A stretch of 64,000 nucleotides of DNA from Anaerolineae bacterium (lineage in GTDB: Bacteria > Chloroflexota > Anaerolineae > JAAEKA01). Position numbers and translations under genes: made by a program. This document shows positions 1 through 64,000 of the stretch, piece after piece (the first letter of the stretch is position 1; every line of letters starts with the position of its first letter). The DNA is taken from contig JBAQCH010000385.1 in NCBI GenBank assembly GCA_049294015.1, positions 1,111 through 65,110 of the forward strand. Direction: 5' to 3'. The notes below the pieces were generated by a model that was given only the letters and a program-made list of their open reading frames with translations, ran no database searches and was not told the DNA's origin.

Positions 1-96
1 GCAGCCAGCGTCGCTGCTCTGGCATTGTGACCGTCACGGGCCAGTTTTCGCACATCGTGTTTCATTCAAGTCATTCAGTCAAGAAGGAGATCTTTC

Positions 97-660
97 ATGA
101 CAGCAACAGCAATGGCAGCACCTAAACCCGCCCCTTGGTGGCTGATTCTGGTGCAGGGTATCCTGGCGATCGTCGTGGGCATTCTTTTCCTCACAAACCC
201 GGTCACGACATCTAAGACGCTTGTGGGCTTTTTGGGCGCCTACTGGCTCATCCTCGGCATCCTCGACATCGTCGGCTTGTTCCGTGACCGCACCGCCTGG
301 GGCTGGAAACTCTTCACCGGCATCATCGGTATTCTAGCCGGCGGCATCATCCTCACCAACTTCTTCGGCAGCGACGTCACCAGTTTAGACCGGCTGCTGG
401 TTACGGCTGGAGTAGCCACCGCCTTTGCCTGGGTAATTGGCTTCTTGGGTGTGTTCTACGGCATCATCATGCTGATCCAGGCCTTCCGCGGCGCTGGTTG
501 GGGCGCAGCCATTCTGGGCGTCCTGACTATCATCTTCGGCTTCATCATCCTGAGTAACCCGCTGTGGACAGCGCTCGGCCTGCCCTTCGTGATCGGCATC
601 TGGCTGCTGATTGGCGGGATCTCCCTGATCTTCGCCGCCTTCCGCGTGCGCAGCGCTTAG
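97..660 (+). CDS. HdeD/DUF308-family membrane protein
   Basis: 187 aa; repeated GxLxIxxG hydrophobic segments typical of DUF308/HdeD; RBS AAGGAG upstream of ATG 97; paralog at 63209. Confidence 0.7.
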   Translation: MTATAMAAPKPAPWWLILVQGILAIVVGILFLTNPVTTSKTLVGFLGAYWLILGILDIVGLFRDRTAWGWKLFTGIIGILAGGIILTNFFGSDVTSLDRLLVTAGVATAFAWVIGFLGVFYGIIMLIQAFRGAGWGAAILGVLTIIFGFIILSNPLWTALGLPFVIGIWLLIGGISLIFAAFRVRSA

Positions 661-690
661 GGTCAGCCACTGCGGCTTGAAAGCCATATG

Positions 691-735
691 AACGAGGGAG
701 TTGTCCATGTGACAACTCCCTCGTTTTTGTTTTTG
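691..735 (+). terminator. rho-independent terminator after hdeD-like gene
   Basis: stem acgagggagttgtc / gacaactccctcgt followed by T-run tttttgttttt. Confidence 0.6.
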
Positions 736-825
736 CAGCCAGGTACCATCATCATCAGCGGGGGAGTTCCGACGATTCGTGCGCTGGAGCGAGCCAGGCC
801 GAACCGTTCTGGCGGCGCTCATACC

Positions 826-854
826 TTGACAGGCAGGGGGTATCGGGAGATAAT
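826..854 (+). promoter_or_regulatory. sigma70-type promoter for cydAB (TTGACA-17-GATAAT)
   Basis: TTGACA at 826-831, 17-nt spacer, GATAAT at 849-854, about 55 nt upstream of cydA ATG. Confidence 0.55.
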
Positions 855-907
855 GTGCCGGATTGCACAGATGTCCTCTCCGTTCGTCTCTTCGAAAGGA
901 GCCTTGT

Positions 908-2302
908 ATGGACCCCGTCGCCCTCTCGCGTCTGAAGTTCCTCCTGACGGCCAGCTTTCACTTTATCTATCCCCCGCTGTCCATTGGCCTCGGATTGCTG
1001 CTTGTTGTCTTGGGTGCCCTGTATCTGCGCACCAAAGACCCCAAATGGCGTCAGCTTTCGTTCTTCTGGGTTAAGGTCTATGGCCTGGTCTTCGCCATGG
1101 GCGTTGCCACCGGCATCGTCATGGAGTTCGAGTTCGGCACCAACTGGGCCGACTACTCTCGCTTCGTGGGCAACATCTTTGGCAGCCTGCTGGCGGCCGA
1201 GGGCGTCTTCGCCTTCTTTTTGGAGGGCGGCTTCCTGGGCTTGATGCTCTTTGGCGGCAATCGCCTGGGGCCGCGCCTGTGGCTATTCGCCATCACGATG
1301 GTGGCCTTCGGCGCCCACTTCAGCGCGCTGTGGATCGTGATGGCCAACTCGTGGATGCAAACGCCGGCCGGCTATGAGCTGTCTCAGACGGCTACCGGCA
1401 CGATAGCCTTCATGACCAGCTTCCGCGAGGTGGTCTTCACCCCTTCGTTCATCCCGCGCATCCTGCACACCCTGGCGGCCTCGTGGATGGTCGGCGCGGC
1501 GCTGGTGCTGAGCGTCAGCGCGTTCTATCTGCTGAAGGGGCGCCATGTCGAGAGCTCCAAGGCAGCCTTCAAGGCAGCGCTGCCCATCTTCGTCGTCTTT
1601 AGCATCGTGCAGCTCTTGTTGTTCGGCGCCGAGTCGGCCGTTACCGTCACCGAGAACCAGCCGGTCAAGCTGGCGGCCATGGAGGGGCTGTGGGAGGATA
1701 CCGCCTGCGCGCCGATGGTGCTGGTGGGCTGGGTCGATGTGGCCGATCAGCGCACGGTGGGCATCAAGATACCCTGCATGCTCAGCATACTGGCCGGCGG
1801 CAGCCCCGACGCGGTGATCCAGGGCCTGAACTCCTTCCCGCAGGACACCTGGCCGCCGATCAACCTGGTCTTTCAGAGCTATCACCTGATGTTGGCCTTG
1901 GGCATGTCCTTCGTGGGACTCGGCCTGCTGGGCGCGCTGATGGCGTTCTGGAGGCAGCGCATCTGGCAGACGCGCTGGCTGCTGTGGCTCTTTGTAGCCA
2001 GCGTCTTCCTGACCGAGATATCGACCATGACAGGCTGGTGGACGGCTGAGTTTGGCCGCCAGCCGTGGATCGTCTGGAATCTGCTGCGCACGGCCGACGC
2101 GGTCTCGCCCAATATCACCGGCGGACAGGTCTTTGCAGCGGTGGGGATGTTCGTGCTGCTCTACGGCCTGCTGCTGGCCTTGTTCATCTTCCTGCTGAAC
2201 GAGAAGATTCAGCACGGGCCTGATCCGTATGCCGAGGAAGTGCCCGTCAGGTCGCTGCCGGACACTTTCAAGGATCTCTTCGGCCGCCGCGCCCGCGCGT
2301 AG
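908..2302 (+). CDS. cydA: cytochrome bd ubiquinol oxidase subunit I
   Basis: strong CydA-like sequence (MDPVALSRLKFLLTASFHFIYPPLSIGLG..., Q-loop); internal ATG 908 preceded by GAAAGGAG RBS, so the ORF-track start at 863 is likely too long. Confidence 0.9.
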   Translation: MDPVALSRLKFLLTASFHFIYPPLSIGLGLLLVVLGALYLRTKDPKWRQLSFFWVKVYGLVFAMGVATGIVMEFEFGTNWADYSRFVGNIFGSLLAAEGVFAFFLEGGFLGLMLFGGNRLGPRLWLFAITMVAFGAHFSALWIVMANSWMQTPAGYELSQTATGTIAFMTSFREVVFTPSFIPRILHTLAASWMVGAALVLSVSAFYLLKGRHVESSKAAFKAALPIFVVFSIVQLLLFGAESAVTVTENQPVKLAAMEGLWEDTACAPMVLVGWVDVADQRTVGIKIPCMLSILAGGSPDAVIQGLNSFPQDTWPPINLVFQSYHLMLALGMSFVGLGLLGALMAFWRQRIWQTRWLLWLFVASVFLTEISTMTGWWTAEFGRQPWIVWNLLRTADAVSPNITGGQVFAAVGMFVLLYGLLLALFIFLLNEKIQHGPDPYAEEVPVRSLPDTFKDLFGRRARA

Positions 2303-2317
2303 TGTGGAGGTGACATC

Positions 2318-3337
2318 ATGTGGCTCAACAACGTCTGGTATGTGCTCTTTGTCGTCATCATCGCCGGCTATTTGATCATGGACGGCTTCGACCTGGGCGT
2401 GGGCATCCTGCATCCCTTCCTGGCCAAGACCGACACCGAGCGGCGCGTCTCGCTCAACAGCATTGGCCCGGTCTGGGATGGCAACGAGGTCTGGCTGGTG
2501 CTGGGCGGCGGCGTGCTCTTTGCCGCCTTTCCCATGGTCTACGCCTCCCTCTTCTCCGGCTTCTACACGGCCATGATGCTGGTGCTGCTGGTGCTGATCC
2601 TGCGCACTGTGGCCATCGAGTTTCGCAGCAAGCGCCCCTCGGCCCGCTGGCGCACCACCTGGGACTGGGTCTTCTTCGGCTCGTCGCTGGGTATCGCCCT
2701 GCTGCTGGGCGTGGCCTTCGGCAACATCATGGGCGGCGTGCTGCTGGACAGCCAGGGCAACATCGGCGGCACGCTGTTCGACCTGCTCAACCCCTACGCG
2801 CTGCTGGTGGGTGTGACCACCATCTTCATGCTGGCCACGCATGGCGCGATGTACCTGAGCATGAAGACTGAGGACAACGTGCAGGCGCGGGCCAACCATT
2901 GGATTCCACGCCTGATGTTGATCTTCTTCGCACTGAACACGGTGCTGGTGGTGTGGACGGTGCTGGCGCACGAGGTGATCGCCAACCGCTACCTGGCGCA
3001 GCCGTTCTGGGCCATTTTCCCGGCCCTGGCCCTGGCGGCTGTGGTGGCCGGCTGGCTGATGGTGCGCAGGGGGCATACCTTCATCGCCTTTCTGCTCTCC
3101 TCGGCCATGATCGCCGGCCTGCTCTTCTCGGCGGCCATCGGGCTCTACCCCAACCTGTTGGTCTCCAGCATCGACACGGCCTATAACCTGACCATCTTCA
3201 ACGCGGCCTCCCAGCCCAACACGCTGACCGTCATGCTGGTGATGGCGTTGATCGGTATCCCCTTCGTGCTGCTCTACACGGCCGGCGTCTACTACGTCTT
3301 CCGCGGCAAGGTGCAGTTGAACGCGCAAAGCTACTGA
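2318..3337 (+). CDS. cydB: cytochrome bd ubiquinol oxidase subunit II
   Basis: MWLNNVWYVLFVVIIAGYLIMDGFDLGVGIL... typical CydB; GGAGGTGA RBS; 16 nt after cydA stop. Confidence 0.9.
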   Translation: MWLNNVWYVLFVVIIAGYLIMDGFDLGVGILHPFLAKTDTERRVSLNSIGPVWDGNEVWLVLGGGVLFAAFPMVYASLFSGFYTAMMLVLLVLILRTVAIEFRSKRPSARWRTTWDWVFFGSSLGIALLLGVAFGNIMGGVLLDSQGNIGGTLFDLLNPYALLVGVTTIFMLATHGAMYLSMKTEDNVQARANHWIPRLMLIFFALNTVLVVWTVLAHEVIANRYLAQPFWAIFPALALAAVVAGWLMVRRGHTFIAFLLSSAMIAGLLFSAAIGLYPNLLVSSIDTAYNLTIFNAASQPNTLTVMLVMALIGIPFVLLYTAGVYYVFRGKVQLNAQSY

Positions 3338-3371
3338 GACAACTGGCGACGAACACCAACGATGGGCGTGT

Positions 3372-3413
3372 CACAGACGGAGCTTCTTCTGAGAGGTTCC
3401 GTCTGTTTTTGTG
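3372..3413 (+). terminator. rho-independent terminator after cydB
   Basis: acagacgga / tccgtctgt stem followed by ttttt. Confidence 0.6.
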
Positions 3414-3420
3414 CATCAAT

Positions 3421-3451
3421 GCTTGATCGTTATGCCGAGATCGACTATAAT
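3421..3451 (+). promoter_or_regulatory. near-consensus sigma70 promoter (TTGATC-17-TATAAT)
   Basis: ttgatc gttatgccgagatcgac tataat in a lower-GC intergenic region upstream of the 3550 gene and cydDC. Confidence 0.5.
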
Positions 3452-3549
3452 GCGCTATACGCTTCTGTGAGTGCATTGCCTGGTATCGCGAATGATCGAG
3501 GCACACCGGCAGGAAGTGTCCTGCGCCTCTTGTAAAAGGGATGTGACCC

Positions 3550-3969
3550 ATGGATACGATTGTGCTGGAACCAAACCTGCGCGCCTGGCTGGAACAGGAT
3601 GCAGAACAAGACACTCGCAGCATCAACAATCTGATTAACGAAGCGGTCGCCCAGTATCTGCGCGAGCGACAGCAAGCCAAGCTCGACCGGGAGATCGTCG
3701 CATACGAAGCGATGCACTCCCAGTTGGCGCTCGATCACGCAGGTGAGTGGGTGGCTATCCATCAGCAGGAGCTAGTCGATCACGACCGTGATCGCGTAGC
3801 CCTCTACCGACGTATTCGTAGTCGCTTTGGACGGACGTCGGTGCTGATCCGTCAAGTCATGGACAATCCGATGGAGGAGGTGTGGTTGCGTACGCCTTCC
3901 ACCGGGAGAAACGTGCTGAATAGGTTGGTCATGGTCCTGGACGGCCCCAAACAGACCTTGCAGATATGA
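3550..3969 (+). CDS. small RHH(CopG-like)/DUF5678-like protein, translationally coupled to cydD
   Basis: 139 aa; N-terminal ribbon-helix-helix-like segment (RSINNLINEAVAQYLRER); stop overlaps cydD start (ATGA). Confidence 0.55.
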   Translation: MDTIVLEPNLRAWLEQDAEQDTRSINNLINEAVAQYLRERQQAKLDREIVAYEAMHSQLALDHAGEWVAIHQQELVDHDRDRVALYRRIRSRFGRTSVLIRQVMDNPMEEVWLRTPSTGRNVLNRLVMVLDGPKQTLQI

Positions 3970-5861
3970 CCGCTCTACCACGAATCGCAGGGAGGCGCGG
4001 CGCTGACGACTCGACGCATCAGCGAAAGCCGGGCTTGACCAGCCGGCTGCTTTCGGCCAGCCCAACGGCCCGCTGGCTGCTGTTCCTGGCCGTGACCGCC
4101 GGCTTCACAGCCGGCGCTTTGTTAGTAGCGCAGATCGTCCTGCTCAGCAGCGCGGTTCAGCGCGTCTTTATCCTCGATCAAACGCTGGGCGACGTGCTGC
4201 CGCTGCTGGGGGTGATGCTGGCGCTGCTGCTGCTGCGCGCGGGCCTGGTCTGGGCGCAGGAGGTGGCGGCCCAGGGCGCAGCCAGCCGCGTCAAGCAGGG
4301 GCTGCGCGGCCAACTGCTGGCGCGCATCTACGCGCTGGGGCCGGCCTATACCCGCAGCGAGCGCAGCGGCGAGCTGGTCAACACGGCTGTCGAGGGGGTG
4401 GAGGCCCTGGACCCCTACGTCACCCAGTTCCTGCCCGCCCGTGCGCTGGCCGTTCTGCTGCCGCTGCTGGTGCTGCTGGCCGTCTTCCTGCTGGACCGCT
4501 GGACGACGCTGGTGCTGCTCTTCGCCGGGCCGATGCTGCTCCTGCTGCTGGCCGTGATCGGCGGCCGGGCTAAGGCGCTGACCGAGCGCCGTTTCCTGGA
4601 GTTGAGCTGGCTGAGCGCCTTCTTCCTGGACGTGCTGCAAGGCATTGCTACGCTCAAGATGTTCGGACGCAGCCGCGAACAAGCCGCTACCATCGAACGC
4701 ATCAGCCAGCACTACGGCAAGACCACCATGGAGGTGCTGGCAACCGCTTTCCAGACCTCGCTGATGATGGAGTGGGCGGCCACCGCAGCCACAGCCATGG
4801 TGGCGCTGGAGGTTAGTCTGCGCCTGATCAACGGCGCGATCTCCTTCGACCGGGCGCTGGCCGTGCTGCTGCTGACGCCGGAGTTCTTCCTGCCTTTGCG
4901 CCAGATGGCGGTCAAATACCACGTCGGCACGGCCGGCCAGGCCGCGGCGCAGCGGGTGGCTGCGGTGTTGGATGAGGGGAGGGGAACTGGGGCAACTGGA
5001 GAAACCGGAGGAACTCGCGACGCTCAGACCGGTCTCCTGACCGAGCCCGCCGCGCGGTCATCCGCTGGGGCCGGTCTCCTGACCGAGCCCGCCGCGCGTT
5101 TTGACATAGGCTTCGACGACGTCTGGTTTGCCTATCCGCCGCGGGCGCAGGACAGCGGCCAGCTTGGAGAAAAGTCGGCCACTGTCCTGCGCGGTCTCAC
5201 CTTTGTCATTCCGCATGGCCAGACCACAGCGTTGGTGGGGGCAACCGGCGCAGGCAAGTCGACAGTCGCGAATCTGCTGTTGCGCTTCATCGACCCCGAC
5301 GCAGGCCGCATCACCGTGGGCGGCGTCAGCTTGGACAGCATCGGCCGCGCGGCGTGGCGGCGGCGGATAGCTATCGTGCCGCAGGCGCCGCACATCTTCC
5401 ACGGCACGGCGCTGGACAACATCCGCCTGGCCCGGCCCGAGGCCAGCATGGAGCAGGTGATCGCCGCGGCCCAGGCCGCCCACGCCCACGGCTTCATCCA
5501 GGCCCTGCCGCAGGGCTACGACACCCCGCTGGGCGAGGGCGGCGCACGGCTTAGCGGCGGCCAGCGCCAGCGCCTGGCCCTGGCGCGCGCCTTCCTCAAG
5601 GACGCCCCGCTGCTGCTACTGGATGAAGCCACCGCCAACCTGGACGCCGAGAGCGACGCCTTGATCCGCGCAGCGCTGGCTCGCCTCGCCGCCGGTCGCA
5701 CCGTCCTGCTCATCGCCCATCGTCTGGAGCTGGCCGCAGCCGCCGATCAAATCGTCGTCCTGGACGCCGGCCGCGCCGCCGAGGTCGGCAACCACGCCAC
5801 GCTCCTGGCCCAAAACGGCCTCTACACCCAACTGGTCAACAGCTACATGAACGATGAATGA
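3966..5861 (+). CDS. cydD: thiol reductant ABC exporter, CydD subunit (TMD-NBD)
   Basis: 6-TM ABC exporter domain plus NBD (Walker A GATGAGKST, LSGGQRQR signature, Walker B LLLLDEAT); directly downstream of cydAB. Confidence 0.85.
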   Translation: MTALPRIAGRRGADDSTHQRKPGLTSRLLSASPTARWLLFLAVTAGFTAGALLVAQIVLLSSAVQRVFILDQTLGDVLPLLGVMLALLLLRAGLVWAQEVAAQGAASRVKQGLRGQLLARIYALGPAYTRSERSGELVNTAVEGVEALDPYVTQFLPARALAVLLPLLVLLAVFLLDRWTTLVLLFAGPMLLLLLAVIGGRAKALTERRFLELSWLSAFFLDVLQGIATLKMFGRSREQAATIERISQHYGKTTMEVLATAFQTSLMMEWAATAATAMVALEVSLRLINGAISFDRALAVLLLTPEFFLPLRQMAVKYHVGTAGQAAAQRVAAVLDEGRGTGATGETGGTRDAQTGLLTEPAARSSAGAGLLTEPAARFDIGFDDVWFAYPPRAQDSGQLGEKSATVLRGLTFVIPHGQTTALVGATGAGKSTVANLLLRFIDPDAGRITVGGVSLDSIGRAAWRRRIAIVPQAPHIFHGTALDNIRLARPEASMEQVIAAAQAAHAHGFIQALPQGYDTPLGEGGARLSGGQRQRLALARAFLKDAPLLLLDEATANLDAESDALIRAALARLAAGRTVLLIAHRLELAAAADQIVVLDAGRAAEVGNHATLLAQNGLYTQLVNSYMNDE

Positions 5862-5932
5862 GGAACGATGAACGATGAACCGAAGAGTCATCGTCCCTCA
5901 TTCATCATTCATCATTCATCAATCATCATTCC

Positions 5933-7813
5933 ATGATACGCCTCCTCAAGCTCATCGCTCCCTTCCGCTGGTGGATCGTCGCCGGCGTGCTGTTGAGCTT
6001 CGCCGTCACCGGGGCCAGCGTCGGGCTGATGGCCGTGTCGGCCTACCTGATCTCCAAGGCGGCGTTGGCGCGCGACATGACCGACCTGGCCGTCTGGATC
6101 ACCGGCGTGCGCTTCTTCGCCGTCTCCCGGGCCGCGCTGCGTTACGCTGAGCGCTACGTCACCCACCTGGCCACCTTCCGCATCCTGACCTCGCTGCGCG
6201 TCTGGTTTTATAGCGCTGTCGAGCCGCTGGCGCCGGCCCGGCTGGCGTCATACCGCAGCGGCGACCTGTTGACCCGCATCGTAGCCGACATCGAGACGCT
6301 GGAGAACTTCTACCTGCGGGTGGTGATCCCGCCCTTGGCCGCCGCGCTGGTCACGCTGCTGGCCTGTCTGCTGCTGGGCAGCTTCGACGTCTGGCTGGGC
6401 ATCGCCTTGCTAAGTTTCTTGCTGCTCACCGGCGTCGCCCTGCCGCTGGCCAGCCGCTGGCTCAGCCGCCAGCCGGCGGCCGAGGCCATCGCCCTGCGCG
6501 CCGAGCTGAACGCCACGCTGGTGGACGACATTCAGGGCATCGCCGATCTGCTGGCCTGTGGCCAGGAAGAGGTGTACCAGGCCCGCACGCTGCGACTCAG
6601 CCAGCAACTCCACCAGGCTCAGCAGCGGCTGGCCCAGGTGCGCGGCCTGGGCAACGGTCTGGCCGCGCTCTGCGCCAGCCTGGCCGCGCTGACCGTGCTG
6701 TTCCTGGCCATCCCGCTGGTGACCGCCGGCCAGATCGACGGCGTCTTCCTGGCCCTGCTGCCGCTGGCCGCCATCGCCGCGTTCGAGGCCGTCCAGCCGC
6801 TGGCCCACGCCTGGCAGACGCTGGAATCCAGCCAGGCGGCCGCCCGACGTATCTTCGAGCTGGTCGACGCGCCAGGACTGTCAGGTCGGCGAATCGACGG
6901 CGGGACGAGCATGGGCGCGACGGGGCAGCCCCACACGTCAGCCGCCGACCTGACAGTCCTTGATGTAGTCGACGGCGGGACGAGCATGGGCGCGACGGTG
7001 CAGCCCCCCACGTCAGCCGCCGACCTGACAGTCCTTGATGTAGTCGACGCGCCAGGACTGTCAGGTCGGCGAGTCGACGGCGGGATGAGCATGGGCGCGA
7101 CGGGGCAGCCCCACACGTCAGCCGCCGACCTGACAGTCCTTGACAGCGGCGGCCTCTCTATCGAAATACGGGACCTGCGCTTCCGCTATGCTGCCGACGA
7201 GCCGCTGGTGTTGGACGGCGTCAGCTTCAGCGTGCCAGCCGGCGGCCGCGCGGCCATCGTCGGCCCCAACGGCTCCGGCAAGTCCTCGCTGGTCAACCTG
7301 TTGCTGCGCTTCTGGGACTACGAGGGGGGAACGATCCGCGTCGGGGGACGTGACTTGCGGGAGATGTCCGCCGACGAGGCGCGCGGCCTGCTGGCCGTCG
7401 TGCCGCAGCACACCCATCTGTTCAACGCCACGATTCGCGACAACCTCCACCTGGCCAACCCCGATGCCAGCGACGACGAGCTGATCGCCGCCTGCCAGCA
7501 AGCCCAGCTTCACGACTTCATCCAGAGCCTGCCGCAGGGCTACGACACGCTGGTGGGGGAGAACGGGCTGCTGCTCAGCGGCGGCGAGCGGCAGCGGCTG
7601 GCCATCGCCCGCGCCGTCCTGAAGGACGCGCCGATCCTGATCCTGGACGAGGCCACGTCGCAACTGGATGCCCTGACCGAGCAGCGCCTCTTGCAGTCGC
7701 TGGCCGCTTTCATGGGCCGCCGCACCACGCTCCTGATCTCGCACCGCCGGGCCGGGCTGGCGCAGTTCGAGCGCATCGAGCTGGAGGCCAGCAGCGCCGG
7801 GAATTACACCTAA
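5933..7813 (+). CDS. cydC: thiol reductant ABC exporter, CydC subunit (TMD-NBD) with repeat insertion in linker
   Basis: ABC exporter TMD plus NBD (GPNGSGKSS, LSGGERQR, ILILDEAT); contains three tandem ~105-bp palindromic in-frame repeats at 6864-7143. Confidence 0.85.
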   Translation: MIRLLKLIAPFRWWIVAGVLLSFAVTGASVGLMAVSAYLISKAALARDMTDLAVWITGVRFFAVSRAALRYAERYVTHLATFRILTSLRVWFYSAVEPLAPARLASYRSGDLLTRIVADIETLENFYLRVVIPPLAAALVTLLACLLLGSFDVWLGIALLSFLLLTGVALPLASRWLSRQPAAEAIALRAELNATLVDDIQGIADLLACGQEEVYQARTLRLSQQLHQAQQRLAQVRGLGNGLAALCASLAALTVLFLAIPLVTAGQIDGVFLALLPLAAIAAFEAVQPLAHAWQTLESSQAAARRIFELVDAPGLSGRRIDGGTSMGATGQPHTSAADLTVLDVVDGGTSMGATVQPPTSAADLTVLDVVDAPGLSGRRVDGGMSMGATGQPHTSAADLTVLDSGGLSIEIRDLRFRYAADEPLVLDGVSFSVPAGGRAAIVGPNGSGKSSLVNLLLRFWDYEGGTIRVGGRDLREMSADEARGLLAVVPQHTHLFNATIRDNLHLANPDASDDELIAACQQAQLHDFIQSLPQGYDTLVGENGLLLSGGERQRLAIARAVLKDAPILILDEATSQLDALTEQRLLQSLAAFMGRRTTLLISHRRAGLAQFERIELEASSAGNYT

Positions 7814-7908
7814 AATGCATCTATGATGGGGTTGCACAGCATGCATGAGTCTGCTACACTTGCTTCGATTCCTTCGATATCGGGCTATTCAGAACAGGAA
7901 ATGGGTTC

Positions 7909-10620
7909 ATGACACAATCCATCCATGCAGTTGCGCGCTTCCTTCTTCGTTTTGTTCTCGTCTGGCTGGTTGACGCCGTCTCCTTGCTCATTGCCGCCGG
8001 CATCCTGCCGGGGATGGAGTTTGTAACCATCGGCCCAACCCCAGCGTGGGTGGTGGCGGTGTCCGCCGCCTTCGTGATGGGCCTGGTGAACCTGCTGATC
8101 CGGCCATTGATCCTCATGTTGGCCCGGCCGCTGGGTTTCTTTGTCATGTTCGGCGTGGGCTTCCTGGTCAATGCGCTCGTCTTGCTGATCACTGCCAACC
8201 TGCTCGCGCCCGCCTTTTTGATCGGCGGCCTGCTGCAGGCCATCGTCGCCAGCATCGTCCTGGCCATCATCAACGCTGTGCTCACCGGTATCATCGAGCT
8301 AGATGACGAGGGCTCCTTTTTCCAGAACCGCATCGAACGCCAGGCCAGACGTCACATGTTCGCCGGCGCGACGGAGACGGGTCGCGGGTTGGTGATGATG
8401 GAGATCGACGGCCTTAGCTATCATCACCTCCACAAGGCGCTGGCCGATGGGTTGATGCCGACTCTGCAGCAGATGATCGACGAGCAAGGCTACGTCCTCT
8501 CCAAGGTCGATTGCGGCATCCCCTCGCAGACTTCGGCCTGCCAGGCCGGCATCCTGTTTGGCGACAACGACGACATCCCCGCCTTCCGCTGGTACGACAA
8601 GAGCGAGCAGCGCCTGATCGTCTCCACCAAGGATGCGACCTATCTGAATGCCCGCTACGCCAACGGCAATGGCCTGCTGCGCGGCGGCTCCAGCATCGGC
8701 AATATGCTCAACGGCGACGCCGAAAAGTCGCTGCTGACCGTGGCCGACATCAAGACCGACGACAAGGAGCAGCAAAAGCGGCGCGCGGAGGACATCCGCC
8801 TGCTGATGCTCCATCCCTATTTCTTCATGCGCACCATCGCCCTTTTCTTCGGCGTCGTGCTGCGCGAGCTGTGGGAGGGCTGGCAGCAGCGGCGCAAGGA
8901 TGTCTATCCCCGCCTCAACCGGCTGCACGGCGGCTATCCCTTCATCCGCGCGGCCACCTCCACGCTGGTGCGCGACCTGACGGCCAATCTGACGTTGCTG
9001 GACATCGTGCGCGGCTCGCCGTCGATCTACATCACCTGGCCCGGCTATGACGAGGTGGCGCACCACTCCGGGCCCTGGACCAGCGACGCCTTCGGCGAGC
9101 TGAAACGCTATGACCGGGTTATTGCCCGCGTGCAGCGGACCATCCAGGAGAAGGCGCCGCGGCCCTATGACCTGGTCCTGCTCTCCGACCACGGCCAGTC
9201 CTTCGGGCCGACCTTCAAGATGCGCTACGGCGTCACGCTGAAGGAGTTCATCGAGCAGCACCTGCCGCAGGGTGTGACCGTGGCGCAGTCGATGGGCGGC
9301 GACACCGGCATGACCTCGCTGACCGGCGTGTCGGGCGAGCTGGCCAACGTTCAGCAGCAGGAGGGCGGCGCCGCTGGCCGGGCCGTGGCGAAGCAAGGGC
9401 AGAAGCTGATCGAACAAGGGGCCAAGGCAGGGGAGCCGGAAGAGCTTGCCCAGGCTGCGCAGGTGACGGCCTACGGCAGCGGCAACCTGGCTCAGGTCTA
9501 CTTCGATCTCCAGCCGCGCAAGATCACCCTGAGCGAGCTGAACGAGGCCTACCCCGGCATGGTCGACGCGCTGGTGCAGCACGAGGGCATCGGTCTGGTC
9601 TGCGGCTATCTGGACGACGGGACGCCCGTGGCGCTGAGCAAGGCTGGCCAGCGCAACCTACACAGCGGTGAGGTGACGCGCGCGGACCCGCTGCTGCCCT
9701 ATGCGCCGGCCGATCCCGCAGCCTACGGCCACGCGGCCATCGAGAAACGAATCTGGCAGGTGCGCCGGGTGATGGACTTCCCCCACGCCGGCGACCTGAT
9801 GGTGATCAGCACGGTCTACCCCGACGGCACCGTGGCCGCGCTGGAGGAGCTGATCGGCAACCACGGCGGCATCGGCGGCGAGCAGACCGACGCCTTCCTC
9901 TTCCATCCAGCCGACGTTCTGGTGCCCGACACCCGTAACTCCACCGACGTGTTCCAAATTCTTAACGCCGTGCGCGGCACGCCCGTGCCCCCCAACGCTG
10001 CGGGCGCGCAGGCTGGCCAGGCCGCTGCGATCAGCGCCTGGTCGTCGTCCAACCTGGCCAGGGGCATCGGCAGCGTTGGCGTCTGGGTCGGGTGCGCCTT
10101 GCGAGCGTTGATCCTGGAGCGCAGCGCCTATCGTGAGGTGGCGCAAGACGCTTTGATGACCGGCCCGGCATTGCTGATTGCTGTGCTGGCGGCGCTGGTC
10201 GAGATGCTAGTGGTGACCGGCGGCTTCGACGGCCCGTTTCTCGCCATCCGCCTCGGCCTGTGGCTGCTGGCGGTCTTGTTCATCTTCGCTGCCGGGCGGC
10301 TGTTGAGCGGCAAGGGCGCGTTCACCAGGACGTTCCGAGCCGTGGGCTTTGCCCAAGTTGCCTGGTTCCTGGGACTGTTGGCGCTCATTCCCCCCATCGC
10401 GCCGCTGGCCCGGCTGATCACCGTGCTGTATGCTTTCTTCGCCGTCTGGCTGGGCGCTGCGGAGGCGCATGAGACCAAGGGCTGGCGCACCGTTGTGTTT
10501 CCGGTCGTCGCGTTGCTGCTCTTGATCGTCGTTGGCTTCGCGTTGCGTTCATTGCTAGCCGGCGCCGAGTTTGCTTTGTCGGCGCTGTTCAACGACTTCG
10601 GCCTGGCCCCCCAGCCGTAA
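7909..10620 (+). CDS. fusion protein: DUF360/phage-holin-4-like N-terminal membrane domain + type I phosphodiesterase/nucleotide pyrophosphatase (AlkP superfamily) + C-terminal Yip1-like membrane domain
   Basis: 903 aa; N-term 4-TM PF04020-like segment; middle domain with AlkP-core-like motifs (MEIDGLSYHHL, CGIPSQTSACQAGILFG); C-term multi-TM Yip1-like segment. Confidence 0.7.
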   Translation: MTQSIHAVARFLLRFVLVWLVDAVSLLIAAGILPGMEFVTIGPTPAWVVAVSAAFVMGLVNLLIRPLILMLARPLGFFVMFGVGFLVNALVLLITANLLAPAFLIGGLLQAIVASIVLAIINAVLTGIIELDDEGSFFQNRIERQARRHMFAGATETGRGLVMMEIDGLSYHHLHKALADGLMPTLQQMIDEQGYVLSKVDCGIPSQTSACQAGILFGDNDDIPAFRWYDKSEQRLIVSTKDATYLNARYANGNGLLRGGSSIGNMLNGDAEKSLLTVADIKTDDKEQQKRRAEDIRLLMLHPYFFMRTIALFFGVVLRELWEGWQQRRKDVYPRLNRLHGGYPFIRAATSTLVRDLTANLTLLDIVRGSPSIYITWPGYDEVAHHSGPWTSDAFGELKRYDRVIARVQRTIQEKAPRPYDLVLLSDHGQSFGPTFKMRYGVTLKEFIEQHLPQGVTVAQSMGGDTGMTSLTGVSGELANVQQQEGGAAGRAVAKQGQKLIEQGAKAGEPEELAQAAQVTAYGSGNLAQVYFDLQPRKITLSELNEAYPGMVDALVQHEGIGLVCGYLDDGTPVALSKAGQRNLHSGEVTRADPLLPYAPADPAAYGHAAIEKRIWQVRRVMDFPHAGDLMVISTVYPDGTVAALEELIGNHGGIGGEQTDAFLFHPADVLVPDTRNSTDVFQILNAVRGTPVPPNAAGAQAGQAAAISAWSSSNLARGIGSVGVWVGCALRALILERSAYREVAQDALMTGPALLIAVLAALVEMLVVTGGFDGPFLAIRLGLWLLAVLFIFAAGRLLSGKGAFTRTFRAVGFAQVAWFLGLLALIPPIAPLARLITVLYAFFAVWLGAAEAHETKGWRTVVFPVVALLLLIVVGFALRSLLAGAEFALSALFNDFGLAPQP

Positions 10621-10799
10621 ACAGAACAGGACTTACGCCAAACGCTGGTCGAGTAGGCCCGGCGGGTTTCGATACGCTGGATTTGAGCCTGCAAGATACG
10701 TGGTTGCAGCCGCCACTCAACCCACCGGCCGTATCGAGACCCGTTTTGCGTAAGTCCTGAGAGTTTTCGGACCTTTCATCGAAGGAGGCTTGCAACACA

Positions 10800-11429
10800 A
10801 TGCAGTACATTGCGACGTGGCGCAGGCAGTTCAACTGGCGCATGGTGCTGATGCGCATCGTCATCAATGCCCTGGCGCTGCTCATCACTGCCGGGCTTGT
10901 GCCCAACATCTACTTCATCGACCGCAACTTCAGGAGTTGGCTGCTGTTAGCGGTGGCTTTGGGGGTCTTGAACGCCCTTGTCAAGCCTATCATCCAATTC
11001 CTGACCCTGCGCTTCATCTTTGCCACTTATGGCCTGGTGGTGGCGCTGATCAACGGCGTGCTGCTGCTGCTGCTGGAGCTTCTGTTCCCCGGCCGCTTCG
11101 CCGTCGAGGGCATTCTCTTTTGGCCGCTGGTGGGCGGGGCGGTGATCGGCATCATTAGCGCGATCCTTGAAAGTCTGCTGGGCCTGTCGCCGCCCATCGT
11201 GTCCGAGAAGTACCCTGAGCTGCGCCAGCGCATCAAGGATGGGGAGACCGGTTCCGTGCAAGCCTTGATCACCGAGACGGCCGTCTCGAAGACCCTGGAG
11301 CCGCAACAGGCTGAACAGCCTGCCAGCAGGCCAGCTCAGGATGCCGCCGCAGTCTTGGCCGTGCTTGGAACCGACCGCGAGGCGGCAGATGTGCCGGCCC
11401 AACCGGCGCCGACAGAGCAGGAGGCCTAG
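10800..11429 (+). CDS. DUF360 (phage holin 4-like) family membrane protein
   Basis: 209 aa; paralogous to the N-terminal domain of the 7909 gene; GAAGGAGG RBS. Confidence 0.7.
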   Translation: MQYIATWRRQFNWRMVLMRIVINALALLITAGLVPNIYFIDRNFRSWLLLAVALGVLNALVKPIIQFLTLRFIFATYGLVVALINGVLLLLLELLFPGRFAVEGILFWPLVGGAVIGIISAILESLLGLSPPIVSEKYPELRQRIKDGETGSVQALITETAVSKTLEPQQAEQPASRPAQDAAAVLAVLGTDREAADVPAQPAPTEQEA

Positions 11430-11437
11430 GCCACACC

Positions 11438-13174
11438 ATGCAACAAACATCAACCCTCGACAAGGTGCGTGAGAACCTGCGCCTGCAACAGGTCTACAAC
11501 GTTTTCTTGCGCTATGGCCTGGACATCGCCTTCGAGCGCGCGCCTACCGTGGCCGCGCTGCGCACCAGCATGCAGCGCTGGGTGTGGAATCTGCCTGAGA
11601 ACCTGGAGTCGCCCGAGCTGCCGGTCAAGGTGCGCCTGATGATCGAGGAGCTGGGCCCCACCTACGTCAAGGTCGGCCAGATCGTCTCCAGCCAGGCCTC
11701 TGTGCTGCCAGCCGAGTGGGAGGCGCAACTGGCGCAACTGCAGAGCAACGTGCCCCCTTTCCCCAGCAGCCAGGTGCGCGAGATCATCATCGAGGAGCTG
11801 GGCAAGCCCCCGGAAGAGCTGTTCGCTACCTTTGAAGGCGAGGCCTTCGCTGCCGCCTCCACAGCCCAGGTGCATCGGGCAACTCTTCGCGACGGCGCCG
11901 AGGTGGTGGTCAAAGTGCAGCGGCCCAACATTCGCAACCAGATGAAAGCCGACGTGGGCATCATGCGCAACGCGTCGCGCGTGTTGTCCAACCGCTTTCA
12001 GGCGCTGCGGGCCATCGACCTGGCCGGCATGGTGGACGAGTTCGGCACCAACGCCATCCGCGAGCTGGACTACACCGGCGAGGCCTACAACTCCTTCCGC
12101 CTGACGCAGAACATGGCCAGCATCCCCGGCGTGCATATCCCCAAGATCTTCCCGGAGCTGTCCAGCGACAAAGTGCTGACCATGGAGTTCATTCGCGGCG
12201 TCAAGATCAGCAACCTGGAAGCCATCGACGCTGCCGGGCTGGACCGGGAGGCGCTGGCCAAGAACGCCCTGCGCGCGATCGTCAAGCAACTGCTGATCGA
12301 CGGCTTCTTCCACGCCGACCCGCACCCCGGCAACGTGCTGGTAGAGCTGGGTACCGGCGATATCGCCTTCATCGACACCGGCATGGTGGGCGAGCTGGAG
12401 CTGGCGCAACGGCTGAACATCATCCAGTTGCTGATCGCCGTGACGCAGAACGACGTGACCGGCATGGCCTCGGTGATGAAAAGCTTGAGCACGCCCTTTG
12501 TAGACAAGGTGGACGAAAAGGCCTACTACAAGGACTTCGAGCGCACGGTCGGCCGGATCATGATCTCAGGCGGCGCGGTCGATTTTGGCCACGCGGTGAG
12601 TCTGTCCATGGACTTATTACGCCAGCACGGGCTGCGGCTGGACCCCAACCTGACCCTGGCCATCAAGGCGCTGATGCAGGCCCAGGCCATCGCCGTGCTG
12701 CTGTACCCAGAGGGCGGCATCGTCGCCGACGGTGTGCAGATGATCCGGGAGGAGGCGCTCAAGGCCGTCACTGCCGACCGGCTCTTCGAGGAGGGCAAGA
12801 AGCAGCTCACCATGGTGGCGCGCCAGGCAGCCGGCAACCTGCCCAGCCTGTCCGAGGCCACCATGGGATGGCTAAACCAGTACCGCAAGGGCCGTTTCGA
12901 GGTTTACGTGGATACCTCCGGCGTGGCCAAGGAGGTCACCAAGATCAACCACCTCGGCCGGCAGTTGGTGGTCGCGCTGCTGGTGGTGGGCATGGTTATC
13001 GGCTCGGCCATCGCCACGGTGGGCATCGGCTTGGGCGAATTCACTGGCCGTTACTGGGACTTCATCGCCCAGATTGCCGTCTTCGGCTACATCTTCTCGT
13101 CGATCATTGCGGCTTTGATCGTGCTGCGCCTGATCTGGCGCTGGCTGCGCGGCAGCCCGGCGGATCGGGACTGA
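11438..13174 (+). CDS. ABC1/UbiB-family atypical protein kinase with C-terminal TM region
   Basis: 578 aa; ABC1 kinase motifs (ELGPTYVKVGQ, AAASTAQVHRA, HADPHPGN). Confidence 0.8.
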   Translation: MQQTSTLDKVRENLRLQQVYNVFLRYGLDIAFERAPTVAALRTSMQRWVWNLPENLESPELPVKVRLMIEELGPTYVKVGQIVSSQASVLPAEWEAQLAQLQSNVPPFPSSQVREIIIEELGKPPEELFATFEGEAFAAASTAQVHRATLRDGAEVVVKVQRPNIRNQMKADVGIMRNASRVLSNRFQALRAIDLAGMVDEFGTNAIRELDYTGEAYNSFRLTQNMASIPGVHIPKIFPELSSDKVLTMEFIRGVKISNLEAIDAAGLDREALAKNALRAIVKQLLIDGFFHADPHPGNVLVELGTGDIAFIDTGMVGELELAQRLNIIQLLIAVTQNDVTGMASVMKSLSTPFVDKVDEKAYYKDFERTVGRIMISGGAVDFGHAVSLSMDLLRQHGLRLDPNLTLAIKALMQAQAIAVLLYPEGGIVADGVQMIREEALKAVTADRLFEEGKKQLTMVARQAAGNLPSLSEATMGWLNQYRKGRFEVYVDTSGVAKEVTKINHLGRQLVVALLVVGMVIGSAIATVGIGLGEFTGRYWDFIAQIAVFGYIFSSIIAALIVLRLIWRWLRGSPADRD

Positions 13175-13505
13175 ACGGCGTCCAGCACTTGCGGCGTCTC
13201 TGGCCGGCAATAGCGGCTGCACGAGAAGCTTCACAAACGCACAGGAGGCTGGGCGCGGCGTATTCGCGCCCTGTGGCTGGCCGGCCGATCTGAGTGACGA
13301 AGCGATCTTGGAGCGGCTGTTGGCGCTGAACGGGGAACGGGCAGCGGCGCCAGTCTAACGCCCCACGCTCGTTTGCCGCCACCGCCGTTTCGTGGATAAT
13401 GGGGCAAAGCCGGGATTATCGTTTCGCAACTGCACCCAACCTGCGCATCCGCTGGCATCGACCGCGCCAGTTGCGACACCGAAATCTGCCCGGACCTTTC
13501 GTCTC

Positions 13506-16106
13506 ATGCCCCACGACTATTCGACACTGATTACAACCAAGCTCCACCGTCCCCAGGTGGCCGGTGTACACGTCGAACGGACGCGCCTGCTCCAGCAGAT
13601 GCAGCGCGGCCTCAGCCAGCCGCTGACCCTGGTCTGCGCCGGAGCCGGTTTCGGCAAGACGACGTTGGTTAGTTGCTGGCTGGCGCAGAACGATGAACGC
13701 GCAGCGCTGAACGATGAAGCGGGCGCGGCGGAGACCTCTGCCTTTCATCGTTCATCGTTCAACCCTCATCATTTCCCCTCCGCCTGGCTAACGCTGGACG
13801 CACAGGATAGCGACCTGGGGCGATTTGCGGTCTATGTCGTTGCCGCGCTGCGCACGATGTTCCCCGACGCGTGCAGCGCAACCCTGGAGTTGGTGCATAC
13901 ACGAGCGGAGCCTCCCCTGGAGTTGCTGGCTGCCACCCTGATCAATGAGATCGCCCAACTCCCCAAGCATTTCGTCCTGGTTCTGGATGCCTTCGGCTCC
14001 CTTTCTGGCGAGGCTGTCCCTGATCTGCTGAACCGGTTGTTGCAGCACTGGCCGCCCACCATGCATCTGGTGCTGATCTCGCGCTTCAGCCCGAGCTTGT
14101 CGCTCGCCCGGCTGCGGGCCAACGGCGAGATCACCGAAATCCGTAGCCGCGACTTGCGTTTCACGGCCGAGGAGACGGCGGCCTATCTGGACCTGGCGCT
14201 GCCCACCCCGCTCAGCCAGCCGGCCCAAACCACGCTCGAGCAACGGGCCGAGGGATGGGTCGCCGGCCTGCAGCTAGCCGTTCTAGCTCTGCGCACGATG
14301 AGCGAGGCCGACATCGACGCAGCGATTGGCGCAGTGGTCGGGGTCGACGCAGTACAATATTTGGTAGACGAGGTTCTCGCGCATCAGCCGCCGGCGATTG
14401 AGGATTTTTTGCTCAGAACGTCAATCCTGGATCGCTTCTGTGCATCCTTGTGTGAGGCGGTCGCAGGCGGCGATGATGCCGGATGGACGGCGCAGGAAAG
14501 CCTGGCTTGGGTCGAACAGGCCAACCTGTTCGTCATATCGATGGACTATCAGCATGAGTGGTTTCGTTATCACAACTTGTTCCGGGAGACGCTGCGCCAG
14601 AGGCTGAACCACCGCTGGGGCCCGGACGAAGTGACCCGCTTGCACCGCGCGGCAGCCAAGTGGTTTGCGGAAAAAGGGTTGATCGATGAGGCGTTGCGCC
14701 ACGCCCTGGCGGCCGACGATCTGGAGCAGGCCGCCACCTTGATGGAGCATGCCCTGTGCGACGTGCTCAACCATGAGGACTGGCCCGCGCTGGCCCGCTG
14801 GCTGCGCCTGCTGCCCGAGGAGTCTGTCGAACGCCACCCCGGCATCCTGATGATCAAAGTGTGGTCGCTGCATTGGTCCTGGCAGCTTGACGCCATACCT
14901 CCGCTGCTCGACCAGATCGATAGGCTGATCGACGAGATTGGCCCCGGGGGCGACCTGCCAGCGCTGCGCGGGCAGATCGCTTTGCACCGTGCGCAGATCG
15001 CGTATATGCACAACCAGCCCGCCCGCGCCCTGGCCCACTGCCAGGAAGCATTGGCGCACCTGCCCAAAACGTGGCTGCACGGCCGCGGCAGCGCCATGTT
15101 GTTCACCGGCATGAGCCTGCAAGCCTTGGGCCGGGGCGACGAAGCCGAGCGCCTGTTGCGCAGCCAGTATGAGAGTCTTGGCGACTTGACAAGCAACTAT
15201 GCCATCCGGCTGCTGTTTGGCCTGACGGCCGTTTATTTTCAGTCGGGCCAGTTCGAGCTGGCCCGGCAGGCAGCCCAGGGAATGCTCCATCAGGCCGTGC
15301 GCAGCCGCTTGCCGATCCTCGAAGGTTGGGCTACGCTCTATCTCGCCAGGGTCTGGTATCACTGGAATGACTTGGATCAGGCCAGCCAAAGCTTCGAGAA
15401 GCTGGTCGACAAGCGTTATGTCATCCACAGCCAAACGGCGCGCAACAGTTTCGTAGGCCTGGCGCAGACACTGCAGGCGCGCGGCCAAAGCGTCGAGGCA
15501 TGGGAAGTGTTAGGGCTGCTCAGCCGCTTCGACCTGGATCTTGTCGGGCAGGAAACCGGCGACACGCGTGCTTTGCGCGCCTGGTTAGCGTTGGCGCAGG
15601 GCGATCGGGAACTCGCCTTGCGCTGGGCAGACTCGTTTTCTGCCCCGGCGTCGGAGCGCCCTTTTATCTGGGTGCAACAGCCGCACCTCATCAAGGCGTG
15701 TATCATGCTGGCCAGGGGCGGGAAGTCCGACATTCAGTCGGCCCTTGAGATCGCCGACGCCATCTACGCGATTGCCGAACGAGCGGCCAGCACGGACTTC
15801 ATGATAGCAGCCCTGGCTGTGCGTGCGCTGGCGCTCGATGCCGCGCAGCAAGCTGATGCTGCTCAGGCGGCGCGCGGTTGCGCTGGCCCAGCCCGGCGGC
15901 TTAATCCGGCTATTCGTCGACCTGGGGCCGCACATGCAGACGTTGCTGCGCCAACTGGCCAGGGACGAAGCGTCCAACGAGCTCGTCCGGCGCATTCTGG
16001 CCGCATTCTCAGACGCGCACGATGGAGCGGCCGGGGAGACAGCCGCGCGGCCTGCGCCGCGATCGTTCAAGGTGGCCGGCCTGGTGGAGCCGCTGACCAT
16101 GCGTGA
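13506..16106 (+). CDS. MalT-like LuxR-family regulator (AAA ATPase + TPR), apparently frameshifted before the HTH domain
   Basis: TKLHRPQ start motif; Walker A GAGFGKTT; paralog of the 42339 gene; reading frame diverges from the paralog around 15860-15880. Confidence 0.65.
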   Translation: MPHDYSTLITTKLHRPQVAGVHVERTRLLQQMQRGLSQPLTLVCAGAGFGKTTLVSCWLAQNDERAALNDEAGAAETSAFHRSSFNPHHFPSAWLTLDAQDSDLGRFAVYVVAALRTMFPDACSATLELVHTRAEPPLELLAATLINEIAQLPKHFVLVLDAFGSLSGEAVPDLLNRLLQHWPPTMHLVLISRFSPSLSLARLRANGEITEIRSRDLRFTAEETAAYLDLALPTPLSQPAQTTLEQRAEGWVAGLQLAVLALRTMSEADIDAAIGAVVGVDAVQYLVDEVLAHQPPAIEDFLLRTSILDRFCASLCEAVAGGDDAGWTAQESLAWVEQANLFVISMDYQHEWFRYHNLFRETLRQRLNHRWGPDEVTRLHRAAAKWFAEKGLIDEALRHALAADDLEQAATLMEHALCDVLNHEDWPALARWLRLLPEESVERHPGILMIKVWSLHWSWQLDAIPPLLDQIDRLIDEIGPGGDLPALRGQIALHRAQIAYMHNQPARALAHCQEALAHLPKTWLHGRGSAMLFTGMSLQALGRGDEAERLLRSQYESLGDLTSNYAIRLLFGLTAVYFQSGQFELARQAAQGMLHQAVRSRLPILEGWATLYLARVWYHWNDLDQASQSFEKLVDKRYVIHSQTARNSFVGLAQTLQARGQSVEAWEVLGLLSRFDLDLVGQETGDTRALRAWLALAQGDRELALRWADSFSAPASERPFIWVQQPHLIKACIMLARGGKSDIQSALEIADAIYAIAERAASTDFMIAALAVRALALDAAQQADAAQAARGCAGPARRLNPAIRRPGAAHADVAAPTGQGRSVQRARPAHSGRILRRARWSGRGDSRAACAAIVQGGRPGGAADHA

Positions 16107-16287
16107 ACGGGAGATTCTGTTGCTTCTGCGCGAGCCCTTGAGCGGCAAAGAAATCGCCAAAACCCTCTTTATCTCCCCCACAACCTTCAAACGCCACAGC
16201 GCCAACATCTACGGCAAGCTGGGCGTTCATAATCGCTGGGACGCCGTGGCAGCGGCCGATGCGTTGGGCGTTCTCCCGCCCCGCTGA
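15823..16287 (+). pseudogene. C-terminal LuxR HTH portion of the preceding regulator, in +1 frame (frameshift or sequencing error)
   Basis: AVALAQPGGLIRLFVDLGPHM...LTMREREILLLLREPLSGKEIAKTLFISPTTFKRHSANIYGKLGV aligns with the C-terminus of the LuxR at 42339. Confidence 0.55.
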
Positions 16288-16444
16288 CTGCGCCAGACCT
16301 CTTCGGGTTTTCCTGGTCGACCGCAACCAGTCGACCAAGCTCAATCTACCACCCTACCCGCCGCAGCGGCGTACCAATCTACAACCTACTTGATACCTTT
16401 GGAGGGTTTCGCACGGACGCGCCCTGTGCTACCATCATGACAAG

Positions 16445-16735
16445 ATGAGCACATCGCTTGCCGCCCACTTGAGTTTCGATAGCGCTGCCCGGTACCGCAT
16501 CCTCGTGCGCGGCCAAATTGCGCCGCGCTGGGCCGACCGGCTGGAGGGCATGTCGATCCATCTTGCGGCACAGCAAGACGAGCCGGCTATCACCATCTTG
16601 GAGGGCGAGTTGTTCGACCAGGCCGCGCTGGCCGGCGTGCTCAACACGCTGTACGACATGCACCTGCCGGTGCTATCGGTAGAGTGCCTGAGCGCCGGGC
16701 GGCAGGCGCCGTCGTTGCAATCGTCCGAGACCTGA
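16445..16735 (+). CDS. small soluble protein of unknown function (LuxR-module partner, paralog of 45344)
   Basis: 96 aa; conserved with 45344 product (DQAALAGxLNxLYDxxLPxLSVECL). Confidence 0.55.
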   Translation: MSTSLAAHLSFDSAARYRILVRGQIAPRWADRLEGMSIHLAAQQDEPAITILEGELFDQAALAGVLNTLYDMHLPVLSVECLSAGRQAPSLQSSET

Positions 16736-16825
16736 GCGACCGCAGGAGCCGATCACGTCCACAGTCCGGCGGCAGTCGCAGGCTACAATCGCCGCTCTTT
16801 ACTCAACTCTCAGGAGGATATCACC

Positions 16826-17167
16826 ATGCCTTGTCTGTTCGCTATGTTCGCTGGCTTCTTCCCACGACTCGGGACTCTGCTCCTCTGGCTGGCTCGTCCC
16901 GCCATGGTCAACACTGCCTTCAATGGCAGTTGGCTCTGGCCGATCCTGGGCATCATTTTCTTACCCTTCACCACGCTGATGTACATCATCCTGGCGTCGG
17001 GCGTCGGCGGGTTGAGCGGTTTGGATTGGCTGTGGATCGTCTTGGCTGTGATGATCGACGTGATGCACTACTCCAGCACGGCCTACTCTAACCGCAATCA
17101 GATCCCTGGCTACAAGCCGGCCTCGACCGCTCCCGCGACTCCGCCGCCGCCGTCACAGCCCATGTAG
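16826..17167 (+). CDS. small 3-TM membrane protein of unknown function (paralogs at 41924 and 45803)
   Basis: 113 aa; MPCLFAMFAGFFPRLGTLLLW... about 80% identical to the 45803 product; AGGAGG RBS; Pro-rich tail. Confidence 0.65.
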   Translation: MPCLFAMFAGFFPRLGTLLLWLARPAMVNTAFNGSWLWPILGIIFLPFTTLMYIILASGVGGLSGLDWLWIVLAVMIDVMHYSSTAYSNRNQIPGYKPASTAPATPPPPSQPM

Positions 17168-17417
17168 GCGCTGGCAAATGGTGATCCTGGCGCGACTGAG
17201 CCAGGCAACACCACCAGCCGAGCACCAGTATGACTCCGCTGAGAAAGCCTATCGACTAGGCCCATCGCCACCCACGGCCTGATTGGGCATCTCTGACCCG
17301 ATCAACGCAGATATGCCAGCTTCGGATCAACCCCAAAACTGGCATATCTGCTGGTTTCTCAGCGCTTCTACGGCCTGCGCACCACCAACGTACCACCTCG
17401 ATGTCAAGGAATCAACC

Positions 17418-19316
17418 ATGAAGCTGCGACCTCGTGCAGCCTTACTTCTCCGTGTGGGCGCTCTCCTGACGGGGCTCATGCTCCTCCTGGTGGGTCTCGC
17501 TGCCGCGCAGGGTCAGCCTGTGCGCACGCAGCGCATCACCGCTCGCCTGCAGGCTGGAGAGACCCACGCGTATCTGCTGCAAGACCTGCAGGCAGGGGAC
17601 AGACTCACCGTCTCCATGCAGGCCACTTCTGGCAACCTGGACCCTGCGATCGGCATCGTGGACACCTCCAGGCCGCTGGACGAAGCCATGGCCGCCTACC
17701 AGGCGGACCTCCAGCGCCTTCTGGCTGAGAACGAGGGTGCAGCCCAGGCCGTAGAAGCGCTGCGCGACCAGACCTTCCTGGCTTGGGACGATGATAGCGG
17801 CGCGGGCTATGCGGCCGCCCTGGCCTTCGACGTGCCGGCTGCAGGCGACTACGCGTTGATCGCAGCCAGCTCGCTGTCAGCCCTCGGCCGCGCCACCTTT
17901 GGCGACTACGAGCTGGTGCTCGGACTCGACTCGCTTACCAGCCAGGATGGAGCGGCCTTGCCGGCGGACGCGCCCATCGCCCAACGGCTGCCAGGCGTTT
18001 GGGGTCTGGCCGTGTCGGTGGAAGAAGCATCAGGCACGCTGACGGCCGCTGCGCCCACGGCCAGCCTGAAGCTCGTCGATCTCGACGCCGGTCAGAGCCT
18101 CACAGCGTACGCCGAAGCCACCTCGGGCAACCTGATCCCGGTGGTCATTCTGCGCGACTTCGGCGGCAAGGCGCTCGAAGCCGGCAACCTGGGCGGTCAG
18201 GAACCGCGGGCGACGCTGGCGTACACCACGACGGAAGGCGCCGTCGGCTACACGCTTACCGTGCAGGCCGGTGCGCTGCCAGATGGAACCGTGACCGAGG
18301 GAGACTACCGCGTGCTGGTGGGTGTCAACGCGCCGGACGTTTTGACCGGCCAGGCGCAGCCGCAGGGCAGCCAAGTGCTTGAAGCTCCCATCGAGGTTAA
18401 GGCTGGCGTCAGGATCCTGCGCATCAGCGCGGTGAACTCGCAGGACGAGAACTTCACCGTGATCGGGAATCTTCGGATGGACTGGATGGACCCCCGGCTG
18501 GCTTTCAGTCCGGACACCTGCAACTGCACCGTGAAGCTCTACACCGACAAGGAGTTCGACCGCTTCCTCGCCGACGTGGGCAGCCGCTGGCCGGCCTTCA
18601 CCTTTTTCAACCAGTTGGGGAATCGGTGGGTGCCGAGCCGGGCGGCGGCGATCTGGCCCGATGGACGCGTCCGCTACGCCGAGAGCTTCAACGCCACCTT
18701 CCAGGCTGATTTCGACTTCCGGCAGTACCCCTTTGATTCTCAGACCTTCCCGATCTATCTTGATCTGGTCTTTCCGACCACGAGCTACACCTTGGCGGAG
18801 TTGCCCGGCTTCAGTGAAATCGACCCGGCGCACGGGGAAGATGAGTTTATCATCAGCGAGTTCACGGCCACACCCAGCACCGAGGCGCCCAGCGCCGCGG
18901 ACGACCCCGTCTCACGGATGACCTTCAGCTTCAGCGCGCCGCGCCATCTGAACTATTACACCCTTCAGGTCTTTCTGCCCATCATCCTGATCATCCTGAT
19001 CTCGTGGTTCACCTTCTTCCTGCGCGATTACACCCGGCGCATCGAGGCCGCGGCCGCCAATATCCTGCTTTTCATCGCCTTCAGTTGGAGCCTGGCTGAC
19101 AACTATCCGCGCCTGGGCTACCTCACCTTCCTGGACGCGGTCATGACTGTGACCTTTGCCGTGAACGTCCTGGTGTTGCTCTACAACGTGGTCATGAAAC
19201 GGCTGGAGAACCAGGGCAAGGACGAACGCGTCAAGCGCATCGACGATGTCCTCGACTGGTCCTACCCCCTGATGTACGCTGCTTTGATCGGCGTGGTGGT
19301 TGTGCTGTTCTTCTGA
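17418..19316 (+). CDS. prokaryotic pentameric ligand-gated ion channel (Cys-loop receptor family) with N-terminal tandem extra domains
   Basis: signal peptide MKLRPRAALLLRVGALL; two ~110-aa repeats (TSGNLDPAIGIVD / TSGNLIPVVILRD); ligand-binding-domain motifs (LRMDWMDPRLAF, FRQYPFDSQTFPIY); M1-M4 TM helices (YYTLQVFLPIILIILISWFTFFL). Confidence 0.75.
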   Translation: MKLRPRAALLLRVGALLTGLMLLLVGLAAAQGQPVRTQRITARLQAGETHAYLLQDLQAGDRLTVSMQATSGNLDPAIGIVDTSRPLDEAMAAYQADLQRLLAENEGAAQAVEALRDQTFLAWDDDSGAGYAAALAFDVPAAGDYALIAASSLSALGRATFGDYELVLGLDSLTSQDGAALPADAPIAQRLPGVWGLAVSVEEASGTLTAAAPTASLKLVDLDAGQSLTAYAEATSGNLIPVVILRDFGGKALEAGNLGGQEPRATLAYTTTEGAVGYTLTVQAGALPDGTVTEGDYRVLVGVNAPDVLTGQAQPQGSQVLEAPIEVKAGVRILRISAVNSQDENFTVIGNLRMDWMDPRLAFSPDTCNCTVKLYTDKEFDRFLADVGSRWPAFTFFNQLGNRWVPSRAAAIWPDGRVRYAESFNATFQADFDFRQYPFDSQTFPIYLDLVFPTTSYTLAELPGFSEIDPAHGEDEFIISEFTATPSTEAPSAADDPVSRMTFSFSAPRHLNYYTLQVFLPIILIILISWFTFFLRDYTRRIEAAAANILLFIAFSWSLADNYPRLGYLTFLDAVMTVTFAVNVLVLLYNVVMKRLENQGKDERVKRIDDVLDWSYPLMYAALIGVVVVLFF

Positions 19317-19375
19317 ACCAAAACTCGCAAGCGCGCTGCGTGGCAGGCACACGAAGCTATATCGCGTTCTGTAGT

Positions 19376-19410
19376 GTTGACGGCTGGTGTACTTCATGGA
19401 TAAAATGCTA
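19376..19410 (+). promoter_or_regulatory. putative sigma70 promoter for argF (TTGACG-17-TGGATAAAAT)
   Basis: ttgacg gctggtgtacttca tggataaaat about 65 nt upstream of the argF ATG. Confidence 0.4.
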
Positions 19411-19473
19411 ACGCCCTCAACGGAGAAAGCTAGCCTCGGCCTGATCCTCACACCACGTTAAGGAGAATGACAC

Positions 19474-20475
19474 ATGGCATACAACCTACGCAACCGCAGC
19501 TTCGTCAAGGAACTGGACTTCACACCCGGCGAGCTTCAATTCTTGCTCAAGCTGTCGGCCGATCTGAAAGCCGCCAAGTATGGCGGCTACGAGCAGCCGC
19601 GGCTCAGCGGCAAGAACATCGCCCTGATCTTCGAGAAGGCCTCGACCCGCACCCGCTGCGCGTTCGAGGTGGCGGCCTACGACCAAGGCGCGCACGTCAC
19701 CTACCTGGGGCCGTCCGGCTCCCAGATCGGCCACAAGGAGTCGATGAAAGACACGGCCCGCGTGCTGGGCCGCATGTACGACGGCATCGAGTACCGTGGC
19801 TTCGCCCAAGCCACAGTCGAGACGCTGGCTCAATACGCCGGTGTGCCGGTCTGGAACGGCCTTACCAACGAGTTTCACCCCACCCAGACGCTGGCCGACT
19901 TCCTGACCATGATCGAGCACAGCGACAAGCCCGTGGGGCAGATCGCTTACTGCTACCTGGGCGACGCGCGCTTCAACATGGGCAACTCGCTGATGGTGAT
20001 GGGCTGCAAAATGGGCATGGATGTGCGCATCTGTGCGCCGCGCAGCCTGTGGCCGGCCGAGGAGCTGATCGCCACTTGCCGTGAGATTGCGGCCGAGACC
20101 GGCGCGCGCCTGCTGGTCACCGAGGATGTGGACGCGGGTGTCAAGGGTGTGGACTTCCTGCACACTGACGTCTGGGTCAGCATGGGCGAGCCCAAGGAGG
20201 TTTGGGCCGAGCGCATCAAGCTGCTTTTGCCCTACCAGGTCAACGCGAAAACCGTTGAGCGCAGCGGCAACCCCCACGTCAAGTTCATGCACTGCCTGCC
20301 GGCCTTCCACAACCGCGAGACCAAGGTCGGCGAGGAGATCTATCAGCAGCACGGCCTGGACGGGCTGGAGGTGAGCGAAGATGTCTTCGAGTCGCCCCGC
20401 TCCATCGTCTTCGACCAGGCGGAAAATCGTATGCACACCATCAAGGCGATCATGGTGGCGACGTTGGGCGAATAG
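19474..20475 (+). CDS. argF: ornithine carbamoyltransferase
   Basis: STRTR carbamoyl-phosphate motif, HCLP motif, 333 aa; TAAGGAGA RBS. Confidence 0.9.
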
Positions 20476-20480
20476 CGCCA

Positions 20481-20555
20481 GGTAGATTGGTAGATTGGTA
20501 AACCGGTAGATTGGTCAGCTTTTTCGCGAGACTCAACCAATCTACCAATCTACCA
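20481..20555 (+). repeat. long hairpin built from GGTAGATTGGT repeats downstream of argF
   Basis: ggtagattggtagattggt ... accaatctaccaatctacc, with a third direct copy in the loop. Confidence 0.6.
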
Positions 20556-20580
20556 GCCGTGTTGAACTGATCAAAAAGGA

Positions 20581-23379
20581 ATGAGAATGTCGAGACTTCA
20601 GTTAGATGTAGAAGAAAAGGTTGAGCACAAAGCCCCTCGTTTCGTGGATGTGACGGAGCAGAAGCGGCTGAACGACGCGCGTGAATTGGGCATCCCCTGG
20701 AAGAAGTGGGGGCCATACCTGAGCGAACGCCAATGGGGCACGGTGCGTGAGGACTACAGCGAGGACGGCAACGCCTGGGACTACTTCACCCACGACCAGT
20801 CCCGCGCGCGGGCCTACCGTTGGGGCGAGGACGGCCTGGGCGGCATCTCGGACGACGAGCAGCGCCTCTGCTTCGCCCTCGCCCTGTGGAACGAGCGCGA
20901 CCCCATCCTCAAGGAGCGCGCCTTCGGCCTCACCAACAGCGAGGCGAACCACGGCGAGGACGTCAAGGAGTACTACTTCTACGTCGACTCGACCCCCACG
21001 CACTCGTACATGAAGTACCTCTACAAGTACCCGCAGCGGGAGTTTCCGTACCGCGACCTGGTGGAAACGAACCGGGGCCGGTCGCGCGAGGAATTCGAGT
21101 ACGAGCTGCTGGACACCGGCGTGTTCGACGACGACCGCTACTTCGACATCTTCGTCGAGTACGCCAAAGCAGGGCCAGACGACATCCTGATCCAGATCAC
21201 CGCCCACAACCGCGCGCCTGAGGCCGCCCGGCTCCAGGTGCTGCCGACGCTCTGGTTCCGCAACACCTGGTCATGGAAAGAGGGGACGCCGAAGCCCAGC
21301 CTGCGAGCCGCTGACGGCGCGATCCACGCCTCGCACCCGGAACTGGGCGAGGTCACGCTCTTCTGCGATGGCGCGCCGGAACTGCTCTTCACGGAGAACG
21401 AGAGCAACGCCCAACGGCTCTGGGGCCAGCCCAACGCCTCGCCCTGGGTCAAGGACGCCTTCCATCGCTACGTCGTCTCCGGCGACGCCTCGGCCGTCAA
21501 CCCGGCCAAGACGGGCACGAAGGCCGCTGCGCGCTACGTGCTCGACGTGCCGGCCGGCGGCTCGGCTGCCATCCGCCTGCGGCTGTCGGCCGCTGCGCCG
21601 GTCGAGCCCTTCGGCAAGGACTTCGCCGCAACGGTCGCCGCGCGCCTGGCCGACGCCGACGAGTTCTACACCCGCATCACGCCGCCCGCCTTGGGCGAGG
21701 ACGAGCGCCGGGTTCACCGCCAGGCGCTGGCGGGCATGCTCTGGGGCAAGCAGTACTACCTCTTCGACGTGGACACCTGGCTCAAGGAGCACGAGGCGCA
21801 TCCGCTGGTTGGGACCGCCAGGCGCGCCGTGCGCAACGCCGAATGGTTCCACATGTTCAACGGCGACATCATCTCCATGCCCGACAAGTGGGAATACCCC
21901 TGGTACGCCGCCTGGGATCTGGCCTTCCACACGCTGGCGCTCTCGCTGGTCGACTTCGACTTCGCCAAGGAACAGCTCTCGCTGATGCTGCGCAGCCTCT
22001 ATGCCCACCCCAACGGGCAGATCCCGGCCTACGAGTGGAACTTCAGCGACGTGAACCCGCCTGTCCACGCCTGGGCCACGCTCTTCCTTTACAAGATGGA
22101 GCGGGACCTGGGACGGGAGGATATCAAGTTTCTGGCTCGCTCCTTCCACGGCCTGACGCTCAACTTCAACTGGTGGGTTAACCGCAAGGACCCGCAGGGC
22201 CGCAACGTCTTCGCCGGCGGCTTTCTGGGCCTCGACAACATCGGCGTCTTCGACCGCAGCGCGCCGCTGCCCACCGGCGGCACGCTGGAGCAGGCCGACG
22301 GCACCGCCTGGATGGCCTTCTATTGCCAGAACATGCTGGAGATGGCCCTGATCCTGGCCGATCACGACCCGGAGTACGAAGAGTACGCCTACAGCTTCCT
22401 GCAGCACTTCATCTGGATCGCCTACGCCATGGACCGCATCGGCGAGCACCACGACGAGATGTGGGACCAGGCCGACGGGTTCTACTACGACGTCCTGCGG
22501 CTTCCCGATGGATCGGCCACGCGCCTGAAGGTGCGTTCGATGGTGGGGCTGCTCCCGCTCTGCGCCAGCACGATCTTCGAGGCCGACAGCCTCACCAAGC
22601 ACCCGCGGCTGATGGAGCTGATCGCGCTCTTCCGCGAGCGCCACCCAGAGGTCGTTGCGAAGGTCGCCCCCACGGCCGAGGGCTACGTGGGCCATGCCGA
22701 CCGGCGCTTGCTCTCCACCCTCTCGCGCGACCGGCTGGAGCGCGTCCTCGGCTACCTGCTGGACGAGAACGAGTTCCTGAGCCCCTACGGCATCCGCTCC
22801 CTCTCGCGCTACCACCAGGACCACCCCTTCGTCTTCCAGGCCGGCGGCCAGGAGCTCAGCGTCGGCTATCTGCCGGCCGAGTCGAACACAGGGATGTTCG
22901 GCGGCAACTCGAACTGGCGAGGGCCGGTCTGGATGCCCGTCAACGGTCTTATTGTGCGCGGCCTGCTGAACCTCTACAGCTTCTACGGCGACGACTTCAC
23001 CGTCGAGTGCCCCACCGGCTCCGGCAACCGCATGACGCTCTTCGAGGCGGCGCGCGAGATCTCCGGGCGGTTGGCCAACCTCTTCCTGCGGGATGCCAGT
23101 GGTCATCGCCCTGTCTACGGAGGATCGGCGAAGTTACAGGAGGATCCCCACTGGCGTGACCTGATTCTCTTCTACGAGTACTTCCACGGCGACAACGGCG
23201 CCGGCCTCGGCGCCAGCCACCAGACCGGCTGGACGGGCGTCATCGCCCGCTTGCTGGACCTCTTCGGCCGCCTGGACGCCGAGGATATGTTGATGACGCC
23301 CAAGGAACGGCTTGCGGAACGTCTGGTCCGTGAGCAAGTGGGCGGCAAGAAACAGGAGCCAACCATCCAGATGGTATAG
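20581..23379 (+). CDS. GH63-family glycoside hydrolase (mannosyl/glucosyl-glycerate hydrolase-like, YgjK-like)
   Basis: 932 aa; conserved N-terminal WGPYLSERQWGTVREDYS... and (alpha/alpha)6 C-terminal region typical of GH63-like enzymes. Confidence 0.65.
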   Translation: MRMSRLQLDVEEKVEHKAPRFVDVTEQKRLNDARELGIPWKKWGPYLSERQWGTVREDYSEDGNAWDYFTHDQSRARAYRWGEDGLGGISDDEQRLCFALALWNERDPILKERAFGLTNSEANHGEDVKEYYFYVDSTPTHSYMKYLYKYPQREFPYRDLVETNRGRSREEFEYELLDTGVFDDDRYFDIFVEYAKAGPDDILIQITAHNRAPEAARLQVLPTLWFRNTWSWKEGTPKPSLRAADGAIHASHPELGEVTLFCDGAPELLFTENESNAQRLWGQPNASPWVKDAFHRYVVSGDASAVNPAKTGTKAAARYVLDVPAGGSAAIRLRLSAAAPVEPFGKDFAATVAARLADADEFYTRITPPALGEDERRVHRQALAGMLWGKQYYLFDVDTWLKEHEAHPLVGTARRAVRNAEWFHMFNGDIISMPDKWEYPWYAAWDLAFHTLALSLVDFDFAKEQLSLMLRSLYAHPNGQIPAYEWNFSDVNPPVHAWATLFLYKMERDLGREDIKFLARSFHGLTLNFNWWVNRKDPQGRNVFAGGFLGLDNIGVFDRSAPLPTGGTLEQADGTAWMAFYCQNMLEMALILADHDPEYEEYAYSFLQHFIWIAYAMDRIGEHHDEMWDQADGFYYDVLRLPDGSATRLKVRSMVGLLPLCASTIFEADSLTKHPRLMELIALFRERHPEVVAKVAPTAEGYVGHADRRLLSTLSRDRLERVLGYLLDENEFLSPYGIRSLSRYHQDHPFVFQAGGQELSVGYLPAESNTGMFGGNSNWRGPVWMPVNGLIVRGLLNLYSFYGDDFTVECPTGSGNRMTLFEAAREISGRLANLFLRDASGHRPVYGGSAKLQEDPHWRDLILFYEYFHGDNGAGLGASHQTGWTGVIARLLDLFGRLDAEDMLMTPKERLAERLVREQVGGKKQEPTIQMV

Positions 23380-23441
23380 CGCGATAAGGAGATTCGCCTA
23401 CGATTTCAGCCTTTCTGTGGGGCGGCCTGGCGGCCGCCTCC

Positions 23442-24119
23442 TTGCTGATCGGCTTTGTCCTGGCCGGCCGCGGGCTGTCCAACCGCGCCATCGGCTTGAT
23501 CATGGGCATCGGCGCGGGCGCGCTGATCAGCGCCATCGCCTATGAGCTGCTGCCTGAGCCGGCGGTGGAGGGATGGATCACGGCCGTGGCCTTCCTGCTG
23601 GGCGCGCTGGCCTTTTTTACCGGCGACTGGCTGGTCGACCACCGCGGCGGCCGTGACCGCAAGGCCATCGCCGGCCAGCAGGCGGAAGGCTCCGGCGCGG
23701 CTATCTTCATCGGCACGCTGCTTGACAACGTGCCCGAGTCGATCATCCTGGGCATGAGCCTGGCCCTGGGCGGCGCGATCAACGCCGCCTTCCTGGCCGC
23801 GGTCTTCGTCTCCAACCTGCCGGAGGGCGTGGCCGGGACGGTCAATCTGACCAGCTCAGGCGTGGCCCGGCGCAAGGTGTTCTGGCTGTGGACGGCGTTG
23901 GTCCTTGTCTCGGCCGCGTGCGCGGCGTTGGGCTACGCGGCTGTGACCGCGCTGCCCGCTGTCGATGGCCGCGCGGCACAGGCCTTTGCGGCCGGCGCCA
24001 TGCTGACCATGCTGGCCGACGCCATGATGCCCGAGGCGTTCGAGCACGGCGGCAAGCTCGTCGGCCTGTGTACGGTGTTGGGCTTTCTGGCGGCAGCAGT
24101 GCTATCTTTTATGGAATAG
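23442..24119 (+). CDS. ZIP-family metal (zinc/iron) permease, ZupT-like; true start probably further upstream
   Basis: HNxPEG-like motifs (DNVPESII, SNLPEGVAG); TTG at 23442; an in-frame upstream TM segment (FLWGGLAAASLLIGFVLAG) lacks a canonical start codon. Confidence 0.6.
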   Translation: MLIGFVLAGRGLSNRAIGLIMGIGAGALISAIAYELLPEPAVEGWITAVAFLLGALAFFTGDWLVDHRGGRDRKAIAGQQAEGSGAAIFIGTLLDNVPESIILGMSLALGGAINAAFLAAVFVSNLPEGVAGTVNLTSSGVARRKVFWLWTALVLVSAACAALGYAAVTALPAVDGRAAQAFAAGAMLTMLADAMMPEAFEHGGKLVGLCTVLGFLAAAVLSFME

Positions 24120-24124
24120 GTATC

Positions 24125-25003
24125 ATGACCGCTCCCTACAAACGCATTCACGTGATCATCAACCCGGCCTCGGGCAAGAACGAACCAATCCTGAACGTCA
24201 TCAACGACGTCTGCGCCAAGTACAATGTCCAGTGGGATGCGACCGTCACCCACAAGTACGGTGACGCGACGGCGCAGGCCAGGGCCGCGATTGCCGCGGG
24301 CGTCGATCTGGTGGCCGGCTACGGCGGCGACGGCACCCAACACGAGGTGGCCAACGCCATTCTCAGCAGCCCGCGCCAGGTTCCCCTGGCCATCCTGCCT
24401 GGCGGCACGGGCAACGGCTTCTGCCGCGAGAACGGCGTGCCCGACGAACTGGAGGCTGCTGCGGAGCTGATGTGCATCAGCGCCAACCTGCGCCACGTGG
24501 ACGCGGTCAAGCTGGGCGACGGCTTTTTCATCCAGCGCCTGTACACCGGCGTCGAGCCGGAGCAACAGACCAGCCGTGAGATGAAAGAGCGTTACGGCGT
24601 GTTGGCCTATCCCATGACCGTGCGCCAGCAGGTGAAAGAGATGATCGAGGCGGCGTATCGCCTGACCATCGACGGCGAGGTGATCGAAAGGCGCGGCACC
24701 CGCTGCTACGTGGTCAACTCCGGCATGACCGGCCGCGGCATCACCGCCAGCGCCGATTTCAGCGCCACCGATGGCATGCTGGACGTCTTCCTGCTCAAGC
24801 GTGACCTGGCCCACGTCGAGGCTGTGGCTCAGCGTTTCCTGAACGTCGACCGCCCTGGGGCGGGCCTGGACTATTGGCGCTGCCGCGAGATCACCATCGA
24901 GTCCGACCCCGACCGCCCGGTGTGGACCGACGGCGAGTACACCGGTCGCACTCCGGTCACAGCCAGCGTGCTGCCCGGCGCCCTGCGTGTGATCGTGCCT
25001 TGA
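24125..25003 (+). CDS. diacylglycerol kinase catalytic-domain family lipid kinase (YegS/BmrU-like)
   Basis: RIHVIINPASGK..., GGDGT motif; ATG at 24125. Confidence 0.75.
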   Translation: MTAPYKRIHVIINPASGKNEPILNVINDVCAKYNVQWDATVTHKYGDATAQARAAIAAGVDLVAGYGGDGTQHEVANAILSSPRQVPLAILPGGTGNGFCRENGVPDELEAAAELMCISANLRHVDAVKLGDGFFIQRLYTGVEPEQQTSREMKERYGVLAYPMTVRQQVKEMIEAAYRLTIDGEVIERRGTRCYVVNSGMTGRGITASADFSATDGMLDVFLLKRDLAHVEAVAQRFLNVDRPGAGLDYWRCREITIESDPDRPVWTDGEYTGRTPVTASVLPGALRVIVP

Positions 25004-25078
25004 GATTCTGTCAATCTCCTTGCCGATCTGCAAGGGGTGCTGTAAAATGAACTGCCTGGTTACCAAGGAGAACCAACC

Positions 25079-25948
25079 ATGGGCAAGAAGAAAGACAAGA
25101 AGAAGGAAAAGCGCCAGGACGTTGCCCTGACTGAGGCTGGCGGATCTGCTGGCGAGGCGGCAGCGGAGCCCAAGGCCAAGATGAGCGCCAAAGAGTTCGA
25201 GCAGGAGATGGAGAAGCTCCAGGTCGAGCTGGTCAAGATGCAGGAGTGGGTCAAAGCCACCGGCGCCAAGGTTTGTGTGCTGTTCGAGGGCCGCGACACG
25301 GCCGGCAAGGGCGGCGTCATCAAGCGCATCACCGAGCGGGTCAGCCCGCGCGTCTTCCGGGTGGTGGCTCTGTCGGCGCCCAGCGAGCGCGAGAAGTCGC
25401 AGATGTATTTCCAGCGCTACATGCCCTATCTGCCGGCCGCCGGCGAGGTGGTGATCTTCGACCGCAGTTGGTACAACCGGGCCGGCGTGGAGCGGGTCAT
25501 GGGCTTCGCCACGCCTGAGCAGGTGGCGTACTTTCTGAAGAATGTCCCGCCGGTCGAGAACGCCATCATCGAGTCCGGCGTGATCCTGATCAAGTACTGG
25601 CTGGAAGTGAGCATGGATGTCCAGGACGAACGGCTGCGCGCGCGCGACGCCGACCCGCGCAAGATCTGGAAGCTCACCCCCATGGACCTGAAGAGCTACA
25701 GCCGCTGGTACGACTACTCCCGCGCGCGCGATGCCATGTTCGCCGCCACAGATACCCCCCGAAGCCCCTGGTACGTGGTCGATGCCAACGACAAGCGCCG
25801 CGCGCGGCTGAACTGCATCTCGCACCTGCTGAGCCTGGTGCCCTACGAGGAAGTGCCGCGCGAGCCGGTCAAGTTCCCCAAGCGCGGCTCCAAAGGCGAC
25901 TACGTCGAACCGGATTATCCTTATCGGATGGCGCCGGCAATCTACTGA
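25079..25948 (+). CDS. ppk2: polyphosphate kinase 2 (PPK2)
   Basis: Walker A GRDTAGKGG, FDRSWYNR lid motif; 289 aa; AAGGAG RBS. Confidence 0.85.
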   Translation: MGKKKDKKKEKRQDVALTEAGGSAGEAAAEPKAKMSAKEFEQEMEKLQVELVKMQEWVKATGAKVCVLFEGRDTAGKGGVIKRITERVSPRVFRVVALSAPSEREKSQMYFQRYMPYLPAAGEVVIFDRSWYNRAGVERVMGFATPEQVAYFLKNVPPVENAIIESGVILIKYWLEVSMDVQDERLRARDADPRKIWKLTPMDLKSYSRWYDYSRARDAMFAATDTPRSPWYVVDANDKRRARLNCISHLLSLVPYEEVPREPVKFPKRGSKGDYVEPDYPYRMAPAIY

Positions 25949-25966
25949 TCCAAGAAGGAGAACTCA

Positions 25967-28822
<2,856 letters not shown>

Positions 28823-29229
28823 TCCACCGGCACGCCTTTTCCGGACGGCGCGCACTACGCAGTGCGCGCCGTCCCAGCCCTGTCTCATGAGCGACAGTTG
28901 TCCCCGATCTGTTACCGCCAGTCGCTTAGAAACTCCAACCAACCCTGCATATCTTCGGCGCTGCGGCTATCGAGCAGTCGCAAAAGACGCCGGATGACAA
29001 CGCTAATCTCCAGTTGGTCAGAGACGATGATGCCCGAATAGTCTTTTCCGCGCTGTAGATGTTCCGCATGAAGTCGGGCGTAGTCCCTACGATTGAAGGT
29101 AAAGACCGTGCGGTTCTGCGACGCGGGAATGTGAGTTGCGCTGCATCAGCGATGCCTGCCCTGCGTCGCAAAAGTGCCGGGCGCCAATGCGCAGTACCTT
29201 TACTTTGACACTACCAGTCAAGCGACACC

Positions 29230-29964
29230 ATGAAAAACCTACACCCATCCCCCCTGCTGGTCTGCCTGAGCCTCGTGCTGGTCGTGGCGGCAGCCTGTTA
29301 CCCGCCGGCCACGCCGGTTCCGCCGAGCACGCCGACCGTCGATCCCGACATCTACAACGTCGTGCCGGACACCACGGTCTATGAGCCAGGCGAGTGCAGC
29401 GCTGTCCTGGACGCGCCGGCCCCGGCCTACAGCTCCAACACGTTAGGCGGCCAGCCCAGCGGCCAGGTGCCAGCCGGCAGCTACGAGGTGGGAGTCGCCG
29501 CCGACTACGGCAGCAGCCTCTGGTTCATGCTCAACGGCGTGGCCGATCCCAACTGGATCAACAGCGCCAGCGCCGCGTCGCTGGAGGGCGTGTGCGCGGC
29601 CGCAGCCAATCCCATTGTGGACATCACGTGGCAGTGGACCAGCGTTCGCAACAGGACGACGGGCGAGGCGACAACGGTCCCCGCCCCGTCGGCCTACACC
29701 CTGATCTTGCGCGACGACGGCACGCTGAGCGGCCAGGCCGACTGCAACAGCTTCACCGGGACCTACACGCAGCAAGGCGGCTTCTTCATCACCCTGGGCG
29801 CGATGACCCTGGCAGCCTGCGGCCCGGACTCGCTGGACCAGCAATATCTCCAGTTGTTGGGATCGATTGCGGCCGGCGGGCCTGACGGCGCCGGCGGCCT
29901 GGCCCTGGAGACGGCCGGCGGCGAGCAGCGCATGGAGTTCGTGAACGGCGGCGCGGCGCAGTAG
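29230..29964 (+). CDS. META/HslJ-like domain lipoprotein (paralog of 46305)
   Basis: lipoprotein signal LLVCLSLVLVVAAAC; C-terminal META domain (ADCNSFTGTYTQQGGFFITLG...QQYLQLLGSIAAGG). Confidence 0.65.
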   Translation: MKNLHPSPLLVCLSLVLVVAAACYPPATPVPPSTPTVDPDIYNVVPDTTVYEPGECSAVLDAPAPAYSSNTLGGQPSGQVPAGSYEVGVAADYGSSLWFMLNGVADPNWINSASAASLEGVCAAAANPIVDITWQWTSVRNRTTGEATTVPAPSAYTLILRDDGTLSGQADCNSFTGTYTQQGGFFITLGAMTLAACGPDSLDQQYLQLLGSIAAGGPDGAGGLALETAGGEQRMEFVNGGAAQ

Positions 29965-30093
29965 CCGCTCGCACAGTGCAAGCTGCCCGACAAGCAACAG
30001 CCGCCAGATCGTCGATCTGGCGGCTGTTGGCTAGCTCAGGGCCAAGGCGGGCTTCACGCCAGTTGTGAAAAGACCTCCGGGTGCTGCTCGGCG

Positions 30094-30315
30094 ATGCGCA
30101 GCAGGGCCTACGAACCCAACCACACCACGCGCAACCGCAGAGCGCTGCGCATCCCCAACTCCCTCGACGCCACATGGGAGTTGCGCTGCGGTGTGAACAA
30201 CCGCTATCGGGTGTTCTACGACGTCGTTGTCGACGAGCGGCTGGTGGTCGTGTTAGCGGTGGCCAGAAAGCTTGGCAACAGGGTGATGATTGGCAACGAG
30301 GAGATCGAACTATGA
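30094..30315 (+). pseudogene. RelE/ParE-family toxin remnant (C-terminal half only)
   Basis: WELRCGVNNRYRVFYDVVVDERLVVVLAVARK matches the RelE C-terminal core; no RelE-like N-terminus in any frame upstream. Confidence 0.5.
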
Positions 30316-30581
30316 AGATTGCCCCTCTGGCTGAAGTGAAGGATCGCTTCAGCGCCTACATCGACGAGAGCCGGGAGCCGCCCGTGGTGGTCACGCGCAA
30401 CGGCCGGCCGGTCGCCATGCTCATCGCCATCGATGAGGAGGATGACCTGGACAGCCTCTTGCTGGTTCACAACCCGCGCTTCCTGCAACTCCTGGAAGAG
30501 GCGCGGCAGCGCATGTGGGTGACGGGAGGGGTCTCGCTGGCCGAGTTTCGTCGCCGGCTGGATGTCGCTGCGGTCGAGTGA
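30313..30581 (+). CDS. Phd/YefM-family antitoxin
   Basis: MKIAPLAEVKDRFSAYIDESREPPVVVTRNGRPVAMLIAIDE...; ATGA overlap with the upstream RelE remnant. Confidence 0.7.
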
Positions 30582-30633
30582 AGCGCTCCAGGTGAGGCAA
30601 TTCGCCTACTTGACGCACCAGTTCTCCGTGACT

Positions 30634-30825
30634 ATGATCAGTTCCATGATTACCACAGTCACCCAGAAGAACATGATTACCATACCCGCCGAGGTTGGAC
30701 GGCGCTTTGGCATCAAGCCAGGCTATCGCCTCGACTGGCAGCCGGTTGAAGACAAGGACGTGATCCTCGTCCGAGTCATCCCCGACCGGGGCGAGCTGGC
30801 GCGGCGCCTGTTGGACGCAGGATAG
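30634..30825 (+). CDS. AbrB/MazE/SpoVT-type antitoxin-like protein (orphan)
   Basis: MITTVTQKNMITIPAEVGRRFGIKPGYRLDW = SpoVT/AbrB swapped-hairpin domain; start position uncertain (ORF opens at 30562). Confidence 0.5.
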   Translation: MISSMITTVTQKNMITIPAEVGRRFGIKPGYRLDWQPVEDKDVILVRVIPDRGELARRLLDAG

Positions 30826-30974
30826 CGCTTCTCGCCTGAGCGCGATGCGGTGGCAGAACTGATCGCTGAACGAGCCAAGGAAGCGTAATCTGCCGTGCGC
30901 TACCGAGCAATCCCTGCTGAGTTGGTGCGCCAGCAGGATTTGGCAGCTTCATCAACCCACGCCTGAGAAATACC

Positions 30975-32609
30975 ATGACAAGCAATCTATCGCAAAAGCC
31001 CGCCAGTTGGTCCGTGATCGCCATGCTGGCCGCCGCGCAGTTCATCATGGTGCTCGACACCACCGTGATGAACGTGTCGATCACCCAGATCGTCGCCGAC
31101 CTGAACACCACCGTCGTCGGCTTGCAGACGGCCATCACCCTCTACACGTTGGTGATGGCGGCCTTCATGCTGATCGGCGGCAAGCTGGGCGACCGCTGGG
31201 GCGCCAAGCGCGCCTACGCAGTCGGCCTGCTGATCTACGGCCTCGGCTCGCTGACCACCGCGCTCTCCCCCAATCTTGCGGTGCTGCTCGTCGGCTGGTC
31301 CTTCATCGAGGGCTTCGGCGCGGTGCTGGTCATCCCGGCCATCGCCGCGCTGACGGCCGCCACCTATCAGGGCCGCCAGCGCGCCATGGCCTACGGCATC
31401 CTGGGCGGCGTGGCCGGCGCGTCGGCCGCGCTGGGCCCGCTGATCGGCGGCTGGGTGACGGCTAACTTCACCTGGCGCCTGGTCTTCGCCAGCGAGACGG
31501 TCGTGGTGCTGGCGCTGATGCTCTTCCTGCGCGCGATCCCCAAGACGGACGGGCGCAAGGGCAAGCTGGACCTGGGCGGCGCGTTCCTGTCGGCCGCCGG
31601 CCTGGGTCTGGCCGTCTTCGGCATACTGCGCTCCAGCCAGTGGGGCTGGATCACGCCCAAGGCGGCCGCGCCGCTGACGTTGCTCGGGCTTTCGCCGGTG
31701 TTCTGGCTGATCGTGGCTGGCCTGGTGCTGCTGGGCCTGTTCGCCCGCCGGGAGGAGCGGCTGATCGAAGCCGGGCAGGAGCCGCTGCTGGACACCCGCC
31801 TGCTGAGCATCCCCCGCCTGCGCGCCGGCCTGACCACCCTGGGCTGCCAGCAGTTCATCATCATGGCCACCTTCTTCGTGCTGCCGCTCTACCTGCAGAC
31901 GGTGCTGGGCTACGACTCCTTGCAGACTGGCATCACCATCCTGCCCCTGTCCATCGGCCTGTTCGTCTTCGCCTTGCTGGGCGCCTCGCTGACGACGCGT
32001 TTTTCGCCGCGCCGCCTGGTCGAGGTCGGCCTGCTGAGCATGCTGGTCGGCGAGGTGCTGCTGATCGGCTTCACCGGGCCGAACCTGCGCTCCGTGGGCT
32101 TCGCCGTGGCGCTGGCGCTGGTCGGCGCCGGCCTGGGCCTGCTGGCCTCGCAGCTTGGCAACGTGATCATGTCCTCGGTGTCGCCTGAGCGCGGCAGCGA
32201 GGCCGGCGGCCTGCAAGGGACAGCGCAGAACCTGGGCGCGTCCCTGGGCACAGCGCTGATCGGCTCGATCCTGATCGCCTCGCTGGTGGGCAACTTCCAG
32301 ACGGCCGTGCTGACCAACCCGGCGCTGGCCGACGTCAGCAGCCAGCTTGCGGCGACGGCCGAGCAGAACGCCAACTTCGTCAGCGCTGCTCAGGTAGAGT
32401 CGGCCGCCCAACAGGCCGGTCTGAGCGCCGAGCAGGTGGACGCCATCGTCACGGAGTACACCGACGCCCAGATCGTGGCGCTCAAGGCATCGTTTGCCGC
32501 CATTGCCCTGTTTGCGCTGCTGGCGCTGTGGTATGTCAGGCGTTTGCCGACACGTGCCGTCGGCGACGAGCCGCCGAATGACCTGGCGCTGGCCGAGGCA
32601 ACCGGGTAA
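30975..32609 (+). CDS. MFS transporter, DHA2 (14-TM drug:H+ antiporter, EmrB/QacA-like)
   Basis: 544 aa; MVLDTTVMNVSITQI..., GGKLGDRWGAKR motif. Confidence 0.8.
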   Translation: MTSNLSQKPASWSVIAMLAAAQFIMVLDTTVMNVSITQIVADLNTTVVGLQTAITLYTLVMAAFMLIGGKLGDRWGAKRAYAVGLLIYGLGSLTTALSPNLAVLLVGWSFIEGFGAVLVIPAIAALTAATYQGRQRAMAYGILGGVAGASAALGPLIGGWVTANFTWRLVFASETVVVLALMLFLRAIPKTDGRKGKLDLGGAFLSAAGLGLAVFGILRSSQWGWITPKAAAPLTLLGLSPVFWLIVAGLVLLGLFARREERLIEAGQEPLLDTRLLSIPRLRAGLTTLGCQQFIIMATFFVLPLYLQTVLGYDSLQTGITILPLSIGLFVFALLGASLTTRFSPRRLVEVGLLSMLVGEVLLIGFTGPNLRSVGFAVALALVGAGLGLLASQLGNVIMSSVSPERGSEAGGLQGTAQNLGASLGTALIGSILIASLVGNFQTAVLTNPALADVSSQLAATAEQNANFVSAAQVESAAQQAGLSAEQVDAIVTEYTDAQIVALKASFAAIALFALLALWYVRRLPTRAVGDEPPNDLALAEATG

Positions 32610-32615
32610 CTGCGC

Positions 32616-34433
32616 GTGGCTGGCAAGCCGGCTGCGTCCTCCGCTATGCCATCAACAGAACAGCCCAACACCAATCCCTTTGCACGCGCTGCGCGGCCCA
32701 GCGGGCTCAGCCGCTGGGTCCCGGCCATCCCCGCGCTGCGCACCTACCAGCGCGCCTGGCTGGCCAGAGACCTGACGGCCGGTCTGGTGCTCACCGCGAT
32801 CCTGGTGCCCGTGGGCATGGGCTACGCCCAGGCCGCCGGCCTGCCCGCGATCTACGGCCTCTACGCCACCATCGTGCCGCTGCTGGCCTACGCCATCTTC
32901 GGGCCGAGCCGCATCCTGGTGCTGGGGCCGGACTCGTCGCTGGCGGCCATCATCGCCGCCACCATCGTGCCGCTGGCCGCCGGCGACCCCGATCGCCTGG
33001 TAGCCCTGGCCGGCGCGCTGGCTCTACTGACAGGCGGGCTGTGCATCCTGGCCGGCCTGGCGCGCTTCGGCTTCATCACCGATCTGCTCTCCAAGCCGGT
33101 GCGCCTGGGCTACCTGAACGGCATTGCGCTGACGGTGATCATCGGCCAGTTGCCCAAGCTGCTGGGCTTCTCCGCCAGCGGCGACAACCTGGTCGAGGAA
33201 GCGATCAGCCTGGTGCAGGGGATCGCCCAAGGTCTGACCAACTGGACGGCCTTTGCCATCGGCGCCTCGTGTCTGGCCATCGTCCTTGTCTTCAAGCGCC
33301 GTTGGCCCAAAATCCCAGGCGTGCTGATCGCCGTGGTCGGCGCGACCGTCCTCGTGGGCCTGCTCGATCTGGCGGCCACGGCCGGCGTCTCGGTGGTGGG
33401 GCCGCTGCCGCAGGGCCTGCCCTCGTTCCAGATCCCCGCTGTTTCCCTGGCCGACCTGAGCGCGCTGGCGGCCGGCGCGATTGCGATTACGCTGGTGTCC
33501 TTTGCCGACACCAGCGTGCTGTCGCGCACCTTCGCGCTGCGCGGCGGCTACGAGGTCGACCAGAACCAGGAGATGATCGCGCTCGGCGCGGCCAACGTGG
33601 CGGCCGGGCTGTTCCAGGGCTTTTCGATCAGCAGCAGCTCGTCGCGCACACCGGTGGCCGAGCAGGCCGGCGCCAAGACGCAGGTCACGGGCGTGGTGGG
33701 CGCGCTGTGCATTGCGCTGTTGCTGCTGTTTGCGCCGACGCTCTTGCAAAACCTGCCCAACGCCGCGCTGGGCGCGGTGGTGATCGCCGCCTGCCTGTCC
33801 CTTGTCGATATCCAGGGCTTCGTGCGCCTGTACCAACTGCGCCGCGGCGAGTTTGTGCTGGCGTTCGTCTGCTTCCTGGGCGTCGCGCTGATCGGCGTGA
33901 TCCAGGGCATCTTCATCGCCATCGGCCTGGCCCTGCTCGGCTTCATCTGGCGCGCGTGGCGGCCTTACGACGCGGTGTTGGGCCGGGTCGAGGGCTTGAA
34001 GGGCTACCACGATGTCACCCGCTATCCCGAGGCCGTCCGCATCCCTGGGCTGGTGCTGTTCCGCTGGGACGCGCCGCTGTTCTTCGCCAACGCCGAGGTG
34101 TTCCGCGACCACGTCCGGCAAGCGATTGCCGTTGCGCCCACCCCGACCCGCTGGGTTATCGTCGCCGCCGAGCCGGTGACCGACATCGACATTACCGCGG
34201 CCGAGATGTTGTCGGCGCTCGACAATGACTTGCAGCAAGCCGGCATCGAGCTGGCCTTTGCCGAGATGAAGGACCCGGTGAAGGATCGGCTGAAGGATTA
34301 TGGCTTGTTCACAAAGCTGGGCGCCGAGCTCTTTTTCCCAACCATCGGACAGGCGGTCAACAGCTACCTGGAGGCGTATCCGGTGGACTGGACCGACTGG
34401 GAAGATGTGCAGCCAGGTTCCGCTGTGCCCTGA
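32616..34433 (+). CDS. SulP-family sulfate/anion permease with C-terminal STAS domain
   Basis: GTG start immediately after MFS stop (alternative ATG at 32646); SulP TM core plus STAS C-terminus. Confidence 0.8.
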   Translation: MAGKPAASSAMPSTEQPNTNPFARAARPSGLSRWVPAIPALRTYQRAWLARDLTAGLVLTAILVPVGMGYAQAAGLPAIYGLYATIVPLLAYAIFGPSRILVLGPDSSLAAIIAATIVPLAAGDPDRLVALAGALALLTGGLCILAGLARFGFITDLLSKPVRLGYLNGIALTVIIGQLPKLLGFSASGDNLVEEAISLVQGIAQGLTNWTAFAIGASCLAIVLVFKRRWPKIPGVLIAVVGATVLVGLLDLAATAGVSVVGPLPQGLPSFQIPAVSLADLSALAAGAIAITLVSFADTSVLSRTFALRGGYEVDQNQEMIALGAANVAAGLFQGFSISSSSSRTPVAEQAGAKTQVTGVVGALCIALLLLFAPTLLQNLPNAALGAVVIAACLSLVDIQGFVRLYQLRRGEFVLAFVCFLGVALIGVIQGIFIAIGLALLGFIWRAWRPYDAVLGRVEGLKGYHDVTRYPEAVRIPGLVLFRWDAPLFFANAEVFRDHVRQAIAVAPTPTRWVIVAAEPVTDIDITAAEMLSALDNDLQQAGIELAFAEMKDPVKDRLKDYGLFTKLGAELFFPTIGQAVNSYLEAYPVDWTDWEDVQPGSAVP

Positions 34434-34707
34434 CGTCGCGCGTCGCAGCCGGCCCCACAACACTGAAAACTGCAAGCGTCTGATAGTTAGGAAGAGACGC
34501 CGCCAGGCCTTGTTGCACTACATACTTTCTACAACTGCATGACACTATCCAAATGCATCGATCCGTGGTAAACTGGCAGCTAATGCGCATGATGGTGCGC
34601 ATTGCCTGGTCTAGCGCGCGGCGAGATCGCTGCGATAGCTTATCGGTTCCCCTGGCAACGGGTCTGCCGTTGCCTTCATTCATGTTACTTTTCTGAAGGA
34701 GTGTTCC

Positions 34708-35109
34708 ATGTCCGCAAGTGCTACCAAACATCGTCCGTTCGGCGCTACTCTGCTGGCCATCCTGGCCGGTATCGCTGCTGTCCTGGCAGCCTTTCATCTG
34801 CTGCAATCGCTGGGTATCCTGCCCTATGTCATCGGCGAGTATTCCGTGCGCGGCTTCAACCTGTGGAACGCGATCATGTGGGGCCTGATGCTCTGGGTCT
34901 GGGTGTGGGTCGCGCAGATGCTGTGGCGGGTCGATCCGCAGGCCTGGCTGTTCCTGGCCGTGATCACCGTCTTCAACCTGGTGCTGAACTTCACCTACCT
35001 GGTGGGCAAGGCCGAATGGTCGGACGTCAGCCTGAGCTTCATCGTCAACGCCGTGATCCTGATCTACATCATGCTGCCGGGCGTGCGCCAGGCCTTCGGC
35101 CAGAAGTAA
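34708..35109 (+). CDS. hypothetical 4-TM membrane protein
   Basis: 133 aa hydrophobic; GAAGGAG RBS. Confidence 0.5.
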   Translation: MSASATKHRPFGATLLAILAGIAAVLAAFHLLQSLGILPYVIGEYSVRGFNLWNAIMWGLMLWVWVWVAQMLWRVDPQAWLFLAVITVFNLVLNFTYLVGKAEWSDVSLSFIVNAVILIYIMLPGVRQAFGQK

Positions 35110-35130
35110 CCGGCCCCGCTCAACCTACGC

Positions 35131-35165
35131 CAAACAGCCACCAAGACCTCATCTTGGTGGCTGTT
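35131..35165. terminator. bidirectional terminator hairpin between convergent genes
   Basis: acagccaccaaga / tcttggtggctgt stem. Confidence 0.5.
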
Positions 35166-35332
35166 GCGTTCTCGACCTATGTCTCCCAGGCAATCCATGA
35201 TCCCCAGACTCTCGCAGGATTCACAGCCTTGATGCAAGAAAAGAGTCGCCCGATCGTCGATCAGGCGACTCTCTTCTTGGAAGCACTTCAAGCAGGTCGG
35301 GCAGCTACAGGTTCGCGACCAGCGCCCGGCTT

Positions 35333-36418
35333 CTAGCTACAACCGCTGCCGACCGCGGCCAGGCTGCTGACGGGCACCCACATGGGCGGGTTGCCCATGG
35401 ACGCTTCAGGCTGGATCATGTACCAGTCCATGCCGTTGTAGACGGTGCGCTGCAGCGCCTGCACCGGGCCGCCAGCCACGAAGTAGCTGACCTGCGGGCC
35501 ACCGGGGTAGGCGTACATCGGCCCGCCTGGCGCGCCGGTGATGGTGCATTGCCCCGGCGAGTACACCACGGTGCCGCCGCCGCCGCTGGACGAGCCGGCC
35601 CCGCTGTAGGTGATGGAGACGCCGGCCCCAGCGTTGACGCCGGGCGATGACGCCTCGATCGCGCCGGGCGTGATGTCGTAGACGTTGACGGTCATGCTGA
35701 CCGACCAAGCGCCCGATCCACCCGTGCCCACGTTCGATCCTTGCAGGGTGGTCGACTTCTGCGCCAGCACGCGGCCCGCGCCGTCCAGCGCCTTGACTAC
35801 AACGTTGCCCTCGGGCAGGCCGCCGCCTGTGCCGCTGACTGTGAAAGTGTTGGGCAGCATAGCGCCCGGCTGGGGATTGCTGATCGTGAGATAGCTCTTC
35901 TGCGCCGGCGGCGCGCTGCTGGCGGTGCAGAGGCCGGGGATGATCAACTGCCGGCCGGGATACACGCCGCCGCCGCCGTTGGCCGCCGAGATCGTCTCCC
36001 AGGGCAGGCCGAAGCGCACGCCGATGGAGTACCAGGTGTCGCCAGCCGCAACCGTATAGACATTGCCGCTGACCGTGCCGTTAGCGTACATACTCGGCCC
36101 ATGGTCGTAGACGCCGCTGCTGCACGTGGTGGGCGGCGGCGCGCTGGTGGCGCAGCGGTTGGGCACGTAGAGCAGCGTGCCGGCAACCAGCACGTTAGGG
36201 TCCGGGCCGATCACGCCCGCGTTCATGTTGTAGACTTCTTGCCAGGTGGTGCAATACTTACTGGCAATCTTGGCCAGCGTGTCGCCCGGCTGGACGACAT
36301 AGGGCACCACCGTGACAGTTTGCGCCGAGGCAGAGGGCGCCAGCGTCAGGCCGATGATGGCGACGAACAGGAACAGCAGGGCCAGCAGAAGGCCCATGCG
36401 CAGGTTTACACGTTTCAT
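35333..36418 (-). CDS. secreted protein with 2 LysM domains, Gmad2-type Ig-like domain and SH3b-like C-terminus
   Basis: signal peptide; LysM motifs (YVVQPGDTLAKIASKY, YTVAAGDTWYSIGVRF); Gly/Ser-rich Ig-like region. Confidence 0.7.
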   Translation of the reverse strand: MKRVNLRMGLLLALLFLFVAIIGLTLAPSASAQTVTVVPYVVQPGDTLAKIASKYCTTWQEVYNMNAGVIGPDPNVLVAGTLLYVPNRCATSAPPPTTCSSGVYDHGPSMYANGTVSGNVYTVAAGDTWYSIGVRFGLPWETISAANGGGGVYPGRQLIIPGLCTASSAPPAQKSYLTISNPQPGAMLPNTFTVSGTGGGLPEGNVVVKALDGAGRVLAQKSTTLQGSNVGTGGSGAWSVSMTVNVYDITPGAIEASSPGVNAGAGVSITYSGAGSSSGGGGTVVYSPGQCTITGAPGGPMYAYPGGPQVSYFVAGGPVQALQRTVYNGMDWYMIQPEASMGNPPMWVPVSSLAAVGSGCS

Positions 36419-36433
36419 GGCGTAGCTCCTCCT

Positions 36434-37486
36434 TTACTGGGCGGCCGGCGCCAGAACAGCGGGCGCCGCGTCCGTGTCGCCGGTGACGGTCAGGCGTCCA
36501 ATGACTACGTTGTCCGGCGTCATGCTGGCGATGTAGACCTTGTAACGGCCCACCACCGGCGCATCGATGTCCACCAGCGGGTTGAGGGTGTCCTCGGTCG
36601 CGTTCAGGTTGCACAGCAGTTGGTTGTCGGGCGTGATCACCGCCAGCGCGCTGTCCTCCCGCGCCTCGAAGAAAATGCGCACGGCCTCCGCGTCGCCGGT
36701 CCAACTGAAGGTGTAGCTGGGGATCAGGCTGATATAGCCCGCGCAGGCCAGTTGGCCGTTCTCGAAGGAGAAGGCCGAGATGTCGCCGCCGCCGGCCGCG
36801 AACTTGCTGATCGGCTCGAAGCCGGGCTGCAGGGCGGCTGCGCCGAAGATGCCAGGCCGGCTAACCAGCAGCGTGGCTGGATCGAGCCGCGGCAACGGCT
36901 GGGCTTGCGGCCGCGCGCGACGGGTCAGCATGGGGCGCAGGTCCAGGTCGGCCAGGGCGAGGTCGTCCATGTCCATGCCCGTGATGCCCAGGAAGCCCAG
37001 CGCCGGCTCACCCTCCTGCGCCGTGCCCACATGGATGTTGTAGGCGCCCTCGGCCGGATTGTCGATCACCAACAGCGGATCGGTAGTGTTCAGGCCAGCG
37101 TCGTCGTTGCAGACGAAGCTGCCGTCGGGCAGTTGCACCACCAGCACCGGGTCGGAATCGCTGTAGCCGAAAAAGGCCAGCCGCTCCGCCTCGCCGGCCC
37201 AGTTGACCACCACGTTGGGCTCGGCGTTGACGAAGCCGTTGCATCCCTCCAGCACGTCACCGGCTGCCAGGTCGCCCGCGCCGATGACCGGCAGAATGAA
37301 GGGGTCGAGGATGAAGCCGGCGCGCAGGTCGATCATGGCACGCGTGACATCGGCCGCCGGGTCAGCCAGCGGCGTGTCAGCTTCTTGCGCGGCCGGTTGG
37401 CCCTGTGTTGCCGCCAGCAGCGGCGTCGCGGCCAGCAGGGCCAACAGCGCAACGCCAGCCAGCATGAGTGCTCGTTTCTTGAACAT
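36434..37486 (-). CDS. secreted protein with two tandem ~150-aa Cys-containing repeat domains, unknown function
   Basis: signal peptide MFKKRALMLAGVALLALLAATPLLAA preceded by AAGGAG RBS; internal duplication (GCNGFVNAEP... / ACAGYISLIP...). Confidence 0.65.
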   Translation of the reverse strand: MFKKRALMLAGVALLALLAATPLLAATQGQPAAQEADTPLADPAADVTRAMIDLRAGFILDPFILPVIGAGDLAAGDVLEGCNGFVNAEPNVVVNWAGEAERLAFFGYSDSDPVLVVQLPDGSFVCNDDAGLNTTDPLLVIDNPAEGAYNIHVGTAQEGEPALGFLGITGMDMDDLALADLDLRPMLTRRARPQAQPLPRLDPATLLVSRPGIFGAAALQPGFEPISKFAAGGGDISAFSFENGQLACAGYISLIPSYTFSWTGDAEAVRIFFEAREDSALAVITPDNQLLCNLNATEDTLNPLVDIDAPVVGRYKVYIASMTPDNVVIGRLTVTGDTDAAPAVLAPAAQ

Positions 37487-37579
37487 CGGGAGCTCCTTTC
37501 GGGAATTGGGTTGGCAATCGAGGAATGCCGGATACACGCCAGCGCGCTGCTCGCGGTTCACCCCGTGCAGTCACTCCAT

Positions 37580-37619
37580 CACCCTGTCACCTTGCCACCT
37601 TGTCACCCTGTCACCCTGA
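37580..37619 (-). promoter_or_regulatory. five tandem octamer repeats (CAGGGTGA/CAAGGTGR on - strand) upstream of 36434 gene
   Basis: tcaccctg tcaccttg ccaccttg tcaccctg tcaccctg, 95-135 nt upstream of the start codon. Confidence 0.45.
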
Positions 37620-37742
37620 GGCTCGGCGAAGGGTCTCCAGCGGGGACGCGCCATGATCGCTGCGCGCCAAACAAATATGGGGCGCTCCAAACCTGAAGCG
37701 CCCCATGTCTCACCGTCATGACGTAGGTGTTGCTAACCGTGC

Positions 37743-38576
37743 TCAGCTAGCCCTGTCAGCCAGCTCCCCGCCGACCGCTTCCAGGGTCGCGCCAGCGCCC
37801 AGATCCATCGAGCCGGCGGCCACTTCGGCCACGCCTTCGACGGCCATCTCGCGAGCGATCTGGCCGGCCGCCTGGGCGACCTCCAGCTCCTCGATGCCGG
37901 ACACGGCATAGCCCAGGCCGGCCATGGCCAGGTCTTCGCTGTGCTGGGCCGCGGCGTCAGCCACAGTCCGGCGCGCCAGACCCTCGACCATCTCGTCTGC
38001 GCCCATCTCGCCGACCTGTGCGCCGATAGACTCCATCGTATTCGCCATCGCGCGCGTTGCGGCGAACTTGATGATCGCGTCCACGGCCAGGTCGCGCAGG
38101 TCATCGCCCTTGTCGGCCAGGAATTCAGCCAGCACGGGCATGTCCAGCATGGCCACCACGTCGGCCGCCACGGCCAACTGGCCGGCGATCGCGCCCATCT
38201 CCATGCCCAGCCGCAGGTCCTCTTCGCTCAGCCCGTGGATCAGGATGCTCTGGACCTCGATGTCCTGCGACGCGGCCAAGATCTCAGCGCCTTGCGCCAT
38301 GTCGGCGGCGCCCGCCGCCCGAACAACTTCGCTCACGAAGGCCGTGCGTTCAGCCATGATCGACAGGTCCTCGGCGCGCGTCAGGTCGCTGGCGCCAGTA
38401 GCCAGAGCCGCCTTGCCCACCATCGCCACCGCCTGCGCGTCGCGCAACGTCTCGACGCCCTCGGCCATGCCGGCGACGCCTGCCAACGCGGTCTCTGTGC
38501 CAACGACCTCAGCCGCCAGGGCCGTATCGGCCAGTTTGTCTTTGCTCACCGAAACACGCTTTGATTTACTTGCCAT
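37743..38576 (-). CDS. Ala/Glu-rich acidic hypothetical protein
   Basis: 277 aa from MASKSKRVSVSK; GGAGAAAT RBS; strong minus-strand codon bias; followed by a terminator hairpin at 37669-37697. Confidence 0.55.
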   Translation of the reverse strand: MASKSKRVSVSKDKLADTALAAEVVGTETALAGVAGMAEGVETLRDAQAVAMVGKAALATGASDLTRAEDLSIMAERTAFVSEVVRAAGAADMAQGAEILAASQDIEVQSILIHGLSEEDLRLGMEMGAIAGQLAVAADVVAMLDMPVLAEFLADKGDDLRDLAVDAIIKFAATRAMANTMESIGAQVGEMGADEMVEGLARRTVADAAAQHSEDLAMAGLGYAVSGIEELEVAQAAGQIAREMAVEGVAEVAAGSMDLGAGATLEAVGGELADRAS

Positions 38577-38939
38577 GGGAATTTCTCCTGTGAAAACTGT
38601 ATCTGTTGCTCGTTCCATATGTTTCAAGACGGACGATAGCTCAAGGATACATCAGGCGCTCGCTAAAGGTAAGCCTCAAAAGGGTGCAATTAAGGTGTAA
38701 ACGCCGGTTGTACAGCGTCAAAAGCGCGGCGGGCTGGCTGGCAGACGGCGGACGACGGGCAGCTTACGGGTGCGCTACAACCTTTTTACATACTTTGGGC
38801 GCTTCAGCGGGCAGGGGAGTTGTGCTATTCTGAAGATGCTATCCCTTTACGCTGCATCTGGCAGTTGTCTGCTTGCAAGGGCGAATTGCTTTGCGAGCCG
38901 TGCTGCCAAGGAAGGCAAAAACCACCAAGGAGTGTTACG

Positions 38940-39446
38940 ATGAGCGAACTTTTGGTCTTTGCTTTTGACAACCCGGACGGCGCCAACGCCATGGTTGGCA
39001 CCCTCCAGAGCCTGCAAAAGCAGCAACTGATCCAACTGGCCGACGCCGCCGTCGTCGTGCGCAAGCCCGACGGCAAGGCCAAGGTCAAGCAACTGAACAG
39101 CCTGGTCGGCGCCGGCGCGCTGGGCGGCGCGTTCTGGGGCATGTTGATCGGCCTGCTGTTCTTCATGCCCTGGCTGGGGTTGGCCATCGGCGCGATCAGC
39201 GGCGCGATCGCCGGCAAGTTGAGCGACGTGGGCATTGACGACAATTTCATCAAGGAAGTCGGCGCCGCCATCGAGCCCAACCACTCGGCGCTGTTCCTGA
39301 TGGTGGCAAGCATGACTGAGGACAAGGTCTTCGAGGCGCTGACCCAGCACAAGGCCACGGTGCTGCGCACCAACCTGAGCGCTGAGGACGAGGCCAAGCT
39401 GCGCGAGGCTTTCTCGGGCCACGATGAAACGCCCGTTGAGGCGTAG
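38940..39446 (+). CDS. DUF1269-family membrane protein (Gly-zipper TM)
   Basis: MSELLVFAFDNPDGANAMV...; GxxxG-rich TM segment; AAGGAG RBS. Confidence 0.65.
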   Translation: MSELLVFAFDNPDGANAMVGTLQSLQKQQLIQLADAAVVVRKPDGKAKVKQLNSLVGAGALGGAFWGMLIGLLFFMPWLGLAIGAISGAIAGKLSDVGIDDNFIKEVGAAIEPNHSALFLMVASMTEDKVFEALTQHKATVLRTNLSAEDEAKLREAFSGHDETPVEA

Positions 39447-39508
39447 TCGCACCGCCAAGACCCTTCGGGTTTGCCGTAAACCCAAAGGGTCTGGAAGCGA
39501 GGAAAACA

Positions 39509-40057
39509 ATGTTACGCAGAGATGATCGACAGGAGAGGCGCGAGGAGCGCCGCGAAGGTGGCAGCGGTAAGACCCACTACCAAATGCGTCAAAAGATGTT
39601 CGCTATCGGCGACGACTTCTGGATCGAGAACGACCGCGGCGAGCGAGTCTACAAGGTCGATGGCAAGGCGCTGCGCATCCGCAGCACGCTGGTGCTGGAG
39701 GACCGCAGCGGCCGCGAGGTAGCCAGGATCCAGGAGCGCATGCTGCGCATCAAGGATAGCATGGAGATCGAAGACGCCAACGGCCAGCGGGTAGGCATGG
39801 TCAAGAAGGCTCTGATCACGCCGATTCGCGATCGCTGGGTGGTCAAGATCAAGGACGGCCCCGATCTGGACGTGCAGGGCAACATCCTGGACCACGAGTA
39901 CACCATCGGCGAGGGCCGCGACAAAGTGGCCGAGGTGTCCAAGAAGTGGTTCCGTATTCGTGACAGCTACGGCATCGAGATCGAGCCGGGCCAGGACGAC
40001 GCCGTGATCTTGATGGTCGCCGTCGCCATCGACGAGATGGCCCATCCTTCCCGTTAG
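39509..40057 (+). CDS. LURP-one-related (DUF567, tubby C-terminal-like) protein
   Basis: MFAIGDDFWIENDRGERVYKVDGKALRIRSTLVLEDRSGREVARIQERMLRI matches the LOR-family pattern. Confidence 0.6.
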   Translation: MLRRDDRQERREERREGGSGKTHYQMRQKMFAIGDDFWIENDRGERVYKVDGKALRIRSTLVLEDRSGREVARIQERMLRIKDSMEIEDANGQRVGMVKKALITPIRDRWVVKIKDGPDLDVQGNILDHEYTIGEGRDKVAEVSKKWFRIRDSYGIEIEPGQDDAVILMVAVAIDEMAHPSR

Positions 40058-40069
40058 GAGAGAAGCACT

Positions 40070-40498
40070 ATGCTCAAGTTTGGACCTGTGGATGTAGTGG
40101 TGCTGGCGGCTGGCGAGCCGCGCTTCAACGGCAGCATCTTTGCTGCGCTGGAGCGCCAGGCAGCGGCCGGCACGATCCGCGTGCTGGACGCCATGCTGCT
40201 GATGAAGGACGACGCAGGCGAGGCCTGGCGCATCGATCTGGAAGACCTGACCGATGAAGAGAAGGCCGCCTTAGGCTTCATCGAGACGGAGACGCGTGGT
40301 CTGTTCGACTCCGACGACGCCGGCGTGCTGTTCGAGGGCATGGTGCCCGGCTCGGCCGTGGTGGCCCTGGCCATTGAACACACCTGGGCCGTCGAGTTGG
40401 TCAACGCAGTCTATGACGCTGGCGTGGAGCTGGCCTTCCAGTTCCGCGTGCCGGCGGTCGTCGTCGACGAGGCCTACGCCTCGCTGGAAGCTAATTGA
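40070..40498 (+). CDS. tandem DUF1269-N-like soluble domain protein
   Basis: two repeats resembling the N-terminal soluble domain of the 38940 product; AGGAGAGAAG RBS. Confidence 0.5.
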   Translation: MLKFGPVDVVVLAAGEPRFNGSIFAALERQAAAGTIRVLDAMLLMKDDAGEAWRIDLEDLTDEEKAALGFIETETRGLFDSDDAGVLFEGMVPGSAVVALAIEHTWAVELVNAVYDAGVELAFQFRVPAVVVDEAYASLEAN

Positions 40499-40509
40499 CG
40501 GAGGTTATC

Positions 40510-40818
40510 ATGCCAGGACTAGTACGAGGAATGGCCCGCACCGCCGCTGTGGTGGGCACCGCCACCGCCACCCGCAACGCCGTCAATCGCCGGCAGGCTG
40601 ACAAGAACATGGCGGCCTACTCGCAAGCCGCGGCCAACAACGCTCCGCAGCAGCAGGTCGTCTACGCTGCGCCGCCGCAGGAGTACATTCCTGCGCAGGC
40701 GCCAGCCATGCAGGAGGATGTCATCACCCAGCTTGAGCGCCTGGGCGCGCTCAAGGCGCAGGGGTTGCTGACCGAAGAGGAATTCGCCGCACAGAAGGCT
40801 AAGCTGCTGGGGCTTTGA
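40510..40818 (+). CDS. SHOCT-domain protein
   Basis: C-terminal DVITQLERLGALKAQGLLTEEEFAAQKAKLLGL; MPGLVRGMARTAAVVGTATA N-terminus; GGAGG RBS. Confidence 0.6.
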   Translation: MPGLVRGMARTAAVVGTATATRNAVNRRQADKNMAAYSQAAANNAPQQQVVYAAPPQEYIPAQAPAMQEDVITQLERLGALKAQGLLTEEEFAAQKAKLLGL

Positions 40819-40830
40819 TCGAACTGAACT

Positions 40831-40864
40831 GCCCTTTGGGCTGTGACGCCGCAGCCCAAAGGGC
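40831..40864 (+). terminator. rho-independent terminator
   Basis: gccctttgggctg / cagcccaaagggc stem followed by ttctttcattt. Confidence 0.55.
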
Positions 40865-40877
40865 TTCTTTCATTTGG

Positions 40878-41007
40878 GTGTGTTCAAAGTAGGTTGAGTC
40901 CCCCTCCGGCTCGTAGGACGATTTTCCAAATCGTCCGTTCTTGTGGCCGTGAGGCGGACGATTTGGAAAATCGTCCTACGCAGGCTCAACCCATTTTGAA
41001 CACACCC
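40878..41007. mobile_element. MITE-like nested inverted-repeat element flanked by 11-bp direct repeat CTTTCATTTGG
   Basis: terminal IRs gtgtgttcaaagtaggttgag / ctcaacccattttgaacacac; two internal inverted hairpin units (ggacgattttccaaatcgtcc / ggacgatttggaaaatcgtcc); flanking direct repeats at 40867-77 and 41008-18. Confidence 0.45.
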
Positions 41008-41124
41008 CTTTCATTTGGCGATGTCGCACGGAAAGGAGGCGCAACGGGTAAGAACACCCTGGTCCACGTCAATTGTTTGTATCCTCGCCGCGTCCCCGGC
41101 TAATTCTTGCAAGGAGCGACCATC

Positions 41125-41772
41125 ATGAATCCTGATTCTTTCTTCGCGATGGCCTGCGCCAGCCTGATCGCCTTCATGTTCGGCCTGGTGCTCTGTTTCG
41201 GCGGCTATCGCTTCTTTCTCATCCTGCTGCCCATCTGGGGCTTCTTTTTTGGCCTGGTCTTCGGGGCCCAGTCGATGCAGATGCTGTTCGGCGCGGGGTT
41301 CCTTGCCACCGTGACCAGTTGGGTGGCTGGCTTCGTGGTCGGCGCGATCTTCGCCGTGCTGTCCTATTTCTTCTACTTCTTCGCCGTGGTGTTGATCGGC
41401 GCAGCGCTGGGCTATACAGCCGCCACCGGGCTTCTGCTGGCCATTGGCATGGATATGGGCTTCCTGGTCTGGATCGTCGGCGTCGTAGCTGCCGTCGCGA
41501 TGGCCTTCGTCACCATCCGCTTCAACCTGCAGAAGTGGGTCATCATCATCGCCACCAGCCTGCTGGGCGCGGGCGTGATCTTCGGCGCCTTCGTGATCCT
41601 CTTCGCCCCGCACGCTGCGTTGATGGAGAACCCCATCAAGGTGGCCTTGCAGCAGTCGCCGCTGCTCCTGATCACGGCGCTGATCGTCGCCATCCTCGGC
41701 ATCGTCGTCCAGGTGCGCGCTAACCGCGCCTACACCCTCGAGACCTACAACCGTTGGGCTGAGCCGGTCTGA
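41125..41772 (+). CDS. DUF4203 (TM7S3/TMEM198-like) membrane protein
   Basis: 215 aa, 7 predicted TM; AAGGAG RBS. Confidence 0.55.
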   Translation: MNPDSFFAMACASLIAFMFGLVLCFGGYRFFLILLPIWGFFFGLVFGAQSMQMLFGAGFLATVTSWVAGFVVGAIFAVLSYFFYFFAVVLIGAALGYTAATGLLLAIGMDMGFLVWIVGVVAAVAMAFVTIRFNLQKWVIIIATSLLGAGVIFGAFVILFAPHAALMENPIKVALQQSPLLLITALIVAILGIVVQVRANRAYTLETYNRWAEPV

Positions 41773-41774
41773 GA

Positions 41775-41902
41775 GTGTCAGGTGTCAAGTGTCATAAGTG
41801 TCAGGTGTAGGGTGTCATGTGTCAAGTACCAAGTGTCAGGTGTCATGTGGCATGTTGAGCGTGCTGCGGGGCACCTGACACCCGACACCCGACACCTGAC
41901 AC
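41775..41902. repeat. GTGTCAR heptamer tandem-repeat tract with downstream inverted copy
   Basis: about 10 tandem gtgtca(g/a) units at 41775-41848; complementary cacctgacacccgacacccgacacctgacacc at 41871-41902. Confidence 0.6.
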
Positions 41903-41923
41903 CTTCCCACAAGGAGATTCCCC

Positions 41924-42217
41924 ATGTGCTGTCTATTCACTGTCCTGGTCTTTCTCGGCCCGCGCGCCGGCATTCTCGTCTGGTGGCTGCTTCAGCCGGC
42001 GCGTTGGCAGTTGGCTTTTGCCAACATGAGTTTCCTCATACCGCTCCTGGGCTTCGTCTTCGTGCCCTGGACGACCATCATGTACGTGCTGGTCTTTGCC
42101 GGCGGCGTCACCGGCTTCGATTGGGTGTGGCTGGGCCTCGGCCTGCTGGCTGACATCGCCTGGTGGTCGGGCGCGGCCGCGCGCCGGCGCGTTCCGGGCT
42201 ACACCGGCCAGTATTAG
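41924..42217 (+). CDS. small 3-TM membrane protein, divergent paralog of 16826/45803 family
   Basis: 97 aa; same TM topology and conserved W/P positions; AAGGAG RBS. Confidence 0.55.
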   Translation: MCCLFTVLVFLGPRAGILVWWLLQPARWQLAFANMSFLIPLLGFVFVPWTTIMYVLVFAGGVTGFDWVWLGLGLLADIAWWSGAAARRRVPGYTGQY

Positions 42218-42338
42218 GTCCACGTCGGCCTTACCTTGCGTGGAGTTCGCACGCCCACGTGCGAACTCCACGCGCGCCGGCGGCGCGTGAGCGGGGCATG
42301 TTTGCTTTGGGGTAAATCATCGCCTATAATGTCACATT

Positions 42339-45074
42339 ATGGGCACTACGGCGCTTGATATCCTTCGCACCAAACTGTATCGTCCTTCAGTCAGCGCAGA
42401 CTTCGTGCGCCGTCCCCGCTTGACCAGCTTGCTGGACCAGGGGCGCCATTTGCCGTTGACCCTGATCTCGGCGCCGGCCGGCTCAGGCAAAACCTCGCTG
42501 CTCAGCGACTGGCTCGCGGCCTGCCCTTGTCCTAGCGCGTGGCTGTCGTTGGACGAGGGCGACGGCGACTTGGTGGTTTTCCTCGACTACTTCGTCGCTG
42601 CGCTGCGCACCATCGTGCCGGGTGCTTGCCCACAGACGCTGGCCATCCTGAGCGCACCGGACTTTCCGCCGGTTTCAGTGTTGGCCGGCCTGTTGAGCAA
42701 CGAGATCGAGAGCCTGCACGATCACCCGGCGCTGGCCGCACACAAGGGCTTCGTGCTGGCGCTGGACGACTATCATCTCCTCTCCGGCCAAGCTGTCAAC
42801 AACTTGCTGGCCGAGTTGCTGCGCCATCCGCCGCGGTCTCTGCGCCTGATATTGGCCGCGCGCAGCGACCCGGCCCTGCCTTTAAGCTCACTGCGCGCCC
42901 ACCGCCAGGTAGTCGAGATTCGCCGGCAAGACCTGCGTTTCACGTTGGGCGAGGTGCGGCAATACATCCAGCAGGCGTTGCCACAGTCCGTCGACGAAGA
43001 TATGGTCGCCGTGTTGCACGACCGGACCGAGGGGTGGGTCACCGGGCTGGTGCTTGCCATCCTCTTTCTGCGCCATGCCCCGGACTCGGACGAGTTCCTG
43101 TCCGACTTGGCCGCCAACGAGCGCCTGGCCATGGACTACCTGGTGGACGAGGTACTCTCCCGCCAGCCCGAGGCGATTCAAGACTTCCTGCTCAAGACGT
43201 CGCTGCTGGACCGGTTGTACGGCCCGCTGTGCGAGGCCGTCACCGGCCTCAACGATCCGGTGCGCAATGGCCACGCCTATCTGGAATGGCTCGAACAGGC
43301 CAACCTCTTCATCGTGGCGCTGGATACCCAGGGCCAGTGGTTTCGCTACCATCACTTGTTCCAAAAGCTTCTGCAAAACAGGCTGCTGCGCCACGCTGGC
43401 CCGGTCCAGGTCGCCGAGCTGCACCGCCGGGCCAGCGCCTGGTTGGCCGGTAACGGCCTCGTCGAGGAGGCGATCGGCCATGCCCTGGCGGCCGGCGATG
43501 AAGCGGCCGCCGTGCAGATCATCGAGGAAAACCGCCACCAGGCCATGAACCAGGAGCGCTGGCAGCAGATCGAGACCTGGCTGCGGCTGCTGTCCCAGCG
43601 TCTGGTGGACGAACGACCAGAGCTGCTGCTCGCGGAAGCCTGGATTCAGCACAAGCAGTGGCGTTACGGCGACCTAGCTCCCTACCTGACGCGCATCGAG
43701 GCCCTGTTGCAAACCGCGGTCTTGCCAGAGGAGGGGCGCGCGCATCTGCAGGGTGAGGTCGATGTGTTGCACTGCGCGGTATCCTACTTTGCGATGGACG
43801 CGCAGCACACCTTCGAGCTGGCTGGCCGCGCTCTGCAAACTTTGCCTATGGAGTGCTCCATCGCCCGCGGGCTGGCCTGGATGTACTACGGCGGCGGGCT
43901 TCAGCAGATGGGGGATCACGACGGCGCGCGCGCCGCGCTACACCGGGGTCTGCAAGAGGATCGAGTCCACGGCGATTCGTTCGCGGCCCGTCTGCTGATT
44001 GGCCTGTGCCTGCTCGACTGGATGGCGGCGGATTTGGCGGATTTGAACCGGTCGGCGACGCAGTTACTCAGAATCGCCGGTGAGCGCCAACTGACCGAGA
44101 GCGCTGGCTGGGCGCGCTATTTTCAGGGCTGCGCGGCCTATCAGTGGAACGACCTGGCCGGCGCCGAGGAGGATTTCGCGTCCGTGGTAGGGCAGCGTTA
44201 CGTTGCGCACAGCGCGCCTTTCTCGCAGAGCTGCTATGGCCTGGCTGCGGCGTATCAGGCATCCGGCAAGGGCGATCAGGCGCAGGCCGTGGTCGAGTCG
44301 GTGCTGGTCTTCGCCTTGGAGATGAACAACACGCGCGTGCTGGCCGACGCCCGCGCGTTTCAGGCCTGGCTGGCGCTGCAACAAGGCCGGCCGGCCGAAG
44401 CGCAGCGCTGGGCAGAGTCGGTCGACCCGCACGCGCGGCTATTGCCTTTCTCTACGTTCTTCGTTCCCGCCATCGCCTTGGCGCAAGTGTTGCTGGACCA
44501 GCGGACGCCGGCCAGCTTGCGCCGGGCGTCCGAATTGCTGGAGCGCCTGCACGGCGCGGTCGCCAGCCAGCGCAGCGGGCGTTTCGCCGTCGAGGTACTG
44601 GCGCTGCAAGCCTGGCTGGACGACCTGCGGGGCGACGAGCCGGCTGCGCTGGCGGCCCTACAGCAGGCCGTGACGCTGGCCGAGCCGGACGGCATCGTGC
44701 GCGCCTTTGCCGACCTGGGACCGCACATGGCCGGGCTGCTGACGCGTCTGCGCCAGCAAGGGGTTGCCGTCGATTTCATTGGCCGCCTGCTGCGGGCCTT
44801 TCCGGGAGACTTGGCTGACAAGTTCGACCTATCCCGGTCTGCGCGCCCCAAAGCTCCCGCCACCAGCCTGGTCGAGCCGCTGACCTATCGCGAGATGGAG
44901 ATCCTCGAGCTGTTAGCCCAACGGCTCAGCGCCAAGGAGATCGCCGAGCGGCTGGTCATTTCCGACCGCACGGTCAAGCGCCACACCGCCAACATCTATC
45001 AGAAGCTCGACGTCCACGGTCGCCAGCAGGCAGTCGCGGAGGCCAGAAGCCTGGGGTTGCTTTCATCCGTTTGA
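42339..45074 (+). CDS. MalT-like LuxR-family transcriptional regulator (AAA ATPase + TPR + LuxR HTH)
   Basis: 911 aa; RTKLYRP start; Walker A APAGSGKTS; C-terminal LTYREMEILELLAQRLSAKEIAERLVISDRTVKRHTANIYQKL. Confidence 0.85.
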   Translation: MGTTALDILRTKLYRPSVSADFVRRPRLTSLLDQGRHLPLTLISAPAGSGKTSLLSDWLAACPCPSAWLSLDEGDGDLVVFLDYFVAALRTIVPGACPQTLAILSAPDFPPVSVLAGLLSNEIESLHDHPALAAHKGFVLALDDYHLLSGQAVNNLLAELLRHPPRSLRLILAARSDPALPLSSLRAHRQVVEIRRQDLRFTLGEVRQYIQQALPQSVDEDMVAVLHDRTEGWVTGLVLAILFLRHAPDSDEFLSDLAANERLAMDYLVDEVLSRQPEAIQDFLLKTSLLDRLYGPLCEAVTGLNDPVRNGHAYLEWLEQANLFIVALDTQGQWFRYHHLFQKLLQNRLLRHAGPVQVAELHRRASAWLAGNGLVEEAIGHALAAGDEAAAVQIIEENRHQAMNQERWQQIETWLRLLSQRLVDERPELLLAEAWIQHKQWRYGDLAPYLTRIEALLQTAVLPEEGRAHLQGEVDVLHCAVSYFAMDAQHTFELAGRALQTLPMECSIARGLAWMYYGGGLQQMGDHDGARAALHRGLQEDRVHGDSFAARLLIGLCLLDWMAADLADLNRSATQLLRIAGERQLTESAGWARYFQGCAAYQWNDLAGAEEDFASVVGQRYVAHSAPFSQSCYGLAAAYQASGKGDQAQAVVESVLVFALEMNNTRVLADARAFQAWLALQQGRPAEAQRWAESVDPHARLLPFSTFFVPAIALAQVLLDQRTPASLRRASELLERLHGAVASQRSGRFAVEVLALQAWLDDLRGDEPAALAALQQAVTLAEPDGIVRAFADLGPHMAGLLTRLRQQGVAVDFIGRLLRAFPGDLADKFDLSRSARPKAPATSLVEPLTYREMEILELLAQRLSAKEIAERLVISDRTVKRHTANIYQKLDVHGRQQAVAEARSLGLLSSV

Positions 45075-45343
45075 CGTGCAGCGGGGGACTGAACCGCGCA
45101 CCCTGCACCTGGCGGTTGGCCACCCGTGGGTTGAGTAGCCGCCTGCGGCGTATCGAAACCCACGGGTGGCCAACCACCTGAGTCCTACACCTTTTTTGCG
45201 CACTTTCGGCTCTTGTTTCGACCGGGGGGGCATGATAGTCTGATGGCGCGGCTGAATCGCATCAGGCCGTAGCGCGCGGGGTCAGGCTGGCGAGTCTGCC
45301 TGACCACCATCTCTACGCTCAGGATCGACCAGGGGCCAAGCCG

Positions 45344-45658
45344 ATGCCAAGCAAGAAACGGATCACCATCGATTCCCCCGCCGCCTATGAACTCCGCCTT
45401 CAGGGTCGTCTGGACCAGCGCTGGTCCGAGTACCTGGGCGGCGTCGAGATTCGGGTCGAAAGCGCACCCGACGAGGCGCCTGTGACGGTGGTCATCGGCA
45501 GATTCCAGGACCAGGCCGCGCTGGCCGGCGCGCTGAACCTGCTCTACGATCTTGGCCTGCCGCTGCTTTCGGTCGAGTGTCTCGACGATCCGCAGCGCAG
45601 GCTGACCCCACTGCCGGCGCTTGCGTCGGCTGCTTTGGCCGCCCAGCCGTCCGGCTAA
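45344..45658 (+). CDS. small soluble protein of unknown function (paralog of 16445)
   Basis: 104 aa; conserved C-terminal DQAALAGALNLLYDLGLPLLSVECL. Confidence 0.55.
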   Translation: MPSKKRITIDSPAAYELRLQGRLDQRWSEYLGGVEIRVESAPDEAPVTVVIGRFQDQAALAGALNLLYDLGLPLLSVECLDDPQRRLTPLPALASAALAAQPSG

Positions 45659-45802
45659 CTGGGCGCGACCGCGGCGTTGCAATGGAGATCGCTGAGCCCA
45701 TGACATCGGAATAGCTCACCCGTACCACTGAACCGCTCGGCATCGCGGGCTCGGTCTGGAGACCGGCCCGAGCAGCTATTCTCAAATCAGGAGGACTACA
45801 CC

Positions 45803-46144
45803 ATGCCTTGTCTCTTCGCTATGATGGCCGGCTTCTTTCCCCGCCTGGCGACGCTGTTGCTCTGGATCGCTCGCCCCAACATGGTCAGCAACGCCTTCAA
45901 CGGCTGGCTGTTGCCGATCCTGGGCATCATCTTCTTGCCCTTCACCACGCTGATGTACATCATTCTGATGCAGGGCGTCGGTGGCCTGACCGGCTTGGAC
46001 TGGATGTGGCTGATCCTGGCCGTTCTGCTGGACCTGATGCACTACTCCAGCACCGCCTACTCCAACCGCAACCAGATCCCCGGCTACAAGGCTGCGCCGA
46101 CCACGCCGCCGGCCACACCGCCCCCACCCCCTGCGCCGATGTGA
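45803..46144 (+). CDS. small 3-TM membrane protein (paralog of 16826)
   Basis: 113 aa; about 80% identical to the 16826 product; CAGGAGG RBS. Confidence 0.65.
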   Translation: MPCLFAMMAGFFPRLATLLLWIARPNMVSNAFNGWLLPILGIIFLPFTTLMYIILMQGVGGLTGLDWMWLILAVLLDLMHYSSTAYSNRNQIPGYKAAPTTPPATPPPPPAPM

Positions 46145-46304
46145 GTTCTCAGCGCCAGCCGCTTAACGACAGGCCCAGAAACCGGGTTTTGCTCCTGCGA
46201 CCACTTCTCACAAGGAACACGCCGCAACCGTTGATTAGCGTGAACACGAGTCGCGAGATCAAAACCCGGTTTCCTTTGACACAACATACAAATGAGTTGA
46301 ACCC

Positions 46305-46790
46305 ATGAACAAACCTTCCCATCGGACACTGTTGCTAGCCTGCCTGGCCGTTGTGCTGGTCGCTGGCGTAGCCTGCTATCCACCGGCCACACCGGTTCCC
46401 CCCGCCGCGCCGCCTCCCCCCGCGGCGTCCTCCAACGTCATCACGAACATCCTCTGGAAGTGGCAAACCCTGAACGATGTGGCAGCCGGCACGTCGATGC
46501 GGGTGGACGATGCGAACAAGTACACCATCGTCTTCTATGCCGACGGCACAACCAGGGGCCAGGCCGACTGCAACACCTTCTCCGGCGCCTATTCGCAGGC
46601 CAACGGCTTTACGATCGCCGTAACGCCCGACGTCATGGCGGCCTGTGACCTGGGGTCAATGGACCAACAATACCTGAACTTGCTGGGCGATGTCGCCGCC
46701 GGGGGTTCGGATGGCGCTGGTGGCCTGATGTTGCAGACGGCCGGCGGCGCACAGCAGATGCTGTTCAGCAACGGCGGCCCTGCGCAGTAG
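46305..46790 (+). CDS. META/HslJ-like domain lipoprotein (paralog of 29230)
   Basis: lipoprotein signal LLLACLAVVLVAGVAC; META domain (ADCNTFSGAYSQANGFTIAV...QQYLNLLGDVAAGG). Confidence 0.65.
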   Translation: MNKPSHRTLLLACLAVVLVAGVACYPPATPVPPAAPPPPAASSNVITNILWKWQTLNDVAAGTSMRVDDANKYTIVFYADGTTRGQADCNTFSGAYSQANGFTIAVTPDVMAACDLGSMDQQYLNLLGDVAAGGSDGAGGLMLQTAGGAQQMLFSNGGPAQ

Positions 46791-46916
46791 TCTTTCGAGC
46801 GACAAGCCACGGCCGGATAGACCTGCTCTGACCCGATCAGGGCAGATCTGCCAGTTTCCAGTTCGATCAGTGGCTGATCGCAGCCGCTGATTATATTTCT
46901 TGAAAGGAGAAAGCTC

Positions 46917-49280
46917 GTGACACTCAAGACCTACAAAGACGGAACCCCCTTTACCGGCATCATTGGGCGCACCATCGAGGAGTCCTCGCCAGCCTGGCCG
47001 GATGCGCCGCGCCCCACAGAGGGCGCGCCCAACGTGCTCTTCTTCGTGCTGGATGACGTGGGCTATGGGCAGTTGTCCTGTTTCGGCGGGCTGGTCGAGA
47101 CGCCCGTCATCGACAGCCTGGCCGATAACGGCCTGCGCTACACCAACATGAACACCACCGCGGTCTGCTCGCCCACGCGCGCTTGTATCCTGACCGGGCG
47201 CAATCACCATTCAGTCGGGATGGCCTCGATTACCGAGACCTCCACCGGCTATCCCGGCTACAACGGCATGCTGCCCTTCGACCGGGGCATGCTCAGCGAG
47301 ATGCTGCTGCAGAAGGGCTACAACACCTTCTGCATCGGCAAGTGGCACCTGACTCCCCCCGAACACACCACACCCGCCGGCCCCTACGATCGCTGGCCGC
47401 TGGGCCGCGGCTTCGAGCGTTTCTATGGCTTCCTGGGCGGAGAAACCCACCAGTGGTATCCGGAGCTGGTCTACGATAACCACGAGGTCGAGCAGCCCAA
47501 GTCGCCAGAGGAAGGCTACCACCTGAGCGCCGACCTGGCCGACAAGGCCATCGAGTTCATCCAGGATTCGCAGGTCAACGCGCCAGACAAGCCCTTCTTC
47601 ATGTATTACGCCACGGGCGCCGGCCACGCGCCGCACCACGTGCCCAAGGAGTGGGCCGACAAGTACAAGGGCAAATTCGACATGGGCTGGGACGAGTACC
47701 GCAAGATTGTCCACCAGCGCCAGCTCGACATGGGCATCCTCCCGCCGGGCACCGAACTGTCGGCGCACGACCCGGACGTGCCCGTGTGGGACACGCTGCC
47801 GGATGACGCCAAGCGGCTCTATGCCCGTATGATGGAAGTCTATGCCGGCTTCATGAGCTTCACCGACTACCACTTCGGGCGCATCCTTGACTTCCTGCGC
47901 GAGATTGGCGAGCTGGACAATACGCTGATCATGGTCATCTCCGACAACGGCGCCAGCTCCGAGGGCGGTCCGGTCGGCTCGCTCAATGAGATGTTCTTCT
48001 TCAACAATGTCAAAGAGTCGCTCGAAGATAATCTCAAGATGATCGACCAGCTGGGCGGCGTCGAATCCCTCAACCACTATGCCTGGGGGTGGGCCAACGC
48101 CGGCAATACGCCCTTCCGCCGCTGGAAACGCGAGACCTACCGCGGCGGCGCCACCGACGCCTGCATCGTGTCGTGGCCCAAGAGCATTCAGGGGCGCGGC
48201 GAGATTCGGACGCAGTACGGGCACGCCATCGATCTCGTTCCGACCGTTTTGGAAGCCTTGGGCATGGAAGCGCCGGAGAGCATCCGCGGCGTGACCCAGG
48301 CGCCTATCGACGGGATCAGCTTTGCCCACACCTTCAACGACGCGGCTGCGCCCAGCAACCACCACACCCAGTACTTTGAGATGTTCGGCCATCGCTCCAT
48401 CTACCACGACGGCTGGCGGGCGGTCTGCCCCTGGCCGGGGACCAGCTTCACCGAGGCCGCCAAGAAGGGCCGCGCCTTTGGCTCCCCCATTCCCAACGAG
48501 GTTCTCATGGACATCGAGACCCACGATTGGGAGCTCTACCGCGTGGACGAGGATTATGCCGAATGCCACAACCTGGCCGCCGAACAGCGCGACAAGCTGA
48601 TCGAAATGATCGGCCGCTGGTGGGCCGAAGCAGGCAAGTACAATGTTCTGCCTATCGACGGCGATGTCCGCAGCCGCCTCGTCGTGGAACGTCCGACCAT
48701 CGCCAAGCCGAGGAACAAGATCGTCCTGTACCCCGGCGGGTCGTCAATCCCCTTCGCTGCCACGCCCAAGCTGTACAACCGGCCGTGGAGCATCACGGCT
48801 GATGTCGTGATCCCTGAGGGCGGCGCAGAGGGGGTGTTGCTGGCCCAGGGAGGGCGCACTGGCGGTTACGTCTTCTTTGTCAAAGACCAGCGACTCCACT
48901 TCCTGTACAACTTCATCGGCCGGGACAAGTTCTGGCTACATTCCAACCAGACCATCCCGGAGGGCGACGTCGAGCTGCGCTACGAGTTCGAGCCGACGGG
49001 CCAGCCCGACCCCGCCCAGGGGTACGGCGTGCCGGCGCGCGGCCAGCTGTACATCAACCGCAAGTTGGTGGGCAGCATTGACATGCCCTACTCGATCCTG
49101 TTCATCTTCGGGACGCAGGGCCTTTCCTGCGGCTACGATGCCGGCGACCCTGCGGCGCCGGAGGAATACAGCGGTGCGTTCCGCTTCACCGGCACCATCA
49201 AGCGTGTCACGATCGATCTGTCCGGCGATCTGATCCCGGATACGGAAGCTGACATGAAGATCGCCATGCGGCGGCAGTAA
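46917..49280 (+). CDS. arylsulfatase (Cys-type sulfatase, formylglycine-dependent)
   Basis: sulfatase core with CSPTRACILTGR; 787 aa with C-terminal beta-sandwich extension; GTG start after AAAGGAG RBS. Confidence 0.8.
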   Translation: MTLKTYKDGTPFTGIIGRTIEESSPAWPDAPRPTEGAPNVLFFVLDDVGYGQLSCFGGLVETPVIDSLADNGLRYTNMNTTAVCSPTRACILTGRNHHSVGMASITETSTGYPGYNGMLPFDRGMLSEMLLQKGYNTFCIGKWHLTPPEHTTPAGPYDRWPLGRGFERFYGFLGGETHQWYPELVYDNHEVEQPKSPEEGYHLSADLADKAIEFIQDSQVNAPDKPFFMYYATGAGHAPHHVPKEWADKYKGKFDMGWDEYRKIVHQRQLDMGILPPGTELSAHDPDVPVWDTLPDDAKRLYARMMEVYAGFMSFTDYHFGRILDFLREIGELDNTLIMVISDNGASSEGGPVGSLNEMFFFNNVKESLEDNLKMIDQLGGVESLNHYAWGWANAGNTPFRRWKRETYRGGATDACIVSWPKSIQGRGEIRTQYGHAIDLVPTVLEALGMEAPESIRGVTQAPIDGISFAHTFNDAAAPSNHHTQYFEMFGHRSIYHDGWRAVCPWPGTSFTEAAKKGRAFGSPIPNEVLMDIETHDWELYRVDEDYAECHNLAAEQRDKLIEMIGRWWAEAGKYNVLPIDGDVRSRLVVERPTIAKPRNKIVLYPGGSSIPFAATPKLYNRPWSITADVVIPEGGAEGVLLAQGGRTGGYVFFVKDQRLHFLYNFIGRDKFWLHSNQTIPEGDVELRYEFEPTGQPDPAQGYGVPARGQLYINRKLVGSIDMPYSILFIFGTQGLSCGYDAGDPAAPEEYSGAFRFTGTIKRVTIDLSGDLIPDTEADMKIAMRRQ

Positions 49281-49309
49281 CGTCAGCGACCGATGGGAGC
49301 TTTTGGGAC

Positions 49310-50548
49310 ATGGAAGAGCGTATCCAACCCCGACCCTACCTGATGCTGCTGCTGCTGGCCGCGCTGCTGGGCCTGATCAGCGCAGTGATCACGTTCACCT
49401 TCATCGCCTTGGTGGACGGCGCAGCCTCGGCCGTCTGGGAAACGGCGGCCGAGGCTATCGGCCTGTCGATGCCGGTCTTCACGCTGTTGGTCTGTATGCT
49501 GGGCGGCCTCCTGGTGGGCGTGCTGGTCAAGGTCTTCGGCGATCACTCCGGCATCTTCGCCGAGATGATGGCCGAGTTCGGCCACACCGGCCGCTTCAAC
49601 TACCGCCAGGCGCCCGGCATCGTGCTCACTGCGTTCGTATCGCTGGTGAGCGGCGGCAGCCTCGGCCCCGAGGCGCCCATGGCCGACGCCTGCGGCAGCG
49701 CGGGCACCTGGTTGGCGGAACGGCTGAAGCTGGACGAGCGTAGCACGCGCTCGCTGGGCTTCTCTGGCCTCAGCGGCATGCTGGCTTCTTTCATCACCTC
49801 GCCCTTCGGCGGCGCGCTGTTGAGCCTTGAGGCGGCGCGCGGCGGCGTCTCTTACCCGTGGATACTGATCCCCAGCCTGGTGGCATCGGCCGTGGGCACC
49901 GTTGCGTTCTTGGTGCTCAGCCAGGAGTACTTCGGCAGCCTCTACACCTTCCCCGACTACGCGCCACGCGTGACAGACCTTGCCTGGGCCGTGCCGCTGG
50001 GCCTGTTGGGCGCACTGGCGGGGGCCATCTTCATCCTGGCCATCCGCACCCTGCGCAGGCTGTTGGCGCCGTTGCGTAGCCGGCTGATCGTGCGCGGTCT
50101 CCTCGGCGGCCTGATCCTGGGCATCGCCGGCGCCCTGCTGCCGCTGGTCCTCTTCTCGGGCGAGCAACAGACCCATGTCCTGATCCAGGACGCGGCCGCT
50201 ATCGGCGTGATCCAGCTAATCGTCATGGCCCTGGTGAAGCTGTTGATCACCGCGCTGCTGTTGGTCACCGGCTGGAAAGGGGGCTACATCTTCCCGACCA
50301 TGTTTGCCGGCGTGGCGCTGGGCATGGCGGCGAATCTGGTATTTCCAAGTATTCCGGCGCCGGTGGCCGTGGCCGCGACCATGGGCGGCGCGATGGTGGC
50401 CACGATGAAGGCGCCCATCTTCTCGGCGCTGTTCGTCGCGCTGATGGTGCAAAGCAGCACCGGCCCCGTCATCGCTATCGCCGTAGTCGTCGGCTTGCTG
50501 GCCACCGCACGGCTCTCCTTGGTGCAGGCACCATCTCCAAAAGGTTGA
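49310..50548 (+). CDS. ClC-family voltage-gated chloride channel/transporter (short form)
   Basis: 412 aa; GSLGPEAP and GGYIFPTMF selectivity-filter-like motifs. Confidence 0.7.
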   Translation: MEERIQPRPYLMLLLLAALLGLISAVITFTFIALVDGAASAVWETAAEAIGLSMPVFTLLVCMLGGLLVGVLVKVFGDHSGIFAEMMAEFGHTGRFNYRQAPGIVLTAFVSLVSGGSLGPEAPMADACGSAGTWLAERLKLDERSTRSLGFSGLSGMLASFITSPFGGALLSLEAARGGVSYPWILIPSLVASAVGTVAFLVLSQEYFGSLYTFPDYAPRVTDLAWAVPLGLLGALAGAIFILAIRTLRRLLAPLRSRLIVRGLLGGLILGIAGALLPLVLFSGEQQTHVLIQDAAAIGVIQLIVMALVKLLITALLLVTGWKGGYIFPTMFAGVALGMAANLVFPSIPAPVAVAATMGGAMVATMKAPIFSALFVALMVQSSTGPVIAIAVVVGLLATARLSLVQAPSPKG

Positions 50549-50594
50549 CGTCCATACCGCGATGCTGCGCCAGCGGCGCTGAAGGTGATTTTCA

Positions 50595-50884
50595 ATGGCA
50601 CGCAAGTCGAAGAGCAACTCCAAGGGACAGTCCGCACAGGAGTTCGCCGTGGTCGGCCTGGGCCGTTTCGGCGCCAGCCTGGCGCGGCGGCTGGATGCCA
50701 TGGGCCACACCGTGCTCGGCGTAGACGGCGACATGGCGCGCGTGCAAGCCATCGCCGATGATATCACGTCGGCCGTCGCCCTGGACGTGACCAACGAGGA
50801 TGCGCTGGAGGAGGTCGACATCGCCTCCTTCGGCACGGTGATCATCGCCATGGCCGATGATTTCGAGGCCAGCGCGCGATCTCG
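50595..50884 (+). pseudogene. ktrA/trkA N-terminal fragment (RCK_N NAD-binding domain only)
   Basis: VVGLGRFGASLARRLDAMGHTVLGVDGD... Rossmann RCK_N; the frame degenerates into Arg-rich junk after about 93 aa. Confidence 0.5.
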
Positions 50885-51196
50885 ATGGCGACGGTGTGGC
50901 GCGCCCTCACCGTGCTCTTCATCAGCCTTGGCGCGGTCCTGATCGCGACCTGGCTGTTGCTGTTCACTCAGGACCTGGCCCTCAGCCCAGCGCTGTTCGA
51001 AGTTGTCTCGGCGTTCTCCACCACCGGCCTGTCGCTCGGCGTGACGGGGCAACTGGACACCTTGGGCCGGCTGGTGATCATCGCCCTCATGTTCTGGGGA
51101 CGGCTGGGCGCCATCACCATCGTGCTCCTGCTGCTGAAACGCCGCGGGCATGACAGCCTGGTGAAGTATCCCGAGGAGCTGGTTCTGGTTGGATGA
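50885..51196 (+). pseudogene. ktrB/trkH C-terminal fragment
   Basis: ALFEVVSAFSTTGLSLGVTG...GRLVIIALMFWGRLGAITIV is the terminal repeat-D pore/TM region of the KtrB/TrkH family; about 100 aa only. Confidence 0.5.
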
Positions 51197-51232
51197 TGGC
51201 TGGTTGACCATCGAGCGCGCCGGGCATTTTGC

Positions 51233-51952
51233 TTGACCGTGTTCTGGCCTGGCATGAGAACTATGACTGAGACACCACCTATCTTGAGCCGCCAAGCGCT
51301 CACAACGCCGCGCGCCGCGGCCATCGCCGGCATTGCCTTTTCGCTGCTCCTCATCGCCAGCTTGGCGCTGGTCCGCCTGGCCGTCCCGCAAGACCCGCAG
51401 GACGCCGGCGAGTGGTTGGAGGGCGGCTGGCGCAGCGTCACGCTGGCGCTGAACCTGCTGCCCTTCGCCGGCATCGCCTTCCTGTGGTTCATCGGCGTGG
51501 TGCGCGACCGGCTGGGCGCGCGCGAGGATCGCTTCTTCGCCACCGTGTTCCTAGGCAGCGGCCTGCTCTTCCTGGCCATGCTGTTCGCCTCGGCGGCCGT
51601 GGCCGGCGGCATCCTGCGCGTCTACGGGGCCACGCCCGGCCTGTTGATCGAGTCGGGCATCTACACCTTCGGCCGCACCGTGACCTACGAGATCATGAAC
51701 GTCTACGCCATGAAGATGGCCGGCGTGTTCATGATCTCCACCAGCACACTGTCGTTGCGCACCGGCATCGTCCCGCGCTGGATGGCGTTTCTGGGTTTTG
51801 CCCTGGCGCTCTTCCTGCTCTTCAGCCTCGGCCTCTTCTACTGGGCGCCGCTGGTCTTTCCGCTGTGGGTGCTGCTGATCAGCTTGCACATTCTGCTGGC
51901 CAATATGCGTTCGTCGCAAAGCCAGAAGGCGGCAGTCAAGATCGAAGAGTGA
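51233..51952 (+). CDS. hypothetical multi-TM membrane protein
   Basis: 239 aa hydrophobic; start uncertain. Confidence 0.45.
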   Translation: MTVFWPGMRTMTETPPILSRQALTTPRAAAIAGIAFSLLLIASLALVRLAVPQDPQDAGEWLEGGWRSVTLALNLLPFAGIAFLWFIGVVRDRLGAREDRFFATVFLGSGLLFLAMLFASAAVAGGILRVYGATPGLLIESGIYTFGRTVTYEIMNVYAMKMAGVFMISTSTLSLRTGIVPRWMAFLGFALALFLLFSLGLFYWAPLVFPLWVLLISLHILLANMRSSQSQKAAVKIEE

Positions 51953-52037
51953 CACCTTGGTCAGCTATCCTGGGCCAGCTTCCAGGGCAGACAAATCGTA
52001 CCAAACTTCCACCCACACATACGCAAGGAGGCTGCAC

Positions 52038-52844
52038 ATGGCGCAGAGCACGCAGCAGGAGAATGGTGAGCTCAAAGCCATCGGTTATGAGTTATTCATC
52101 GGCGCGCTCTCTATTCTGTCGATCATCAACCTCATCCTGCTCCTGTTTATCAAGAATGACAGTCTGGATTACGTCATCGGCATCATCAATGCCATCATGA
52201 TGCCGATCTTTATCGGCGACTTCCTCTACCGTTTTTTCACGACTGAAAGCAAGTCGAACTATTTCTTCCGCAACTTTGGTTGGGCTGACCTGCTCTCCAG
52301 CCTGCCCTTTCCCAACGCCAAGATCCTGCGCCTGTTCCGGCTCTGGCGTGTGTTCCGCCTGTTCGTTCGCTTTGGCGCGCGCAACCTGCTCGACGAGTTC
52401 ATCAGCCACCGCGCCCAAAATGCCCTGTTGACGGTGGTGTTCCTGGTGCTGTGCGTCTTGCAGTTCGGCGCGCTGGCCGTGCTGCGCGCAGAGCTGGCGG
52501 CCCCCGATGCCAACATCAAGACGGCCTCTGACGCGATCTGGTGGACCTTCGTGACCATCACCACGGTGGGTTATGGCGACCGCTTCCCAACCTCCAACTG
52601 GGGCCGGATTATCGGCGTGTTCGTCATGATCGCCGGCGTGGGCCTGTTCGGCACCCTCAGCGGTTTCCTGGCCAACCAATTCCTCACGCCGCCAGCCCCG
52701 AAAGAACCGGAAGCGCCAGCCGAGGCGCCGGCCCCGACTGATCCCAAGGCGCGCATCGCCGAGTTGAGGCAAATGTTGGCGGCGCAGGAGCAGGCCAACG
52801 CTGACCTGCGCGCCAAGCTGGAGGAGATCGACCAACTTCTCTAG
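52038..52844 (+). CDS. voltage-gated K+ channel (6TM Kv-type) with C-terminal coiled coil
   Basis: S4 RILRLFRLWRVFRLFVRF; pore TVGYGD; AAGGAGG RBS at the 52038 ATG. Confidence 0.8.
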   Translation: MAQSTQQENGELKAIGYELFIGALSILSIINLILLLFIKNDSLDYVIGIINAIMMPIFIGDFLYRFFTTESKSNYFFRNFGWADLLSSLPFPNAKILRLFRLWRVFRLFVRFGARNLLDEFISHRAQNALLTVVFLVLCVLQFGALAVLRAELAAPDANIKTASDAIWWTFVTITTVGYGDRFPTSNWGRIIGVFVMIAGVGLFGTLSGFLANQFLTPPAPKEPEAPAEAPAPTDPKARIAELRQMLAAQEQANADLRAKLEEIDQLL

Positions 52845-52863
52845 GAATCCCTTCTACCTTGCC

Positions 52864-54735
52864 ATGCCAACACAAACACAAAACTTCACCCCCACCGGCC
52901 TGCGCCGCTGGCTGCCCATCATGCAATGGCTGCCGCGCTATGACCGCTCCTGGCTGCGCGGCGACGTGATCGCCGGGCTGACGGTCGTTGCGCTGATCGT
53001 GCCCGAAGGCATGGCCTACGCTAGCCTGGCCGGCATGCCGCCCGAGACGGCGCTCTACGGCGCGTGGATCGCGTTGGTGCTCTATGCCATCTTCGGCGGC
53101 TCGCGCCAGATCGTCGTCGGCGCCTCGTCGGCCATCGCGGTCATGTCGGCCGGCATCATCGCAGGCTACGCGCCTGCCAACAGCGCCGAGTTCATCGCGC
53201 TCAGCGCCGGCCTGGCCCTGCTGACTGGCGCAGTAGCGATCCTGGCCGGCCTCCTGCGCCTGGGTCGCATCGCCCAGTTCTTCTCCGAGTCGGTGCTGGT
53301 CGGCTTCGTCTCCGGCCTGGCCCTGGTCATCGCCATCAAGCAGGTGCCCAAGCTGTTCGGCCTGGAGGCCGGCGAGGGCAACTTCTGGCAGCGCCTCGTC
53401 GACCTGGTCACCCACCTGTCCGAGACCCACTTGTTGACGCTGGCCGTCGGCGCCGCCAGCCTGGTTCTGCTGCTCTTCATTGAACGGCGCTTCCACCGCT
53501 TCCCGGCCGCGCTGGCTGCGTTGGTGTTTGGCATCGGCGTGGCGACCATCTTCGGCCTCGAAGCGCTGGGCGTACACGTCGTGGGCGCCATCCCGGCTGG
53601 GCTGGCTATGCCGCAACTGCCCGACGTCACCGTGCAGCAACTCGTGCAGCTCATCCCCGGCGCGCTGGGCATCACGCTGGTGATCTTCGCCGAGGGCATC
53701 GGCCCCTTGCGCTCCTTCGCCGGCAAATACCGCTATCCGCTGAGCTCCGACCAGGAGCTGATCGCCCTGGGGGCCAGCAACGCCGGCGCCGGCCTGTTCC
53801 AGTCGTTCACGGTGGGCGTCAGCCTGTCGCGCTCGGGCGCCAACGACGCGGCCGGCGCGCGCAGCCAGGTCTCCGGGCTGGTGGCCGCGGCCATCACCAT
53901 CCTGGTGGCCCTCTTCCTGACGCCGCTGTTCTACAACCTGCCCGAGGCCACGCTGGCTGCCATCGTCATCGTGGCCGTCGCGCGCATGTTCAAGTGGCAG
54001 GCTATCCAGCGGCTCTGGCAGGTGCGCCGGCTGGACTTCGCGCTGGCCATGCTGACCCTGCTGGGCGTCCTCACCTTCCAGGAGGTGCTGACTGGCCTGC
54101 TGGTGGCGGTCGTCGTCTCGCTGATCGCCTTGGTGCTGCGCGCCAGCCAGGCTCGGGTCAGCGTGCTGGGGCGCGAGCCGGGACGCCTGACCTTTGCCAG
54201 CGTCGAGACCCAGCCCGAGATGGAGACGGTACCCGGCCTGCTGATCGTCCGGCCTGACGAGGGCCTCTACTTCGCCAATGCGGCCCCGCTCCGCGAGAAC
54301 ATTCGGGCGCTGGCGATGACAGCCGATCCTCCCGTCACCTCTGTGGTGGTCGACCTGGAGATGACCAACGACCTGGACGCACCCAGCGCGCACGAGTTGG
54401 CCGAGCTGCACGCCGACCTGGCAGCGGCCGGGGTTCACCTGATGCTGGCGCGCGTGCATACGCCGGCGCGCGCGGTGCTGGACCGCAGCGGCGCCACCGA
54501 GGAGCTCGGCGCGGAGAACCTACATCCCCGCGTGTTGGCGGCGGTGGCCATGCATCTGAAGCGCACAGGGGACGGCAGCGAGGTCCTCGGCATGTCGGCC
54601 GACAGCCTGCAACGCCTGATCGACGTGATCGACGCCCAAATCCCGGGCGTGACCGGCGATGACCAAGAGCGCCTGACCACCCTGCGGCAGCGTCTCCAAG
54701 CGGCTCTGGATTCCATCGAGCGGGTGGATTCTTAA
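52864..54735 (+). CDS. SulP-family sulfate/anion permease with STAS domain
   Basis: 623 aa; WLPRYDRSWLRGDVIAGLTV..., STAS C-terminus. Confidence 0.8.
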   Translation: MPTQTQNFTPTGLRRWLPIMQWLPRYDRSWLRGDVIAGLTVVALIVPEGMAYASLAGMPPETALYGAWIALVLYAIFGGSRQIVVGASSAIAVMSAGIIAGYAPANSAEFIALSAGLALLTGAVAILAGLLRLGRIAQFFSESVLVGFVSGLALVIAIKQVPKLFGLEAGEGNFWQRLVDLVTHLSETHLLTLAVGAASLVLLLFIERRFHRFPAALAALVFGIGVATIFGLEALGVHVVGAIPAGLAMPQLPDVTVQQLVQLIPGALGITLVIFAEGIGPLRSFAGKYRYPLSSDQELIALGASNAGAGLFQSFTVGVSLSRSGANDAAGARSQVSGLVAAAITILVALFLTPLFYNLPEATLAAIVIVAVARMFKWQAIQRLWQVRRLDFALAMLTLLGVLTFQEVLTGLLVAVVVSLIALVLRASQARVSVLGREPGRLTFASVETQPEMETVPGLLIVRPDEGLYFANAAPLRENIRALAMTADPPVTSVVVDLEMTNDLDAPSAHELAELHADLAAAGVHLMLARVHTPARAVLDRSGATEELGAENLHPRVLAAVAMHLKRTGDGSEVLGMSADSLQRLIDVIDAQIPGVTGDDQERLTTLRQRLQAALDSIERVDS

Positions 54736-54979
54736 CAGGATTAACAGGATTTGTCGCCGCTGACGCAGACAAGAATCCTCACCGTGTTTGTACTTGCTTG
54801 ATCTTGGACGCAGATTTGCCTGAAAAACGCAGATCGGAAAACAATAACCTGTCATTCTTCCCCCTCTGATCAGCGTAAATCGGTGTAAATCAGCGTCCCA
54901 TTGCTCGCTTTCAAAAGCACTGCAAAGATAGTCAATCCTGTCGATCCCGTGAATCCTGTCGAATAGGAGCGTTCCTGTC

Positions 54980-56692
54980 GTGCAACAGCTTTCCGACGCC
55001 GCGCAGACCCTGAAGCCTGAGCGCCGGCATCTCAACGCCGACCTGCTGGCTGGGCTGACCTTTGCGGTCGTCAACGTGCCGCAGGCCATGGCCCACGCGC
55101 TGTTGGCCACGGTCAACCCGGTGCTGGGCATCTACACGCTGATGATGGCCGTGCCCATCGGCGCGCTCTTCACCAGTTCGGTCTACATGAACGTCTCCAC
55201 CACCAGCGCATTGTCGGTGGCGGCCGGCGCTGGGCTGGCGGGCATCCCCAGCGAGCAGAAGGCACAGGCGTTGGTGGCGCTGGTGTTGATGATGGGCGTG
55301 ATCCAGTTGCTGGCCGGCATCCTCAAGCTGGGTTTTCTAGTGCGCTTCGTCTCCAACTCGGTGATGATCGGCTTTCTCAACGGCGTGGCCGTGCTGATCA
55401 TCCTGGGCCAACTGGGCGACCTGACTGGCTACGACAGCGTCTACTCCAACAGGCTGGCCCAAACCCTCGATCTGCTGCTGCACCTGGACAGCATCAACCT
55501 GCAAGCGACCTTCATCGGGCTATTGACCCTGGGGCTAATGGTGTTATTACTCAGGACATCGCTGAGCAAGTTCGCCTTCATCATCGCCATCGCCGCATCC
55601 ACCCTGTTGCTGGCCCTGCTGACTCTGCCCGCCCTGGCCACGTCCACCGCGTTCGCATCGGTCCAGACAGTGGGCGACATCGCCGACATCCCGCGCTCGC
55701 TGCCCAGGCTGGCGCTGCCAGAGCCCGCGCTGATCGTCAAGATGCTGTTGCCGGCTTTCTCGGTGGCGATCATCGGCCTGATCCAGGGCGCGGGTGTCAG
55801 CCAGGGCTACCCCAACCCCAACGGCAAGTATCCCGACGTCTCGCGCGACTTCCTGGGCCAGGGTGCGGCCAACATCGCCACCAGCCTGGTGGGCGGCGTG
55901 CCGGCCGGCGGCTCGATCTCCGGCACTGCGCTGATCATGAGCGCCGGCGCCAAATCGCGCTGGGCCAACATCTCTGTCGGTGTGTTCGTCGTCGCCATCG
56001 TGTTGTTGGCGGCGCCGCTGGTCGAGTCGGTGCCAATGCCCGCGCTGGCCGCGCTGCTGATCGTGGCTGGCTTCCAGGGGCTGCGGGTGCAGCAGGCAAT
56101 TACGGTCAGGAACACCGGCCGGGTGACGGGCGTGGTGATGGCCCTCACCTTCGTCGCCACGCTGCTGGTGCCTTTGCAGTACGCCGTGCTGGTCGGTGTG
56201 GCGTTCAGCATTCTGCTCCACGTCTTCCGCCAGTCCAACAAGGTGGTGGTCACAGAGATCGTACCGGTGGCCGGCGGATTTCCGGAGGAGCGGCCGGCGC
56301 CCAAGGCGCTTCCCAGCCATCAACTGACCATGTTGTGGGTCTACGGCAGCCTGTTCTTTGCCGCCGCCAAGAGCCTGGAGGAGATGCTGCCTGAGCTGGA
56401 CGAGGCGACCCATGCCGTGGTAGCCATCGGTCTGCGCGGCAAGAGCGAGATCGGCAGCACCTTCGTCGCCGTCCTGCAGCGCTATGCCGAAGCTTTGCAG
56501 GCGCACAACAGCAAGCTGATGCTGGTGGGTGTGGATCCAGCCGTGCGCAGCCAACTGGTGAAGACCGGCCTGCTCGCGCTGCTCGGCGAGGAGAACGTTT
56601 TCATGGCCACGCCGCGGCTGGGCGAGGCCATGAACCAGGCGGCGACGGCGGCCCACGCCTGGCTGGGCCAGGAGCCGGCAGCGAAGGCATGA
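54980..56692 (+). CDS. SulP-family anion permease with STAS domain
   Basis: 570 aa; GTG start; SulP TM core plus STAS. Confidence 0.75.
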   Translation: MQQLSDAAQTLKPERRHLNADLLAGLTFAVVNVPQAMAHALLATVNPVLGIYTLMMAVPIGALFTSSVYMNVSTTSALSVAAGAGLAGIPSEQKAQALVALVLMMGVIQLLAGILKLGFLVRFVSNSVMIGFLNGVAVLIILGQLGDLTGYDSVYSNRLAQTLDLLLHLDSINLQATFIGLLTLGLMVLLLRTSLSKFAFIIAIAASTLLLALLTLPALATSTAFASVQTVGDIADIPRSLPRLALPEPALIVKMLLPAFSVAIIGLIQGAGVSQGYPNPNGKYPDVSRDFLGQGAANIATSLVGGVPAGGSISGTALIMSAGAKSRWANISVGVFVVAIVLLAAPLVESVPMPALAALLIVAGFQGLRVQQAITVRNTGRVTGVVMALTFVATLLVPLQYAVLVGVAFSILLHVFRQSNKVVVTEIVPVAGGFPEERPAPKALPSHQLTMLWVYGSLFFAAAKSLEEMLPELDEATHAVVAIGLRGKSEIGSTFVAVLQRYAEALQAHNSKLMLVGVDPAVRSQLVKTGLLALLGEENVFMATPRLGEAMNQAATAAHAWLGQEPAAKA

Positions 56693-56971
56693 CCGCGGGC
56701 ATGATAGCACTCCACACTGAACTGTGGAGCTTGCCCGGCGCCGAAGCCCCACCTTTCCAAGGCGGGGTGCTGAACTGGGTTGCCGTGGGTTGTTGTCCGC
56801 AAAGATGTGCGTACAATGGCTCCCGTACCTTCCTAGTGCAGCGATATGCACCCACCCCGTAGTACCGCCTGATGGCAGGAGACAACCTGATGCGCTTTTT
56901 CAACACCGAAGGCCCGGTCAACTGCCAGGATCACGACGGCTTGCCCATCACCGTGTGGGGAATGTAGCCCG

Positions 56972-58377
<1,406 letters not shown>

Positions 58378-58381
<4 letters not shown>

Positions 58382-59454
58382 CATCTCAACCTGTTCTCAG
58401 CCCCGCGCTGCGCATCATCCTGCTGCTGGCCGGCGCTTTCGTTGTGTTGTGGGGCATGAGCCAATACGCGGCGTACATTCTGTCCCTCACCTTCGCCTTC
58501 CTGATCGCCCTGGTCGCGGATCCGCTGGTCAACTGGCTGCGCCGCAAGGGCGCAAACCGGGGGGTGACTCTGGCGATTACATTGGTGGTCGTCTACGTCG
58601 TGTTGGCGCTGCTGGCGCTGCTGTTCATCTACGCCGGCGCGCAGTTCATCACCACGCTGCCAGCCTACACCGATCGGGCGCAGCAGATTGTGGCCGGCTG
58701 GCAGGCGGGCTTACAGACTCTGGGGCTGGACAGCGCTGGCGCAGCGGCCCTGGCTAGCCAGATCGACCCCTCCAGGCCATTGAACTGGATTGCCAGCCTG
58801 TTGAGCTCACTGGGCAGCGTGGTCGGCAATTTCGTCACGTTGATCCTGCTGACCTCCTTCCTGTTCGTGGACGTCGTCCTCTGGCCGGGCCGCTTGCAGG
58901 AGATTGCCCGCCGCGGCCACGACTATGCCCGGCGGCTAGCGGAGTTCACCATCGACCTGCGCCAGTTCATGGTCGTCATGACCATCGTGGGCGCCTGCAT
59001 CGGCGCCCTGAACAGCGTTGTGTTCGTCCTGTTCGCCGTACCCTTTGCCCTGCTGTGGGGCGTGCTCTCCGGCATTCTGAACTTCATTCCCTTCATCGGC
59101 TTCTGGCTGGCCTTGATCCCGCCGACCGTTCTGACATTGCTAACCCATGGACCAGAGCGCGCGTTGCTGCTGGCCATTCTCTTCATCGCCATCAACGCCT
59201 TCGTTCAGAACGTGATCCAGCCCCGGCTGGTGCTGACGCGGCTCAATTTGACGCCGTTCACCGATCTGGTGGCGGTCACGTTCTGGCCGCTGGTGCTGGG
59301 GCCGGCCGGCGCCATCGTTGGCATACCGCTGACCATGGCCGTGCGCGCCTTGATTCTCGACGTGGACCCGTCCCTGCGCTGGTTGTCTGGCCTGACCAGC
59401 AGCAAGCTGCCCGACCTGCCATCCACCACCGAGAGCGCGGCGTCAGAGCAGTAA
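58378..59454 (+). CDS. AI-2E family transporter (PerM/YhhT-like permease)
   Basis: 359 aa; start overlaps the anSME stop (ATGA); typical AI-2E TM architecture. Confidence 0.7.
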
Positions 59455-59627
59455 CGGCACAGCCGTTGTTGCGCCGGTGTGTGAAACGTGGGTTAAGTAG
59501 GCCGCCGTACACCTGCACTTGCGCCGGAGCGCGGCGCAGGTGCAAGCGTCGAAACCAGCGTTTCGCACACCGGCAGAGTTCAAGCAGCGTTTGGCACACC
59601 CGGCTAGGCGACGCGACAAACCACGCC

Positions 59628-60491
59628 ATGAGTGCTCAATCTTCAGCGTCCAATTCAGAATCAGAGAGTTCCAACCAAGCGCGCCAGTTGGTCATCCATG
59701 CCAACTACGAGCTGTTTGCGCTGGCGCTGGCCGTGTTGCAGGTGGTCAACTCGGTGCTCTGGGTGCTGCTGCGCGATCGGGAAGAGGGTCGGGTGATCCT
59801 CTTGACCACGGTCGGCATCAGTCTGTTCTTTATCGCCGACAGCGCCTATCGCTGGCTGCGCGCGCCGGACCGGCGACACTTCCTGCTTGGCCGGCGGGGC
59901 TGGCTGCTCTGGCTGGGCAGCTTACCCCTGCCTTTTTTCGCCCTGCTGCGTATCTTCTGGCACTGGTGGGCGATCCGCAACCTGCGCCGCAGCGATTATT
60001 CGGACATGGTACAGATCGTGGTAGAGAAGCGCGCCCAGAGCACGTTGCTGGTCGCGATCTTCGCCGCCCTTGTCGTGCTGGAAGCCGCGGCCACCCTAAT
60101 CCTCGGCGCCGAGTCCAAGTCGGCCCAGGCAAACATTCAGACGGCTGGCGATGCTGAGTGGTGGACCATCGTCACGATGGCCACGGTCGGCTATGGCGAC
60201 AAATACCCGGTGACCGCAGCCGGCCGGGTGATCGCGGTCTTCGTGATGATCGTGGGCGTAGGCTTGTTTGGCGTGCTGACCAGCTTCCTGGCGCAGTGGT
60301 TCGTGCGCGCCCGCCAGCACGACCCAAGGCCCAGCCGCGACTCGGCCAGCGCCGAGGACATCCAGACCTTGCTGGCCAGGCTGGACTCGATCCATGCGCT
60401 CTTGGAGGAGCAGGATGCGGCGCACCAAGCCCGCAGCGCCGGCCTGCACGCCCGGCTGTCCGAGATCGAGAAAAGGTTGAGCGAGGATTAA
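59628..60491 (+). CDS. voltage-gated K+ channel (Kv-type), paralog of 52038
   Basis: pore TVGYGD; S4-like FALLRIFWHWWAIRNLRR; C-terminal coiled coil. Confidence 0.75.
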   Translation: MSAQSSASNSESESSNQARQLVIHANYELFALALAVLQVVNSVLWVLLRDREEGRVILLTTVGISLFFIADSAYRWLRAPDRRHFLLGRRGWLLWLGSLPLPFFALLRIFWHWWAIRNLRRSDYSDMVQIVVEKRAQSTLLVAIFAALVVLEAAATLILGAESKSAQANIQTAGDAEWWTIVTMATVGYGDKYPVTAAGRVIAVFVMIVGVGLFGVLTSFLAQWFVRARQHDPRPSRDSASAEDIQTLLARLDSIHALLEEQDAAHQARSAGLHARLSEIEKRLSED

Positions 60492-60505
60492 TAGCTCTTT
60501 GCTCT

Positions 60506-60528
60506 CGCCGGTTCCGTGAACCGGCGGC
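60506..60528. terminator. terminator hairpin between convergent genes
   Basis: cgccggttc cgt gaaccggcg. Confidence 0.45.
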
Positions 60529-60563
60529 AGCGGTAGCTAGGGACGCATTTACACCACCGTCTA

Positions 60564-62048
60564 CTAGGGCGCGGGGCTTTCGCCGCGGCCACTGCGGCGC
60601 TGACGCAGAGTCTTGGCCTGGGTTTGTAGCTGAGTAAAGAACTCCGTCTCTGTCACCTCGGCCACCTGGCGGGCCCGCTTGGCCTCGTCCACCTCAATCT
60701 TGAGCTGGGCAATCTGGGCTTGCAGCTCCGCCTCGCGCGCCTCCACCTTCTGCGCGGTTTCGATGGCCACGGCCGCCTGCAAGGCGATAGTCTCCAGCAG
60801 TTGCCGGCTATGCTCATCGAACTGGCCCGCCTTGGTGCTGACCAACTGCATGGTGCCCACCAGCCGGTCGCCCACCAGCAGCGGCACACCCACGTAGCTG
60901 CGCACGGGATTCTTCACCACATCGCCGTAGATAGGCTTCACGCCCGGCTCCTGGGTGATGTCGGTCGACAGAAAGCTGCGCCGGCTTTGACCGATCCCGC
61001 CCGTAAAGCCCTTGCCCAGCGGATACTTGCGTTCCCGCCAGTCGATGCTGCCTGTCAGACCCTTCCAGCCGCGCACGCGCAGCGCGTTCTCCTCCGGCAC
61101 GTAGAGACAGATCTCCCCTTCCTCGAAGGGGATCATCTGCTGCGCCCGGTCGAGGATGGTGGTGAGCGTCTCGGTCGGATCGTTGCTGCTGGCCGTGATG
61201 GCCTGGGCGATCTGGTAGACCATGCCCAATTCGGTGTTGCGCTGTTCGACCTCGTCGACCTGCACCTTGAGCTGCGCGGACATCTGGTTGAACGCGCCAG
61301 CCAGGTCGCCCAGCTCGTCGTTGGAGCGCAGCGCGATGGTTTTGCCCAGGTCGCCGCTGGCCAGCGCTTGCGCGCCCTCCTGCAAGCGTCGCATGGGCCG
61401 GTTGAAGGTGAAGATCATCGCCAGCAGTGAAAGCAGCACGCCGATGATGCCGCCGCCGATCAAGGTGGCGCCCACCCGCAGGCGTGTCGCCTGCTGCAAC
61501 AACGCCAACCGCTCGCCATAGATCACGGCCTCTACCAGGCCGATGACTTCAGGGTGACCGTCTGGGCCAGCAGCAATCAAGGGCGCAGCATAGCCATAAT
61601 AGGCGCCGAACTCGTCGGTGTATTCGACCTGCATCGGCGCCTGCTGCGCATCGTCGAAGGCCGCCATATGCGCTGGCGTGGCGTAGAAGAAGGGATAGCC
61701 CATGCCGGTGGCGTCGCTGTCCACCCAGTAATAGAGCCGGTCGCCCTCGCGGCGGTAGATGCCGACCCAGTCCACAGCGCCCGCGTCGCGCACGCGCACC
61801 AGTTGCGCCCGCACGGAAGCGTACTCCGGTCCAATCTGGTCGGACGGCTTTTGGACAGCCTGCAACGCGGCGCGATCGATCCGGTCGGCCGCAGCCGCGG
61901 CGATGGTCTGCACGCGCAGGTCCAGTTCCGCGCGGCGGCGCGTCGCGCCCTCCTGGTAGACCAGATAGCCGGAGGCCAGGGTGGTGAGCAGCAGCACGGC
62001 CAGCAGCGGCGCGATCACCTTGACGAAGATGGGGATGCGCAGGCTCAT
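60564..62048 (-). CDS. membrane sensor protein: periplasmic domain, HAMP, GAF, C-terminal coiled coil (no recognisable output domain)
   Basis: 2 TM flanking an about 160-aa periplasmic region; HAMP (LGDLAGAFNQMSAQL); GAF domain. Confidence 0.65.
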   Translation of the reverse strand: MSLRIPIFVKVIAPLLAVLLLTTLASGYLVYQEGATRRRAELDLRVQTIAAAAADRIDRAALQAVQKPSDQIGPEYASVRAQLVRVRDAGAVDWVGIYRREGDRLYYWVDSDATGMGYPFFYATPAHMAAFDDAQQAPMQVEYTDEFGAYYGYAAPLIAAGPDGHPEVIGLVEAVIYGERLALLQQATRLRVGATLIGGGIIGVLLSLLAMIFTFNRPMRRLQEGAQALASGDLGKTIALRSNDELGDLAGAFNQMSAQLKVQVDEVEQRNTELGMVYQIAQAITASSNDPTETLTTILDRAQQMIPFEEGEICLYVPEENALRVRGWKGLTGSIDWRERKYPLGKGFTGGIGQSRRSFLSTDITQEPGVKPIYGDVVKNPVRSYVGVPLLVGDRLVGTMQLVSTKAGQFDEHSRQLLETIALQAAVAIETAQKVEAREAELQAQIAQLKIEVDEAKRARQVAEVTETEFFTQLQTQAKTLRQRRSGRGESPAP

Positions 62049-63010
62049 CAGGGCACCTCGATCATGCGGCGCAGCCGGCCATCGGGCTCGAAGACCCAGA
62101 TGACGCCGTTCAGCGCGTCGGCTGCCAGCAGCGCGCCGTCAGGGGCGAAGGCCAATCCCATGACCTGCCAGTCGTCGACGCCGGGCGGCGCCAGCTCGGC
62201 CAGCGCGTTGCCCTCAGGGTCGAAGATCTGGATGCGCCGATTGGCCATGTCGCCTACGGCCAGGCGGCCGCTGGCCTCGTCCACCGCCAGGTATTGCGGA
62301 TAAGCCAGCTCGCCCAGGTCGCGTCCATAGGTCCCAAAACTGCGGCGATGCACCGCGCTGATCTCACCCTCGGGCGTCGTGCTCAGGTCGAACTGCTGGA
62401 TGCGGCTGTTGCCCGCGTCGCTGGCGTAGAGCAGGCCGCGCGGCGCATCGAAGGCCACGTCGCGCAGGCCGATGAACTCGCCCGGCCCTGTGCCCGTCGC
62501 GCCCCACAGCGTGGTCAACAGCCTGCCCTGCGGGTCGAAGATGCGCAGATGATTGGTGTTGTTGTAGACTGCGAAGATGCGGCCGGCGTCGTCTACGCGC
62601 ACGCTGTAACAGCCTTCAGCGCCGTCCTCGCCTGGCGCAGTGATCTCGCGCACCAGTCGGCCGGTGGGGCTGAAGACCTTGATGCTCTCCCGGCCGATGC
62701 TATCCTCCTGGTCGCGCCAGATGTGGCAGAGATAGATGTTGCCGGCTACGTCCAGCGCCGTGCCCCAGCCCTCGTAGATGTCGGCCGGCCGGTCGCCCAG
62801 CCTGCCGAACGCGTCGAGGCGCCGGCCGTCGGGCGCCAGATGCACGACGCGATGGTTGGCCAGCGCCATGACGTAAATGCTGCCGTCCGGCGCCAGGGCG
62901 ATGCCGTTGGGCCGCGGCGGCTGACGGCCGGCCAGGGAGCAGGCGCTCAGCAAGATAACAGATAACAGGGCGACGCTGATCCACGGGCGAAGGCGAGGCA
63001 AGAAGCGCAT
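62048..63010 (-). CDS. NHL-repeat (6-bladed beta-propeller) lipoprotein
   Basis: signal/lipobox LLSVILLSACS; repeated NHL-like blades (GRIFAVYNNTNHLRIFDPQGR, RLAVGDMANRRIQIFDPEGN); stop overlaps the sensor start. Confidence 0.7.
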   Translation of the reverse strand: MRFLPRLRPWISVALLSVILLSACSLAGRQPPRPNGIALAPDGSIYVMALANHRVVHLAPDGRRLDAFGRLGDRPADIYEGWGTALDVAGNIYLCHIWRDQEDSIGRESIKVFSPTGRLVREITAPGEDGAEGCYSVRVDDAGRIFAVYNNTNHLRIFDPQGRLLTTLWGATGTGPGEFIGLRDVAFDAPRGLLYASDAGNSRIQQFDLSTTPEGEISAVHRRSFGTYGRDLGELAYPQYLAVDEASGRLAVGDMANRRIQIFDPEGNALAELAPPGVDDWQVMGLAFAPDGALLAADALNGVIWVFEPDGRLRRMIEVP

Positions 63011-63208
63011 GGCGACTCCTGGGGTTGCGGCAAACCGGCCCGAAATTCTGGCCTGCCAACCTATGATAGCTAAAACCGACTGGAATGCGAAATCGCGCCA
63101 CAGGCTTGGCCCAGCGGTTTGCGTCGCGCAGCACATGCGGTTACAATCAGGTGGGCGCACGTGGCGTCTGTCTCACATCTATTTCATTCTGCAACGGAGG
63201 TCTTCATC

Positions 63209-63751
63209 ATGTTCAAGAATAGCCCCTGGTGGCTCGGCTTGATTCAGGGCCTTGTGGCTCTGGGCGCTGGGCTGTATCTGTTGGTCGACCCAACCGGCGC
63301 GAGATTCTTGATTGGCTTGCTGGCGGCGATCTATCTGCTGGTCACTGGCTTGATCTACACGGTACGCGGCATCATCGCGCGCCGTCCGGGCAAGAGCAGC
63401 CTGCTGCTCATCCGCGGCATCGTCGGCCTGGTGGTTGGCGGCGTTTTGGTGTTGATGGCGTTGTTTGACATCGGCACGCTCGATCTCGGCTACACGATCC
63501 TGGCCATCGGCCTGATCCTCTTCGGCGGCATGGGCCTGTTCAGCAGTCTGTTCAAGCGCGAGGGCAAGTCGTTTGCCTGGGGCCCGGTGATTGTCAGCGG
63601 CGCGCTGCTGGCCTGGGGTCTCATCGTTCTTTTCCTGCGCTCCAGCATCAATCTGCCGGCCGTCAGCGGCTGGATCCTGGTGATCATCGGCGTGGTGATC
63701 ATCGCCTACACCATGCTGGGCCGGAAGGAACCCACCAGCGAAGCAGTCTGA
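63209..63751 (+). CDS. HdeD/DUF308-family membrane protein (paralog of 97..660)
   Basis: MFKNSPWWLGLIQGLVALGAGLYLL...; GGAGG RBS; followed by a terminator hairpin gcccggtg cgaaa caccgggc at 63788-63815. Confidence 0.7.
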   Translation: MFKNSPWWLGLIQGLVALGAGLYLLVDPTGARFLIGLLAAIYLLVTGLIYTVRGIIARRPGKSSLLLIRGIVGLVVGGVLVLMALFDIGTLDLGYTILAIGLILFGGMGLFSSLFKREGKSFAWGPVIVSGALLAWGLIVLFLRSSINLPAVSGWILVIIGVVIIAYTMLGRKEPTSEAV

Positions 63752-63858
63752 GATCGATCTAGCGCCTTGGATGCAGAGGCCCGGTGCGAAACACCGGGCT
63801 TGTTACATAGACCGGCTCTCATGCCCCAGGCAGGCGGCGCCTGGAGATCACACTCTCG

Positions 63859-64000
63859 ATGGTCAAGTCCCAGCATCCCACCCCTCAGGCCTCTACCCGT
63901 GTGCAACGCGGCGCTGGCGCGCAGCCAGGCGGGCCGTCGCCGCTGCTGGCCACCAAGCTGCATCGGCCGCGCCTGGCCGCACCGCTGGTCGACCGGCCGC
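63859..64000 (+). CDS. MalT-like LuxR-family regulator, 5' partial (runs off the window)
   Basis: MVKSQHPTPQ...LLATKLHRPRLAAPLVDRP matches the N-terminal signature of the other two LuxR regulators. Confidence 0.5.
   Translation, partial: MVKSQHPTPQASTRVQRGAGAQPGGPSPLLATKLHRPRLAAPLVDRP

Follow-up and report, generated by a model that had tools for sequence, protein, structure and literature searches.

A recently mobile 132-bp MITE in the terminator T-tract of a SHOCT-domain gene from Chloroflexota

The window, i.e., the whole stretch of 64 kb that was analysed, contains two plus-strand genes which flank the feature described here. The upstream gene (40510..40818) encodes a 102-aa SHOCT-domain protein, as judged from the translation and from Pfam PF09851 on an identical protein, and the downstream gene (41125..41772) encodes a 215-aa membrane protein of the TM7S3/TM198 family (translation; Pfam PF13886 on the orthologue in contig L001). 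The SHOCT gene is followed by an intrinsic-terminator-like hairpin on the same strand (40831..40864) with 13-nt perfect arms and the T-tract TTCTTTCATTT; the left flank folds with -32.6 kcal/mol. This T-tract is the target of an insertion: an element is situated directly 3' of the hairpin, within its T-tract. A sequence-only reading of the same DNA had placed it just downstream of a terminator. The terminator and its T-tract are intact upstream of the insertion, and the start codon of the membrane-protein gene lies 117 nt past the element.

The element extends from 40876 to 41007 (132 bp), and these boundaries can be read directly from the duplication, the empty allele and the family ends described below. 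It is bracketed by two identical copies of the 9-bp target-site duplication CTTTCATTT, the left at 40867..40875 and the right at 41008..41016 (direct-repeat and empty-site comparison), which correspond to the single copy CTTTTATTT of the empty alleles. The left terminal inverted repeat (TIR; 40876..40898, plus strand) reads GGGTGTGTTCAAAGTAGGTTGAG and matches the family consensus derived from 48 ends with a PWM score of 38.6. It is followed by a subterminal spacer, TCCCCCTCCGGCT (40899..40911, plus strand), which is conserved among the 132-bp copies, and by inner arm 1 (40912..40937, plus strand). This arm was delimited by inverted-repeat analysis and is a REP-like unit, related to the TIR-less units of an array in contig L026, composed of a GTAG tag and the palindrome GGACGATTT-TCC-AAATCGTCC (40916-40936). 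A 17-nt spacer, the loop (40938..40954, plus strand), in which element position 69 is T in the window copy but C in the other seven, separates it from inner arm 2 (40955..40980, minus strand), the same unit inverted (palindrome 40956-40976) and 100% complementary to arm 1. The right end is formed by the subterminal spacer CAGG (40981..40984, plus strand) and the right TIR (40985..41007, minus strand), whose minus strand, GGGTGTGTTCAAAATGGGTTGAG, is the family consensus itself and reaches the maximum possible PWM score of 42.4.

Accordingly arranged, the outer inverted repeat (40876-40898 / 40985-41007) measures 23 nt with 21/23 positions complementary, and the inner one (40912-40937 / 40955-40980) measures 26 nt, is 100% complementary across the 17-nt spacer and contains the palindrome GGACGATTT-N3-AAATCGTCC in each arm (40916-40936, 40956-40976). 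For both the outer and the inner motif, 0 matches are expected by chance according to dinucleotide shuffles of the window. The element is GC-rich and hairpin-forming over its whole length; the 152-nt stretch folds with -86.3 kcal/mol compared with -39.8 +/- 3.7 kcal/mol for shuffled sequences (z = -12.6), and the opposite strand folds about equally well (z = -11.0). No coding capacity was found on the element, and gene calls at the orthologous locus of L001 place no gene there. An 86-aa ORF at 40843-41103, present in a mechanically made ORF list, spans the terminator hairpin and was rejected as spurious.

The inverted repeats, the hairpin units and the direct repeat named in the sequence-only reading were all recovered at the positions it gave, whereas two of its measures had to be revised. 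The 11-bp direct repeat CTTTCATTTGG at 40867-40877 and 41008-41018 is present and does mark a target-site duplication, but the duplication proper comprises only the 9 bp CTTTCATTT: since all family members begin with GGG, the GG of the left 11-mer represents the first two bases of the TIR, and the GG of the right 11-mer is native flank, as it is present in the empty allele. Likewise, the length of 130 bp was corrected to 132 bp by the family ends and the empty allele.

Motif and PWM scans found a single copy within the 64-kb window. The PWM scan with the family TIRs returned these two ends and one weak relative, a decayed palindromic element at 59474-59605, which has termini related to the TIR (GCCGGTGTGTGAAACGTGGGTT ... 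AACCAGCGTTTCGCACACCGGC) and its own inner hairpin. It scores 14.4 in the PWM scan (at most 10.1 in shuffled sequences), is followed after some 20 nt by a third TIR-like piece and shows no visible duplication.

A look-up of the SHOCT protein in public assemblies yielded ten contigs of the same species with flanks 95-100% identical. Four of these, metagenome contigs (L003, L004, L005 and L008) from four different samples (ERZ28615878, ERZ28616168, SRR30877597 and ERR13252760), carry an empty allele, all reading GGGCTTCTTTTATTTGGCGATG, and are without exactly 141 bp, i.e., 132 bp of element plus 9 bp for one copy of the duplication. L005 and L008 read ...CAGCCCAAAGGGCTTCTTTTATTTGGCGATG..., which equals the window minus the element and one repeat copy, and the sequence across the empty-site junction is GGGCTTCTTTTATTTGGCG. 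L003 and L004 have the same empty sequence and match the window at 99.8% identity over 8.6 kb; for the strains without the element overall, the flanks are 98-99.8% identical to the window. The intergenic gap of L001 equals that of the window, and the gap of L005 and L008 is 141 bp shorter. The filled allele was found in eight independent assemblies (window, L001, L006, L007, L009, L010, L023 and L029). Because the empty alleles were assembled from four separate samples and have a distinguishing SNP in common, they do not represent deletions made in assembly. Filled and empty alleles are thus an insertion polymorphism inside a natural population, and the search for empty sites that had been suggested beforehand confirmed, in near-identical strains, the target-site duplication.

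The fifth base of the duplication (40871, 41012) is C (TCA) in all filled and T (TTA) in all empty alleles. Two flanking SNP haplotypes, one represented by the window and L005 and the other by L001 and L008, each occur in filled and empty form. This pattern fits an insertion into the C-allele, followed by recombination within the population.

The second suggested check, a search for further copies with different flanks, also succeeded. At least seven further 132-bp copies were found at unrelated sites (L020, L038, L048, L054, L035/L028, L052 and L006), inserted in both orientations and differing from the window copy at 3-10 positions (92-98% identity). Five of the seven are flanked by their own perfect 9-bp duplication, L054 by one matching at 8/9 positions, and the L006 copy lies on a chimeric contig. 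The differences between the copies are scattered and not compensatory, and some break the stem. Two variants were a 206-bp composite (L050/L023) and a truncated copy (L056). A third, in L015 of Caldilineales DTUCFX11 (1943-2085), consists of a left TIR and three REP-like units with no right TIR; about 1.7 kb away, at 3660-3740, the same contig has a remnant of another subfamily with AGACTTCCGAAGTCT palindromes around a degenerate TIR.

One metagenome, Ga0209573, accounts for at least nine of the loci. Among these, only L029 is demonstrably orthologous to the window locus, and only by assumption do the remaining copies of this metagenome belong to the same organism as the window. Two contigs join the left flank of the window through the element to the flank of another locus (L006, 1961-2483, to L052; L023, 220-425, to L050), being either assembly chimeras or real recombinants between copies, and several contigs break inside the element. 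Such breaks and joins are expected of a dispersed repeat.

Scans for exact matches to the TIR pattern returned 6 loci in species-representative genomes, a collection scanned without the window's own genome, and 41 loci in metagenomes. All genome loci with real elements belong to Chloroflexota MAGs (Anaerolineae, Chloroflexia, Caldilineaceae and Caldilineales DTUCFX11). From 48 ends of 24 elements, the 23-bp TIR consensus GGGTGTGTTCAAAATGGGTTGAG was derived; one end per element was fixed by the search pattern, and the free end proved equally conserved. All elements with paired ends begin with GGGTGTGTTCAA and finish with TTGAACACACCC. Between these TIRs, in elements of 79-206 bp, at least 12 unrelated core types occur, all of which fold into hairpins. 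Perfect (9/9) duplications were present at 14 distinct sites, the window included, and always in the 9-bp register; 5 more sites match at 7-8 of 9 positions. TIR matches in proteobacterial or eukaryote-like contigs (L012/L040, L016, L022, L033/L041/L053, L037/L043, L042/L055 and L044) were discarded, as they look like chance. The scans of viral contigs gave 0 matches for the TIR pattern and, for the inner palindrome, two matches that were rejected as chance, one in a coding sequence and one a lone AT-rich palindrome.

For 19 insertions, the empty sites were reconstructed, and the target consensus read directly from them is the symmetric WWWTSAWWW, with a tendency for C just 5' and G just 3' of it. 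The duplicated 9-mers have a mean GC content of 24% compared with 55% in the flanks. Five of the 19 sites (window, L013, L020, L032 and L045) lie in a T-tract straight after a strong hairpin. We read the use of terminator T-tracts as an outcome of the AT-rich preference in a genome of 64% GC and not as recognition of terminators.

The segment 40876-41007 shows the features by which bacterial MITEs are generally known: it is small (about 50-600 bp in such elements) and non-coding, has TIRs and a fixed-length duplication with an empty site, and occurs at several unrelated loci. Conserved TIRs with a 9-bp duplication of constant length directly beside them are the hallmark of a DDE transposase which makes staggered cuts. 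With a probability of roughly 93%, the segment is a 132-bp MITE, i.e., a non-coding, non-autonomous DNA transposon, presumably moved in trans by a DDE-type transposase. The earlier suggestion of a non-autonomous transposable element with a target-site duplication is thereby supported, both by the empty sites and by the copies with their own duplications. The enzyme must act in trans because the element has no coding capacity; as no partner IS was found, we infer the class of the enzyme and its action in trans. According to the proposed mechanism, a DDE-type transposase, supplied in trans, would bind the conserved 23-bp TIRs and cut the AT-rich WWWTSAWWW target, here the T-tract of the SHOCT gene terminator, with a stagger of 9 bp; repair of the resulting gaps would then produce the duplication CTTTCATTT. 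The core would be passenger DNA: two inverted copies of a REP-like palindrome with a GTAG tag, through which the whole element becomes a long hairpin.

A search of 383 kb of sequence for TIR pairs 500-4000 bp apart (at most 7/23 mismatches) gave no autonomous IS with these TIRs. Two pairs at this distance were rejected: one encloses housekeeping genes and its second 'TIR' lies in a decayed remnant of another subfamily, and the other represents two separate MITEs. The ORFs on the inward side of 12 solo TIRs belonged to ordinary genes or to eukaryotic sequence and in no case to a transposase, and a plasmid collection gave no match (blastn in distant mode, E ≤ 10). Judged from the TIR end and the duplication length, the IS1 family and the IS903/ISAba12 group of IS5 are candidate parents, and elements of the IS1595/IS1016 type are presumably a further candidate. 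The defined TIR offers a handle for finding the responsible transposase.

The origin of the core is suggested by its two inner units. The sequence GTAGGACGATTTTCCAAATCGTCC is present twice, inverted and with a 17-nt spacer, which fits the REP/REPIN plan of a 20-40-nt palindrome with a 5' GTAG arranged as an inverted doublet. The array of contig L026 (556-830) is located between two genes, has no MITE TIRs nearby and consists of seven REP-like units with a spacing of about 39-40 nt, six of them GTACAGCGATTTTCCAAATCGCTGC (one degenerate) and the last one inverted, GTAGCACGATTTTCCAAATCGTGC. The L026 units and the inner palindrome of the window share the core CGATTTTCCAAATCG, and the changes in the outer stem are compensatory. 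The core of the element thus looks like captured REP-type DNA, as far as can be told from these similarities. Across the 12 core types, GTAG was observed in 9 cases compared with 6.0 expected, which is not significant (P = 0.14). An enrichment of GTAG...CTAC pairing (P = 0.005) was dismissed as inflated, since the cores themselves are palindromic.

Given this core, the mobile unit could alternatively be the inner REPIN-like doublet (40912-40980), moved by a RAYT (REP-associated tyrosine transposase), and the outer repeats would be incidental. GTAG REPs have been reported in Chloroflexi (PMC3733652), both inner units are built like a REP, with GTAG placed 5' of a 21-nt palindrome, their inverted arrangement around the 17-nt spacer has the geometry of a REPIN, and related units form the seven-unit array without TIRs in L026. 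However, the unit that is polymorphic at this locus is the whole TIR-bounded 132 bp together with a 9-bp duplication, and the 12 core types have the TIRs in common, not the cores. No REP-like unit was found in the window outside the element, and GTAG is not significantly enriched across the cores. Furthermore, Y1/HUH transposases are not known to create such duplications. Mobilisation of the doublet by a RAYT in place of the whole element is therefore considered very unlikely.

The sequence-only reading had left room for a structured sRNA, and a gene for a small RNA, or an RNA acting in cis on the flanking genes, would indeed be compatible with the very stable fold of both strands (z = -12.6 and -11.0) and with the position between a terminator and the 5' region of the next gene. 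The results did not support this: a permissive Rfam scan of 40000-42000 matched no family and stayed far below the gathering scores (best score 38 bits vs 101.7, for a plant miRNA model, i.e., hairpin noise), neither strand of 40400-41400 has a promoter-like site, strains whose flanks are 98-99.8% identical lack the element, and it occurs in both orientations at unrelated loci. Structure-preserving evolution was rejected as well, the differences between copies being scattered, non-compensatory and in part disruptive to the stem. An RNA function is considered very unlikely, and equally so a role as two operators through which a dimeric DNA-binding protein would regulate the downstream membrane-protein gene. 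The latter could be read from the two near-perfect 21-bp palindromes, 40 bp apart from start to start and 150-210 bp upstream of the gene start, but the complementarity extends to the loops and flanks (26-nt perfect arms), which argues for an inverted duplication and not for two independent sites, the doublet travels with the TIRs to unrelated loci, and it is dispensable in that the empty alleles keep the same flanking genes.

For the MITE at this locus, some consequences for the neighbouring genes may be predicted. The insertion shifts anything upstream 141 bp farther from the start of the membrane-protein gene and brings in a further hairpin (about -85 kcal/mol), behind which the duplicated T-rich 9-mer is located. 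A transcript reading through the SHOCT terminator would meet a second strong hairpin and a duplicated T-rich tract, and expression at the locus may be affected in this way. A more far-reaching and, taken jointly, rather unlikely proposal is that the 23-bp TIR serves as a modular 'shell' into which unrelated hairpins, of at least 12 core types and including REP-like ones, have been taken up time and again, that the REPIN-like doublet can also be recognised by a RAYT, and that the preference for T-tracts makes the element a dispersible second terminator. If the doublet were recognised by a RAYT, the element would be a substrate for two transposition systems.

The element is a recently mobile MITE of a new family in a little-studied phylum and is of an ordinary kind; the general understanding of MITEs is unchanged by it. 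It shows that a MITE family has recently been active in Chloroflexota (Caldilineales and relatives). In the literature collection searched, the full texts gave nothing relevant for the TIR sequence, and no description of MITEs in Chloroflexi came up. The family accounts for breaks in contigs and for chimeric joins when metagenomes of these organisms are assembled, and the element can be used as a strain-level marker.

Several other repeats were noted in the window. At 41773-41900, between the stop codon of the TM198-family gene and the next ORF, a tandem array of about 12 heptamers (G/A)GTGTCA precedes 4-5 copies of the complementary heptamer CC(T/C)GACA, and together they form a long hairpin (-71.7 kcal/mol, z = -5.8). 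This array varies between strains, as L001 has a shorter one with different heptamers at the same place. Three further intergenic hairpins composed of tandem heptamer-like repeats and their complements are located at 5847-5912, 13689-13773 and 20476-20559 (GAACGAT.../...ATCATTC; GGTAGATT.../...CAATCTACC). The heptamer hairpins look like a recurring feature of this genome and bring to mind the short heptamers that are repeated in tandem in filamentous cyanobacteria. A segment of 133 bp with 33-nt inverted arms (76% complementary), beginning a few bases past a stop codon (10627-10759), may be another small palindromic repeat element. Finally, the 18-mer AGGACTGTCAGGTCGGCG occurs five times at 100% identity and in alternating orientation at 6874-7140, inside a long ORF (5933-7813).

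Among known systems, the IS6/IS26 family has the TIR consensus GGTTCTGTTGCAAA with invariant G1, G2 and G7 and a conserved G10, 8-bp duplications and cointegrate formation (PMC6807381). Ten of 14 terminal positions are identical in the element, including G1, G2 and G7, but position 10 is C in place of the conserved G10, and parentage was rejected, as all 14 perfect sites have a 9-bp and not an 8-bp duplication. Members of the IS1 family have ends of the type GGnnnTG and direct repeats of 8-9 bp (ISfinder summary, PMC10425158 Table 8). The element begins with GGGTGTG and has a 9-bp duplication, a match limited to end motif and duplication length; the GGnnnTG motif is also found in the IS6/IS26 family (PMC6807381), and no IS1-type transposase is linked to these TIRs.

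MITEAba12 of Acinetobacter, related to ISAba12 of the IS5 family, is 113 bp long with 78% AT and has 9-bp duplications in AT-rich targets (PMC6382973). It resembles the element described here as a small non-coding sequence with 9-bp duplications, AT-rich targets and insertion polymorphism between strains, and in that only the TIRs would be common with any candidate parent IS. The 9-bp duplication and AT-rich targets characteristic of the IS903/ISAba12 group (PMC6382973) are both found here. The ISAba12 TIR, GGCTTTGTTGCACAAA (PMC6382973), shares 9/16 positions with GGGTGTGTTCAAAATG (GG-T-TGTT..A.A); in comparison with the TIR type GGCTTTGTTG... of the IS903/ISAba12 group, however, the third base of the element is G and not C. 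MITEAba12 also differs in phylum and base composition and in its TIR of 16 bp compared with 23 bp; for the element, no co-resident parent IS was identified, and its TIR carries many unrelated cores.

REPs and REPINs are mobilised by RAYTs, and REPs of the GTAG type have been reported in Chloroflexi (PMC3733652). They resemble the core, in which two 21-nt palindromes with a GTAG tag stand inverted on either side of a short spacer, and a related palindrome makes up the REP/BIME-like array of L026, whereas the unit moved here is bounded by TIRs with a 9-bp duplication and free REP units are absent from the window. QMITE2 of Coxiella burnetii is a known MITE whose core likewise includes a GTAG REP (reviewed in PMC10969869). 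It has no sequence similarity to the element, is longer (core 113-145 bp), and its REP is a known target of IS1111 (PMC10969869). QMITE2 is flanked by direct repeats of 7-9 bp, its TIRs measure 23-29 bp, its transcript folds strongly, and it is located mostly in the 3' regions of genes; in these features, and in the GTAG REP-type palindrome inside the core, it is like the element described here.
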